Of a stretch of 38,706 bases of DNA, positions 1-38,706 are shown piece after piece; positions within the stretch are counted from its first letter, which is position 1; each line of letters opens with the position of its first letter. The position numbers and the translations under genes were made by a program. The stretch comes from Arenicellales bacterium (lineage in GTDB: Bacteria; Pseudomonadota; Gammaproteobacteria; Arenicellales; UBA868): assembly GCA_050302555.1 (NCBI GenBank), contig JBMUHF010000035.1, forward strand, positions 1 through 38,706, read 5' to 3'. Below the pieces are notes generated by a model, which did not search any database, had not been told where the DNA came from, and was given only the letters and a program-made list of their open reading frames with translations.

Positions 1-2
1 CT

Positions 3-806
3 TCATCAAAACCCTGGCTCCTGATTATAGGAATTACCTCGAGCGTTATCCTCTGGTATGGCCTCGTCCAATGGACACCGTTTACTTCATTCAACCGCTT
101 ACCTGATCCGTTATCTGTAATCCTCGAGTGGACTTCTACCGACCCTGACTACGGTCTATCAATATTCACCAAAGACTACTACCTGCATATTCTTTACAGC
201 ACCTATCGGGCAACCGTGGCTTTCGCGCTCGCCGTCATTCTAGGGGTGCCACTCGGAATCATGATGGGCTGGCGGGCCAACTTCAACGCCTACGCCGGAG
301 CACTTCTTGACTTTCTGCGACCAATCCCGCCTCTGGCATGGGTCCCCATCGCTATCCTGATCCTTCCAGGAGATGAACCAGCAGTTATCTTCGTCACCTT
401 CCTCGTGGCGTTTTTTGCCACGACCCTGAACACGCTTTTAGGTGTTCGATCGATCGACCCAGATTTTTTTCGGGCGGCTGAGTGTCTTGGCGCGAATGCC
501 CGGGATGTTTTGCGGGATGTTATCGTCCCCGGCGCTCTACCTACCATCTTTACCGGATTGCAGATCGCGATGGGCGCCGCCTGGTTTTCTCTTGTTGCAG
601 GAGAAATGATCGCGGCCCAGTACGGTCTTGGTTTTATGATCCTCGAGTCATACAACCTAGTGCAATACCCCACGATCGTCATCATGATGGCGACCCTTGG
701 AATTGTCGGTTACTTCAGTAGCGCCATGATTCGACTCGTGGGAAAGAAAATGACTCGCTGGCGGGAACAGGCGACCGGGATGGGACTAGAGGCAAAAGCG
801 CAATGA
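3..806 (+). CDS. NitT/TauT (SsuC/TauC-like) ABC transporter permease 1, 5'-truncated by the window edge
   Basis: Frame is open from position 3 (SSKPWLLIIG...LPDPLSVILEW...YRATVAFALAVILG), so the track start at 216 is internal. Contains LRPIPPLAWVP, an EAA-like loop (RAAECLGA) and LVAGEMI. Confidence 0.9.
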   Translation, partial: SSKPWLLIIGITSSVILWYGLVQWTPFTSFNRLPDPLSVILEWTSTDPDYGLSIFTKDYYLHILYSTYRATVAFALAVILGVPLGIMMGWRANFNAYAGALLDFLRPIPPLAWVPIAILILPGDEPAVIFVTFLVAFFATTLNTLLGVRSIDPDFFRAAECLGANARDVLRDVIVPGALPTIFTGLQIAMGAAWFSLVAGEMIAAQYGLGFMILESYNLVQYPTIVIMMATLGIVGYFSSAMIRLVGKKMTRWREQATGMGLEAKAQ

Positions 807-1630
807 GTGAAGCCGGATCCATTTCAGTCTCTAACGTTCGAAAAATCTACGATCCAGAAGGTGCTTCAGTGCACGCGCTAGAAGACTGTTCCTGCGAGAT
901 TCCTTCGGGGAAATTTATCGCCATGGTCGGGCCTTCGGGATGCGGTAAAAGCACCCTGCTCAACATGATTGCGGGTTTCGACACGCCCACCGATGGGGAT
1001 ATCCGGCTAGATGGTCAACTATTGGTCAATTCATCTACCCAGACCCCGCCAAACTCAGACCGTGTCGTGGTCTTTCAGAATGGCGCCCTTTTCCCTTGGA
1101 AAACCGTGTTAGAAAATATTGCTTACGGACCTATCGTCCAGAAAACACGAAGTCGCGAACAAGCAGAACAGGAGGCGTTGGAACTCCTCCGAAAAGCGGG
1201 AGGTCTCGAACGAATCGCCGGCGCCTTCCCCAACCAGATCTCATCAGGCATGCAACGACGGGTAGAGATTCTTCGTGCGCTGATCAACCAGCCAAAGGTA
1301 CTCCTACTTGATGAGCCGTTTAGAGCGATGGATACCGTGTCGAAATCAAAGATGCATCAGCATCTACTCGACATCCACTACAAGTTCAAACCGTCCATAC
1401 TGCTGATTACCCACGATCTTGTCGAAGCCATTCTGCTCGCAGATGTTGTTCTGGTCATGACGACCCGACCGGGGACAATAAAGGTCAACATTAACATTAA
1501 CCTGCCCCGTCCTCGATCAAGAGACATGATTCTCTCGGAGGAATTTACAGAACTCCAAAAACAAGCGATCTCTGCCGTGCATGAAGAGGCTCGTAAGGCA
1601 TTCGAGCGCGGTGAGAAGGAGTTGGCTTGA
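803..1630 (+). CDS. NitT/TauT ABC transporter ATP-binding protein 1
   Basis: Walker A GPSGCGKS, Q-loop VVFQ, atypical signature ISSGMQRR, Walker B LLLDEP, H-loop ITHD, C-terminal LPRPR. ATGA overlap with the upstream permease. Confidence 0.93.
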   Translation: MSEAGSISVSNVRKIYDPEGASVHALEDCSCEIPSGKFIAMVGPSGCGKSTLLNMIAGFDTPTDGDIRLDGQLLVNSSTQTPPNSDRVVVFQNGALFPWKTVLENIAYGPIVQKTRSREQAEQEALELLRKAGGLERIAGAFPNQISSGMQRRVEILRALINQPKVLLLDEPFRAMDTVSKSKMHQHLLDIHYKFKPSILLITHDLVEAILLADVVLVMTTRPGTIKVNININLPRPRSRDMILSEEFTELQKQAISAVHEEARKAFERGEKELA

Positions 1631-1634
1631 GCCA

Positions 1635-2408
1635 ATGCTGAAGCAGCTTCAATCCTCTCTGAACTGGCGTGGCTTCGTCGCCATCTTTGGGTTTTTTCTG
1701 AGCTGGTATCTAGCCTGTATTTTGGAACTACCAGGGTTTGCCGAAATGGCAAATCCACTGGAAGTGATCCAGATGTTTGTACGGGAATATGCGCGCGACG
1801 ATCACTACTGGCTTTCATGGATCACGAGTTTCCAGCGGGTACTTTATGGCTTTCTCTTTGCGCAACTGTTCGGCATCCCACTAGGGCTCTTGTTCGGGAC
1901 TAATGAGAAATTCCGGAACCTGTTCTTCCCAGTGTTTGAATTGCTGCGGCCGATTCCACCATTGGCCTGGGTGCCGATGTCGATCCTGTTCTGGCCGACC
2001 AATGAATCCAGCATCATCTTCATTACCTTTATCGGAGCCTTCTTCATTATTGTTATTAATGTCTTTGATGGGGTTCGGGATATCAAACGAGAGCACCTCT
2101 GGCTGGCTCTGTCGCTTGGCGCACCCCGTCGAGTGATATTCCTGCGGATCATGCTCCCAAGTGTGATCCCCTCGATCGCTGTGGGGATGACACTTGGGAT
2201 TGCCATTACGTGGGATGTGGTGATCGCAGCAGAAATGATCGCTAGTGATAGTGGGTTGGGAAGACTCACCTGGGAAGGTTACGTAAGTAGTACGCCAGAA
2301 GTCCTGGTGATCGGCATGATCAGCATTGGTTTGGCCGGATATCTCTCTACCAAAATAGTCAACACAATTGAACGAAAGATGATGCCCTGGCGAAGAGTGG
2401 GGCGATGA
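1635..2408 (+). CDS. NitT/TauT ABC transporter permease 2
   Basis: LRPIPPLAWVP and VIAAEMIASDSGLG motifs plus hydrophobic helices. Start moved from 1581 to the ATG at 1635, just after the ATPase stop. Confidence 0.9.
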   Translation: MLKQLQSSLNWRGFVAIFGFFLSWYLACILELPGFAEMANPLEVIQMFVREYARDDHYWLSWITSFQRVLYGFLFAQLFGIPLGLLFGTNEKFRNLFFPVFELLRPIPPLAWVPMSILFWPTNESSIIFITFIGAFFIIVINVFDGVRDIKREHLWLALSLGAPRRVIFLRIMLPSVIPSIAVGMTLGIAITWDVVIAAEMIASDSGLGRLTWEGYVSSTPEVLVIGMISIGLAGYLSTKIVNTIERKMMPWRRVGR

Positions 2409-3211
2409 GCACATCTGCAAATCATTCGCCCACAAAAGGCGACTCCGGAATCTGGTTGGACAGCGTCAGTAAGAGCTTTTCCTCACCCGACGCTGGGTTA
2501 ATACCCGTATTTGAGAACCTCTCCGTTCAGTTTGAACCCAACCAATTGCACGTCGTTATGGGCGCTTCAGGCTGCGGGAAGTCGACATTGGGCTACCTGT
2601 TGGCCGGATTCATCCGGCCGGATCAAGGCAGCGTCGGCCTTGGCGACAAGCTAGTAAAAAATCCCGGTCCGGAAAGATTGCTGGTCTTTCAGGAAACGGC
2701 TCTCTGGCCCTGGATGACCGTGCTGGACAACGTCGTTTTTGGGCCGAAGGTCCGGGGTGACACTGATACCGCAAGCGCAAAAAGCGCAGCACAAGCACTG
2801 CTCATGAAATTCGGCTTGGCCGACTTTTCTGACAAGTATCCCGACCAGCTCTCAGGAGGAATGAAGCGGCGGGCAGAGATCGCGCAGGCGCTGATTAACC
2901 GGCCCGAGGTCATGATCCTCGACGAACCATTCCGTGGGCTGGATGTCATGACGCGGGAGATTCTTCAGGAGTACTACCTCGATCTCTTTGAGGAGACTCG
3001 ACAGACAACGGTATTTATAACCTCCGAACTCGAAGAAGCCCTGTTTCTCGCCGACAAGATCTACATCATGGGTGAGCAGCCAGCACGAATTCTTGACGTT
3101 ATTGACGTTGACCTGCCTCGGCCCCGCGACTTTGAGGTCACGGTGAGCAAAAAGTATCTCGAGTACAAAGAGCGGGCAATTAAACAGCTCTTTCAATCCG
3201 AGGAGTCATAG
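2405..3211 (+). CDS. NitT/TauT ABC transporter ATP-binding protein 2
   Basis: Walker A GASGCGKS, signature LSGGMKRR, Walker B MILDEP. H-loop His replaced (ITSE). LPRPR tail; ATGA overlap. Confidence 0.92.
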   Translation: MSTSANHSPTKGDSGIWLDSVSKSFSSPDAGLIPVFENLSVQFEPNQLHVVMGASGCGKSTLGYLLAGFIRPDQGSVGLGDKLVKNPGPERLLVFQETALWPWMTVLDNVVFGPKVRGDTDTASAKSAAQALLMKFGLADFSDKYPDQLSGGMKRRAEIAQALINRPEVMILDEPFRGLDVMTREILQEYYLDLFEETRQTTVFITSELEEALFLADKIYIMGEQPARILDVIDVDLPRPRDFEVTVSKKYLEYKERAIKQLFQSEES

Positions 3212-3253
3212 ATTTCGCATCAGAGCATGAGGTCAAAACTCTGAAATTACCTT

Positions 3254-3288
3254 AACCACCAACCATAAACCATGAACCATGAACAACG
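3254..3288 (+). repeat. Degenerate 7-bp tandem repeat x5 (AACCACC AACCATA AACCATG AACCATG AACAACG)
   Basis: Read directly; abuts the GGAGGAG ribosome-binding site of the binding-protein gene. Confidence 0.7.
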
Positions 3289-3301
3289 GAGGAGTACCAA
3301 A

Positions 3302-4390
3302 ATGAAGTTTCTAAAATTAGTTGCTGTAGTGTTGATCTTTGCGGCATCCGGCAAAGCGTGGTCTGCAGATGCTGTCGATATCACTTACGGATACCATCCC
3401 TATTGGACGGGTGGCTGGAACGGCGTGATTATCAAACATCTAAAGCTTCATGAAAAATACCTGCCGGCGGGTAGCAAGGTCAGATTTGAAGCTCACTTGA
3501 CCGGCCCCCCAATGGTTAACGCGCTGCTGGCTGACAAGATGCAGATCGGCACCATGGGTGATATGCCGTCCCTCGTGGCAACGACCAAAAGAAAGATCGC
3601 TGATGTCCGACTAGTCTCTACGCCAATGTTCAGTAACGGTCAGAACTGCAACAAGATCGTGGTACCAGTTGATGCTCCCGACTTTGCCAGTGTGGAAGAG
3701 GCTGGTGCCTGGCTCACCGGAAAACCCTTTGCTGTACACAGAGGTACCTGCGCTAACCGGTTCGTCGACTCCGTGATCATGAAAGGCGCCTTCACGCCCT
3801 CTGAGCGCTTGAGCATGACGATTGAGGTCATCACCAGTAATTTTGAAAGTGGCAAAATGAAAGGGGGAGCCGCGATGTGGGAGCCTCATGCGCGACGGGT
3901 GGTCGAACTGGGTCACGCTAAGTACGTTGCCACGGGTGCGCCGTGGGGAGAGACGGATGCCGACTTCACGCTCATGCGCCAAGATTTCATCGAGAACCAT
4001 CCAGAGGCCGCTGTTGGCTGGATGAAGGCAGAGATCGAGGCAATGCAGTTCATGATCAACAATCCCGAACAGACAGTAGAAATTCTCTACGAGGAATTGA
4101 CCGGTTACCCCAAGTCCACCATTTGGTCCGCAATTTACGAAGAGAACCCTGTCTCAATCGGAGGAGACCCTGTCACCTATCAGGCAAAGATGGTGTTTGA
4201 CAGCGATGTCATCACCTTGGCCAAGAATGGGTACGCATTTCTGCATCAGTTAAAGGTCCTCAAATCGCCCAACCCTCCTGAGAACTTCTACAATGACGGT
4301 CCACTACAGACTGCCCTGTCGGAGATGAATCTGAAAGCGCCGATTGGAGACATCATCGGTAAGCCGCGGTCGACGCGTCCGTACGACTAA
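3302..4390 (+). CDS. ABC transporter substrate-binding protein (SsuA/TauA/NMT1-like)
   Basis: GGAGGAG RBS before ATG 3302, signal peptide MKFLKLVAVVLIFAASGKAWSA, motifs GPPMVNALLA..QIGTMGDMP, WEP and FIENHPE. Last gene of the ABC operon. Confidence 0.88.
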   Translation: MKFLKLVAVVLIFAASGKAWSADAVDITYGYHPYWTGGWNGVIIKHLKLHEKYLPAGSKVRFEAHLTGPPMVNALLADKMQIGTMGDMPSLVATTKRKIADVRLVSTPMFSNGQNCNKIVVPVDAPDFASVEEAGAWLTGKPFAVHRGTCANRFVDSVIMKGAFTPSERLSMTIEVITSNFESGKMKGGAAMWEPHARRVVELGHAKYVATGAPWGETDADFTLMRQDFIENHPEAAVGWMKAEIEAMQFMINNPEQTVEILYEELTGYPKSTIWSAIYEENPVSIGGDPVTYQAKMVFDSDVITLAKNGYAFLHQLKVLKSPNPPENFYNDGPLQTALSEMNLKAPIGDIIGKPRSTRPYD

Positions 4391-4410
4391 AGCTTCGTGA
4401 GTGCCATTGC

Positions 4411-4435
4411 AGGGCGCCCCTTGGGCGCCCTTTTT
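4411..4435 (+). terminator. Intrinsic terminator AGGGCGCCC-ctt-GGGCGCCCT-TTTT
   Basis: 9-bp GC-rich stem followed by a T run, between convergent genes. Confidence 0.8.
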
Positions 4436-4940
4436 ATTGGCGCACGAGATCTAAATCAACAGATACCGGATTTCGCAAATCGTCGAGAACGGGGCAATGC
4501 TGATTAACCGCCTCCCGGAGACGTTCCAGCTCCTGATCACTAGCTGAGGTTTGGACTTTAATTTCGCCGGTGATGTGTGAAAACCCGGCACGCACCGAAT
4601 CGTCCATTCCGAAAAATCCTCTCGCGTCGGAGTGGCCCGTCAAACTGACAGATACCTCGTCCAGAGGAATCCCTAACGCATCGGCGTAGAGACGATAGGT
4701 AACCTCATGGCATGCCGCCAAAGCGGCCAGTACATATTCACTGGGCCGGGGCCCCTGATCCGTGCCGCCCATCCCTTTGTTCTGATCCACCACAATATCA
4801 AAACCACGCGCTTTCACCCGACTCATAAAGCCGTCCACCAGTTGACTATCAGCCTTTACCTTGACGGAGCACTTATCAGGATTTGCCGACAGAATCTCCC
4901 TTTTTTGGTCCCAGATCTCTTTGAAGTCTTTGGTGGTCAT
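4434..4940 (-). CDS. OsmC/Ohr-family protein
   Basis: DQxxxMGGTDQGPRPSEYVLAALAAC and ..HCPVLD, i.e. the two conserved OsmC cysteines. ATG at 4940 (MTTKDFKE) preferred over the track start at 5006. Confidence 0.88.
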   Translation of the reverse strand: MTTKDFKEIWDQKREILSANPDKCSVKVKADSQLVDGFMSRVKARGFDIVVDQNKGMGGTDQGPRPSEYVLAALAACHEVTYRLYADALGIPLDEVSVSLTGHSDARGFFGMDDSVRAGFSHITGEIKVQTSASDQELERLREAVNQHCPVLDDLRNPVSVDLDLVRQ

Positions 4941-5128
4941 GGTTGGCCTATTCGAAACGGAAATTGAAGTGGCAGCGCGATCGGTAGCGAATTCCCCGTC
5001 TCGCAACTTTCAAACTGAATTGAGATGTCTAAATATACCCGGGCATTCAGGGCTCGTCCTCAACCCGATCTACCTTATCTCGGTCAGGATTGGAGTTACT
5101 AAAACGAGCACCATAGCAGCCGCAACGG

Positions 5129-5167
5129 GTGGGAAATTAGTGGGCCACTTGTGGGAAATAAGTGGGC
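5129..5167. promoter_or_regulatory. Candidate operator: four GTGGG boxes at 11-bp period (two copies of GTGGGAAATWAGTGGGC)
   Basis: GTGGG at 5129, 5140, 5151 and 5162; a further inverted GCCCAC at 5280-5285. Lies in the divergent osmC / HTH-fusion intergenic region. Confidence 0.65.
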
Positions 5168-5295
5168 GATATTCCTTTTTCTGGGATAATAATTGATAAC
5201 AGGATCCAAATCTCTCAAGAATATTACAAAAAGGTCTTTTAAATAACTAAAATACGTCCATTTTATTATTGAGAACACTGCCCACGTTTTGAGAA

Positions 5296-5349
5296 ACTTT
5301 TTTTATTTATAAAAAAAGTCTTTACAGGTCTCTTAATAGTCTCTAAGTT
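5296..5349 (+). promoter_or_regulatory. Putative sigma70 promoter (TTTACA-17-TAAGTT) with upstream A/T-tract palindrome
   Basis: -35-like at 5321-5326, -10-like at 5344-5349, 17-nt spacer. ACTTTTTTTAT-tt-ATAAAAAAAGT at 5296-5319 sits in the UP-element position. Confidence 0.45.
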
Positions 5350-5456
5350 GAGGTCTGCCCGCACGACCGAGATCGCCAGGCCTCGTAACGTTTTCAAAGG
5401 CTGGCCACGGGCGCCGATCGCAATCAGGAATTTTTCGTAAAGAGGTAGATGAACTA

Positions 5457-6977
5457 ATGCAAATACAAACAGTATCTGGGCCGCAGGACTCGATCCGCTC
5501 GTTATTAACGGATATCGAGAACTTTTGCCGCTCTTGCGACATGGCAGAGACCACATTCGGTCGCCAGGCGGTCAACGATGGCAAGCTGTGCCAGCGACTC
5601 CGCACTGGAAAAGGAATCACTATTAACACCGTTCATAAGATCCAGGAATTTATTCGCCAAAAGAGCGCCCTTTCCCATCCACTTTCCCTGACCCCCAATA
5701 GCTTACTAGCCTCCCCTAGCCAAGATACGTCCAATGGCGCGCTCCATGAACCGATCTCCTCACAAAAAGGCATAACCGCCGAGAAAGGGTCGCCTCCAAC
5801 CCGGCCTTTTCGCTTTTACGACAACCGGCAGAAATACCTCGGGTTTGTGAATACTTGTGATGAGAAATGGAAAGTCGCAGAACGTGCGGCGCATGAACTG
5901 TCTCATGTTCAGCCCGTACCTCCGGCGCTTCGTATCTTTGACGCAGGCGTGGGAGACGGCTCGGTGCTGAGTTATCTGCTACGCGCAACCCATCAAAAAT
6001 TCCCAACGATTCCATTTTTTGTCGTCGGCAAAGAGATCAGTCTAGAGGACGTGCGACTCTGTCTGGATAACCTACCCGACCGATTCGCTGAACACCCTGC
6101 GAGCGTCATCTGTATTACCAACCTTTTTTACAGTGAAGCGCCGTGGCTGATGCCCGGAAACATGGCCGCTGCAGCAGCGCTCAACTGGCACGAGATTTCC
6201 CTGCAGGGCGACTCCGCCCAGGAATACGGGGAGCAGTTAAAGGCTATCGACGACATTCTCGTGGATGGCTGGGAAGTCAAAGTCAGTGAGAAAACCGGAA
6301 ACCCTCGCTATGTCCGACCCTCGGTCCTGGTAATTTTCCGGGAAGACAATCGATTCCTCCTCGACTCTGTCATACCCCGCCGCGGGCAGGTGTCCGGTGA
6401 CTATGATCTGATACTGGCCGCTCAACCATGGCGCGCCCGGATGAGCGCGCAGTTCAAGGCTGAAAAAGTGCTTGCTCCACTGGTGCGAAGTCTCGGGCCA
6501 GGAGGCAGACTTCTGGCGGTCCAGTCTGCCGGAAACGACCCGGGCATGGAACTCGTCAACCTTGTCTGGCCTGACGAGAATCCGTTTGAGGTGAACCGGC
6601 ATGACCTTCTGAAAGCGCTCAAGGATAAGCTCGGCCGTGCCGGCTCGAATTACAACTTTAATGCCGGTTCCGACAACAAATCGATTATGAAATATGAGAT
6701 GAAAACGCTGCCCAATGAGATTGCCGACAGCATCGGCACGTCTACTCTTTTTGCAGCCTGGAACGCGTCGACCTATGTCGCGCAAATTGAAGACGATCGT
6801 CTACAGCCGGCTGTGGCTTCAGGCGCATACCTTGAAGCAACCGAGAAAGTACTGCAAAAGCACAATGGCATCTGGTTTAATGACGAAACCTTTGTGGTAT
6901 CCCGCAGACGTAATTCGATCGCTCACGGTAACTCGCATAGCCCCTCTACCGCCAGCTCCTTTTCTGCTGATAAATAG
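5457..6977 (+). CDS. Uncharacterised fusion: N-terminal Cro/XRE-like HTH + low-complexity linker + class I SAM-dependent methyltransferase fold
   Basis: N-terminus IENFCRSCDMAETTFGRQAVNDGKLCQRLRTGKGITINTVHKIQEFI resembles small phage-type HTH proteins. S/P-rich linker, then motif I LRIFDAGVGDG, beta2 VVGKEISLED, YDLILA and LVRSLGPGGRLL. AGAGG RBS. Confidence 0.75.
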   Translation: MQIQTVSGPQDSIRSLLTDIENFCRSCDMAETTFGRQAVNDGKLCQRLRTGKGITINTVHKIQEFIRQKSALSHPLSLTPNSLLASPSQDTSNGALHEPISSQKGITAEKGSPPTRPFRFYDNRQKYLGFVNTCDEKWKVAERAAHELSHVQPVPPALRIFDAGVGDGSVLSYLLRATHQKFPTIPFFVVGKEISLEDVRLCLDNLPDRFAEHPASVICITNLFYSEAPWLMPGNMAAAAALNWHEISLQGDSAQEYGEQLKAIDDILVDGWEVKVSEKTGNPRYVRPSVLVIFREDNRFLLDSVIPRRGQVSGDYDLILAAQPWRARMSAQFKAEKVLAPLVRSLGPGGRLLAVQSAGNDPGMELVNLVWPDENPFEVNRHDLLKALKDKLGRAGSNYNFNAGSDNKSIMKYEMKTLPNEIADSIGTSTLFAAWNASTYVAQIEDDRLQPAVASGAYLEATEKVLQKHNGIWFNDETFVVSRRRNSIAHGNSHSPSTASSFSADK

Positions 6978-7001
6978 ACTTCACTACGGAATAGCCTACC
7001 C

Positions 7002-8213
7002 ATGAAAGAGCATTATTACTTTGACAACGCGGCAACGACACTGCCGAAACCAGAACCGGTATACCAGTTCATGGATCAGTTCTTCCGTAGTCACGGAGTG
7101 AACCCTGGCCGCTCAGGGCATGAACTGGCTGTCGAAGCTGAAACGATGATCGTTCAAACCCGGCGAATGCTGGCGGAGTTTTTCGGATTTTCGGGTGACC
7201 CGGGCCGGGTAACGTTTTCCCAAAACGCGACCGACTCCATGAACGCGGCGCTATCGGGGATGCTGAACCCTGGCGACCACATGATCATTACGCGGATGGA
7301 GCATAACTGCGTTCTGCGCCCGGCCAATCACTTTGAACGGGATCATGATGTCTCGGTCACACGTATCAGCGCAGACGCTAAAGGATTTATCGATCCGGAC
7401 GAGATCGCCAAGAGCATTCAGCCCAATACCCGCGTTGTTGTTGTCAACCATGCTTCCAATGTAACGGGCTCACTTCAGGACGCAGCGACAATTGGCAAAC
7501 TGGTGAAAGAAACCGACGCGACCTTCGTCCTCGACTCGTGCCAAACCGCAGGCGTGGTCCCTATTGCCATGGACGACTGGGGTGTGGATGTACTGGTCTA
7601 TACCGGACACAAGGGTCTTTTCGGGCCTATGGGTATCGGCGGCATGCTGGTAGCGGAAGGCGTTGATATCCGCCCGCCGCGCACAGGAGGTACCGGCGTG
7701 AATTCAATCTCCCCTTTCCAGCCTGACGAGTATCCCTACCGGATGGAGACCGGCACCCACTGCCTGCCAGGCATCGCTGGACTGAATGCCGCGCAGAAGT
7801 GGTTTGCCGAACTAGGTCGGAGCCACGGCGCGGATCCAGACAGCACCCATGGACAAGCCTGCGCAACTGCGCTGGCCCATATCCACGAGCAGGAACTCAG
7901 CGCAACCCAGCATCTGCTCAATGCCTTTGACAGCATCGACGGGGTCAAACTCTATGGCCCCGAGATTGGGCAACCGCGGGTTTCAACCCTATCAATCAAT
8001 ATCAGGGATCTTCCTGCAGACCAGGTCGGCGCCATGCTGGATGCCGATCATGCAGTCTGTGTCAGACCGGGTTTGCACTGCGCACCGGATGTTCACGAAC
8101 TGCTTGGCACCGTTCCCCAGAATGGCACCGTGCGCTTTGCCTCGGGATACTTCACTGATGACGAAGACCTGAATCAAGCTGTCGAAGCTGTCCGGGATCT
8201 TGCCGAAAACTAA
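7002..8213 (+). CDS. Cysteine desulfurase / selenocysteine lyase family protein (aminotransferase class V, PLP)
   Basis: YFDNAATT, NPGRSGH, MEHN, NHASNVTG, PLP lysine in TGHKGLFGP, ETGT and catalytic-Cys loop RPGLHCAP. Confidence 0.88.
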   Translation: MKEHYYFDNAATTLPKPEPVYQFMDQFFRSHGVNPGRSGHELAVEAETMIVQTRRMLAEFFGFSGDPGRVTFSQNATDSMNAALSGMLNPGDHMIITRMEHNCVLRPANHFERDHDVSVTRISADAKGFIDPDEIAKSIQPNTRVVVVNHASNVTGSLQDAATIGKLVKETDATFVLDSCQTAGVVPIAMDDWGVDVLVYTGHKGLFGPMGIGGMLVAEGVDIRPPRTGGTGVNSISPFQPDEYPYRMETGTHCLPGIAGLNAAQKWFAELGRSHGADPDSTHGQACATALAHIHEQELSATQHLLNAFDSIDGVKLYGPEIGQPRVSTLSINIRDLPADQVGAMLDADHAVCVRPGLHCAPDVHELLGTVPQNGTVRFASGYFTDDEDLNQAVEAVRDLAEN

Positions 8214-8243
8214 CCGCTTACCGCCCTGAGGCAGGATGTCTTT

Positions 8244-9632
8244 ATGAAAGCTGTAGAAAGCGTGATTGACTTAGTTGGCGGAACTCCGCTTGTCCGACTC
8301 AATAATATTGTTGAACCTGACATGGCGACCGTCTATGCCAAAATGGAAAACCTTAATCCATCGGGCTCTGTCAAAGACCGGATGGCAATAAACATGGTAA
8401 AGCGGGCTGAGGAGGCGGGCCTGCTCAAACCGGGCGGCACCATTGTCGAGAGCACCTCGGGCAATACCGGGCTTGGGCTGGCGATGGCTGCAGCGGTCCG
8501 TGGATACCGTTGCGTCTTCACGATCCCGGACAAGATGAGTCAGGAAAAAATTGACATGCTGAAGTCCTACGGGGCCGAGGTGATCGTCACAGCGACTGAC
8601 CTTGATCATCATCATCCAGACAGCTACGTCGAAGTCGCTAAGCGGGTCGCCCGGGAAACGCCTGGGTCCTTCTACACTGACCAGTACTCTAATCCCCATA
8701 ACCCAGAGGCCCACTACCTTACTACCGGCCCCGAAATCTGGGAGGCCACCGACGGCAAGATCGACTCCTTTGTGGCGGGACTCGGCACAGGTGGAACGAT
8801 CTCGGGCACGGGGAAGTATCTCAAAGAAAAAGCAGCTGAAGCCGGACGGCCGGTGAGGGTTGTAGGGCCTGACCCCCACGGTAGCATCTATAAAGAAGCC
8901 CACGAGAAAGGTGAATGGAGTACGCCATCGCTCTATCGCGTCGAGGGGATCGGTCACGACTTCATGGTGGATACGCTGGATTTTTCCGTGGTCGATGAAG
9001 TGGTGAATGTCTCGGACCGCGACTCTTTTCTGATGGCGCGGCGTTTGGCTCGTCGGGAAGGCATTCTCTCTGGCGGGTCGACGGGAACAGTATTCTTTGG
9101 TGCCCTGCAGGAGGCAAAGAAACTGGGGCCCGGCAAAATCGTCGTTGCAATCGTCTGTGACTCAGGTGATCGCTATATCAGTAAATGCTTTAACGACGAA
9201 TGGATGCGCGACATGGGATATTTTTCCCCGGATAGCCATCTTGGCACCGTCCAGCAGTTACTGGATGTCCGCAATCAAGACGTAGCCTTTGCCAAACCTG
9301 AAGAATCCCTGCGGGAGGTAATCGCAAAAATGGCGGCGACCGGCATCTCTCAGATGCCGGTGGACTCCGGCCAGGGAGATCTTCGCATGATTGAAGAGCT
9401 CGACATTCTACGGGCGGTGGCCAGTGACGAATACGGCCTTGGGGACAGTGTGCGAGATATCGCGCGACCGCTTGAGGGGCGAATCAGTTCTAAAGATAAT
9501 CTCAGCCACGTACAGCAGATCTTTGAACAGAACAATGTCGCCGTTGTGGTGGACGAAGGTCGCGTTCTAGGGATCATTAACAAGATCGATCTGCTTGAAT
9601 TCATCAACAACCACAATCGTCAGGCAGCCTGA
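8244..9632 (+). CDS. cbs: Cystathionine beta-synthase with C-terminal CBS (Bateman) pair
   Basis: NPSGSVKDR (PLP Lys), ESTSGNTG, IPDKMSQEK, DQYSNPHNP, GLGTGGT, YRVEGIG, CDSGDRYISK..NDEWM, then ~130 aa of CBS domains (GISQMPV; VLGIINKIDLL). No N-terminal heme domain. Confidence 0.9.
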   Translation: MKAVESVIDLVGGTPLVRLNNIVEPDMATVYAKMENLNPSGSVKDRMAINMVKRAEEAGLLKPGGTIVESTSGNTGLGLAMAAAVRGYRCVFTIPDKMSQEKIDMLKSYGAEVIVTATDLDHHHPDSYVEVAKRVARETPGSFYTDQYSNPHNPEAHYLTTGPEIWEATDGKIDSFVAGLGTGGTISGTGKYLKEKAAEAGRPVRVVGPDPHGSIYKEAHEKGEWSTPSLYRVEGIGHDFMVDTLDFSVVDEVVNVSDRDSFLMARRLARREGILSGGSTGTVFFGALQEAKKLGPGKIVVAIVCDSGDRYISKCFNDEWMRDMGYFSPDSHLGTVQQLLDVRNQDVAFAKPEESLREVIAKMAATGISQMPVDSGQGDLRMIEELDILRAVASDEYGLGDSVRDIARPLEGRISSKDNLSHVQQIFEQNNVAVVVDEGRVLGIINKIDLLEFINNHNRQAA

Positions 9633-9670
9633 TCTACGTCCGACTGTCACCAAAGCTACGGAGAAGCACA

Positions 9671-10813
9671 TTGAAATTTGATACCAAGGTAGTCCGCGCC
9701 GGCATCAGTCCCGACCCCACCACAGGCTCGATACTGCCGCCGATCTATGAAACCGCCACCTTTGTACTGCCGGAGGTCGGGCGCGACTTGGGCTTTGATT
9801 ACACACGGTCCTCGAATCCCACTCGACAGGTGCTCGAGGACAACCTCGCCGCGATTGATAACGGTCAGTACGCCGTCAGCTTCGCGAGCGGTATGTCAGC
9901 CGTGGATTCGTGCTTTAAGCTCCTGACCGCCGGGGATCATATTGTCTGTGGTGATGATGTTTATGGCGGAGTGACGCGCCTGCTGGATAACGTCACTGTG
10001 CAGCAGGGTATTGATGTCAGTTACGTTGATACCACAAACGCAGATGCCGTACGGAGCGTCATCACCCCCAAGACACGAATGCTCTGGATTGAGACCCCAA
10101 CCAATCCGCTGTTGAAGGTGAGTGACCTTGAGGAAATGGTTAAGATCGCGCGCGAGAACGATATCCTGCTGGGTGTGGATTCCACATTTGCGACACCAGT
10201 CTTCCTTCGGCCTCTGGAGTTCGGCGCCGATATTGTGATGCACAGCACCACCAAGTATCTTGCCGGGCACAACCAGATTATCGGCGGCGTGATCGTCACC
10301 AATCACCAGCATGTGTTTGAAAAGATGAAGTACATCCAGAAGACCATCGGCGCGGTGTCGAGCCCTTTTGACTGCTGGCTAAACCTCAGTGGCCTCAAGA
10401 CGCTGCACCTGCGCATGAAGCGCCACGAAGAATCGGCCATGGCGGTTGCCGAGTTTCTGGAAGGCCATAACAAGATTGATCGCGTGCTCTATCCCGGCTT
10501 GGCCTCCCATCCACAACATGCTATCGCCAAGGCGCAGATGTCGGGCTTCAGCGGTATGATTGCTTTTGAACTGACGGGCGGCACAGAAGCCGGCAAGCGC
10601 CTCATGAACAATGTTCAGTTATGCGGACTCGCGGAAAGCCTCGGCAGCGTCGAGACTATGATCACGCATCCGGCCAGCATGACGCACGTTGACGTACCCG
10701 TAGAAGACCGGCGCAAACGGGGCTTAACGGACGGTCTCGTTCGGCTCTCTGTCGGTATCGAAGACGTTGACGACATAATCGGTGATCTGGAATCCGCGCT
10801 GGAAACAGCCTGA
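9671..10813 (+). CDS. Cystathionine gamma-lyase/gamma-synthase (Cys/Met metabolism PLP enzyme)
   Basis: DYTRSSNPTR, FASGMSA, DDVYGG, IETPTNP, HSTTKYLAGH (PLP Lys), AESLG, HPASMTH, LVRLSVGIED. TTG start with GGAG RBS. Adjacency to cbs favours gamma-lyase. Confidence 0.9.
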   Translation: MKFDTKVVRAGISPDPTTGSILPPIYETATFVLPEVGRDLGFDYTRSSNPTRQVLEDNLAAIDNGQYAVSFASGMSAVDSCFKLLTAGDHIVCGDDVYGGVTRLLDNVTVQQGIDVSYVDTTNADAVRSVITPKTRMLWIETPTNPLLKVSDLEEMVKIARENDILLGVDSTFATPVFLRPLEFGADIVMHSTTKYLAGHNQIIGGVIVTNHQHVFEKMKYIQKTIGAVSSPFDCWLNLSGLKTLHLRMKRHEESAMAVAEFLEGHNKIDRVLYPGLASHPQHAIAKAQMSGFSGMIAFELTGGTEAGKRLMNNVQLCGLAESLGSVETMITHPASMTHVDVPVEDRRKRGLTDGLVRLSVGIEDVDDIIGDLESALETA

Positions 10814-10831
10814 AACAGCTGACGCAGCTGC

Positions 10832-10868
10832 ATTCTGTAGCGCACTTTGGGTGCGCTACAGAATTTTT
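10832..10868 (+). terminator. Intrinsic terminator with 14-bp stem, overlapping the stop of the convergent gene
   Basis: ATTCTGTAGCGCAC-tttgg-GTGCGCTACAGAAT-TTTT. Confidence 0.8.
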
Positions 10869-11311
10869 GCCGAGTAGTCGCCCGAGTAAACGACTGCTAC
10901 CTCGCTCTGCGAATGGACCTCGGCATGGAGGGAGAGTAACGCCCTGCTCCGTTCTCCGAGTGACGCTATGAACGCAGCCGCGTCTTCAGGCGCAGGCCAG
11001 CGACAGCGTGCGCTAATCATCTGTTCTGTGCAGGGCCGCGCGTAACGCACATCGCTTCTGACCACCGCGATATCCGTTTGATATCCTGCGTCCTCGCAGA
11101 CGAGCGACGTCATCGCCCATCCAGACAAGGTACAAAGCGATGCCAAGGTTCCTGCAAACGCGGTCTGCTTGTCATTGAAATTCGACGCCAGTGGCGCCTC
11201 CAGCACCAATCCCCTGTCATCAACCGGCCCCGCCTGAATGTCAAAGTGTCGCGCCATTGGGACATTTTCCCGCAGGTACCGAACCAGTCTTTCAAGCGCG
11301 CTCTGATGCAT
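10856..11311 (-). CDS. Hot-dog fold thioesterase, YiiD C-terminal-like
   Basis: YLRENVPMA...APLASNFNDKQTAFAGTLASLCTLSGW matches the YiiD-C pattern. ATG 11311 chosen. Confidence 0.78.
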   Translation of the reverse strand: MHQSALERLVRYLRENVPMARHFDIQAGPVDDRGLVLEAPLASNFNDKQTAFAGTLASLCTLSGWAMTSLVCEDAGYQTDIAVVRSDVRYARPCTEQMISARCRWPAPEDAAAFIASLGERSRALLSLHAEVHSQSEVAVVYSGDYSAKIL

Positions 11312-11876
11312 CAAGACTTCCCAATTTAAAGAAACATTCCTCACTGATCACGCCCCACTCATTGGGCACCGTCGGTGCGGGCTGGATCAGCTCCGCCAGT
11401 TCGTAGTACACAGAACGGTTAATAAGTGCCCACAAGCCGTCGCGCACTTCTATATAAGGCGCGGGCTCTCCATTTACGGGGTTTTCATCGACGTGCAGCG
11501 GGTGTGCCTCACCGGCGATCACAACATCGTCGACGTTGGTCCGGAAAACCAGTCGCTGTGACTTGCCGTGTCCTGTGCGCTCTAGTTCCACCGCCAGAAA
11601 GGGCGCATCTTCAACCTCGATGCGGAGCTTTTCTGTCGGGGAAACCAGGAAGAAATCTTTTCCCTCTCTTTTTAGGACCCGGGATAGCATCCGAACCAGT
11701 GATGGCCGCTCTATTGGAGAACCGAGGTAGTGCCAAGCACCGTCGCGACTGATCCGAAGCTCCATATCCCTTTGGGTTGCGGGCTGCCAGGAATTCACGG
11801 GGGGCAGTTTTTCATCTCGGGTCGCAACCGCCAGTCGCTCAAGGGGGCCTAATGTTTCGGAATCCGACTCGATCAG
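11292..11876 (-). CDS. DUF1285 family protein, probable CTG start
   Basis: LPPVNSWQP...MELRISRDGAWHYLGSPIERPSLVR, LVSPTEK..IEVEDAPF, FRTNVDD, PYIEVRDGLWALINRSVYYEL. The frame is open upstream of the track GTG (11798) to a stop at 11913-11915 with no ATG/GTG/TTG; CTG at 11876 overlaps the upstream TGA. Confidence 0.8.
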   Translation of the reverse strand: MIESDSETLGPLERLAVATRDEKLPPVNSWQPATQRDMELRISRDGAWHYLGSPIERPSLVRMLSRVLKREGKDFFLVSPTEKLRIEVEDAPFLAVELERTGHGKSQRLVFRTNVDDVVIAGEAHPLHVDENPVNGEPAPYIEVRDGLWALINRSVYYELAELIQPAPTVPNEWGVISEECFFKLGSLDASERA

Positions 11877-12259
11877 GAGGGCTCTCCCTTTACGGGGCGG
11901 GGTCGGCCCGAATCATCGAGCGCGACAAAAGTGAAGATGCCTTCGGTGACCTGCTCTTCGGTTCGGTCATGTCGACGACGAACCCAGGTATCAACCTTGA
12001 CAGCAATTGAGGTCACCCCAACCCTGACTGTGCTGCAGTAGCAACTGACCTGATCACCGACCTGAACTGGCCGGTGAAATGTCATGGCATCGACTGCAAC
12101 CGTGGTGACTCGACCGCGAGCGGCTTCAAATGCGTGGGTGCCTCCAGCCAAGTCCATCTGCGACATTAGCCAGCCGCCGAAGATATCGCCATTAGGATTG
12201 GCATCAGCCAGCATGGCGATAGTACGAATTAATGGAGTTCCGTCAGGCGCGCTGCTCAA
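11873..12259 (-). CDS. yciA: Acyl-CoA thioesterase (YciA family)
   Basis: IRTIAM.ADANPNGDIFGGWLMSQMDLAG, TVAVDAMTFHRPVQVGD, FTFVALD..GRPR. TTG start overlapping the upstream TGA. Confidence 0.88.
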   Translation of the reverse strand: MSSAPDGTPLIRTIAMLADANPNGDIFGGWLMSQMDLAGGTHAFEAARGRVTTVAVDAMTFHRPVQVGDQVSCYCSTVRVGVTSIAVKVDTWVRRRHDRTEEQVTEGIFTFVALDDSGRPRPVKGEPS

Positions 12260-12846
12260 GACGATGACCCTCGCGGTAAACGGCCCATCAGGTAAAACTC
12301 ATCATTGGGCCGCATGGCCGTGAGATTTGCCATCCGATTGGAAAGCGCGAAAAACGCGGCAATCGCACCAATATCCCAGATGTCCTCGTCGTCAAAGCCA
12401 TGGTTGCGCAGCGCCTCGTAATCAGATTCTTCTAGCGCCGCTGAGTTGACCGCTACCTTTTCAGCGAACGCCAGCATAGCTCTCTGTCGCTCGGTGATAT
12501 CGGCTTTGCGGAAGTTGACCGCTACCTGATCCGCCACCAGTGGATCCTTGGCGTAGATCCGGAGAATAGCGCCATGGGCGACAACACAGTATGGGCAGTT
12601 GTTCTCCCCCGAAGTGGAAACCACGATCATCTCGCGCTCGGCCTTGGAAAGGCCGCCATCGCGAAGCATCAGGGCATCGTGATAATCGAAGAATGCCCGG
12701 CACTCGCTCGGGCGATGCGCTAGTGCCAAAAACACATTCGGCACAAATCCTGCTTTTTCCTGAACTGCAAGAATACGATCACGCAGGTCTTCGGGCAGTT
12801 CATCCAGTTTGGGCACCGGATACCGGCTGATAGGTTTTTCGCTCAC
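12256..12846 (-). CDS. Peroxidase-related enzyme, AhpD/carboxymuconolactone decarboxylase family
   Basis: GFVPNVFLALAHRP, EREMIVV.TS..NNCPYCVVAHGA (CxxC), FFALSNRMAN. GTG start with AGGA RBS. Confidence 0.9.
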   Translation of the reverse strand: MSEKPISRYPVPKLDELPEDLRDRILAVQEKAGFVPNVFLALAHRPSECRAFFDYHDALMLRDGGLSKAEREMIVVSTSGENNCPYCVVAHGAILRIYAKDPLVADQVAVNFRKADITERQRAMLAFAEKVAVNSAALEESDYEALRNHGFDDEDIWDIGAIAAFFALSNRMANLTAMRPNDEFYLMGRLPRGSSS

Positions 12847-13066
12847 AATACTTCCTGGTTAGAAACTTGTTCGCTATTTTACCCTTCAGTTCCCCCTCGA
12901 CTCGTAGACTTTGACCCAAGCGGCGACGGGCCGGTCGCGGGCTTTGGCCTGATACTGTGATTATTGGGCTATGTGGTCGTGGGGAGGCTCTCGCTCCCGC
13001 TACAGAGCAACTCCAAACGTCGATTGGACGAGTTGAGATTAGGAAACTGGTGAATTGACCACCACT

Positions 13067-13092
13067 GAGCGTCCTAATTACGGGACGCTCTT
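13067..13092. terminator. GC-rich hairpin GAGCGTCC-taattacg-GGACGCTC
   Basis: 8-bp perfect stem 15 nt past the aminotransferase stop. U-tract is weak on both strands. Confidence 0.55.
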
Positions 13093-13105
13093 GCGTCGTC
13101 GCGGC

Positions 13106-14269
13106 TCAACCCGAGCAGGCGCTCGCTTGCGGCAGGTCGGTAAGCACTCCTTCCAGAGCGCTCAGCAGGCGCTCGACGTTTTCGATACGGCATGAATGAC
13201 CCATCAGGCCAATACGCCATACCTTCCCGGCCAGAGGGCCCAGTCCCGCACCGATCTCAATGTCTTCTTCCTCAAGAAGCCGGGTACGAATCGCCGCTTC
13301 GTCAACGCCGTGTGGGACCTTAACGACGCTCAATTGACTGAGTCTCAGCGAGGCATCGTCGACCATCATTTCAAGACCGAGTCGCTTGAGGCCTGCCACC
13401 AACTGCTCGGAAACTTGATCATGACGCTCCCAGGCACGTTCAAGCCCTTCCTGTTTTACGAGCCGAAGTGACTCGGCAAGCGCGAAAATACTGTTGACTG
13501 GCGCAGTGTGGTGATAAGAGCGTTTACCGTTCTCAGACCAGTAACCGTTGATCAAACCCAGATCATGGAACCACGTGCTGACCGGGGTCTGGCGCTTATT
13601 AATCTTTTCAAGCGCGCGGTCTCCGATCGTGATCGGAGCGATACCGGCAACGCTCGACAGACACTTCTGCCCCCCGGAATAAGCGGCATCCAGGCCCCAG
13701 TCGTCTACGTAGAGCGGGGATCCCGCAAGCGAAGTCACGGTATCCACAATCGTCAGACATCCATGGCGGCGTGCAATATCTGCGAGCGTACGTGCATCCG
13801 ACAGGGCACCGGTGGACGTCTCCGCGTGGACGAATGCTACCACCTTGGCATCGGGGTTAGCATTGAGTGCCTCCTCAAGCTTTCGGGGGTCAACGGGCTG
13901 ACCCCATTCGTCATCGATCGTAACCACTTGTGCACCCAAGCGACTCGCCATCTCGGCCATCCGCTGACCGAAAACACCATTTTGCGCGACGACAATCTTG
14001 TCGCCGGATTCAAGCAGATTGATAAAGCAGGTCTCCATGCCGGCGGAGCCGGGACCGGAGACTGGAAAGGTAAGCCCATTCGTGGTCTGGAAAGCGTACC
14101 GCAACAGGTCTTTAACTTCCCCCATCAGACCTACAAAAGCCGGATCCATATGGCCAATCGCCGGTTGCGCAAGTGCTTGCAGCACCCGGGGATTAATTTC
14201 TGATGGGCCCGGACCCATCAGGGTTCTGATGGGTAAAGTCCGCACTGGCAAATCAATAACGCTTTCCAT
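13106..14269 (-). CDS. Alanine-glyoxylate / serine-pyruvate aminotransferase family (class V PLP)
   Basis: TLMGPGPS, SGPGSAGME, NGVFGQRM, VHAETSTG, VDTVTSL, YSGGQKCL (PLP Lys), YHHTAP, WRIGLMG. Confidence 0.9.
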   Translation of the reverse strand: MESVIDLPVRTLPIRTLMGPGPSEINPRVLQALAQPAIGHMDPAFVGLMGEVKDLLRYAFQTTNGLTFPVSGPGSAGMETCFINLLESGDKIVVAQNGVFGQRMAEMASRLGAQVVTIDDEWGQPVDPRKLEEALNANPDAKVVAFVHAETSTGALSDARTLADIARRHGCLTIVDTVTSLAGSPLYVDDWGLDAAYSGGQKCLSSVAGIAPITIGDRALEKINKRQTPVSTWFHDLGLINGYWSENGKRSYHHTAPVNSIFALAESLRLVKQEGLERAWERHDQVSEQLVAGLKRLGLEMMVDDASLRLSQLSVVKVPHGVDEAAIRTRLLEEEDIEIGAGLGPLAGKVWRIGLMGHSCRIENVERLLSALEGVLTDLPQASACSG

Positions 14270-14428
14270 GGTCAAGCCCCCAAAAGACAATTCTTGTGGG
14301 CAAAGAGCATACGGCGATTGGACAAAGATAATGAGTGCGATTATTGATTCGCGGTATCAGGAAAAACTTATACCACTTGAAGGTCGCGGGATTTCGCCTA
14401 ATTCCGCAGCCCAACAGACGAGATTGGC

Positions 14429-15346
14429 TTAAGGACGCTCGACCTGAAGGTACAGCAACTCTGTCCCGAGGGTCGCTCCGGCAAGTGCGGTAATTTCAGC
14501 GTGGTCAAAGGCCGGCGCTACTTCCACGATATCCATGCCTGCAATATCAAGACCTTTTAGACCACGAAGAATCTGCAGCGCAGTATTACTGGACAGCCCT
14601 CCCGCAACGGGCGTCCCTGTCCCGGGCGCAAAGGCTGGATCTAGACAGTCGATGTCAAAAGTCAGGTAAGCCTTGCGGCCTGCCACCCGTTCAACTATCC
14701 GGTCACTCACCGCCCTGCAACCACTGGTATGCACCTCGTCAGCATCCAACACCAAAAACTCGTGATTCGAAGCGTCGTACTCGGTTCGGATCCCTATCTG
14801 TACTGAAGCTGAAGGATCGATCAGCCCCTCACGGGGCGCTCGATAAAACATCGTGCCATGATCAAACTCACCTCCGTTCTGGTAAGTATCAGTATGGGCA
14901 TCAAAATGAATGAGTGCCAACTCCCCATGCACCTCGTGGTGCGCTCTTAGCAATGGCAGGCTAATGAAGTGATCTCCGCCAAAACTCATGAGTGCTTTTC
15001 CCGAATGGATAATCTCTAGAGCACGATCATGCAAAGTCTGTGAGAAGGCAGCACTGTCTCCAGGTGGATAAATCAGGTCCCCGCAATCGACCATTTTGAG
15101 ATGATCCGCCAGGGCATACCGCCAGGGCCAGCGGGCTTCCTCCCAACGCAGGTTACTAGAAGCTTGTCTAATCGCGGTCGGTCCGCTGCGGGTACCGGCG
15201 CGGCCGGTAGTCCCAAGGTCATAAGGAACCCCCAGTACCACGACATCTGCATCGCCGCCTGTCGCATCTGAACTGAGTGGCGCGCCAAGAAATCCAAAAA
15301 GATTGGAATACAAAGACACATCGTCCTGAATATCAATATCAGTCAA
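14429..15346 (-). CDS. speB: Agmatinase
   Basis: GGDHF, HFDAHTD, DHGTMF, TFDIDCLDPAFAPGTGTP, DIVEVAP ureohydrolase motifs. N-terminus SLYSNLFGFL and LRWE..RWPW resemble enterobacterial SpeB. TTG start. Confidence 0.9.
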   Translation of the reverse strand: MTDIDIQDDVSLYSNLFGFLGAPLSSDATGGDADVVVLGVPYDLGTTGRAGTRSGPTAIRQASSNLRWEEARWPWRYALADHLKMVDCGDLIYPPGDSAAFSQTLHDRALEIIHSGKALMSFGGDHFISLPLLRAHHEVHGELALIHFDAHTDTYQNGGEFDHGTMFYRAPREGLIDPSASVQIGIRTEYDASNHEFLVLDADEVHTSGCRAVSDRIVERVAGRKAYLTFDIDCLDPAFAPGTGTPVAGGLSSNTALQILRGLKGLDIAGMDIVEVAPAFDHAEITALAGATLGTELLYLQVERP

Positions 15347-15455
15347 GGAATTTACCTATATGGCGTCGCGCTAAGGACGCTAAAGAAGCACTAGCCCTAT
15401 CTTATAACAGCAGTTCCGTCTCTCCAGTATCCGGTGCGCCTGCCCTGCAACCGGC

Positions 15456-16700
15456 TTACTCAATCGGCCTTTGATCGTCGATCACTTTACCATCGTTAGG
15501 CAACTGGCCAGTTTCCACGAGTTCGACTTCACCGCGCAGTTTACAAACCTCCCGGATACTTTCTGCTACCGTTCGGGTGAAATCATCGCCGAGCCCTGAC
15601 GCCGCCGTGACTTCACAGAGCATTTTCATCACATCCGCATTTTCAACGCGGCTGACCTCCAGGCGGGCCTGGCGAATCTCGTCATGGCGTTCGACAACTG
15701 CTGCTACCTGAGAGGGATGCACAAACATGCCCCGGACTTTGGTGATCTGGTCTGCCCTGCCCATCCATCCCTTTATACGGGGACTAGTCCGGCCGCACGG
15801 GCTGACACCCTCCATGGCCGCCGAGAGATCCCCCGTGGCAAAACGGATAAGCGGATACCCCGCCTTAAGCGGTGTGACCAGCACTTCGCCGACCTCCCCC
15901 GGATCAACGGGGTCCCCGGTCCCGGGACGGACAATTTCCAGCAGGATTTCTTCATCCAGAAGGAGTCCTTCCCGGCTTTTTGATTCATAACCGATCAGAC
16001 CAACGTCTGCAGTGGCATAAGCCTGGAGCACATCGACACCACTATCGGAAAGTTCGGCACGTAAAGGCCCGGGCAATGCTTCGCCGGACACCAAACCCAG
16101 CTTCAGACTGGAGACATCCGCCTTCATCTCTTTTGCTTTATCCAGAAGAATCTTTAGAAAAGACGGGGTCCCCACATAAAAGTGCGGCCGAAGATGCGCC
16201 ATGGCCTGCACCTGCAGTTCAGTCTGACCGACGCCTGCCGGAAAGACCGTGCAACCCAGCGCATGTGCGCCGCTTTCGAGCATAAAACCCGCCGGCGTGA
16301 AGTGATATGAAAACGTGTTGTAGACAAGATCGCCTTCGCGACAGCCGGCTGCATGAAGTCCCCGCGCCGTACGCCAAAAATCTTCTGAATCTGCCTGTGG
16401 CTCAAAGATGGCTCCGGGAGAGGCAAAAACCCGAGGCAGTCTCCTGCCTTTGAGGTCCGTGTACCCGCCCAGCGGCGGAACTTTGGCCTGGGCCTTCGCC
16501 ATTTCTGACTTTCGGGTGACCGGCAGACGAGCCAACAAGACACGGTCTTTAATCTCTTCCGGGTCTACCTCTTGCAAAAGATCCGCGTACGCGGGAATGT
16601 TGACCTTAGCGTAGCGCAGTTGCTCACGAAGCTGCTCGAATTGCTGTGCTTCGCGTACCTGGGGTTCGCGCGTCTCAAGCCCATCAAAAAAATCGTTCAT
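15456..16700 (-). CDS. Phenylacetate-CoA ligase-like (PaaK family) AMP-forming enzyme
   Basis: FSYHFTPAG, YVGTPSFL, SGEALP, QAYATADVG, YPLIRFATGD, GRADQ..KVRGMFVHP. Last gene of the ligase/ABC operon. Confidence 0.85.
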   Translation of the reverse strand: MNDFFDGLETREPQVREAQQFEQLREQLRYAKVNIPAYADLLQEVDPEEIKDRVLLARLPVTRKSEMAKAQAKVPPLGGYTDLKGRRLPRVFASPGAIFEPQADSEDFWRTARGLHAAGCREGDLVYNTFSYHFTPAGFMLESGAHALGCTVFPAGVGQTELQVQAMAHLRPHFYVGTPSFLKILLDKAKEMKADVSSLKLGLVSGEALPGPLRAELSDSGVDVLQAYATADVGLIGYESKSREGLLLDEEILLEIVRPGTGDPVDPGEVGEVLVTPLKAGYPLIRFATGDLSAAMEGVSPCGRTSPRIKGWMGRADQITKVRGMFVHPSQVAAVVERHDEIRQARLEVSRVENADVMKMLCEVTAASGLGDDFTRTVAESIREVCKLRGEVELVETGQLPNDGKVIDDQRPIE

Positions 16701-16803
16701 CTATATGCCGCCTGTATTGCATGACGTTGCTGAAGGCAACAGAACCCCCGAATGTCCGGCTCTGTGTTGGAGACAAGGTTTCCGGGAGCCAACCGGACTG
16801 CAG

Positions 16804-17631
16804 TCAACTAAGCCAGCGCTTTCGTCGGCGGTAGGCTTTGACGTTGCGGAAACTTCTGCGACCCTCACCGCTCACCCCGAGGTAGAACTCCTTCACGTCT
16901 TCATTTTCAGCGAGCGCCGATGCTTCTCCGTCCATCACGACCCGGCCATTTTCCAGAATATAGCCGTAATTCGCATAACGCAAAGCCATAGTCGTATTCT
17001 GCTCGGCCAAAAGGAATGTTACGCCTTCGGCCTCGTTCAATCTTTTGACAATCTCAAAAATCTCTTCGACCAACTGCGGGGCGAGGCCCATCGACGGTTC
17101 ATCCAGCAGAATCACCGTGGGACGCGCCATCAGAGCGCGCCCGACCGCAAGCATCTGCTGCTCTCCGCCGGAGGTATAACCGGCCTGGCTGGTCCGACGC
17201 TCCTTGAGGCGGGGAAAGTATTGGTACACCAATTCGAGATCATCAGCGATCCCTTTGCGCCCGTCGCGCCGGGTATAGGCGCCGGTCAGCAGGTTCTCTT
17301 CTACGGTTAAATGTTCAAAGCAGTGTCGGCCTTCCATTACCTGTATGACTCCACGACGCACCAGTTCGTTAGGGGTCAGACTGTGCACGTCTTCACCCTT
17401 GAGGGTGATCGACCCTTTGGTCACAACGCCGCGTTCGGCGCCCAACAGGTTGGAAATGGCTTTGAGCGTGGTGGACTTGCCCGCGCCATTGGCACCAAGC
17501 AAGGCCACGACACCCCCTTCCATGACTTCGAGAGAGACCCCTTTAAGCACCAGGATCACATGATCATAGATCACCTCGATGTTGTTCACCGCCAGCAAAG
17601 CTTCACTGTTGGTTTCAGCAACGGCACTCAT
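16804..17631 (-). CDS. Liv-type ABC transporter ATP-binding protein (LivF-like)
   Basis: GANGAGKS, TSGGEQQM, LLDEPSMGLAP, LAEQN. Confidence 0.92.
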   Translation of the reverse strand: MSAVAETNSEALLAVNNIEVIYDHVILVLKGVSLEVMEGGVVALLGANGAGKSTTLKAISNLLGAERGVVTKGSITLKGEDVHSLTPNELVRRGVIQVMEGRHCFEHLTVEENLLTGAYTRRDGRKGIADDLELVYQYFPRLKERRTSQAGYTSGGEQQMLAVGRALMARPTVILLDEPSMGLAPQLVEEIFEIVKRLNEAEGVTFLLAEQNTTMALRYANYGYILENGRVVMDGEASALAENEDVKEFYLGVSGEGRRSFRNVKAYRRRKRWLS

Positions 17632-17670
17632 GAGGCCTCCCTCGTCATCATGTACGAAACCGGTCTCGAG

Positions 17671-18987
17671 CTAGCAGTCGCGAGGGGTTACGTTGTTTTC
17701 AGCCGCATACGCCGCTGAGTCTGCTTCGATAAGCGGACCAGTTACATCACGCAGCGGCTCGTAGAACTTCGAAACGATGTTCCACTGCTTGGCCTTTGCG
17801 TCCCACTGCTGCACGGCGACCTTGCCGGGACCTTCGTGGTTTTCACAGGTGATCTTTACCGGATAGGTAAAGCCGCCCAGACCCAACTCCTCAAGCCGCG
17901 CTTCATCTACTTCAAGGGCTTCAAAACCATCACGGACATGCTTACCAGTAACCTCGGTTATGCCGTGAATCTCCATCGCCTTGCGAATCGCTTCGGTGGT
18001 CCACATCGCACCAACCATACCCCGGTTGTAGAGCACCTCACCGATACGGTCGCGATCACCTTTGCCCAAGCCTTTGTCATAGACATGCTTGCGGATGTCG
18101 TCATGCACCGGAAATCCGCCACCAGGCGCATGGAATGCGCCGGAAAGGTACCCGTCTGCGGCTTCGCCCGCGGGCATGACATCATTCTCAGAGCCTGACC
18201 ACCAGACACCGATGAAGTGATCCATCGGATAGCGTATGGAAGCAGCCTCCTTGATCGCAACCTGGTTCATCACGCCCCAGCCCCACATCAGCACCCAGTC
18301 CGGCTTTTCTTTCCGGATCTGCAGCCAGGTGGCTTTCTGTTCCTGTCCAGGATGATCCACTGGCAGTCCGCGGAACTCATAACCGAACTTCTCAGCCATG
18401 GCCTCCAGGGTCCGGATCGGTTCTTTGCCGTATGCGGAGTTATGGTACACGAGGTAAATCTTCTTACCTTTCAGGCCGTCAAAACCGCCTTCCTGGTCAG
18501 CGATGTACTGAACCAGCGCTGTCGCCTGACTCCAATAAGTCGCCGGGAAGTTGAACACCCATGGAAACACCTTCCCGTTGGCCGCGGACGTTCTACCGTA
18601 GCCCATAGAAAAGATCGGAACCTCATCCACTGCGGCCTTGGGAATCAACTGATAGGTGATGCCCGTAGACAGGGGCTGGATCGCGAGCGCGCCCGAGGGA
18701 GGCGTGTTCTTGACCTTCTCGTAGCACTCAACACCTTTTTTGGTGTTGTAGCCGGTTTCACAGTCGACATGCTTGATTTTGACGCCGTTGATACCGCCAT
18801 CACGCTCGTTGAGCATATTCAGGTAATCGGTATATCCGTTGGCGACAGGAATACCGTTCGGCGCATAGGGGCCGGTACGGTAATCCAACGTTGGAAGCAC
18901 CAGTTCGTAGGCATTGGCACCTGATGCAAACATCGGCAGGGCCAAGACCGCCGCAACGGCAACTCCGGTCAGTTTTCTAAGATTCAT
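17671..18987 (-). CDS. Liv-type ABC transporter substrate-binding protein
   Basis: Signal peptide, YRTGPYAPNG, NERDGGINGV, CETGY, WGWGVM, CENHEG. GAGGAGG RBS 6 nt before ATG 18987. Confidence 0.9.
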   Translation of the reverse strand: MNLRKLTGVAVAAVLALPMFASGANAYELVLPTLDYRTGPYAPNGIPVANGYTDYLNMLNERDGGINGVKIKHVDCETGYNTKKGVECYEKVKNTPPSGALAIQPLSTGITYQLIPKAAVDEVPIFSMGYGRTSAANGKVFPWVFNFPATYWSQATALVQYIADQEGGFDGLKGKKIYLVYHNSAYGKEPIRTLEAMAEKFGYEFRGLPVDHPGQEQKATWLQIRKEKPDWVLMWGWGVMNQVAIKEAASIRYPMDHFIGVWWSGSENDVMPAGEAADGYLSGAFHAPGGGFPVHDDIRKHVYDKGLGKGDRDRIGEVLYNRGMVGAMWTTEAIRKAMEIHGITEVTGKHVRDGFEALEVDEARLEELGLGGFTYPVKITCENHEGPGKVAVQQWDAKAKQWNIVSKFYEPLRDVTGPLIEADSAAYAAENNVTPRDC

Positions 18988-19050
18988 CAATAGCCTCCTC
19001 TTAGTGTTGTGGTTAATACAGCAACAGCAGTTTGCCGCTCCTTTTGCTCC

Positions 19051-20127
19051 CTAGTGTGGGAACGGCCAGAGCCGCAGTTTCTCCTTCGCAATCTGCCACA
19101 GCCGGGCAAGCCCATGCGGCTCCACGATCAGGAAAAAGATAATCAGCATACCCATTAGCAGAATTTCAACATGTCCGGCCATGCCTGAGTCAAAGCCCAT
19201 ACCGCCTACCATAATGTTTTTCAGCAGAATGGGCACCAAGACAATAAAGGCCGCCCCCAGAAAAGCGCCCAGAACACTGCCCAAACCCCCGATAATGATG
19301 ATAAAGAGAACGTAAAACGACTGGTTAATATCGAACGCCTCCACGGGCTCCACAGCTCCAAGGTACACCGCGAAATACAGCGCGCCGGCGATACCAATAT
19401 AAAAGGAACTCACCGCAAATGCGGAAAGTTTGGCCCGCAGGGGTCGTATCCCGATCAGTTCAGCTGCGATATCCATATCGCGAATCGCCATCCATTCGCG
19501 GCCAATTCTGCCGCGCACAATGTTCTTGGCACTCAACGCCAGCACACAAACCACCGTGAGGGTAAACAGGTACTTCGCGGCCGGCGTCGCCTCAGGACCG
19601 GTGATCCGGATACCGAAAAAGTCGATGGGCCTTACTGTAATCATGCCGGTTAGGTTGTAGTCATAAAACCAGCCGACCTTATTGAACATCCAGACCAGGA
19701 AAAACTGTGCCGCGAGCGTTGCAACAGCGAGATAGAAGCCTTTAATGCGCAGGCTCGGCAGTCCGAAGATCATACCGACGGCCGCCGTGATTACACCTGA
19801 GAACGCCAGCACGATCAGGAAATTCAACTCCGGGAAAAAGCCGACCAGTTTAAAAGACGCATAAGCGCCGACGGCCATGAAGGCCCCTGTTCCCAGTGAT
19901 ACCTGACCGCAGTAGCCCGTGAGGATATTCAAACCCAGGCCTGCGAGCGCATAGACCAGAAACGGCAACAACACTGCATTGGCCCAATACTGGTTAAGAA
20001 AAAACGGTATCACCAAAAAGGCTGCGGCGAGCACACCGATCACAAACCAGCGATCCTGGGCAATGGGAAATATGGCCTGGTCCGCGGGATAACTGGACTT
20101 AAGTTGACCGCTTTCTCGATAGAACAT
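19051..20127 (-). CDS. Liv-type ABC transporter permease (LivM-like)
   Basis: GLNILTGYCGQVSLG, SLRIKGFYLAVATLA, GREWMAIRD, IIIGGLGS. Confidence 0.92.
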   Translation of the reverse strand: MFYRESGQLKSSYPADQAIFPIAQDRWFVIGVLAAAFLVIPFFLNQYWANAVLLPFLVYALAGLGLNILTGYCGQVSLGTGAFMAVGAYASFKLVGFFPELNFLIVLAFSGVITAAVGMIFGLPSLRIKGFYLAVATLAAQFFLVWMFNKVGWFYDYNLTGMITVRPIDFFGIRITGPEATPAAKYLFTLTVVCVLALSAKNIVRGRIGREWMAIRDMDIAAELIGIRPLRAKLSAFAVSSFYIGIAGALYFAVYLGAVEPVEAFDINQSFYVLFIIIIGGLGSVLGAFLGAAFIVLVPILLKNIMVGGMGFDSGMAGHVEILLMGMLIIFFLIVEPHGLARLWQIAKEKLRLWPFPH

Positions 20128-20129
20128 CG

Positions 20130-21062
20130 TCAGACCCTCTCGATGATACGTTCGCCGAATAGGCCTTGGGGTCTGAACAACAGAAAGCCCAGCGCCAGCA
20201 TGTACGCAAACCAGTTCTCGATAGCGCCACCCACCATTGGGCCAATATAGACCTCGGCCAATTTTTCGCCCACGCCGATAATAAGTCCACCGACGATTGC
20301 GCCAGGAACCGATGTGAATCCGCCCAAAATCAGCACGGGTAACGCTTTCAGCGCGATCAGGGAAAGTGAGAACTGCACTCCGGACTTACTGCCCCACATA
20401 ATGCCGGCCACCAGCGCCACGATTCCCGAGACCGACCAGACGATCACCCAGATTTTGTCCAGCGATATGCCAACGCTGAGAGCCGCCTGATGATCATCCG
20501 CCACAGCGCGAAGGGCTCGGCCGATACGGGTGCGCTGAAAAAAGATCGCTAACACCACCACCAGAACGGCTGCGGTTCCTGCAGCAAAAATTTCAAGCTT
20601 CTCTAAATAGAGGTTGAAACTATCCAGCAGCCAATCCGAAGCGCCCTGGGGAATACCAATATCAAGCGGCTTGACGTCGGAACCAAACAGAATATCGCCA
20701 AGCCCCTCCAGCACAAATGCGAGGCCGATGGTCGCCATGAAAAGGATGATTTCGTTCTGCTTGACCAAAAAGCGCAATACGGTGCGTTCGATCACCCACG
20801 CCAACACAATCATGACCACGATCGTGGCCGGGATCGCCAGCCACACCGGCAAAGTAAAACCGAAAACAGCAAAAAACCAGCCATCCTCTGCTAGAAAATC
20901 GTAAAGCGCCAGTGCCGCAAAAAGGGCCATAACCCCCTGCGCAAAATTAAAAATTCCGGAGGCCTTAAAGATCAGTACAAAACCCAGTGCGACGAGGGCG
21001 TACATGACGCCGGTCATTAGACCGCTGAGGATCACTTCCAGAAGAAAAATATCAAATGCCAT
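20130..21062 (-). CDS. Liv-type ABC transporter permease (LivH-like)
   Basis: YALVALGFVLIFKASGIFNFAQG, GRALRAVADD, RPQGLFG. GAGGAG RBS before ATG 21062. Confidence 0.92.
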   Translation of the reverse strand: MAFDIFLLEVILSGLMTGVMYALVALGFVLIFKASGIFNFAQGVMALFAALALYDFLAEDGWFFAVFGFTLPVWLAIPATIVVMIVLAWVIERTVLRFLVKQNEIILFMATIGLAFVLEGLGDILFGSDVKPLDIGIPQGASDWLLDSFNLYLEKLEIFAAGTAAVLVVVLAIFFQRTRIGRALRAVADDHQAALSVGISLDKIWVIVWSVSGIVALVAGIMWGSKSGVQFSLSLIALKALPVLILGGFTSVPGAIVGGLIIGVGEKLAEVYIGPMVGGAIENWFAYMLALGFLLFRPQGLFGERIIERV

Positions 21063-21109
21063 CGACGAACTCCTCATCTACCAGCGCACGGGGGCAAATC
21101 GCGGTGGAC

Positions 21110-21898
<789 letters not shown>

Positions 21899-21985
21899 AA
21901 TGACGGGCTACCTAAAAATGGTCGGGGATCTATGTTCCGGCAGGTCCATCAGACCACGAAGGCTAAAAGCGGGGTGTATCAATGT

Positions 21986-23944
21986 TCAGGCCGCTGCGCG
22001 CGTGCGCTCCGATGATACAGCGGCATCGCGAATCTCAAGATTCGCTTCAATCCGTCCCTGACGGCCATCCTCAAACATGACCTCAGTGCTGACAAAACAG
22101 TTTTCGCGTCCATTAAAAAGCGCATCAATGAGATCCCCATAGCGTTCGTTGATGATTCGCCGACGGACCTTTCGGGTCCGGGTGAGCTCTCCGTCATCAG
22201 GATCCAATTCCTTGTGCAGGATCAGAAAACGCCGAATCTGCGACGAGGAAAGATGGGAATCCTGGGCGAGACTCTGGTTCACCTGCTCGATACAGTCTTG
22301 TATCAGGGTATAGACCTTGGAATGTGCCGCAAGTTCCTGATAACTGGCGTAGGCCACATTATTGCGCTCGGCCCAGTTGCCCACGGCATCAAGATCGATA
22401 TTAATAAAAGCAGTTACAAAATCCCTCTGATCACCAAAAGTGACGACTTCCTTAATTTCGGGGAAGAACTTCAGCTTGTTCTCCAGAAACTTTGGCGCAA
22501 ACATGCTGTCGTCGGTCAGTTTGCCGACATCCTTGGCGCGGTCGATGATGCGGAGGTGACCTTCATCATCGAAGTACCCGGCATCGCCGGTATGCACCCA
22601 GTTATCCGGGGTCTTGGTTTCAGCGGTTGCCTCAGGATTCTTGAAGTACTCCTTAAACACCCCCGGGCTGCGGTAAACGACTTCGCCGTTGTCTTCGATC
22701 CGCACCTCAACGCCCGGCGGGGGTGTACCCACACTTTCAGAACGCACTAGCCCGTCAGGCTGCATGGTAATAAAGACAGTGGCCTCAGTCTGGCCGTAGA
22801 GCTGTTTGAGATTGATACCCAAAGAGCGATAGAACTCAAAAATCTCGGGGCCGATAGCCTCACCTGCCGTGTAAGCCACCCGAACCCGGCTTAATCCCAA
22901 GGTATTCTTGAGGGGTCCGTAGATCATCAACTCACCAAGACCATAATGAAAGCGATCCCAGGTCGAAACCGGCTGCCCGTCCATCAGAGCAGCGCCCGTC
23001 TTTTTAGCTACTTTCATGAAATGATCGAAGAGACTGCGCTTCAGTCGCCCAGCATCCTTCATACGGATAATGACACTGGTCAGCACGCTCTCAAAAACCC
23101 TTGGCGGCGCAAAATAAAATGTCGGCCCAATCTCGCGCAGATCCTGTGCGACTGTATCAGCACTTTCCGGGCAGCTGACGCAAAAACCTGCGACGAGTCC
23201 CATGGCAAACGAGAACGCATTGTCTCCAACCCATGCCATCGGCAGGTAGGCGAGCACCTCTTCGTCGGCAGTGATCTGGTCGAACGCGTTGGCATTGAGC
23301 GCGGTCACCAGAAGATTCTCATGCGACAGCACAACACCTTTCGGCCGCCCAGTCGTGCCCGAGGTGTAGAGGATGATCGCAGTATCAGACCCGGTGCCTT
23401 TCTGGATTTCTGAAACAACGGTCTCGGGGTTCGCTCCCAGAATCTCGCGTCCGCTCGCCATTACAGTCTGGATATCCATGACGATCTGCGGATCGTACTT
23501 GCGCAACCCCTTGGGATCACAATAGAAAATACGCTCCACCCTCGGACATTGCTCACGGATCTCGAGAGCCTTGTCTACCTGTTCCTGGTTCTCAGCAACG
23601 ATAAAGCGCGCCTCGGCATGATCCACAACATATTGGATCTCCTGCGCAACCGAATCCTGGTAAGCCGGAACCGGGACACCGCCAAGGGACTGTGCGGCGA
23701 GCATGGCGCCATAAAGGCGCGGCCGGTTATCGCCAATAATGACAAGAGTATCGTTTCGGGTAAAACCAAGATGAGACAACCCTGCGGCGAAAGCAAACGC
23801 TTCCTCACCGATCTGGCCCAGCGTCCAGGTCTGCCAGATACCGTAGGCTTTCTCACGCATCGCGGGCCGTTCGGCATCGTGCTTGAGCCGCTGCAACAGC
23901 AGCTGCGGAAAAGTTTGCCCCTGCGAATCAGAAGAATCCGCCAT
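21986..23944 (-). CDS. Long-chain-fatty-acid-CoA ligase family (AMP-binding)
   Basis: YTSGTTGRPKG P-loop, YLPMAW, YGQTE, HTGDAG, IIDRAKD, ELTRTRKVRR. AGGAG RBS before ATG 23944. Confidence 0.9.
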   Translation of the reverse strand: MADSSDSQGQTFPQLLLQRLKHDAERPAMREKAYGIWQTWTLGQIGEEAFAFAAGLSHLGFTRNDTLVIIGDNRPRLYGAMLAAQSLGGVPVPAYQDSVAQEIQYVVDHAEARFIVAENQEQVDKALEIREQCPRVERIFYCDPKGLRKYDPQIVMDIQTVMASGREILGANPETVVSEIQKGTGSDTAIILYTSGTTGRPKGVVLSHENLLVTALNANAFDQITADEEVLAYLPMAWVGDNAFSFAMGLVAGFCVSCPESADTVAQDLREIGPTFYFAPPRVFESVLTSVIIRMKDAGRLKRSLFDHFMKVAKKTGAALMDGQPVSTWDRFHYGLGELMIYGPLKNTLGLSRVRVAYTAGEAIGPEIFEFYRSLGINLKQLYGQTEATVFITMQPDGLVRSESVGTPPPGVEVRIEDNGEVVYRSPGVFKEYFKNPEATAETKTPDNWVHTGDAGYFDDEGHLRIIDRAKDVGKLTDDSMFAPKFLENKLKFFPEIKEVVTFGDQRDFVTAFINIDLDAVGNWAERNNVAYASYQELAAHSKVYTLIQDCIEQVNQSLAQDSHLSSSQIRRFLILHKELDPDDGELTRTRKVRRRIINERYGDLIDALFNGRENCFVSTEVMFEDGRQGRIEANLEIRDAAVSSERTRAAA

Positions 23945-24193
23945 GCTCTCTCCTAGGGTTAATCTGGGGTCCACCTATGAAGTTTCCCGATCTCACGGTC
24001 CGGGCTTAAGGGCGGCACCTATGCCTAAGAGTTTACTGTCATGAAACACTAAACGCGAGTACGGATCTAGGCCCCCGGAGGCTGTGGGCATTCTCCTCAA
24101 GTACTTCGACTTTTTCCGGTTCGGCTGGTGGAACGACTCTTTGCGAAACATCGCCCCCTGCTTCGTCGGTCGTCTCTAGCTCAATCTCCACAG

Positions 24194-24239
24194 AAGCAAG
24201 AAAGATCTTGCTTAGCAATGACCGAAGTCAGGAAATTGC
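24194..24239 (-). terminator. Tandem hairpins after ssb (cUUCGg tetraloop stem, then AAGCAAGA/TCTTGCTT stem)
   Basis: Minus strand UGAC-UUCG-GUCA (24219-24230) and an 8-bp inverted repeat at 24194-24213. No strong U tract. Confidence 0.4.
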
Positions 24240-24242
24240 CGA

Positions 24243-24674
24243 TTAGAACGGAATATCGTCGTCGAAATCGCCACTTGGGGCGGAATCACGCTGCGGCGGA
24301 CTTGCCGAAGGAGCGTCTTGCGAATCACCTCCGCCGCCCCCGCGTCCGCCTAGAAACGTCATTTCTCTCGCAACAATCTCCGTGGACCAACGATCATTTC
24401 CATCCTTATCCTGATATTTTGAGGTTTGAATTCTTCCCTCAATATAGACTTGGGATCCCTTTTTTAAATACTCACCGGCGAGTTCGGCCAGACGGCTAAA
24501 TAACTTAACTCGGTGCCATTCCGTTCGTTCCTGTTGCTCCCCGGTATTTTTATCTTTCCACCGGTCCGAGGTTGCCACCGAAATACTCGCAATGGCATTG
24601 CCATTCGCCGAATAACGAATCTCTGGATCGTTACCCAAGTTCCCTACAATGATTGCTTTATTTACTCCAGCCAT
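24243..24674 (-). CDS. ssb: Single-stranded DNA-binding protein
   Basis: [34 protein letters not shown] and C-terminal DFDDDIPF. Confidence 0.98.
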
Positions 24675-24890
24675 CAGTCAATATCCCTTTTCCGTTTACG
24701 ATTTAATCACTAGTCTCTTATCAAAGCAGTATACCGCTGACCAAGCGAATGTCATCCACTCCTTTCAGATTTTGATGCTCTTTTTTGGCCAGTCTACGGT
24801 CGAAAATCCCTGTAAATGAGTATACCCTTGTTCGTTGGCAGTACAGCACTTGATAGGTGAACCTGGCGACTGCTGGTGTGCCGGACTCTA

Positions 24891-24919
24891 TTGACGGGCA
24901 TTTTCCCGTTGGCTATAAG
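24891..24919 (+). promoter_or_regulatory. Putative sigma70 promoter TTGACG-17-TATAAG for the Pot-type operon
   Basis: Both hexamers match consensus 5/6 with an ideal 17-nt spacer, 60 nt before ATG 24980. Confidence 0.65.
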
Positions 24920-24979
24920 GGGTAAAAGGAATAATAGTTGACTCACCCGTGTCTTCGCCCACCGGGTTCGGAGGAGAGA

Positions 24980-26074
24980 ATGAGCATCACGGTTGCTGTT
25001 GACGTCCGCAGTGTTTCAAAAATTTTCGGTGCCGGCACCGGGCAGGAAGTTACCGCGCTCGATGATGTCTCGGTATCGATCGCGCAGAACGAGTTCTTCA
25101 CTTTACTTGGCCCTTCAGGCTGCGGCAAAACTACCCTGCTTCGATTAATTGCCGGTTTTGAGCACGCCACCCATGGGTCGATCTTGCTCGAGGGGGCGGA
25201 GATCAGCGCACTGCCTCCATTCCAACGGCCAGTCAATACCGTCTTTCAGAACTATGCGCTCTTTCCCCACATGAGCGTTTCCCAGAACATCGGCTTTGGT
25301 CTTGAAATGCAAGGCCGGACCAAAGGCGAAGTAGCGGATACCGTCGGCGCAATGCTGAGTCTTGTGAAAATGGAGAACCTCAAGGACCGGCAGATTGATC
25401 AGATCTCTGGAGGGCAGCAGCAGCGGGTTGCACTGGCCCGGGCACTTGCGCCACGGCCAAAGGTATTACTTCTTGATGAGCCCCTTTCTGCGCTCGACTT
25501 GAAACTTCGAAAAGAGATGCAGGTTGAACTCAAACGCCTGCAACATGAAACGGGCATAACCTTCATCTTTGTTACTCATGACCAAGAAGAGGCGCTCACC
25601 ATGTCCGACCGGGTTGCCGTCATGAACGAGGGCAGGATCCTGCAGGTCGGCGCGCCACATGAGATCTATAACCGACCCAACGATCGATTCGTTGCAGACT
25701 TTATCGGAGATACCAATTTCATCTCGGCTGAAATTATCGAACGTGACGAAAACGAGATCCGTATGCGACTCCCCAGTGGTATAGAGATAATGATCCCTGC
25801 GCCACCAGACCTGCCTCAGAGTGGTGAGATTACCCTCGCCATACGTCCCGAACAGGCGCGCATCGCCAGTGACGGCGATGCCGTATCAATTCAGGGCTCC
25901 CTGACCGATGAGATCTATATAGGCACCGATACTCAGTACTACATCGACATCGGGACGACCTCCCCCTTCGTCGTCCGGGTACAGAACGCCAATGGCGAAA
26001 CACAGCGTATTCCAACAGGCACTAGTGTGGGCATATCTGTTGACGCGAAGACGATACAGATTCTTCGTGACTGA
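24980..26074 (+). CDS. potA: Polyamine-type ABC transporter ATP-binding protein (PotA-like)
   Basis: [52 protein letters not shown]-like C-terminus. GGAGGAG RBS before ATG 24980. Confidence 0.92.
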
Positions 26075-26077
26075 GCC

Positions 26078-27025
26078 ATGAGCACCGAGCACATCAGCAA
26101 TAACGAGTCTTTTGAGAGCCTCGAAGTACAGGCGTACCAGCGGGAGGTTCGTCGCAATTTGCTGCTCTCCACACCGGCACTGATCGTTCTTTTCTGTGCT
26201 GCGTCTGGGCCTTTACTTATCATGCTGGTCTTTTCCTTTCTGACGCCGGGAGACTATGGAGGGATCAAATGGCAGTTCTCCACCGAGGCATGGTTTCAGG
26301 TTGCCTTTTACCGGGACATCTTTGATGAGACTGTATCTATCGCAAACGCTCACGTCTCGATCTTCTGGCGCTCGATCAAACTGTCGTTCCTGACAACTCT
26401 GGTGGCTTTTGTACTGGGCTTTCCCACCGCCTACTTTATTGCGACCCGACCACCGGAAACACGCAGTCTCTGGCTTTTTCTTGTGACCATTCCGTTCTGG
26501 ACGAATCTGTTGATCCGAACCTTCGCAATTCTGGAAATCATTCGTAACCAAGGTCTCGTGAATACCGTGCTCATCACGCTTGGAGTGATCGATCAGCCAC
26601 TCGATATGCTTTACACCGACATCGCGATCCTGCTTGGCATGACATATGTATATATCCCACTCATGATTCTGCCAATTTATGCATCGATGGAGCGCCTTGA
26701 TTTCCGCCTGGTCGAAGCCGCCTATGATCTGTACGCAACACGCTGGCGGGTTCTGGCTCGTGTCATCCTGCCCCTTGTCAAACCAGGGGTTGTTGCAGGA
26801 TCTATCCTCGTCTTTATCCCCTCACTGGGTGCTTATGTAACACCACGCATCCTCGGCGGAGGGAAGCACCTGATGATCGGCAACCTGATCGAACTGCAGT
26901 TTGGTCAGGGTCGCAACTGGCCACTGGGGGCAGCGCTTTCGTTGACTCTGCTGGTCATCGTGATGGGGGCGCTTATGGTTTATGTCCGATCCGCGCAAAA
27001 AGAAGGCTCAGGTCATGGTCACTAA
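26078..27025 (+). CDS. potB: Polyamine-type ABC transporter permease (PotB-like)
   Basis: IPFWTNLLIRTFA, YIPLMILPIYA, EAAYDL, RNWPLGAALS. Confidence 0.92.
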   Translation: MSTEHISNNESFESLEVQAYQREVRRNLLLSTPALIVLFCAASGPLLIMLVFSFLTPGDYGGIKWQFSTEAWFQVAFYRDIFDETVSIANAHVSIFWRSIKLSFLTTLVAFVLGFPTAYFIATRPPETRSLWLFLVTIPFWTNLLIRTFAILEIIRNQGLVNTVLITLGVIDQPLDMLYTDIAILLGMTYVYIPLMILPIYASMERLDFRLVEAAYDLYATRWRVLARVILPLVKPGVVAGSILVFIPSLGAYVTPRILGGGKHLMIGNLIELQFGQGRNWPLGAALSLTLLVIVMGALMVYVRSAQKEGSGHGH

Positions 27026-27824
27026 CTCGCGTCCGTTTTCCATCAAACGTATGCCGGGCTTCAGCCTGCTGGCCCTCGCCTGCTTTTTTGCGCTCTATAT
27101 GCCCCTTGCTCCGCTGGTCTTCTACTCATTCAATGCGGGCAATAACATTGCGCTCTGGGAGGGCTTGTCGCTGCGTTGGTACGTCGCTGCATGGGAAAAC
27201 GATCTCGTCCAAAGTGCTGCGATCCGTTCGGTTGTTGTAGCCGTAATTGCCTCAGTAGTTGCGACTTCGCTGGCAACGATGGCCGCGCTCGGCACAACGC
27301 GTACACGACCCTACCGGGGTCAGACGTCGATTTATGCAATGGTCAATCAGCCACTGATGGTGCCCGAGATTGTGACCGCAGTCGCACTGTTGATCCTTTT
27401 TGCGCTTATCAAGGAGTCGACCGGATACCATGGCTACGCCTACCTCGTCAGCGCACACACCGCATTCTGTATCCCGTTCGCTTATCTTCCTATTCGCGCT
27501 CGTCTTGAGGGTATGGACCGTGTTCTGGAAGCAGCCGCAGCGGACCTTTACGCAACTCCGTGGCGTACCTTCACTAAGGTCACCCTGCCTTTGCTGCTGC
27601 CGGGCATTCTTGCAGGGGCGATGCTCGCTTTTGTGATCTCATTGGACGACGTGGTGATTACCGAATTCGTCAAGTCGGCAGGTCAGGACACCCTGCCAAC
27701 ATACATGCTTGGCCAATTACGGCGTACAATCACTCCCGAGATCAATGCTATTTCTACGGTACTGCTCGGTGTCTCTGTCGTAATGGTCGCTATCATATTT
27801 TTCTTAAGTCGAAAAAAAACCTGA
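27015..27824 (+). CDS. potC: Polyamine-type ABC transporter permease (PotC-like)
   Basis: YSFN, SLRWY, PEIVTAV, AAADLYA, SLDDVVIT, TPEINAIST. ATG 27015 overlaps the end of potB. Confidence 0.92.
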   Translation: MVTNSRPFSIKRMPGFSLLALACFFALYMPLAPLVFYSFNAGNNIALWEGLSLRWYVAAWENDLVQSAAIRSVVVAVIASVVATSLATMAALGTTRTRPYRGQTSIYAMVNQPLMVPEIVTAVALLILFALIKESTGYHGYAYLVSAHTAFCIPFAYLPIRARLEGMDRVLEAAAADLYATPWRTFTKVTLPLLLPGILAGAMLAFVISLDDVVITEFVKSAGQDTLPTYMLGQLRRTITPEINAISTVLLGVSVVMVAIIFFLSRKKT

Positions 27825-27879
27825 GCGAGTCGCCATCTCATCAAGATCTCATCACCAATAAAACTATAGGAGGAAATCC

Positions 27880-28911
27880 ATGAAGACTATATTCAACTCA
27901 ATCCTCTCGAGCCTCGTGCTGGCCGTCAGCGGTGCAGCAATGGCGGCGGGGGAATTGAATCTCTACAACTGGGGCAACTACACAAACCCAGAACTCATCG
28001 AGAAATTTGAAAAAGAAACTGGTATCAAAGTCACCATTACAGACTATGACTCCAATGAAACAGCGCTCGCTAAGGTGCGCGCTGGGGGTCATGGATTTGA
28101 CCTTGCCGTTCCTTCCCACAGTCATCTGCCTATCTGGGTCTCCGAAGGATTAATCGCAAACCCGCGAGTGGACCAGATGCCAAACTTTAAGAACGTGGCA
28201 GAAGAATGGCGCAATCCTGACTGGGACCCGGGTCGCCAGTACAGTGCACCTTGGCAGTGGGGAAGCGTCGGCGTTATGGTAGATACTTCGGTTTATGACG
28301 GCGACATCAACACTTTCGGAATCATTCTGGATCCGCCCGAAGAGTTGATTGGAAAAATCAATGTTGCACCTGAAATGAACGACGTCATTAGTTCAGTCCT
28401 TCTCTATCTTGGAGGAGAGGCCTGCTCAGGAGATAAAGAGCTACTGAAAAAAGCTCGTGACAAACTGGTCGAAGCCAAACCCAAGTGGAAATCAATGGAC
28501 TATGGCGTCATTGAAAAGTTCGCAGGACGTGATCTCGCGGCGTCGCTCTATTGGAACGGCGCTGCCTTCCGCGCGCGGCTTAAAAATCCTGATGTCCGGT
28601 ACGGATACCCGAAGGAAGGTTACTCACTTTGGGCCGATGCGGTCGTGCTTTTGAAAGACGCCAAGAACGTGGAAGAAGCCAAGACCTTCATGAACTTCAT
28701 CATGGCGCCAGAGAATGCAGGACTGATGTCTGCGTTCGCCCGATATGCCAACAGTATTGTCGGATCAGAGAAGTACATGCCTGAAGATATGGCAACGGCC
28801 CCTGAGGTTGTTGTTCCGGCAGAGTTTATCGGAGCTGGCAAGTTCTATCCTACTTGCTCACCAGAAGTCCAAAAGATTTATACAGCAATCTGGACCGAAC
28901 TCCAGAAGTAA
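27880..28911 (+). CDS. potD: Polyamine-type ABC substrate-binding protein (PotD/PotF-like)
   Basis: Signal peptide, LYNWGNY, FEKETGIKV, YDSNE, PWQWG, WNG, PKEG..LWAD. AGGAGG RBS. Confidence 0.9.
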   Translation: MKTIFNSILSSLVLAVSGAAMAAGELNLYNWGNYTNPELIEKFEKETGIKVTITDYDSNETALAKVRAGGHGFDLAVPSHSHLPIWVSEGLIANPRVDQMPNFKNVAEEWRNPDWDPGRQYSAPWQWGSVGVMVDTSVYDGDINTFGIILDPPEELIGKINVAPEMNDVISSVLLYLGGEACSGDKELLKKARDKLVEAKPKWKSMDYGVIEKFAGRDLAASLYWNGAAFRARLKNPDVRYGYPKEGYSLWADAVVLLKDAKNVEEAKTFMNFIMAPENAGLMSAFARYANSIVGSEKYMPEDMATAPEVVVPAEFIGAGKFYPTCSPEVQKIYTAIWTELQK

Positions 28912-28918
28912 CCCACCA

Positions 28919-28947
28919 CACCCAGGCCGACCAAGTCGGCCTGGGTG
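28919..28947 (+). terminator. 13-bp intercistronic stem-loop after the binding-protein gene
   Basis: CACCCAGGCCGAC-caa-GTCGGCCTGGGTG followed by ATTCTTT. Partial terminator or mRNA-stabilising hairpin. Confidence 0.7.
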
Positions 28948-28963
28948 ATTCTTTGTCTTAATC

Positions 28964-30151
28964 ATGACCGCTATGAAAGGGTTTCCCATTGCCCCCGACA
29001 AACGGGTACCACGTGACGAATGGGATCGCGCACCCTGGAATCGCTGGTCGTTCCAGCACATACGTGAAATTCTGCCGACGACGGAAGTCTGGCGTGGCAA
29101 CGGTCCGATCTGGGAGTTTCAGGAAAAACATGTTGATCTCGACCCTGTGGCCTTTACCAGTCAGTCAGGACAACCCACCACGGTAATCGACTGGCTGTCG
29201 CAGAACTATGCCGACGGCATTGTAGTGCTGCATGGAGGCGAGATCCGCTACGAGCGCTACTTCAACCAGATGACCGAGCGCACGCTGCATCTGTCCCAGT
29301 CGATGGCGAAATCGATAACCTCGGCAGTCGCAGGTATTTTGGTCTCACGCGGTTTGTTGGATCCTGAAGAGTGCATTAGCACTTACCTTCCAGAGCTGAA
29401 AGCAACCGGATGGAAAGGTGCCAAACTGCGTCATGCACTCGACATGACTTCCGGCGTGCGTTATGTCGAAGATTACGAGGCACTGGACTCGGACATCGCA
29501 GCAACCGATGTCGCCTCGGGCTGGCGCCCAGCACAGCCCAATGTCCCGTACTTCCAGTGTATGTGGGACCAGATTCTGAGCCTCAAGGACACCGTCCGTG
29601 AACACGGTGCGCTTTTTGAGTACCGCTCGATTGAAACCGATGTGCTGGCGCACTGCATGGAACGGGTGACACAGACCCGCCTTGCGGAACTCATCAGCCG
29701 AGAGCTCTGGCAACCGCTTGGTGCGCAAGAGAGCGCCTGCTTCACGGTCGATGGCGCAGGCTACCCTCTGGCTGATGGTGGTTTCAATGCCGCGCTGCGC
29801 GACTATGCCCGGTTTGGTCAGATGCTATGCAACGGCGGTGTCGGAAACGGCCAACAGATCATACCGCGGGAATGGCTGCTGGATAGCTTCGACACGAATC
29901 CTTCGCTCTTCAGTGACGACAACAATATGGATCTCGATAACGGGGCTTATCGAAACCAGTTCTGGATCAGGGACATCGAGCGGCGGATCCTGATGGCACG
30001 AGGCGTGTTCGGGCAGATCATCTACGCCGACATGGACAACAGCCTGACCATTGCCCGCTTAGCAAGTTGGCCTGAATTTGTCTCCAGCGAACGAAAAACC
30101 GATGATCTGCGGGCATTCGATGCCATTACCCATTTCCTCACGGATCAATAA
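28964..30151 (+). CDS. Serine hydrolase, beta-lactamase fold, 6-aminohexanoate-dimer hydrolase (NylB)-like, copy 1
   Basis: WDRAPWNRWSF, SxxK (SMAK), LDMTSG..YVEDY, FEYRSIETDVL, LWQPLG, YRNQFW, ARGVFGQ. No signal peptide. Confidence 0.88.
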   Translation: MTAMKGFPIAPDKRVPRDEWDRAPWNRWSFQHIREILPTTEVWRGNGPIWEFQEKHVDLDPVAFTSQSGQPTTVIDWLSQNYADGIVVLHGGEIRYERYFNQMTERTLHLSQSMAKSITSAVAGILVSRGLLDPEECISTYLPELKATGWKGAKLRHALDMTSGVRYVEDYEALDSDIAATDVASGWRPAQPNVPYFQCMWDQILSLKDTVREHGALFEYRSIETDVLAHCMERVTQTRLAELISRELWQPLGAQESACFTVDGAGYPLADGGFNAALRDYARFGQMLCNGGVGNGQQIIPREWLLDSFDTNPSLFSDDNNMDLDNGAYRNQFWIRDIERRILMARGVFGQIIYADMDNSLTIARLASWPEFVSSERKTDDLRAFDAITHFLTDQ

Positions 30152-30152
30152 C

Positions 30153-31589
30153 ATGAGCGATCTTGAACTTTGTTACCTGCCGGCCACCGAAGCGATTGCC
30201 CGGTTCAAGGCTAAAACCCTATCCCCTGTTGAACTGCTGGAAGCACTAATCAAGCGGGCCGAAGAGGTGGAACCCGTCATCAACGCGTTCACCTATCGTC
30301 ACTTTGATGAAGCGATGGACAAGGCTAGAAAGGCAGAAGCGAAATACGCCTCCGGCGAGCGCACCAGAGCCCTTGAGGGACTGCCCATCGGCATCAAGGA
30401 TGAAAGCTTCATTAAAGGTAAGCCGACATCGAGCGGCTCTCTTATTATGAAAGACTTTGTGGCAGACAAAACCTCGGTTGGCAACGAGCGGATAATGAGG
30501 GCCGGCGGGATCGTGCATGCTCGGACTGCAACCCCAGAGTTTTCCGCCGCCTTCTGTACTCAGTCCCGACTGTGGGGAGCCACTCGGAATCCCTGGAACC
30601 CAGAGTTCACGCCGGGCGGCTCTTCCGGCGGCACCGCGGCCTCGCTTGCCGCCGGCACCAGCGCCATTGCTTCGGGCTCTGATATTGCTGGATCGATCAG
30701 AAATCCAGCCGGATGCTGTGGCTTAGTCGGTTACAAACCTCCATACGGCCGCAACTCCGACGACCCGCCGTTTAACCTGGATTTTTATTGCCACACAGGC
30801 CCTCTCGCACGAAATGTCAGCGATGCCATCGCGCTACAGAACGTCATGTGCGGACCGCACCCCAAGGATATGGCGAGCCTTCGGCCCAAACTGCGTCTGC
30901 CCGCGCAGTATCTGCCGATCAAAGACTGGAAGATTGCCTTTTCGATGGATCTCGGTTTCTTTGAAGTTGATCCTGACGTTCAACAAAACACACTGAATGC
31001 CCTGGATGTATTTCGAGACTTAGGCGCAACGGTCGAAGAAGTTGACATCGGCTGGGATCACCGGGTGCTTGACGCGGGCATGGCATACCTGAAACATATC
31101 TTTGGGGCTTACATGGCAACTTACCTTGAGGACCATGCTGACAAAATGACAAACTATGTGCGTCAATGGGCCGAGGAGGCACAGAAATCAACTGCAGTGG
31201 AATTTCTGCAAACCCTGGAAGTTGCTAACGAGATGTATGCGACCGTCGGACCCCTGCTGGAGAAATATCAGGTACTTGTCTGTCCGACCAACGCACTGCC
31301 GGCAGTACCCGCTGATTTTGACCACTCGCAGGATACGCTCATGATTAACGGCAAGAGCGTGAACCCAGTTTTGGGTTGGCCGATGACCACGCCCTTTAAC
31401 TCCTTAAGTCGTTGCCCGGTCCTGACGGTACCCACAGGACGTGCCAGTAACAGCGTTCCGACCAGTATTCAGATTGTCGGGCGCACCTATACTGATAAGG
31501 ATGTCTTTCAGGCCGGCATGGCATACGAATTCGCCGCACCCAAATGGTTCACAGCCGAAGGTCTCAGACCGGATATAGGCGATGCCTGA
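30153..31589 (+). CDS. Amidase (amidase signature family)
   Basis: GLPIGIKD (Lys), GGSSGG and GSDIAGSIRNPA, i.e. the Ser-cisSer-Lys triad. ATG 30153 immediately follows the previous stop. Confidence 0.92.
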   Translation: MSDLELCYLPATEAIARFKAKTLSPVELLEALIKRAEEVEPVINAFTYRHFDEAMDKARKAEAKYASGERTRALEGLPIGIKDESFIKGKPTSSGSLIMKDFVADKTSVGNERIMRAGGIVHARTATPEFSAAFCTQSRLWGATRNPWNPEFTPGGSSGGTAASLAAGTSAIASGSDIAGSIRNPAGCCGLVGYKPPYGRNSDDPPFNLDFYCHTGPLARNVSDAIALQNVMCGPHPKDMASLRPKLRLPAQYLPIKDWKIAFSMDLGFFEVDPDVQQNTLNALDVFRDLGATVEEVDIGWDHRVLDAGMAYLKHIFGAYMATYLEDHADKMTNYVRQWAEEAQKSTAVEFLQTLEVANEMYATVGPLLEKYQVLVCPTNALPAVPADFDHSQDTLMINGKSVNPVLGWPMTTPFNSLSRCPVLTVPTGRASNSVPTSIQIVGRTYTDKDVFQAGMAYEFAAPKWFTAEGLRPDIGDA

Positions 31590-32751
31590 AACCCGCTGTC
31601 TCCCCGGCCGGGAAACGATATCGCTCGCCAACTGGCGGCAGAGCCCGTACAACCGTTTCTCGTTTCATCATGTGCGTGAAGTCATTCCAACCGCTGAGGT
31701 GAAAGGGGCGCATCAGCCCTTGGCGTTCTCCCATAACCTCATTGATCCCGCGTGGCTTTCCCGCGAACTGAAAGAGCCTGATCTTTCGGCAACGCTTAAA
31801 GCCTCTAGCACCGATGCTTTCCTTGTCGTCAGGCAAAACGAAATTGTTTTCGAGTGGCATGCCGATCATTACCAGGATCAGCAACCACACATTCTTTTTT
31901 CAGTCAGTAAGTCAGTGACCGGACTTCTTGCCGGGATCCTGGAGTCTCAGGGGCTTATCGACCCGAAGGCACAAGTTGGCGATTACCTTCCTGAAGCCAA
32001 AGACAGCGGATATGGCACCTGCACGGTTCAGCATGTTCTTGATATGCAGGCCGAAATCGACTTTGTCGAGGATTACCTCGATCAGACTGGATCCTTCGCC
32101 CGCTACCGGGCGGCTACCGGATGGAATCCTCTATCGGTATCGACCGCCCAACCTGAAGGGCTTGCTGCATTCTTAATGTCACTAAAAGGGACGGGGAAAG
32201 CTCACGGACAGATCTTCCGCTACCTTTCTCCCAACTCGGATCTTCTTGGCCTGATCCTCGAACGTGCCGCCAACGCGGGTTACGCAGATCTCCTGTCGAA
32301 ATACCTGTGGCAACCGCTTGGGTGTGCGCACAGTGCGTATGTCACCGTCGATCACAAAGGAGCGGCCCGTTCGGCTGGGGGGCTGTGTGTGCATCCCTCG
32401 GATCTTGCACTGCTCGGCAGCGCTATCGCGAGGGCGGCCTCGGGTGAGGGTCATCCCGCGATCCCCCCCGAATGGATCAAAGATACCCTATCGGGCGGCG
32501 ATGTCGATGCCTGGCAGTCGGGGGAATTTGTGAACCTTCTACCCCAGGGGGTCTATCGTAATCAGTGGTATCTGAGCGATACTGCCTCACCCGCGATACT
32601 CGGCATTGGAATTCATGGCCAGTGGCTATATATCGACCCGAAGACGCAAATCGTCATCGTAAAATTTTCCTCAGAGGCGCAGCCGGTCGACGAGTCTCTC
32701 GACATCAAATTAATTGGCTTCTTCGGCGAAATCTGTCGCGCGTTGTCCTGA
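31582..32751 (+). CDS. Serine hydrolase, NylB-like, copy 2
   Basis: NWRQSPYNRFSF, TDAFLV, FSVSKS (SxxK), VLDMQ..FVEDY, FRYLSPNSDLL, YRNQWY, GIGIHGQ, VIVKFSS. Confidence 0.88.
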   Translation: MPETRCLPGRETISLANWRQSPYNRFSFHHVREVIPTAEVKGAHQPLAFSHNLIDPAWLSRELKEPDLSATLKASSTDAFLVVRQNEIVFEWHADHYQDQQPHILFSVSKSVTGLLAGILESQGLIDPKAQVGDYLPEAKDSGYGTCTVQHVLDMQAEIDFVEDYLDQTGSFARYRAATGWNPLSVSTAQPEGLAAFLMSLKGTGKAHGQIFRYLSPNSDLLGLILERAANAGYADLLSKYLWQPLGCAHSAYVTVDHKGAARSAGGLCVHPSDLALLGSAIARAASGEGHPAIPPEWIKDTLSGGDVDAWQSGEFVNLLPQGVYRNQWYLSDTASPAILGIGIHGQWLYIDPKTQIVIVKFSSEAQPVDESLDIKLIGFFGEICRALS

Positions 32752-32768
32752 GCTTGCCAGTCACGCCC

Positions 32769-32797
32769 GGAGCCAAACTGATGGGCTCCTTTATTTA
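32769..32797 (+). terminator. Putative intrinsic terminator GGAGCC-N9-GGCTCC-TTTATTT
   Basis: 6-bp stem with T-rich tail between convergent genes. Confidence 0.5.
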
Positions 32798-34155
32798 AGT
32801 GGAAGCACTCCCGGAACGGCATGCGCCTGCTGTAGATCAAAAGAACTGTCGTCAACGCGGATATAGGCAATGCGATCCTGAGGCAACACGGTGACATGAT
32901 CCACCCCGCGCAGTGCGCCCAACTGCAGCTCAAGGGACTTGAACTCCACCACCGCCTCACCATCGAGTCGCAAAGTCACACTATTTCGAAGTTCAGGGGT
33001 CGCGCCGGTAAACGCCAACACCAACCAGACGAGGGTTGCCAACGCGCAGAAGGCGAAGACACCCTCTCCTCCAAACATTCCGAGTACGATGCCGCCTAAG
33101 GCGCCGCCGAAAAATACCCCGGCAAATTCAAACGTGTTGTAGACCCCAATTGCGGTTCCCTTGGCATACCCCGGCGCCAACCGGGTCATTAATGACGGCA
33201 GCATCGCCTCTAGAAGATTGAAGCCGACAAAAAAGAATAAAAGACCCGTGAGCAGAAGTTTCGCCTGATCCATGCCGCTCAATAGCGCTAGTTGCCCAGC
33301 AAGCAGGATAGCGATCGCCAGACGGAAGACCCAAAACGTTCGCTGGCGGCGCATTCCCATAATCAGTAGAGGTGCCATCAGCAGAACAGAACCGATTAGC
33401 ACCGGGATATAAACCTGCCAATGGGCGTCTCGTTTGAGTTCAAGCGTATCCACCAGGGCAAACGGAACCACGACGAACACAGCGGTCAGCACCATATGCA
33501 GAATAAAGATACCAAGATCGAGTCGCAAAAGATGCGCGTTGGCAATGACCTCACGGAAATAGACGAGCGTCGCTCTTGAGCCCGGATCCCGGACCGCATG
33601 CTGAGGGGTGGGCACCCACCAGATGATGACCGCACCGCAGCCCAATGCCAGTACAGCGGTTAACCAGAAAATACCGCTGACGCCGATCCATCGGTCCAGC
33701 GCCGGTCCTGCCATAAGTGCGATCAGGAACGATGCCCCGATACTCATCCCAATCAACGCCATTGCCTTGGTACGCTGCTGTTCCCGAGTCAGATCTGCAA
33801 CCAGTGCCAGCACGACGGCCGCAATCGCACCACTACCCTGCAACGCCCGGCCGATGATGATGCCCGTCAGAGTGTCGGAAACGGCTGCCACGATACTGCC
33901 GAACGCGAATATCAAAAGCCCTAGAATAATCAGCGGCTTTCGTCCAAAGCGGTCTGACAAGGCACCAAAGGCGATCTGAAAAAGTGCCTGAGTCAACCCA
34001 TAGATACCAACCGTAAGCCCGATTAGGAACGGAGTTGCCCCGTCCAGTTGGGCGGTGTACAGCGCGATCACGGGCAACACCAGAAACAGTCCGAGCATGC
34101 GCAGGCTGAACACTCCTGCCAGGGCAGCTACCGACCGCCGCTCGGAGCGATTCAT
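32791..34155 (-). CDS. yajR: MFS transporter, YajR family (with C-terminal YAM-like domain)
   Basis: ERR....VFSLRMLGLFLVLPV, motif A GALSDRFGRKP, GRALQGSGAI, FNLLEAMLPS and a soluble C-terminal domain. Divergent from uvrA. Confidence 0.88.
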   Translation of the reverse strand: MNRSERRSVAALAGVFSLRMLGLFLVLPVIALYTAQLDGATPFLIGLTVGIYGLTQALFQIAFGALSDRFGRKPLIILGLLIFAFGSIVAAVSDTLTGIIIGRALQGSGAIAAVVLALVADLTREQQRTKAMALIGMSIGASFLIALMAGPALDRWIGVSGIFWLTAVLALGCGAVIIWWVPTPQHAVRDPGSRATLVYFREVIANAHLLRLDLGIFILHMVLTAVFVVVPFALVDTLELKRDAHWQVYIPVLIGSVLLMAPLLIMGMRRQRTFWVFRLAIAILLAGQLALLSGMDQAKLLLTGLLFFFVGFNLLEAMLPSLMTRLAPGYAKGTAIGVYNTFEFAGVFFGGALGGIVLGMFGGEGVFAFCALATLVWLVLAFTGATPELRNSVTLRLDGEAVVEFKSLELQLGALRGVDHVTVLPQDRIAYIRVDDSSFDLQQAHAVPGVLPLK

Positions 34156-34341
34156 TGGAAATTTCTCAGTGCGTAACGTCAACCGCGTCTATCCAGGATG
34201 GAGATCCAGTACCCCGGTCTGGCTGTGACGGTATTGCACGCGCCACAGCACAGGCCTCACCAGCAAAACATGAAAAGCCTTTGAACCCGGGGACACAAGG
34301 GACGTAATATTAACAGTTTGCCTTTTCGCAACCCAGCAACC

Positions 34342-37191
34342 ATGCGCAACATCAAAATCCGCGGGGCTCGAACCCACAATCTGCAGAGTGTCGACATCGA
34401 CCTGCCTCGCGACAAACTGATCGTGATTACGGGCTTGTCTGGATCGGGGAAATCCTCCCTGGCCTTTGACACTGTTTATGCCGAAGGCCAACGCCGCTAT
34501 GTAGAGTCGCTGTCGGCCTACGCGCGCCAATTCCTCTCGCTAATGGAAAAACCGGATGTCGATCTCATCGAAGGTCTGTCACCCGCAATCAGTATCGAGC
34601 AAAAAGCGGCATCTCATAATCCCCGATCTACGGTCGGCACCGTGACGGAAATATATGACTACCTTCGCCTTCTGTACGCCCGAGTCGGCGAACCCCGATG
34701 TCCAGATCACGGAGTCACCTTAGCCGCCAGCACGGTAAGTGAAATGGTAGACCGAGTCCTGGCGCTCGATGAGGGTACTCGGATCTTGCTCCTGGCGCCG
34801 GTCGTCCAGGACCGCAAAGGGGAATACCAGCAGCTGCTGAAGAGCCTGCTGGGTCAGGGCTTTATCCGTGCACGGATCGATGGTGTCGTATACGAACTCG
34901 ATACTCCGCCTGTGCTCGACCGCAAACGCAAACACAGCATCGATGTGGTTGTAGATCGCGTAGTAATCAAGTCCGACATTGCCCAGCGACTGGCTGAGTC
35001 ATTTGAGACCGCGCTTGCGGTTGCTGATAGCCTCGCGCTGGTACAGGTACTGCCCGCTGATGATGGGGACAAGGCCCAGGAGATGCTCTTCTCCGCTCGT
35101 TATTCCTGTCCACACTGCGGATACAACCTCACGGAACTCGAGCCCCGGCTCTTTTCTTTCAACAACCCAGCCGGGGCCTGTCCGGACTGTGATGGCCTCG
35201 GAGCCCGTCAGTTCTTTGACCCCGAACGGGTCATTCATGATGAAACCTTGAGCCTGGCAGCGGGGGCGATTTCAGGCTGGGACCGGCGTAACGCCTTTTA
35301 TTTTCAAATGCTGAACTGTCTCGCCGAACATTACGACTTCGATGTCGAGAAGCCCTTTCGCCGCCTGCCGAAGAAAGTCCGGGACATCATTCTTTATGGC
35401 AGCGGCAAGGAAAAAATCAGCTTCAGTTACCTACGCTCACACGGGAGGCGTTCGCGACGACGGACACACAGTTTCGAAGGGGTCATCCCCAATATGGACC
35501 GCCGCTACCGGGATTCTGAATCCAATACGATCCGCGAGGAACTCTCCCGCTATGTCAACACCCAACCCTGTGAAAGTTGCCAAGGCAGCCGTCTCAAAAC
35601 AGGTGCCCGTCATGTATTTGTAGGCAGTCAACCGGTCCATCAGGTGACCGCGATGCCGATTGAATCCTCACTTGAGTTTTTCGACACCCTTTCCCTGCCC
35701 GGGCACCAGGGTGAAATCGGCGAGCGTATCATCCGTGAGATCAGCGAGCGCCTGCGCTTTCTGGTGAACGTCGGTCTCGAATACCTGACGCTAGACCGTA
35801 CGGCGGAGACGCTGTCTGGCGGGGAGGCGCAGCGAATCCGCCTCGCCTCCCAGATCGGTTCCGGGCTGGTGGGAGTCATGTACATTCTTGATGAACCTTC
35901 CATCGGACTTCACCAACGAGACAACCAGCGACTGCTCGATACGCTGTTTCACCTGCGGGACCTGGGCAACACGGTGATGGTGGTCGAACACGACGAAGAG
36001 GCAATCCGCAGCGCCGATCATATTGTCGACCTCGGCCCGGGCGCCGGGATTCACGGAGGACGCGTGGTGGCCCAGGGCAGCGTACAGCAGGTCCTTCAAG
36101 CGCCCGAATCGGTTACTGGCCAGTATCTTGCCGGCACTCAGACCATCGATGTCCCCAGCCAGCGCACCAAGCCCGAGCCCGGCAGGGAACTCGTCATCCG
36201 CGGCGCGACCGGTAATAACCTTAACGGCCTTGATGTGTCACTCCCGGTAGGTCTCCTGACCTGTGTGACGGGAGTCTCGGGTTCGGGCAAGTCCACTCTC
36301 ATCAATAACACGCTCTACCCTGCCATGGCCCGGCATCTGCATTCGAGCCGGCAGCAACCGGCGCCACATGATGGGATTGAGGGCCTTGAGCAGTTCGACA
36401 AGGTCATTGATATTGACCAGAGCCCGATCGGACGCACTCCCCGATCCAACCCCGCCACCTACACCGGACTCTTTACCCCAATACGGGAACTCTTTGCAGG
36501 CGCGCCCGAATCGCGTGCTCGCGGGTACAAGGTCGGACGATTCTCCTTCAATGTGCGTGGCGGACGCTGTGAGACCTGCCAGGGTGACGGACTGATCAAG
36601 GTGGAAATGCACTTTCTGCCAGATATCTATGTGCCGTGTGACAGTTGCCAGGGCAAACGCTATAACCGCGAAACACTCGATATCCGGTACAAGGGTCGCA
36701 CCATCCATGAGGTGCTCGACATGACCGTTACCGAAGCAGGAGAATTTTTCGCCGCGATTCCTGTCATTAAACGCAAACTCGACACGCTGCTTGCGGTTGG
36801 ACTGGGTTACATCCGCCTCGGGCAAAGCGCAATCACACTCTCAGGTGGCGAAGCACAGCGTATCAAACTCTCAAGAGAACTCTCCAAACGTCCGACCGGG
36901 CGGACCCTGTACATTCTCGACGAACCTACTACCGGCCTTCACTTTCACGATATTCGCCAGCTTCTAGGCGTACTCCATCGTCTGCGTGACCAGGGCAATA
37001 CTGTGGTCGTGATCGAACACAACCTTGATGTCATCAAGACTGCTGACTGGGTCGTTGACCTTGGACCGGACGGCGGTCTGCGTGGAGGAAAACTCGTTGG
37101 CACGGGTACACCTGAAGACCTCGCGCAAGTTGCCAACTCCTACACAGGCCAGTTCCTCAAGGATCTTTTGGAACAGCGTATCGCCTCCTGA
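34342..37191 (+). CDS. uvrA: Excinuclease ABC subunit A
   Basis: [30 protein letters not shown], zinc-finger CxxC pairs, two LSGGEAQR signatures, second Walker [13 protein letters not shown] 34342 preferred. Confidence 0.98.
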
Positions 37192-37239
37192 TCGAGGAGA
37201 GATCGGAAATTCGCACAAATCACCGGTACTCACTCTCAC

Positions 37240-37257
37240 GGTCAGACCACCTGACCA
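37240..37257. promoter_or_regulatory. Candidate GntR/FadR-subfamily (PdhR-like) operator GGTCAGACCACCTGACCA
   Basis: Contains the GGT-N3-ACC core and a GGTCAG/CTGACC inverted repeat, ~110 nt upstream of aceE. Confidence 0.45.
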
Positions 37258-37367
37258 AAGATTACAGGTTGGCAACCCCTCCTGTGGTACTGTGCTTTGC
37301 AAATTAAATCGGTAGTTGTTTCGCCCGGTGGAATAAGTTGTCAATGGGCTCTGCTGAGAAATGCGTA

Positions 37368-38706
37368 ATGGTGGATTCCCTTCCAGATACAGATCTTGAC
37401 CCGCTTGAGACTCAGGAATGGCAGGACGCCTTAAGCGCGGTTATCGAACGTGAAGGCCAGGAGCGTGCTCACTTTCTCCTTGAGACCCTGATCGATCAGG
37501 CCCGGCGCAGCGGCACTCACATTCCCTTTCGACCGACGACGGCATATCTCAATACCATCCCCGCGGCCAGTCAGGCCACCAGTCCCGGGGATCCCGCAAT
37601 CGAATGGCGGATCCGCTCTCTGATACGCTGGAATGCACTCGCCATGGTGATGCGGGCTAATCAGACCAGCAGTGAACTGGGTGGACACATCGCAAGTTTC
37701 GCGTCGGCCGCCACACTGTACGATGTGGGCTTCAACCATTTCTGGCGTGGTCCGGAGACTGAACACGGAGCGGATCTTGTCTTCTTCCAAGGGCACTCGG
37801 CGCCGGGAGTATATGCCCGCGCTTTCCTCGAGGGCCGTTTGACCGAGGGGCAACTCGAAGGCTTCAGGCAGGAGGTCGAAGGCAAAGGTCTTTCCTCCTA
37901 TCCCCATCCCTGGCTAATGCCCGATTTCTGGCAGTTCCCCACCGTGTCGATGGGTCTTGGACCAATACAAGCGGTTTACCAGGCGCGCTTCATGCGCTAC
38001 CTGCAAAATCGCGAGTTCACTCCCCACTCGGACCGTAAAGTCTGGGCCTTTATGGGTGACGGTGAAATGGACGAGCCTGAGTCGACAGGGGCGTTGGGCC
38101 TCGCCGGACGGGAACGCCTTGATAACCTGGTCTTTGTCATTAACTGTAATTTGCAACGGCTCGATGGGCCGGTGCGGGGCAATGGCAAAATCATTCAGGA
38201 ACTGGAAGGCACCTTCCGGGGCGCAGGATGGAATGTCATCAAACTGGTCTGGGGCTCGTACTGGGACAAACTTCTGGCACGGGATACCCAAGGACTGCTG
38301 AAACAGCGGATGGAAGAAGCCCTGGATGGTGAATACCAGGCCTTCAAGAGCAAGGACGGCGCTTTTGTCCGGGAACATTTTTTTGGAAAATATCCGGAAC
38401 TTGCGGCAATGGTAGCCAATATGACCGATGAAGATATCTGGCGGCTAAACCGGGGTGGCCATGATCCGCACAAGGTCTATGCGGCTTACGCTCAAGCTGC
38501 CGCGCACCGGGGCCAACCGACGGTGATACTAGCCAAAACGGTCAAGGGATATGGCATGGGAGAATCCGGTGAAGGCCAGAACATCACCCACAGCCAGAAG
38601 AAGATCACGGACGAATCATTGCTGGAGTTTCGTGACCGATTCCGCATTCCCCTCGAAGACGAAGCTGTGCTCGCCTGTAAATTTTTTCACCCGGGTGATG
38701 ACAGCC
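37368..38706 (+). CDS. aceE: Pyruvate dehydrogenase E1 component (homodimeric type), 3'-truncated; absent from the ORF track
   Basis: Hand translation: MVDSLPDTDLDPLETQEWQDAL...IRWNALAMV...LGGHIASFAS...FQGHSAPG...SSYPHPWLMPDFWQFPTVSMGLG, TPP motif GDGEMDEPE...NCNLQRLDGPV, RGGHDP, AKTVKGYG. The last codons (RDRFRIPL...) are in the same frame. Alternative in-frame ATG at 37344. Confidence 0.97.
   Translation, partial: MVDSLPDTDLDPLETQEWQDALSAVIEREGQERAHFLLETLIDQARRSGTHIPFRPTTAYLNTIPAASQATSPGDPAIEWRIRSLIRWNALAMVMRANQTSSELGGHIASFASAATLYDVGFNHFWRGPETEHGADLVFFQGHSAPGVYARAFLEGRLTEGQLEGFRQEVEGKGLSSYPHPWLMPDFWQFPTVSMGLGPIQAVYQARFMRYLQNREFTPHSDRKVWAFMGDGEMDEPESTGALGLAGRERLDNLVFVINCNLQRLDGPVRGNGKIIQELEGTFRGAGWNVIKLVWGSYWDKLLARDTQGLLKQRMEEALDGEYQAFKSKDGAFVREHFFGKYPELAAMVANMTDEDIWRLNRGGHDPHKVYAAYAQAAAHRGQPTVILAKTVKGYGMGESGEGQNITHSQKKITDESLLEFRDRFRIPLEDEAVLACKFFHPGDDS

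Follow-up and report, generated by a model that had tools for sequence, protein, structure and literature searches.

A conserved, probable reverse-transsulfuration operon in an Arenicellales bacterium and its predicted SAM/SAH-sensing regulator

Composition of the locus and its conserved core

At the start of a contig from an Arenicellales bacterium (UBA868), genes for an ABC importer and an OsmC protein lie beside a row of four genes, three of which specify PLP enzymes of sulfur metabolism, and this raises the question of whether the stretch acts as one system and, if not, which genes belong together and what controls them. The window, by which we mean the whole stretch of DNA analysed, is contig JBMUHF010000035.1 (38,706 nt), with the locus under study at 3..10868 (Table 1). 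A preliminary description of this DNA had proposed a single regulated module for scavenging an organic sulfur or selenium compound; all of the ORF positions and orientations that it gave were borne out, as were its NitT/TauT importer, its OsmC protein with a Cys pair and its three PLP sulfur enzymes.

Table 1. Features of the locus at 3..10868 of the window
Feature	Position	Strand	Remarks
ABC permease 1, NitT/TauT type	3..806	+	PF00528; truncated by contig start; variable insert
ABC ATPase 1, importer	803..1630	+	PF00005; variable insert
ABC permease 2	1581..2408	+	PF00528; variable insert
ABC ATPase 2	2405..3211	+	PF00005; variable insert
Substrate-binding protein, NMT1/SsuA/TauA superfamily	3302..4390	+	PF13379
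Terminator hairpin between importer and osmC	4411..4431	+	9-bp stem, 8 G-C pairs, T-tail
OsmC/Ohr-family protein	4434..4940	-	PF02566; Cys77/Cys149 (numbered from ATG at 4940)
Four putative operator half-sites, direct repeat	5128..5177	+	11-bp spacing; starts 5128, 5139, 5150, 5161
Proximal operator position (predicted)	5270..5285	+	window keeps right arm only
Predicted sigma-70 promoter	5321..5349	+	two hexamers, 17-bp spacer, A/T tract upstream; genus-conserved
Predicted regulator (head gene)	5457..6977	+	no Pfam/NCBIfam match; methyltransferase fold predicted
Cysteine desulfurase-family PLP enzyme	7002..8213	+	TIGR01977-like; GHK and GLHCA motifs
Cystathionine beta-synthase (CBS), C-terminal CBS domain	8244..9632	+	profile and structure relatives
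Cystathionine gamma-lyase-like PLP enzyme	9671..10813	+	PF01053
Intrinsic terminator, operon end	10832..10868	+	15-bp stem (hairpin 10832-10864) and U-tract

The stretch is not one module; its core is the row regulator > desulfurase > CBS > cystathionine gamma-lyase. The order of the first three genes was kept in all 21 genus loci that we fetched, with the gamma-lyase next after CBS in all 16 in which the contig extends far enough, and in a genome of another genus (G509) the core recurs in identical order with a divergent metY and with neither importer nor osmC. We infer that the operon is co-transcribed. Its closing terminator is as strong as had been described (-25.5 kcal/mol, z -5.35; none of 200 shuffles was equally good), and was overlooked by a simple terminator scan, which picked up only the importer–osmC hairpin of the two. 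The sigma-70 promoter was read by eye from the sequence and the alignment and is absent from the output of a consensus scan. An Rfam search of the window returned no families or riboswitches. Contigs from marine RNA libraries, which are blind to strand, level and co-transcription, covered 24–30 of 30 bins over positions 1–12900 in four runs.

The enzymes themselves are ordinary. The desulfurase-family protein scores 368.6 bits against TIGR01977 (cut-off 377) and only 279.5 against the selenocysteine lyase SclA model NF040779 (cut-off 525); nothing points to the use of selenium that had been suggested. Other desulfurases exist in these genomes, which rules it out as the sole one. The CBS protein has a PALP domain with the PLP lysine and a C-terminal CBS domain; it scores 491.6 against TIGR01137 (cut-off 510.25), CBS being nonetheless its best-matching family, and its closest solved relative is the Rv1077 CBS (E 2.5e-112), which the accessible part of PMC9232105 describes as SAM-activated. 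The last gene, adjacent to CBS, is a cystathionine gamma-lyase gene of predicted activity; the top seven solved relatives of its product are gamma-lyases or gamma-lyase-like, and it reaches no NCBIfam equivalog cut-off. Because none of the three PLP enzymes reaches such a cut-off, whether by a narrow or a clear margin, their exact specificities are presented here as predictions.

The co-occurrence in relatives that a single module would call for holds for this core but not for the importer and osmC, which are patchy or relocated. The importer was found in seven of 46 family genomes, in none of the 18 from other genera and in neither of the two single-contig genomes. It is inserted between osmC and a metY operon that sits just left of the contig end, facing away from the four-gene operon (in contig C255, which overlaps the window start, the order CoA-binding protein > metY > Fe-ADH is found on the opposite strand). 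It ends in its own terminator and has no conserved operator upstream, and on the latter ground and its patchy occurrence we rejected it as a regulon member. The osmC gene is at the locus in 10 of the 18 genus relatives with an assembled left flank; in G004, G024 and G525 it occupies a different position, in the first of these with no site upstream. That importer, osmC and PLP operon form one co-regulated module scavenging an organosulfur or selenium compound is, in our judgement, very unlikely, even though several observations agree with it: wherever its flanks are known (six relatives and the window) the importer lies at this sulfur locus beside osmC, the distant solved relatives of its binding protein bind taurine and sulfonates, the operator-bearing intergenic region is common to osmC and the operon, and in Pelagibacter, according to the accessible text of PMC5069961, osmC is the gene most induced under sulfur limitation and lies beside bhmT. 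The single insertion site may represent one inherited event. We regard the importer as a later, patchy insertion, unrelated or loosely related to the operon, and osmC as a mobile neighbour.

The importer resembles TauABC/SsuABC in its NitT/TauT-superfamily binding protein (NMT1_2/SsuA-like; its longest ORF begins at 3272, with a ribosome-binding site upstream of 3302), whose solved relatives, TauA (E 2e-7) and SsuA, are distant only. It differs in having two permeases and two ATPases, in the lack of an adjoining TauD or SsuD, and in falling far below the cut-offs of the specific NCBIfam models (TauC, 129 vs 342; SsuA family, 87.8 vs 163.5). ATPase 1 was below cut-off for the NtrCD, TauB and SaoA models. 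The 678 importer homologues are named just NitT/TauT or similar, and searches gave no plasmid match and two distant matches in 400 genomes of the phylum.

The head protein and its family

The first gene of the operon specifies a protein of 506 aa, predicted to comprise a four-helix N-terminal domain (9–72), a flexible linker and a class I SAM-methyltransferase fold (∼115–486), for which Pfam and NCBIfam searches gave zero matches and a PDB sequence search with the whole protein nothing significant. It has at least 7999 homologues (8000 scored), i.e. it belongs to a family of ∼8,000 or more. The preliminary description had read it as an HTH–methyltransferase fusion, and structure prediction upholds the second half of this reading: Foldseek returned 150 matches at E ≤ 0.001 with probability 1.0, the best being a class I methyltransferase (Z 16.6, rmsd 3.7, 264 aligned), and the nearest folds are lid-bearing small-molecule methyltransferases (xanthosine, salicylate, histamine and the S-methyltransferase TmtA). 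Within the modelled fold an intact SAM-binding motif is predicted, motif I (D162-A-G-x-G-D167) and E193 being invariant columns.

The HTH half is weakly supported, and a DNA-binding fold is poorly shown. As regards a helix-turn-helix of the Cro/C1 (XRE) kind, HTH_26 matched two of 31 aligned N-terminal domains (E ∼0.02; 0.017) and was above cut-off in one of 30 related proteins, and phrog_7669, which has no assigned function, matched the head protein (E 1.4e-5). The four helices were modelled at pLDDT ∼90 in the whole protein; the domain folded alone as a single sequence reached pLDDT 66.6, and fold searches with it gave nothing clear. A PDB profile search with this domain returned nothing; a viral library matched the methyltransferase part and left the N-terminal domain without a match, and a plasmid search with the methyltransferase domain found none.

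A DNA-binding head joined to a methyltransferase-like body is the architecture of SahR, and is also displayed by an ArsR-type protein (L315). The head protein shares with SahR a C-terminal domain modelled as class I methyltransferase-like, but differs in lacking an ArsR/HTH_5 match (0/31 aligned N-terminal domains; a PF01022 search of genome G000 did not return it among its matches). Moreover, a BLASTP comparison with a G020 protein that is, from its architecture, probably SahR-like (328 aa vs 506 aa) found similarity over just 16 residues, at motif I (E 0.11). A SahR-like gene was not found in G000, G004 or G024, and coexists in five of 27 genus genomes. Outside the genus most of the 85 head-gene loci have unrelated neighbours; metK was adjacent at 11, ahcY at 10 and an MTHFR-like gene at 10, and at none were osmC, binding-protein or CBS genes adjacent.

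A spaced palindrome and the predicted regulon

The top de novo spaced palindrome, TGGG-N6-CCCA, was present in 24 of 31 non-redundant regions upstream of non-genus homologues, and the corresponding matrix scored ≥14 in 77 % of non-genus upstream regions vs 0.06 % of shuffles. For homologues without the N-terminal domain, the palindrome was found at one of 13 loci with full upstream sequence, and that one genome also has a full-length paralogue. The site thus tracks the N-terminal domain, which argues against the possibility that catalysis is the main role of the head protein, as a SAM-dependent methyltransferase of a small thiol or acid, with DNA binding secondary, as in a trigger enzyme. Such an activity is compatible with the operator data and would suit the kinship with active lid-bearing enzymes, the strong conservation of the methyltransferase domain (mean column identity 62 %) and its retention at 48–68 % identity in the 13 truncated homologues; no constant neighbour gene, however, supplies a substrate or uses a product, and we consider this explanation unlikely.

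With this matrix, trained outside the genus, genus sequences were evaluated at a score of ≥10, against a background of 1.0 % of 1631 G000 ORFs. The palindrome recurs upstream of the operon (11/17), bmt (19/23), metK (9/16) and methionine gamma-lyase (10/16), in tallies that are not independent, genus members being kin. Sites were near-absent upstream of the metY operon (2/15), ahcY (0/16) and CBS itself (1/18). A candidate site upstream of a second metY, on contig C201, scores 14.3. A site upstream of a paralogous importer on C113 (14.0 in G000) is not conserved (0/11 others at ≥10) and was discarded.

In other genera of the family, metK has a site in five of eight genomes carrying the regulator vs one of seven without it; in other families of the order no sites were seen at metK (0/13) or bmt (0/7). 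Most genomes of family f69 have no strong site upstream of their own regulator gene, and some of the self sites at family and phylum level are shared with the training set. Exact-pattern scans of 15 whole genomes gave 17 sites vs 10 for the reversed control; nine of the 17 precede a regulator-family or methionine-cycle gene, and the other eight are at coding or unrelated positions. The sole exact site in the 8-Mb genome G096 precedes metF > metH. Over the whole of G000, sites are no more frequent than in shuffled sequence (eight at ≥14 vs 9–22 in three shuffles). Taken from sequence, the predicted targets are the regulator gene itself, metK, bmt and metF-metH.

In the window the operator is degenerate, with a best matrix score of 5.2 and no full palindrome, and the metK site of the same genome is also weak (4.8). 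The half-site array aligns with the distal palindrome of relatives, its half-site at 5161 supplying the left arm of an imperfect palindrome (5162-5177, two mismatches), and the proximal position holds a complete palindrome in several relatives (scores of 15–21.6 in G002, G005 and G008).

That another factor reads the palindrome, the head gene being just a co-regulated methyl-cycle gene, we hold to be highly improbable. The DNA-binding fold of the head protein is weakly supported, and G514 (81 % complete) has a metK site scoring 15.1 with no regulator found there; nevertheless, in different families and classes the presence of the site parallels that of the N-terminal domain. In addition, genus g257 has a SahR-like gene in 3/3 genomes, the regulator in 0/3 and a metK site in 0/2, and the SahR/SamR and MetR motifs given in the accessible text of PMC4239095 differ from TGGG-N6-CCCA.

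Proposed pathway and significance

In five genomes (90–97 % complete) we found no CysH/CysD (PF01507), no CysE over the cut-off and no MetJ, and the operon is therefore likely to be the route to cysteine. The host bacteria would be unable to reduce sulfate or make O-acetylserine; reduced sulfur would enter via MetY or as methionine and then pass through SAM, SAH and homocysteine, from which CBS and the gamma-lyase would deliver cysteine, and the desulfurase would draw persulfide from it. The preliminary description thus seems right as regards the operon, which is conserved and coherent as a path from homocysteine to cysteine to persulfide, with the head gene most likely its regulator. We consider it likely that the four genes convert homocysteine to cysteine and persulfide, and that the head protein is a predicted SAM/SAH-sensing regulator which binds TGGG-N6-CCCA upstream of the operon and of distant methionine-cycle genes. 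Our best reading is of a SahR-like yet separately built regulator of the homocysteine branch point, with DNA and ligand binding predicted.

SahR and SamR likewise act through a palindromic operator, control their own genes and have targets that include metK, ahcY, metF, metH and bhmT (accessible text of PMC4239095), features that are predicted here. Their operator, however, is of a 20–24-bp ATC-N10-GAT type (Leyn et al. 2014, PMC4239095), unlike the 16-bp one here, and the regulator described here heads a reverse-transsulfuration operon, whereas mccAB appears in the accessible part of that paper only as a genome-specific MetJ target. The operon is like known reverse-transsulfuration pairs (Rv1077-type CBS, mccAB) in placing a CBS of the haem-less type, which carries a CBS domain at its C terminus, beside a gamma-lyase, and differs in adding a TIGR01977-like desulfurase and a new regulator to what is presumably the same transcript. 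Pelagibacter, as far as the accessible text of PMC5069961 describes it, also lacks assimilatory sulfate reduction, and its metY, bhmT, osmC and a desulfurase gene answer to methyl/sulfur status; there, SAM riboswitches are involved and the source of cystathionine is stated to be unclear, whereas for the present operon, which includes CBS, we predict control by a protein.

At bmt the site and a promoter seem to overlap, and at the operon the sites lie upstream of the predicted promoter, which leads us to suggest, tentatively, that SAM is the effector of a protein acting in two ways, repressing remethylation (bmt) and activating the drain (the operon). More speculative still is the extension of this to the family: a widespread, unannotated group of SAM-sensing transcription factors, independent of SahR, in which a Cro-like head on a small-molecule-methyltransferase body, possibly still catalytic, might serve abundant marine sulfur auxotrophs, at the homocysteine branch point, as a switch that works in both directions, acting via TGGG-N6-CCCA to repress remethylation and activate cysteine and persulfide synthesis. 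If true, this would mirror, at the level of transcription, the SAM switch that is known in the one-carbon metabolism of animals.

Our literature search, judged mostly by titles and the openings of abstracts and including few subscription papers, found no description of the regulator or the operon. Methionine regulation in Proteobacteria is, according to the accessible part of PMC4239095, unknown for many genes and groups, and the regulator proposed here would fill a gap in that map. A cultured UBA868 strain exists (bioRxiv 10.64898/2026.04.01.715867) in which, should it carry the operon, the idea could be put to a direct test. For ∼8,000 or more unannotated proteins the proposal offers a testable function, operator and regulon, and for this marine group a candidate source of cysteine and a way in which methyl supply and sulfur need may be balanced where sulfate assimilation is not detected.

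Gene content and conservation of the locus

The window is contig C35 of an assembly (G000) of 2.56 Mb and 90% completeness, and for every gene the positions in the preliminary description matched our ORF and domain calls. The NitT/TauT-type importer pairs an NMT1/SsuA-type binding protein with two permeases and two ATPases. The osmC product, encoded on the opposite strand, contains Cys77 and Cys149. The four-gene operon begins with a gene for a 506 aa protein with no family match (the head gene and head protein), followed at intergenic gaps of 24-38 bp by genes for a TIGR01977-like desulfurase, a CBS that carries a CBS domain at its C-terminus and has Rv1077 as its nearest solved structure, and a gamma-lyase-like enzyme; it ends in a 15-bp hairpin with a U-tract (z -5.35). 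The convergent run beyond it encodes a YiiD-type thioesterase, a DUF1285 protein, an acyl-CoA thioesterase and an AhpD-like peroxidase-related protein, and is largely syntenic with the operon across the genus. The remaining genes are ordinary. Two encode beta-lactamase-family serine hydrolases on either side of an amidase; the others are a class V aminotransferase, agmatinase, a PaaK-like ligase accompanied by an ABC set of branched-chain type, ssb, a further ABC set of polyamine type, an MFS gene, uvrA and aceE.

Coordinates of features in the window and in loci of other contigs and genomes
Feature	Sequence	Position	Strand
Importer	window	3-4390	+
Hairpin ending importer	window	4411-4431	
osmC	window	4434-4940	-
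Best-scoring palindrome	window	5162-5177	
Right arm of predicted operator	window	5281-5285	
Promoter-like element	window	5321-5349	
Head gene	window	5457-6977	+
Desulfurase	window	7002-8213	+
CBS	window	8244-9632	+
Gamma-lyase-like gene	window	9671-10813	+
Convergent run	window	10856-12846	-
Ordinary genes	window	13106-38706	
metY operon	L223 (G000:C255)	1-4701	
Paralogous importer	L202 (G000:C113)	1033-5917	
Three-gene insert	L037 (G017)	1911-5773	
Three-gene insert	L033 (G020)	4137-7993	
metA and bmt	L386 (G004)	6919-9229	
SahR-like gene	L315 (G020)	703-1686	
Exact operator match	L401 (G302)	1501-1516	
Homologues lacking N-terminal domain	L066, L067, L068, L072	about 5860-10100	

Of 24 genus relatives drawn first, 20 carried the head gene, as did all three drawn later. 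Desulfurase and CBS genes lay downstream of it in all 21 relatives with fetched flanks, and the gamma-lyase gene came next in 16, these being the relatives whose contig extends to it. To the left lies a divergent operon in which metY (TIGR01326, over cut-off) sits between genes for a CoA-binding protein and an iron alcohol dehydrogenase. In G000 this operon is found on contig C255, which overlaps the first bases of the window; the assembly break conceals a fourth PLP sulfur enzyme. Among 18 relatives with the left flank on the same contig, osmC was there in 10 (five also with the importer) and neither gene in eight, whilst genome G016 has both at the end of a separate contig. An osmC orthologue (81-82% identity) is sited elsewhere in G004, G024 and G525. 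The importer was absent from all 18 family genomes beyond the genus, and neither of the two single-contig genomes yielded it. G509, from another genus, combines the metY operon with the complete four-gene operon and has neither osmC nor importer. Therefore, the ancestral unit was most likely the metY operon facing the four-gene operon. The preliminary description had proposed one regulated module for scavenging an organic sulfur compound; its genes stand, but the scavenging module does not, as the importer occurs in only 7/46 family genomes and both it and osmC are most likely variable inserts.

Several further arrangements were observed. In G017 and G020, desulfurase and CBS are separated by three same-strand genes, possibly a cassette for methyl-sulfur scavenging. 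They encode an acyl-CoA dehydrogenase, a short MetE-like protein and an acyl-CoA ligase that comes close to the 3-methylthiopropionyl-CoA ligase model (score 650 vs cut-off 822). In G004, ~13-14 kb separate metA and bmt from the operon; the spacing is similar in several relatives, which suggests a larger methionine region. Most genomes of the genus carry a paralogous importer (two permeases, two ATPases and a binding protein 36% identical). The head gene and several of its neighbours are frameshifted at L047 (G024) and L049 (G013), probably through assembly errors, and G030 (L050) carries a back-to-back pair of head-gene homologues.

The head protein and its predicted operator

Homologues of the head protein number at least 7999 (8000 candidates scored), none of the best 120 having a Pfam domain; of 400 phylum genomes sampled, 16 contained its C-terminal domain. 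In the predicted structure, residues 9-72 form four helices (pLDDT ~90) and are joined by a disordered linker to an alpha/beta body that, as modelled, matches class I SAM methyltransferases (Z 16.6, rmsd 3.7, 264 aligned). Invariant columns in this body, D162-A-G-x-G-D167 and E193, are the usual SAM/SAH-binding positions of such enzymes. The N-terminal domain, weakly assigned to the Cro/C1 type, defines a family with 3913 cluster representatives; the best 150 of these (P0361-P0510) are mostly small proteins, and Pfam coverage of the family is almost nil. At 85 head-gene loci outside the genus, many short or redundant and most with unrelated neighbours, we found metK (11), ahcY (10), MTHFR-like (10), MetE-like (9), desulfurase (3) and gamma-lyase (1) genes nearby, and no CBS, osmC or binding protein. 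At L066, L067, L068 and L072, from Woeseia-titled records, homologues lacking the N-terminal domain directly follow what we take to be a TRAP binding-protein gene.

Alignment of genus intergenic regions revealed recurring GTGGG and CCCAC arms, and TGGG-N6-CCCA was the top de novo spaced palindrome, found in 24 of 31 non-redundant upstream regions outside the genus. A matrix built on these 31 regions, seeded with the genus-derived pattern, scored >=14 in 77% of regions vs 0.06% of shuffles. For homologues without the N-terminal domain a site was found in 1/13; this one heads metK-ahcY-metF in G326, which encodes a full-length copy too. Within the genus (score >=10; loci lacking their 5' end or with <150 bp of upstream sequence left out), sites preceded the head gene in 11/17, bmt (betaine-homocysteine methyltransferase; NF005718 over cut-off) in 19/23, metK in 9/16 and a methionine gamma-lyase-like gene in 10/16 cases, against a background of 1.0% of 1631 G000 ORFs. 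There was no enrichment in the genus ahead of the metY operon (2/15), ahcY (0/16), CBS (1/18) or osmC (2/9, sites common to the head gene), nor were sites found in other families of the order at metK (0/13) or bmt (0/7). In other genera of the family, metK had a site in 5/8 genomes with the head gene vs 1/7 without; genus g257 lacks both head gene and metK site.

Exact-pattern scans of 15 whole genomes returned 17 sites vs 10 for a reversed control. Of the 17, nine lie ahead of a methionine-cycle gene or a head-gene homologue and eight in coding or unrelated positions. Three of the nine were found blind: at metK in G008, at bmt in G024, and directly ahead of metF and metH in G096, an 8-Mb genome with no other site. 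The sole match in G302, counted as not regulatory, lies within a presumably MetE-like coding sequence. In all of these site counts the genomes compared are related, hence not independent, and several of the self sites also belong to the training set.

The window itself has no good palindrome, the best scoring 5.2 with two mismatches. Four left half-sites stand at exact 11-bp spacing, being 4 of 25 such matches in the window. Elsewhere in G000 the metK site is weak (4.8) and the methionine gamma-lyase site good (15.0), bmt was not found in the assembly, and a genome-wide site excess was absent. In this sub-clade, the operon may be under altered or cooperative control.

Sulfur metabolism and proposed control

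Five genus genomes of 90-97% completeness, two of them single-contig, yielded neither PF01507 (CysH/CysD) nor MetJ; CysE was below cut-off in all, and NIR_SIR matches were limited to an adjacent DsrA/DsrB-sized pair in 4/5; G000 has one partial CysK/M-like match. A cultured UBA868 strain is reported to have reverse Dsr (bioRxiv 10.64898/2026.04.01.715867). We infer that the genus depends on reduced sulfur and makes its cysteine from homocysteine through the four-gene operon. Further desulfurases are encoded, and therefore that of the operon would have a more specific role. In Pelagibacter, osmC is induced together with bhmT and metY (PMC5069961), making a sulfur link for osmC at our locus plausible by analogy.

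SahR-like genes (ArsR plus methyltransferase) occurred in 5/27 genus relatives, with none in G000, G004 or G024; family-wide they occur in 13/46 genomes, coexisting with the head gene in some and present without it in g257. The head protein would work like SahR/SamR, but differs in head domain, homology and operator, and our literature searches found no paper describing it. Pelagibacter meets the same need with riboswitches (PMC5069961).

Gene order is conserved and the motif recurs; the SAM-methyltransferase fold is predicted. A head-protein dimer would bind the palindrome and sense SAM or SAH. The operon's sites precede a conserved promoter-like element, a geometry that would suit activation, and the bmt site, judged by eye, seems to overlap a promoter, which would suit repression. 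The sign of control and the effector are the least certain steps, and the metK and gamma-lyase sites do not decide them. At high SAM, remethylation would be shut off and the drain towards cysteine opened, in keeping with a CBS that may be SAM-activated like its nearest solved relative (PMC9232105). We conclude that the locus is most likely a regulator-led reverse-transsulfuration operon within a predicted genome-wide methionine regulon.

What the first reader, a model, noticed from the sequence alone, without database searches (positions are those of the whole stretch)
5457..6977. Cro-like HTH fused to a SAM-methyltransferase fold: possible new SAM/SAH-sensing regulator
Seen: a ~65-aa helical domain (AETTFGRQAVNDGKLCQRLRTG), a ~50-aa S/P-rich linker and a class I MTase fold (DAGVGDG, acidic beta2 end, LGPGG), encoded first in an operon with CBS and gamma-lyase. 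Known: SahR/SamR regulators pair an ArsR HTH with an MTase-like domain to sense SAH/SAM in methionine-cycle control. Inference: an independent solution using a different HTH family, gating transsulfuration on methylation potential; alternatively a DNA-tethered active methyltransferase. I recall similar hypothetical proteins beside isocitrate lyase in some alphaproteobacteria, but cannot verify that here.
Basis: partly seen in the sequence, partly recalled or inferred. Interest (0 to 1): 0.8.

Follow-up and report, generated by a model that had tools for sequence, protein, structure and literature searches.

The report
Phage-derived regulator of methyl-cycle genes
This unannotated but widespread bacterial protein joins a DNA-binding head related to prophage Cro proteins to a predicted methyltransferase-fold body; its relatives travel with one short DNA palindrome in front of methionine and S-adenosylmethionine (SAM) genes, so it is likely an undescribed regulator that likely reads the cell's methyl-donor level, including in bacteria such as Bradyrhizobium where no such regulator was listed.

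Summary
The 506-aa gene is real: a four-helix head, a disordered linker and a class I methyltransferase fold (Z 17), with no Pfam or NCBIfam match and at least 7,999 relative clusters. A palindrome, TGGG-N6-CCCA, lies upstream of 25 of 31 head-bearing relatives against 1 of 52 head-less ones (8 of 12 in held-out loci). It also appears in trans: before sahR-metF in 9 of 12 genomes with the fusion against 0 of 37 others, before all 12 sahR-less metF loci of the Bradyrhizobium-type family, and before metK, metY and methionine gamma-lyase in the host's kin. Stand-alone copies of the head are prophage cro genes facing cI across the same operators. So this is likely a SahR-analogous, independently built methyl-cycle regulator. 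Ligand, sign of control and catalysis are untested. Head-less forms are equally conserved, so the body may also be an enzyme. In this window the operators are degenerate, a cysteine desulfurase-like gene precedes CBS, and the transsulfuration operon is lineage-specific. The scan met this family before on other DNA; the trans regulon and prophage link were tested here.

The parts
5457..6977 (+). Gene for the 506-aa Cro-head / methyltransferase-fold protein
   Evidence: no Pfam or NCBIfam hit
5481..5672 (+). Four-helix lambda-repressor-class head (residues 9-72), homologous to prophage Cro proteins
   Evidence: fold, weak scores; PHROG 7669 E 1.4e-5; stand-alone homologues in cro position
5673..5801 (+). 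Variable disordered linker
   Evidence: pLDDT below 50 for residues 74-122; not conserved
5802..6911 (+). Class I SAM-methyltransferase-fold body (residues 116-485); motif I at 5940-5960, acidic E193 at 6033-6035; predicted homodimer
5129..5176 (.). Four TGGG half-sites at 11-bp spacing (5130, 5141, 5152, 5163), the last forming a degenerate operator TGGG-CGATAT-TCCT
   Evidence: the only three-TGGG 11-bp array in the genome; an exact site lies at this position in some kin
5271..5285 (.). Second degenerate operator (right arm TGCCCAC intact)
   Evidence: TGCCCA invariant in 9 aligned kin; exact site at this position in L010-L012
5321..5349 (+). Likely sigma-70 promoter, TTTACA-17 bp-TAAGTT (inferred)
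   Evidence: conserved in the kin alignment; below the threshold of the promoter scan
7002..8213 (+). Cysteine-desulfurase-like class V PLP enzyme, second gene of the operon
   Evidence: RNA-library contigs of relatives bridge the junction
8244..9632 (+). Cystathionine beta-synthase with C-terminal CBS domains
9671..10813 (+). Cys/Met PLP lyase, likely cystathionine gamma-lyase
   Evidence: assignment inferred from linkage to CBS
4434..5006 (-). Divergent OsmC-like gene sharing the operator region (true start probably near 4940); in kin it heads a CoA-binding protein-metY-Fe-ADH run

Best explanation
The protein is likely a dimeric transcription factor whose Cro-type heads likely bind TGGG-N6-CCCA operators and whose methyltransferase-fold bodies likely sense SAM (or the SAM/SAH balance), thereby likely controlling methionine/SAM-cycle genes. 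Shown here: the two-domain build; the operator travelling with the head; the operator in front of distant metK, metF, sahR-metF, metY and methionine gamma-lyase genes; and the same head and operator in prophage cI/cro switches. Predicted: dimerisation through the body. Inferred: with SAM plentiful it represses supply genes (at sahR-metF the site lies between the SahR box and the coding region in 7 of 9 cases), while in this genome it lets the disposal route run (desulfurase, CBS, lyase; also methionine gamma-lyase) from sites upstream of the -35 box. The sign of control is the weakest step.
For: Operator in cis: 25/31 fused against 1/52 head-less, other spacers at most 1 (discovery set); 8/12 in held-out fusions; at least 6 supported gains or losses of the head on the tree, with the site following. 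The lone head-less gene with a site (L043, before metK) is in a genome that also has a fused copy. In trans: sahR-metF 9/12 genomes with the fusion against 0/33 without the family, 0/3 head-less, 0/1 frameshifted; 12/12 sahR-less metF loci in family f56, all in genomes with the fusion; metK 15/25 in four genera that have the gene against 0/5 in two genera where it was not found; metY 10/16 and methionine gamma-lyase 9/18 with conserved arms and variable spacer. Prophage cro homologues with three such sites between cro and cI in G582 and G677. No full-length SahR in G000, G401, G284, G056. Invariant motif I and acidic strand-2 end. Homodimer score 0.81, best control 0.00; the mark was reached by 20/30 known pairs and 1/23 single chains; runs agree in at least 86% of contacts; pLDDT at least 88.
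Against: No ligand or DNA binding was measured; SAM was not scored. The window's own promoter has no exact site (best 3.4 bits) and its metK site has one mismatch. The core is not enriched genome-wide (37 against 21-47 for other spacers). 6/31 and 4/12 fused genes lack an exact site. G616 has a site before one metF but no family member was found. G464 has a metK site with no gene found (91% complete). In most genomes a strict pattern finds few sites, no more than the reversed control. Kin are not independent: the 12 metF loci may be one or two events, and 8 of the 9 sahR sites are from one family. Fold scores for the head alone are weak (best Z 7.3). Head-less forms keep the same conserved body and neighbours, so the body has a job without DNA.
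Confidence: 0.68

Rival explanations
1. The body is primarily an active small-molecule methyltransferase that burns SAM to SAH (a methyl sink feeding homocysteine to CBS). The head is an add-on that couples enzyme state to transcription (a trigger enzyme). This is not exclusive with the best explanation.
For: 107 body columns are at least 95% conserved across fused and head-less forms. Head-less genes lack the operator yet sit in runs with MTHFR-like, PfkB, metK and ahcY genes (17/51). The best fold matches are N-, O- and S-methyltransferases of small molecules. Methyltransferase + CBS + gamma-lyase operons serve methionine-to-cysteine conversion in Bacillus and Clostridium (PMC2566862, passages).
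Against: Many invariant residues fall in the predicted dimer interface, so conservation need not mean catalysis. No substrate gene is a constant neighbour. It does not by itself explain the sites in trans.
Confidence: 0.2
2. It is a transcription factor for these genes, but the effector is not SAM/SAH (for example methyl-tetrahydrofolate, homocysteine, methionine or a methylated substrate), or the body signals through a partner protein such as the adjacent type-4-like MTHFR.
For: A type-4-like MTHFR (7xg9, E 2.8e-35) is the commonest direct neighbour (18/84). The regulator coexists with SahR on the same promoters, which suggests a different signal from SAH.
Against: Motif I and the acidic residue are invariant. 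The host genome has no such MTHFR hit (90% complete). Coexistence with SahR is also explained by sensing SAM.
Confidence: 0.08
3. Only local autoregulation: the sites before distant genes are chance matches, RNA hairpins or sites for another protein.
For: The core is an inverted repeat and is not enriched genome-wide. Counterexamples G616 and G464.
Against: 9/12 against 0/37 at sahR-metF; 15/25 against 0/5 at metK; arms conserved while spacers vary; fixed 6-bp spacer.
Confidence: 0.03
4. A DNA-tethered DNA or RNA methyltransferase.
For: A DNA-binding head on a methyltransferase fold; a few RNA methyltransferases are among lower fold hits.
Against: The top fold matches are small-molecule enzymes. 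No restriction or defence neighbours among the recurrent clusters. The sites behave as promoter operators.
Confidence: 0.01

Closest known systems
SahR / SamR (ArsR-family SAH- or SAM-responsive regulators; PMC4239095 passages and Table S1 rows; PMC8877191 passages)
   Same: DNA-binding head on a class I methyltransferase-like body (SahR's domain layout is recalled; profile overlap); palindromic operator; targets metK, metF, metH, ahcY and itself.
   Different: The head is all-helical lambda-repressor class, not ArsR. The body is about 370 aa and only marginally similar (hhalign probability 48%, 39 columns). The operator is TGGG-N6-CCCA, not the ATAA-N8-TTAT box seen before sahR. It occurs with SahR in some genomes and without it in others. 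Head-less forms are common.
Prophage cI/Cro switch (lambda-type)
   Same: Stand-alone homologues of the head lie divergent from HTH_3 + S24 cI genes, with three TGGG-N6-CCCA-type sites between them (G582, G677); 12 of 16 stand-alone heads have a divergent cI-like gene.
   Different: Here the head is fused to a metabolic sensor body, there is no cI and no phage context, and the operators are in front of host metabolic genes.
Bacillus subtilis yrrT-mtnN-mccAB and Clostridium acetobutylicum ubiG-mccBA operons (PMC2566862 passages)
   Same: A putative SAM-dependent methyltransferase leads an operon with CBS and cystathionine gamma-lyase for methionine-to-cysteine conversion.
   Different: Those are controlled by CymR or by T-box/S-box RNA. 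Here no riboswitch was found, the methyltransferase-fold protein carries its own DNA-binding head, and a desulfurase-like gene is inserted. Homology to YrrT/UbiG was not tested.
Small-molecule class I methyltransferases (histamine N-methyltransferase, TmtA, SABATH-type enzymes)
   Same: Fold, Z 16-17 over 248-279 residues.
   Different: 8-12% identity; no sequence-level relative among solved structures; substrate unknown.

Membership tests
SahR/SamR | ArsR-family winged HTH at the N-terminus | tested here: not met
   No ArsR Pfam hit for the protein or 24 heads; the head model has four helices and no strands.
SahR/SamR | C-terminal class I methyltransferase-like fold | tested here: met
SahR/SamR | Sequence homology to SahR over its length (SamR is about 30% identical, PMC4239095) | tested here: not met
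   hhalign probability 48% over 39 columns; a SahR query finds only partial matches in G000, none at this gene.
SahR/SamR | SahR-type 20-bp palindrome as operator | tested here: not met
   The strict TAAAG-N4-CTTTA pattern derived from sahR promoters has no match in the window; the family's own motif differs.
SahR/SamR | Core regulon of SAM-cycle genes plus itself | tested here: met
   Predicted sites before itself, metK, metF(-metH) and sahR-metF; ahcY follows metK in G000.
SahR/SamR | SAH (or SAM) switches DNA binding | not testable with these tools
   Needs ITC and EMSA.
Cro / XRE (lambda-repressor-like) HTH | Lambda-repressor-class helical fold | tested here: inconclusive
   Most top hits are of this class (HipB, C proteins, lambda cI Z 6.6, POU), but best Z is 7.3 and no Foldseek E is below 0.001; no Pfam HTH cut-off reached.
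Cro / XRE (lambda-repressor-like) HTH | Homologues are small genes divergent from cI across tandem palindromic operators | tested here: met
Class I SAM-dependent methyltransferase (enzyme) | Motif I glycine loop and acidic residue after strand 2 | tested here: met
   D-A-G-x-G-D and K-E-I-S invariant or nearly so.
Class I SAM-dependent methyltransferase (enzyme) | Methyl transfer to a substrate | not testable with these tools
   No assay; substrate unknown.
yrrT/ubiG-mccAB methionine-to-cysteine operon | Methyltransferase-fold gene linked with CBS and gamma-lyase | tested here: met
   lyase identity inferred.
yrrT/ubiG-mccAB methionine-to-cysteine operon | Homology of the lead gene to YrrT/UbiG | not tested
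   No YrrT or UbiG sequence was fetched.

The most novel reading that the evidence does not exclude
A prophage Cro gene was domesticated together with its operator by fusion to a SAM-consuming methyltransferase. The result is a still-catalytic trigger enzyme that took over the methyl cycle: it replaced SahR in the Bradyrhizobium lineage, shares promoters with SahR elsewhere, and in these marine gammaproteobacteria shuts methionine supply and opens transsulfuration when SAM is high, a transcription-level counterpart of SAM inhibiting MTHFR and activating CBS in eukaryotes (that comparison is recalled).
Probability: 0.3. Interest if true: 0.88.

Novelty: new variant of a known kind. Interest (0 to 1): 0.76.

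Why it matters
The published survey of proteobacterial methionine regulation lists no MetJ, MetR, SahR or SamR for Bradyrhizobium japonicum USDA 110, BTAi1, Rhodopseudomonas palustris or Nitrobacter (PMC4239095 Table S1 rows). This family gives a named candidate (Bll5946), a defined operator and defined targets, so the gap is testable at once in a tractable soybean symbiont. It would be a second, independent route to an HTH plus methyltransferase-fold sensor. It would be a clear case of a phage Cro protein and operator serving host metabolism. It also assigns a role to thousands of 'hypothetical' proteins, and the head-less members pose a separate question about an unknown, highly conserved methyl-cycle enzyme.

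Tried and rejected
Pfam and NCBIfam gave nothing for the protein; profile searches of solved-structure sequences gave only chance hits. The Atlas search could be run only with the homologue Bll5946 and returned unnamed clusters, plus one weak CheR-family lead at 0.82 that I did not pursue. Isocitrate lyase linkage: 0 of 180 loci (flanks 1.5-6 kb, so wider linkage is not excluded). Riboswitch: none in the window or at the two target loci. The promoter scan missed the kin-conserved promoter. The 0-site result for sahR-containing metF loci is not a fair control, because the scanned DNA there is sahR coding sequence; one search is the fair control. Genome-wide counts of the motif are not above control. 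No site above 8 bits was found before the three MTHFR or four homocysteine-methyltransferase-domain genes of G000. The careful tree did not finish; the quick tree is unrooted, so the direction phage-to-host and gain versus loss of the head are not established. RNA-library contigs show presence only; lack of cover at 4972-5419 proves nothing. A search for shorter proteins and the representative search (4,638 hits) returned mostly short proteins, which may be fragments, and were not analysed further. Literature: no paper held bll5946, Q89HP4 or RPA4017 (the last tag was my guess from memory); searches (listings only) showed no description of the family. The library lacks most subscription papers, and supplements other than those of PMC4239095 were not searched.

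Full report
Observation. The gene at 5457-6977 encodes 506 residues with no Pfam or NCBIfam match. It has at least 7,999 relative clusters among 8,000 candidates scored, the best 120 being 60-94% identical. Databases call members hypothetical or, automatically, SAM-dependent methyltransferase; one is Bll5946 of Bradyrhizobium diazoefficiens. Residues about 15-66 and 116-483 are conserved and the linker is not. The model shows a helical head, a disordered linker and a class I methyltransferase fold (Z 17.4, rmsd 4.3, 279 residues). The closest named relatives are marine MAGs labelled Arenicellales or Acidiferrobacteraceae. Contigs from RNA libraries of 90-99% alike relatives bridge all three junctions, which does not prove one transcript.

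Distribution and neighbours. Matches were found in 18 of 401 genomes of the phylum, 32 of 151 of the order and 21 of 27 other genomes of the family, and 33 of 46 of family f56, whose proteins cluster with named Bradyrhizobium and Tardiphaga records; one genome each has the head only. Of 159 loci, 88 were fused, 70 head-less and 1 had no body. In 84 dereplicated loci, 20 of 33 fused and 17 of 51 head-less had a methyl- or sulfur-cycle neighbour: a type-4-like MTHFR (7xg9, E 2.8e-35; type 4 enzymes oxidise methyl-THF, PMC11868366 passages), metK, ahcY, PfkB kinase, MetE-like, FTHFS or metY. CBS was adjacent in 4 of 33 fused loci. The transsulfuration operon is therefore a local arrangement.

Operator in cis. 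From 144 loci with enough upstream DNA (14 dropped as truncated), dereplicated at 92%, TGGG-N6-CCCA lies within 400 nt of 25 of 31 fused and 1 of 52 head-less genes; other spacers gave at most 1. This set defined the motif. In 30 fresh loci from 351 alphaproteobacterial genomes, 8 of 12 new fusions had the exact site; I left out one repeat (L326) and one internally deleted gene (L342, which has the site). The quick tree needs 9 changes of head status, 6 forced by well-supported branches, and the site follows the head. The one head-less gene with a site precedes metK in a genome that also encodes a fused copy. In this window the sites are degenerate: four TGGG at 11-bp spacing ending in TGGG-CGATAT-TCCT (5163-5176) and a right half-site at 5279-5285, upstream of a kin-conserved TTTACA-17-TAAGTT promoter. 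Five half-sites in 5007-5456 exceed all 2,000 shuffles (mean 0.48), though 29 of 10,762 genome windows reach five; 14 of 24 close-kin promoters hold an exact site.

Operator in trans. In the host genome, two of the four best intergenic matches precede methionine gamma-lyase (best models, gene cut by the contig end) and metY (TIGR01326 above cut-off). Exact sites recur in 9 of 18 and 10 of 16 orthologous promoters, with conserved arms and variable spacers, mostly in one subclade (1 of 19 and 11 of 27 loci left out as edge-cut, broken or paralogous). Before metK the exact site occurs in 15 of 25 loci from the four genera that have the gene, with 7 more one-mismatch sites including G000, and in 0 of 5 loci from two genera where it was not found. 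In family f56, all 12 of 30 metF loci lacking an upstream sahR carry the exact site, and all 12 genomes encode the fusion. Two such complete genomes, the host and a complete relative lack full-length SahR. Before sahR-metF operons the site occurs in 9 of 12 genomes with the fusion and in 0 of 33 without the family, 0 of 3 head-less and 0 of 1 frameshifted; in 7 of 9 it lies downstream of the SahR box. Against this: G616 and G464 have a site with no gene found, motif counts are not enriched genome-wide, and relatives are not independent.

Origin of the head. Folded alone (pLDDT 90.7, four helices), it matches mostly lambda-repressor-class domains, with weak scores. It hits PHROG 7669 and small hypothetical phage proteins at 39% identity. 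In G582 and G677 the stand-alone homologue sits divergent from a cI-like gene (HTH_3 + S24 confirmed for G582), with three operator-type sites between them; one G677 site is near consensus. Of 16 further stand-alone heads, 12 face a cI-like gene. The two that keep the NDGK(L/F) helix have strong sites (14 and 19 bits); three diverged ones show a TAGG-type variant, and the rest weak or no sites. The operator thus belongs to this head family. The direction of transfer is not established.

The body. Motif I and the acidic strand-2 end are invariant, and 107 columns are at least 95% conserved in fused and head-less forms alike. A homodimer of residues 112-486 scored 0.81 against a best control of 0.00; that mark was reached by 20 of 30 solved pairs and 1 of 23 single chains, the runs share at least 86% of contacts, and pLDDT is at least 88. 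This supports binding but does not show it, and SAM was not scored. Many conserved residues line that interface. Because head-less forms persist in methyl-cycle operons without operators, the body must do something unaided, most simply catalysis. Methyltransferase-CBS-lyase operons for methionine-to-cysteine conversion are known in Firmicutes (PMC2566862 passages), and a bacterial CBS activated by SAM is known (PMC9232105, abstract only).

Mechanism. Most likely (0.68) the dimer binds the palindrome through two Cro-type heads and reads SAM or the SAM/SAH ratio through the body. It is inferred to repress supply genes when SAM is ample and, in this lineage, to favour disposal through desulfurase, CBS, lyase and methionine gamma-lyase. 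Ligand, sign and catalysis are untested. The main rival (0.2, compatible) is an active methyl-sink enzyme with a regulatory head.

Comparison and novelty. It works like SahR/SamR but fails membership on head type, sequence and operator. The 2014 survey lists none of the four known regulators for two Bradyrhizobium strains, R. palustris and Nitrobacter (PMC4239095 passages and Table S1 rows); SahR's role in rhizobia is described in PMC8877191 (passages). Searches found no description of this family in the held library. Earlier AI notes of this scan met the family on other genomes and suggested an operator and the MTHFR link; I retested both, and one note's doubt about control of metK is answered in part. 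Verdict: new variant of a known kind, interest 0.76.

Noticed in passing
window 216-4390: An ABC importer with two permeases, two ATPases and an SsuA/NMT1-like binding protein lies beyond the OsmC-like gene; in several kin it is replaced by the CoA-binding protein-metY-Fe-ADH run. It may import an organosulfur compound (inferred).
   Followed up: partly
G000:C255:459-3587: The CoA-binding protein-metY-Fe-ADH run that adjoins the regulator in kin is on another contig in this genome and keeps a one-mismatch operator upstream.
   Followed up: partly
L003:8963-12819 and L016:8954-12816: Two kin insert an AMP-dependent ligase, a MetE-like methionine synthase and an acyl-CoA dehydrogenase between the desulfurase-like gene and CBS.
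   Followed up: no
L342 (G1017:C1 near 82000): The head is joined directly to the last residues of the body, right before ahcY, with an exact operator: an internal deletion or an assembly artefact.
   Followed up: no
L325 (G684:C5): Head and body are in different, overlapping frames (frameshift in the linker) with two operators upstream.
   Followed up: no
L345, L351, L352: Prophage Cro homologues with a changed recognition helix show TAGG-type variant sites, a possible specificity code.
   Followed up: partly
L018-L020, L023: In Woeseiaceae the head-less gene sits directly behind a TRAP transporter binding-protein gene, with no methyl-cycle neighbour found.
   Followed up: no
L323:5661-8580: The G582 prophage has a further strong operator beyond two genes that look like a DarT/DarG toxin-antitoxin pair (label recalled, not tested) downstream of cI.
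   Followed up: no
L231 and L234: Strict-pattern sites also precede an isocitrate-lyase/PEP-mutase-like gene (G447) and a binding-protein-like gene (G459); labels recalled from sequence, possibly chance.
   Followed up: no
window 37431-38378: The two minus-strand ORFs have no Pfam match; no clear gene was identified at the window's end.
   Followed up: no
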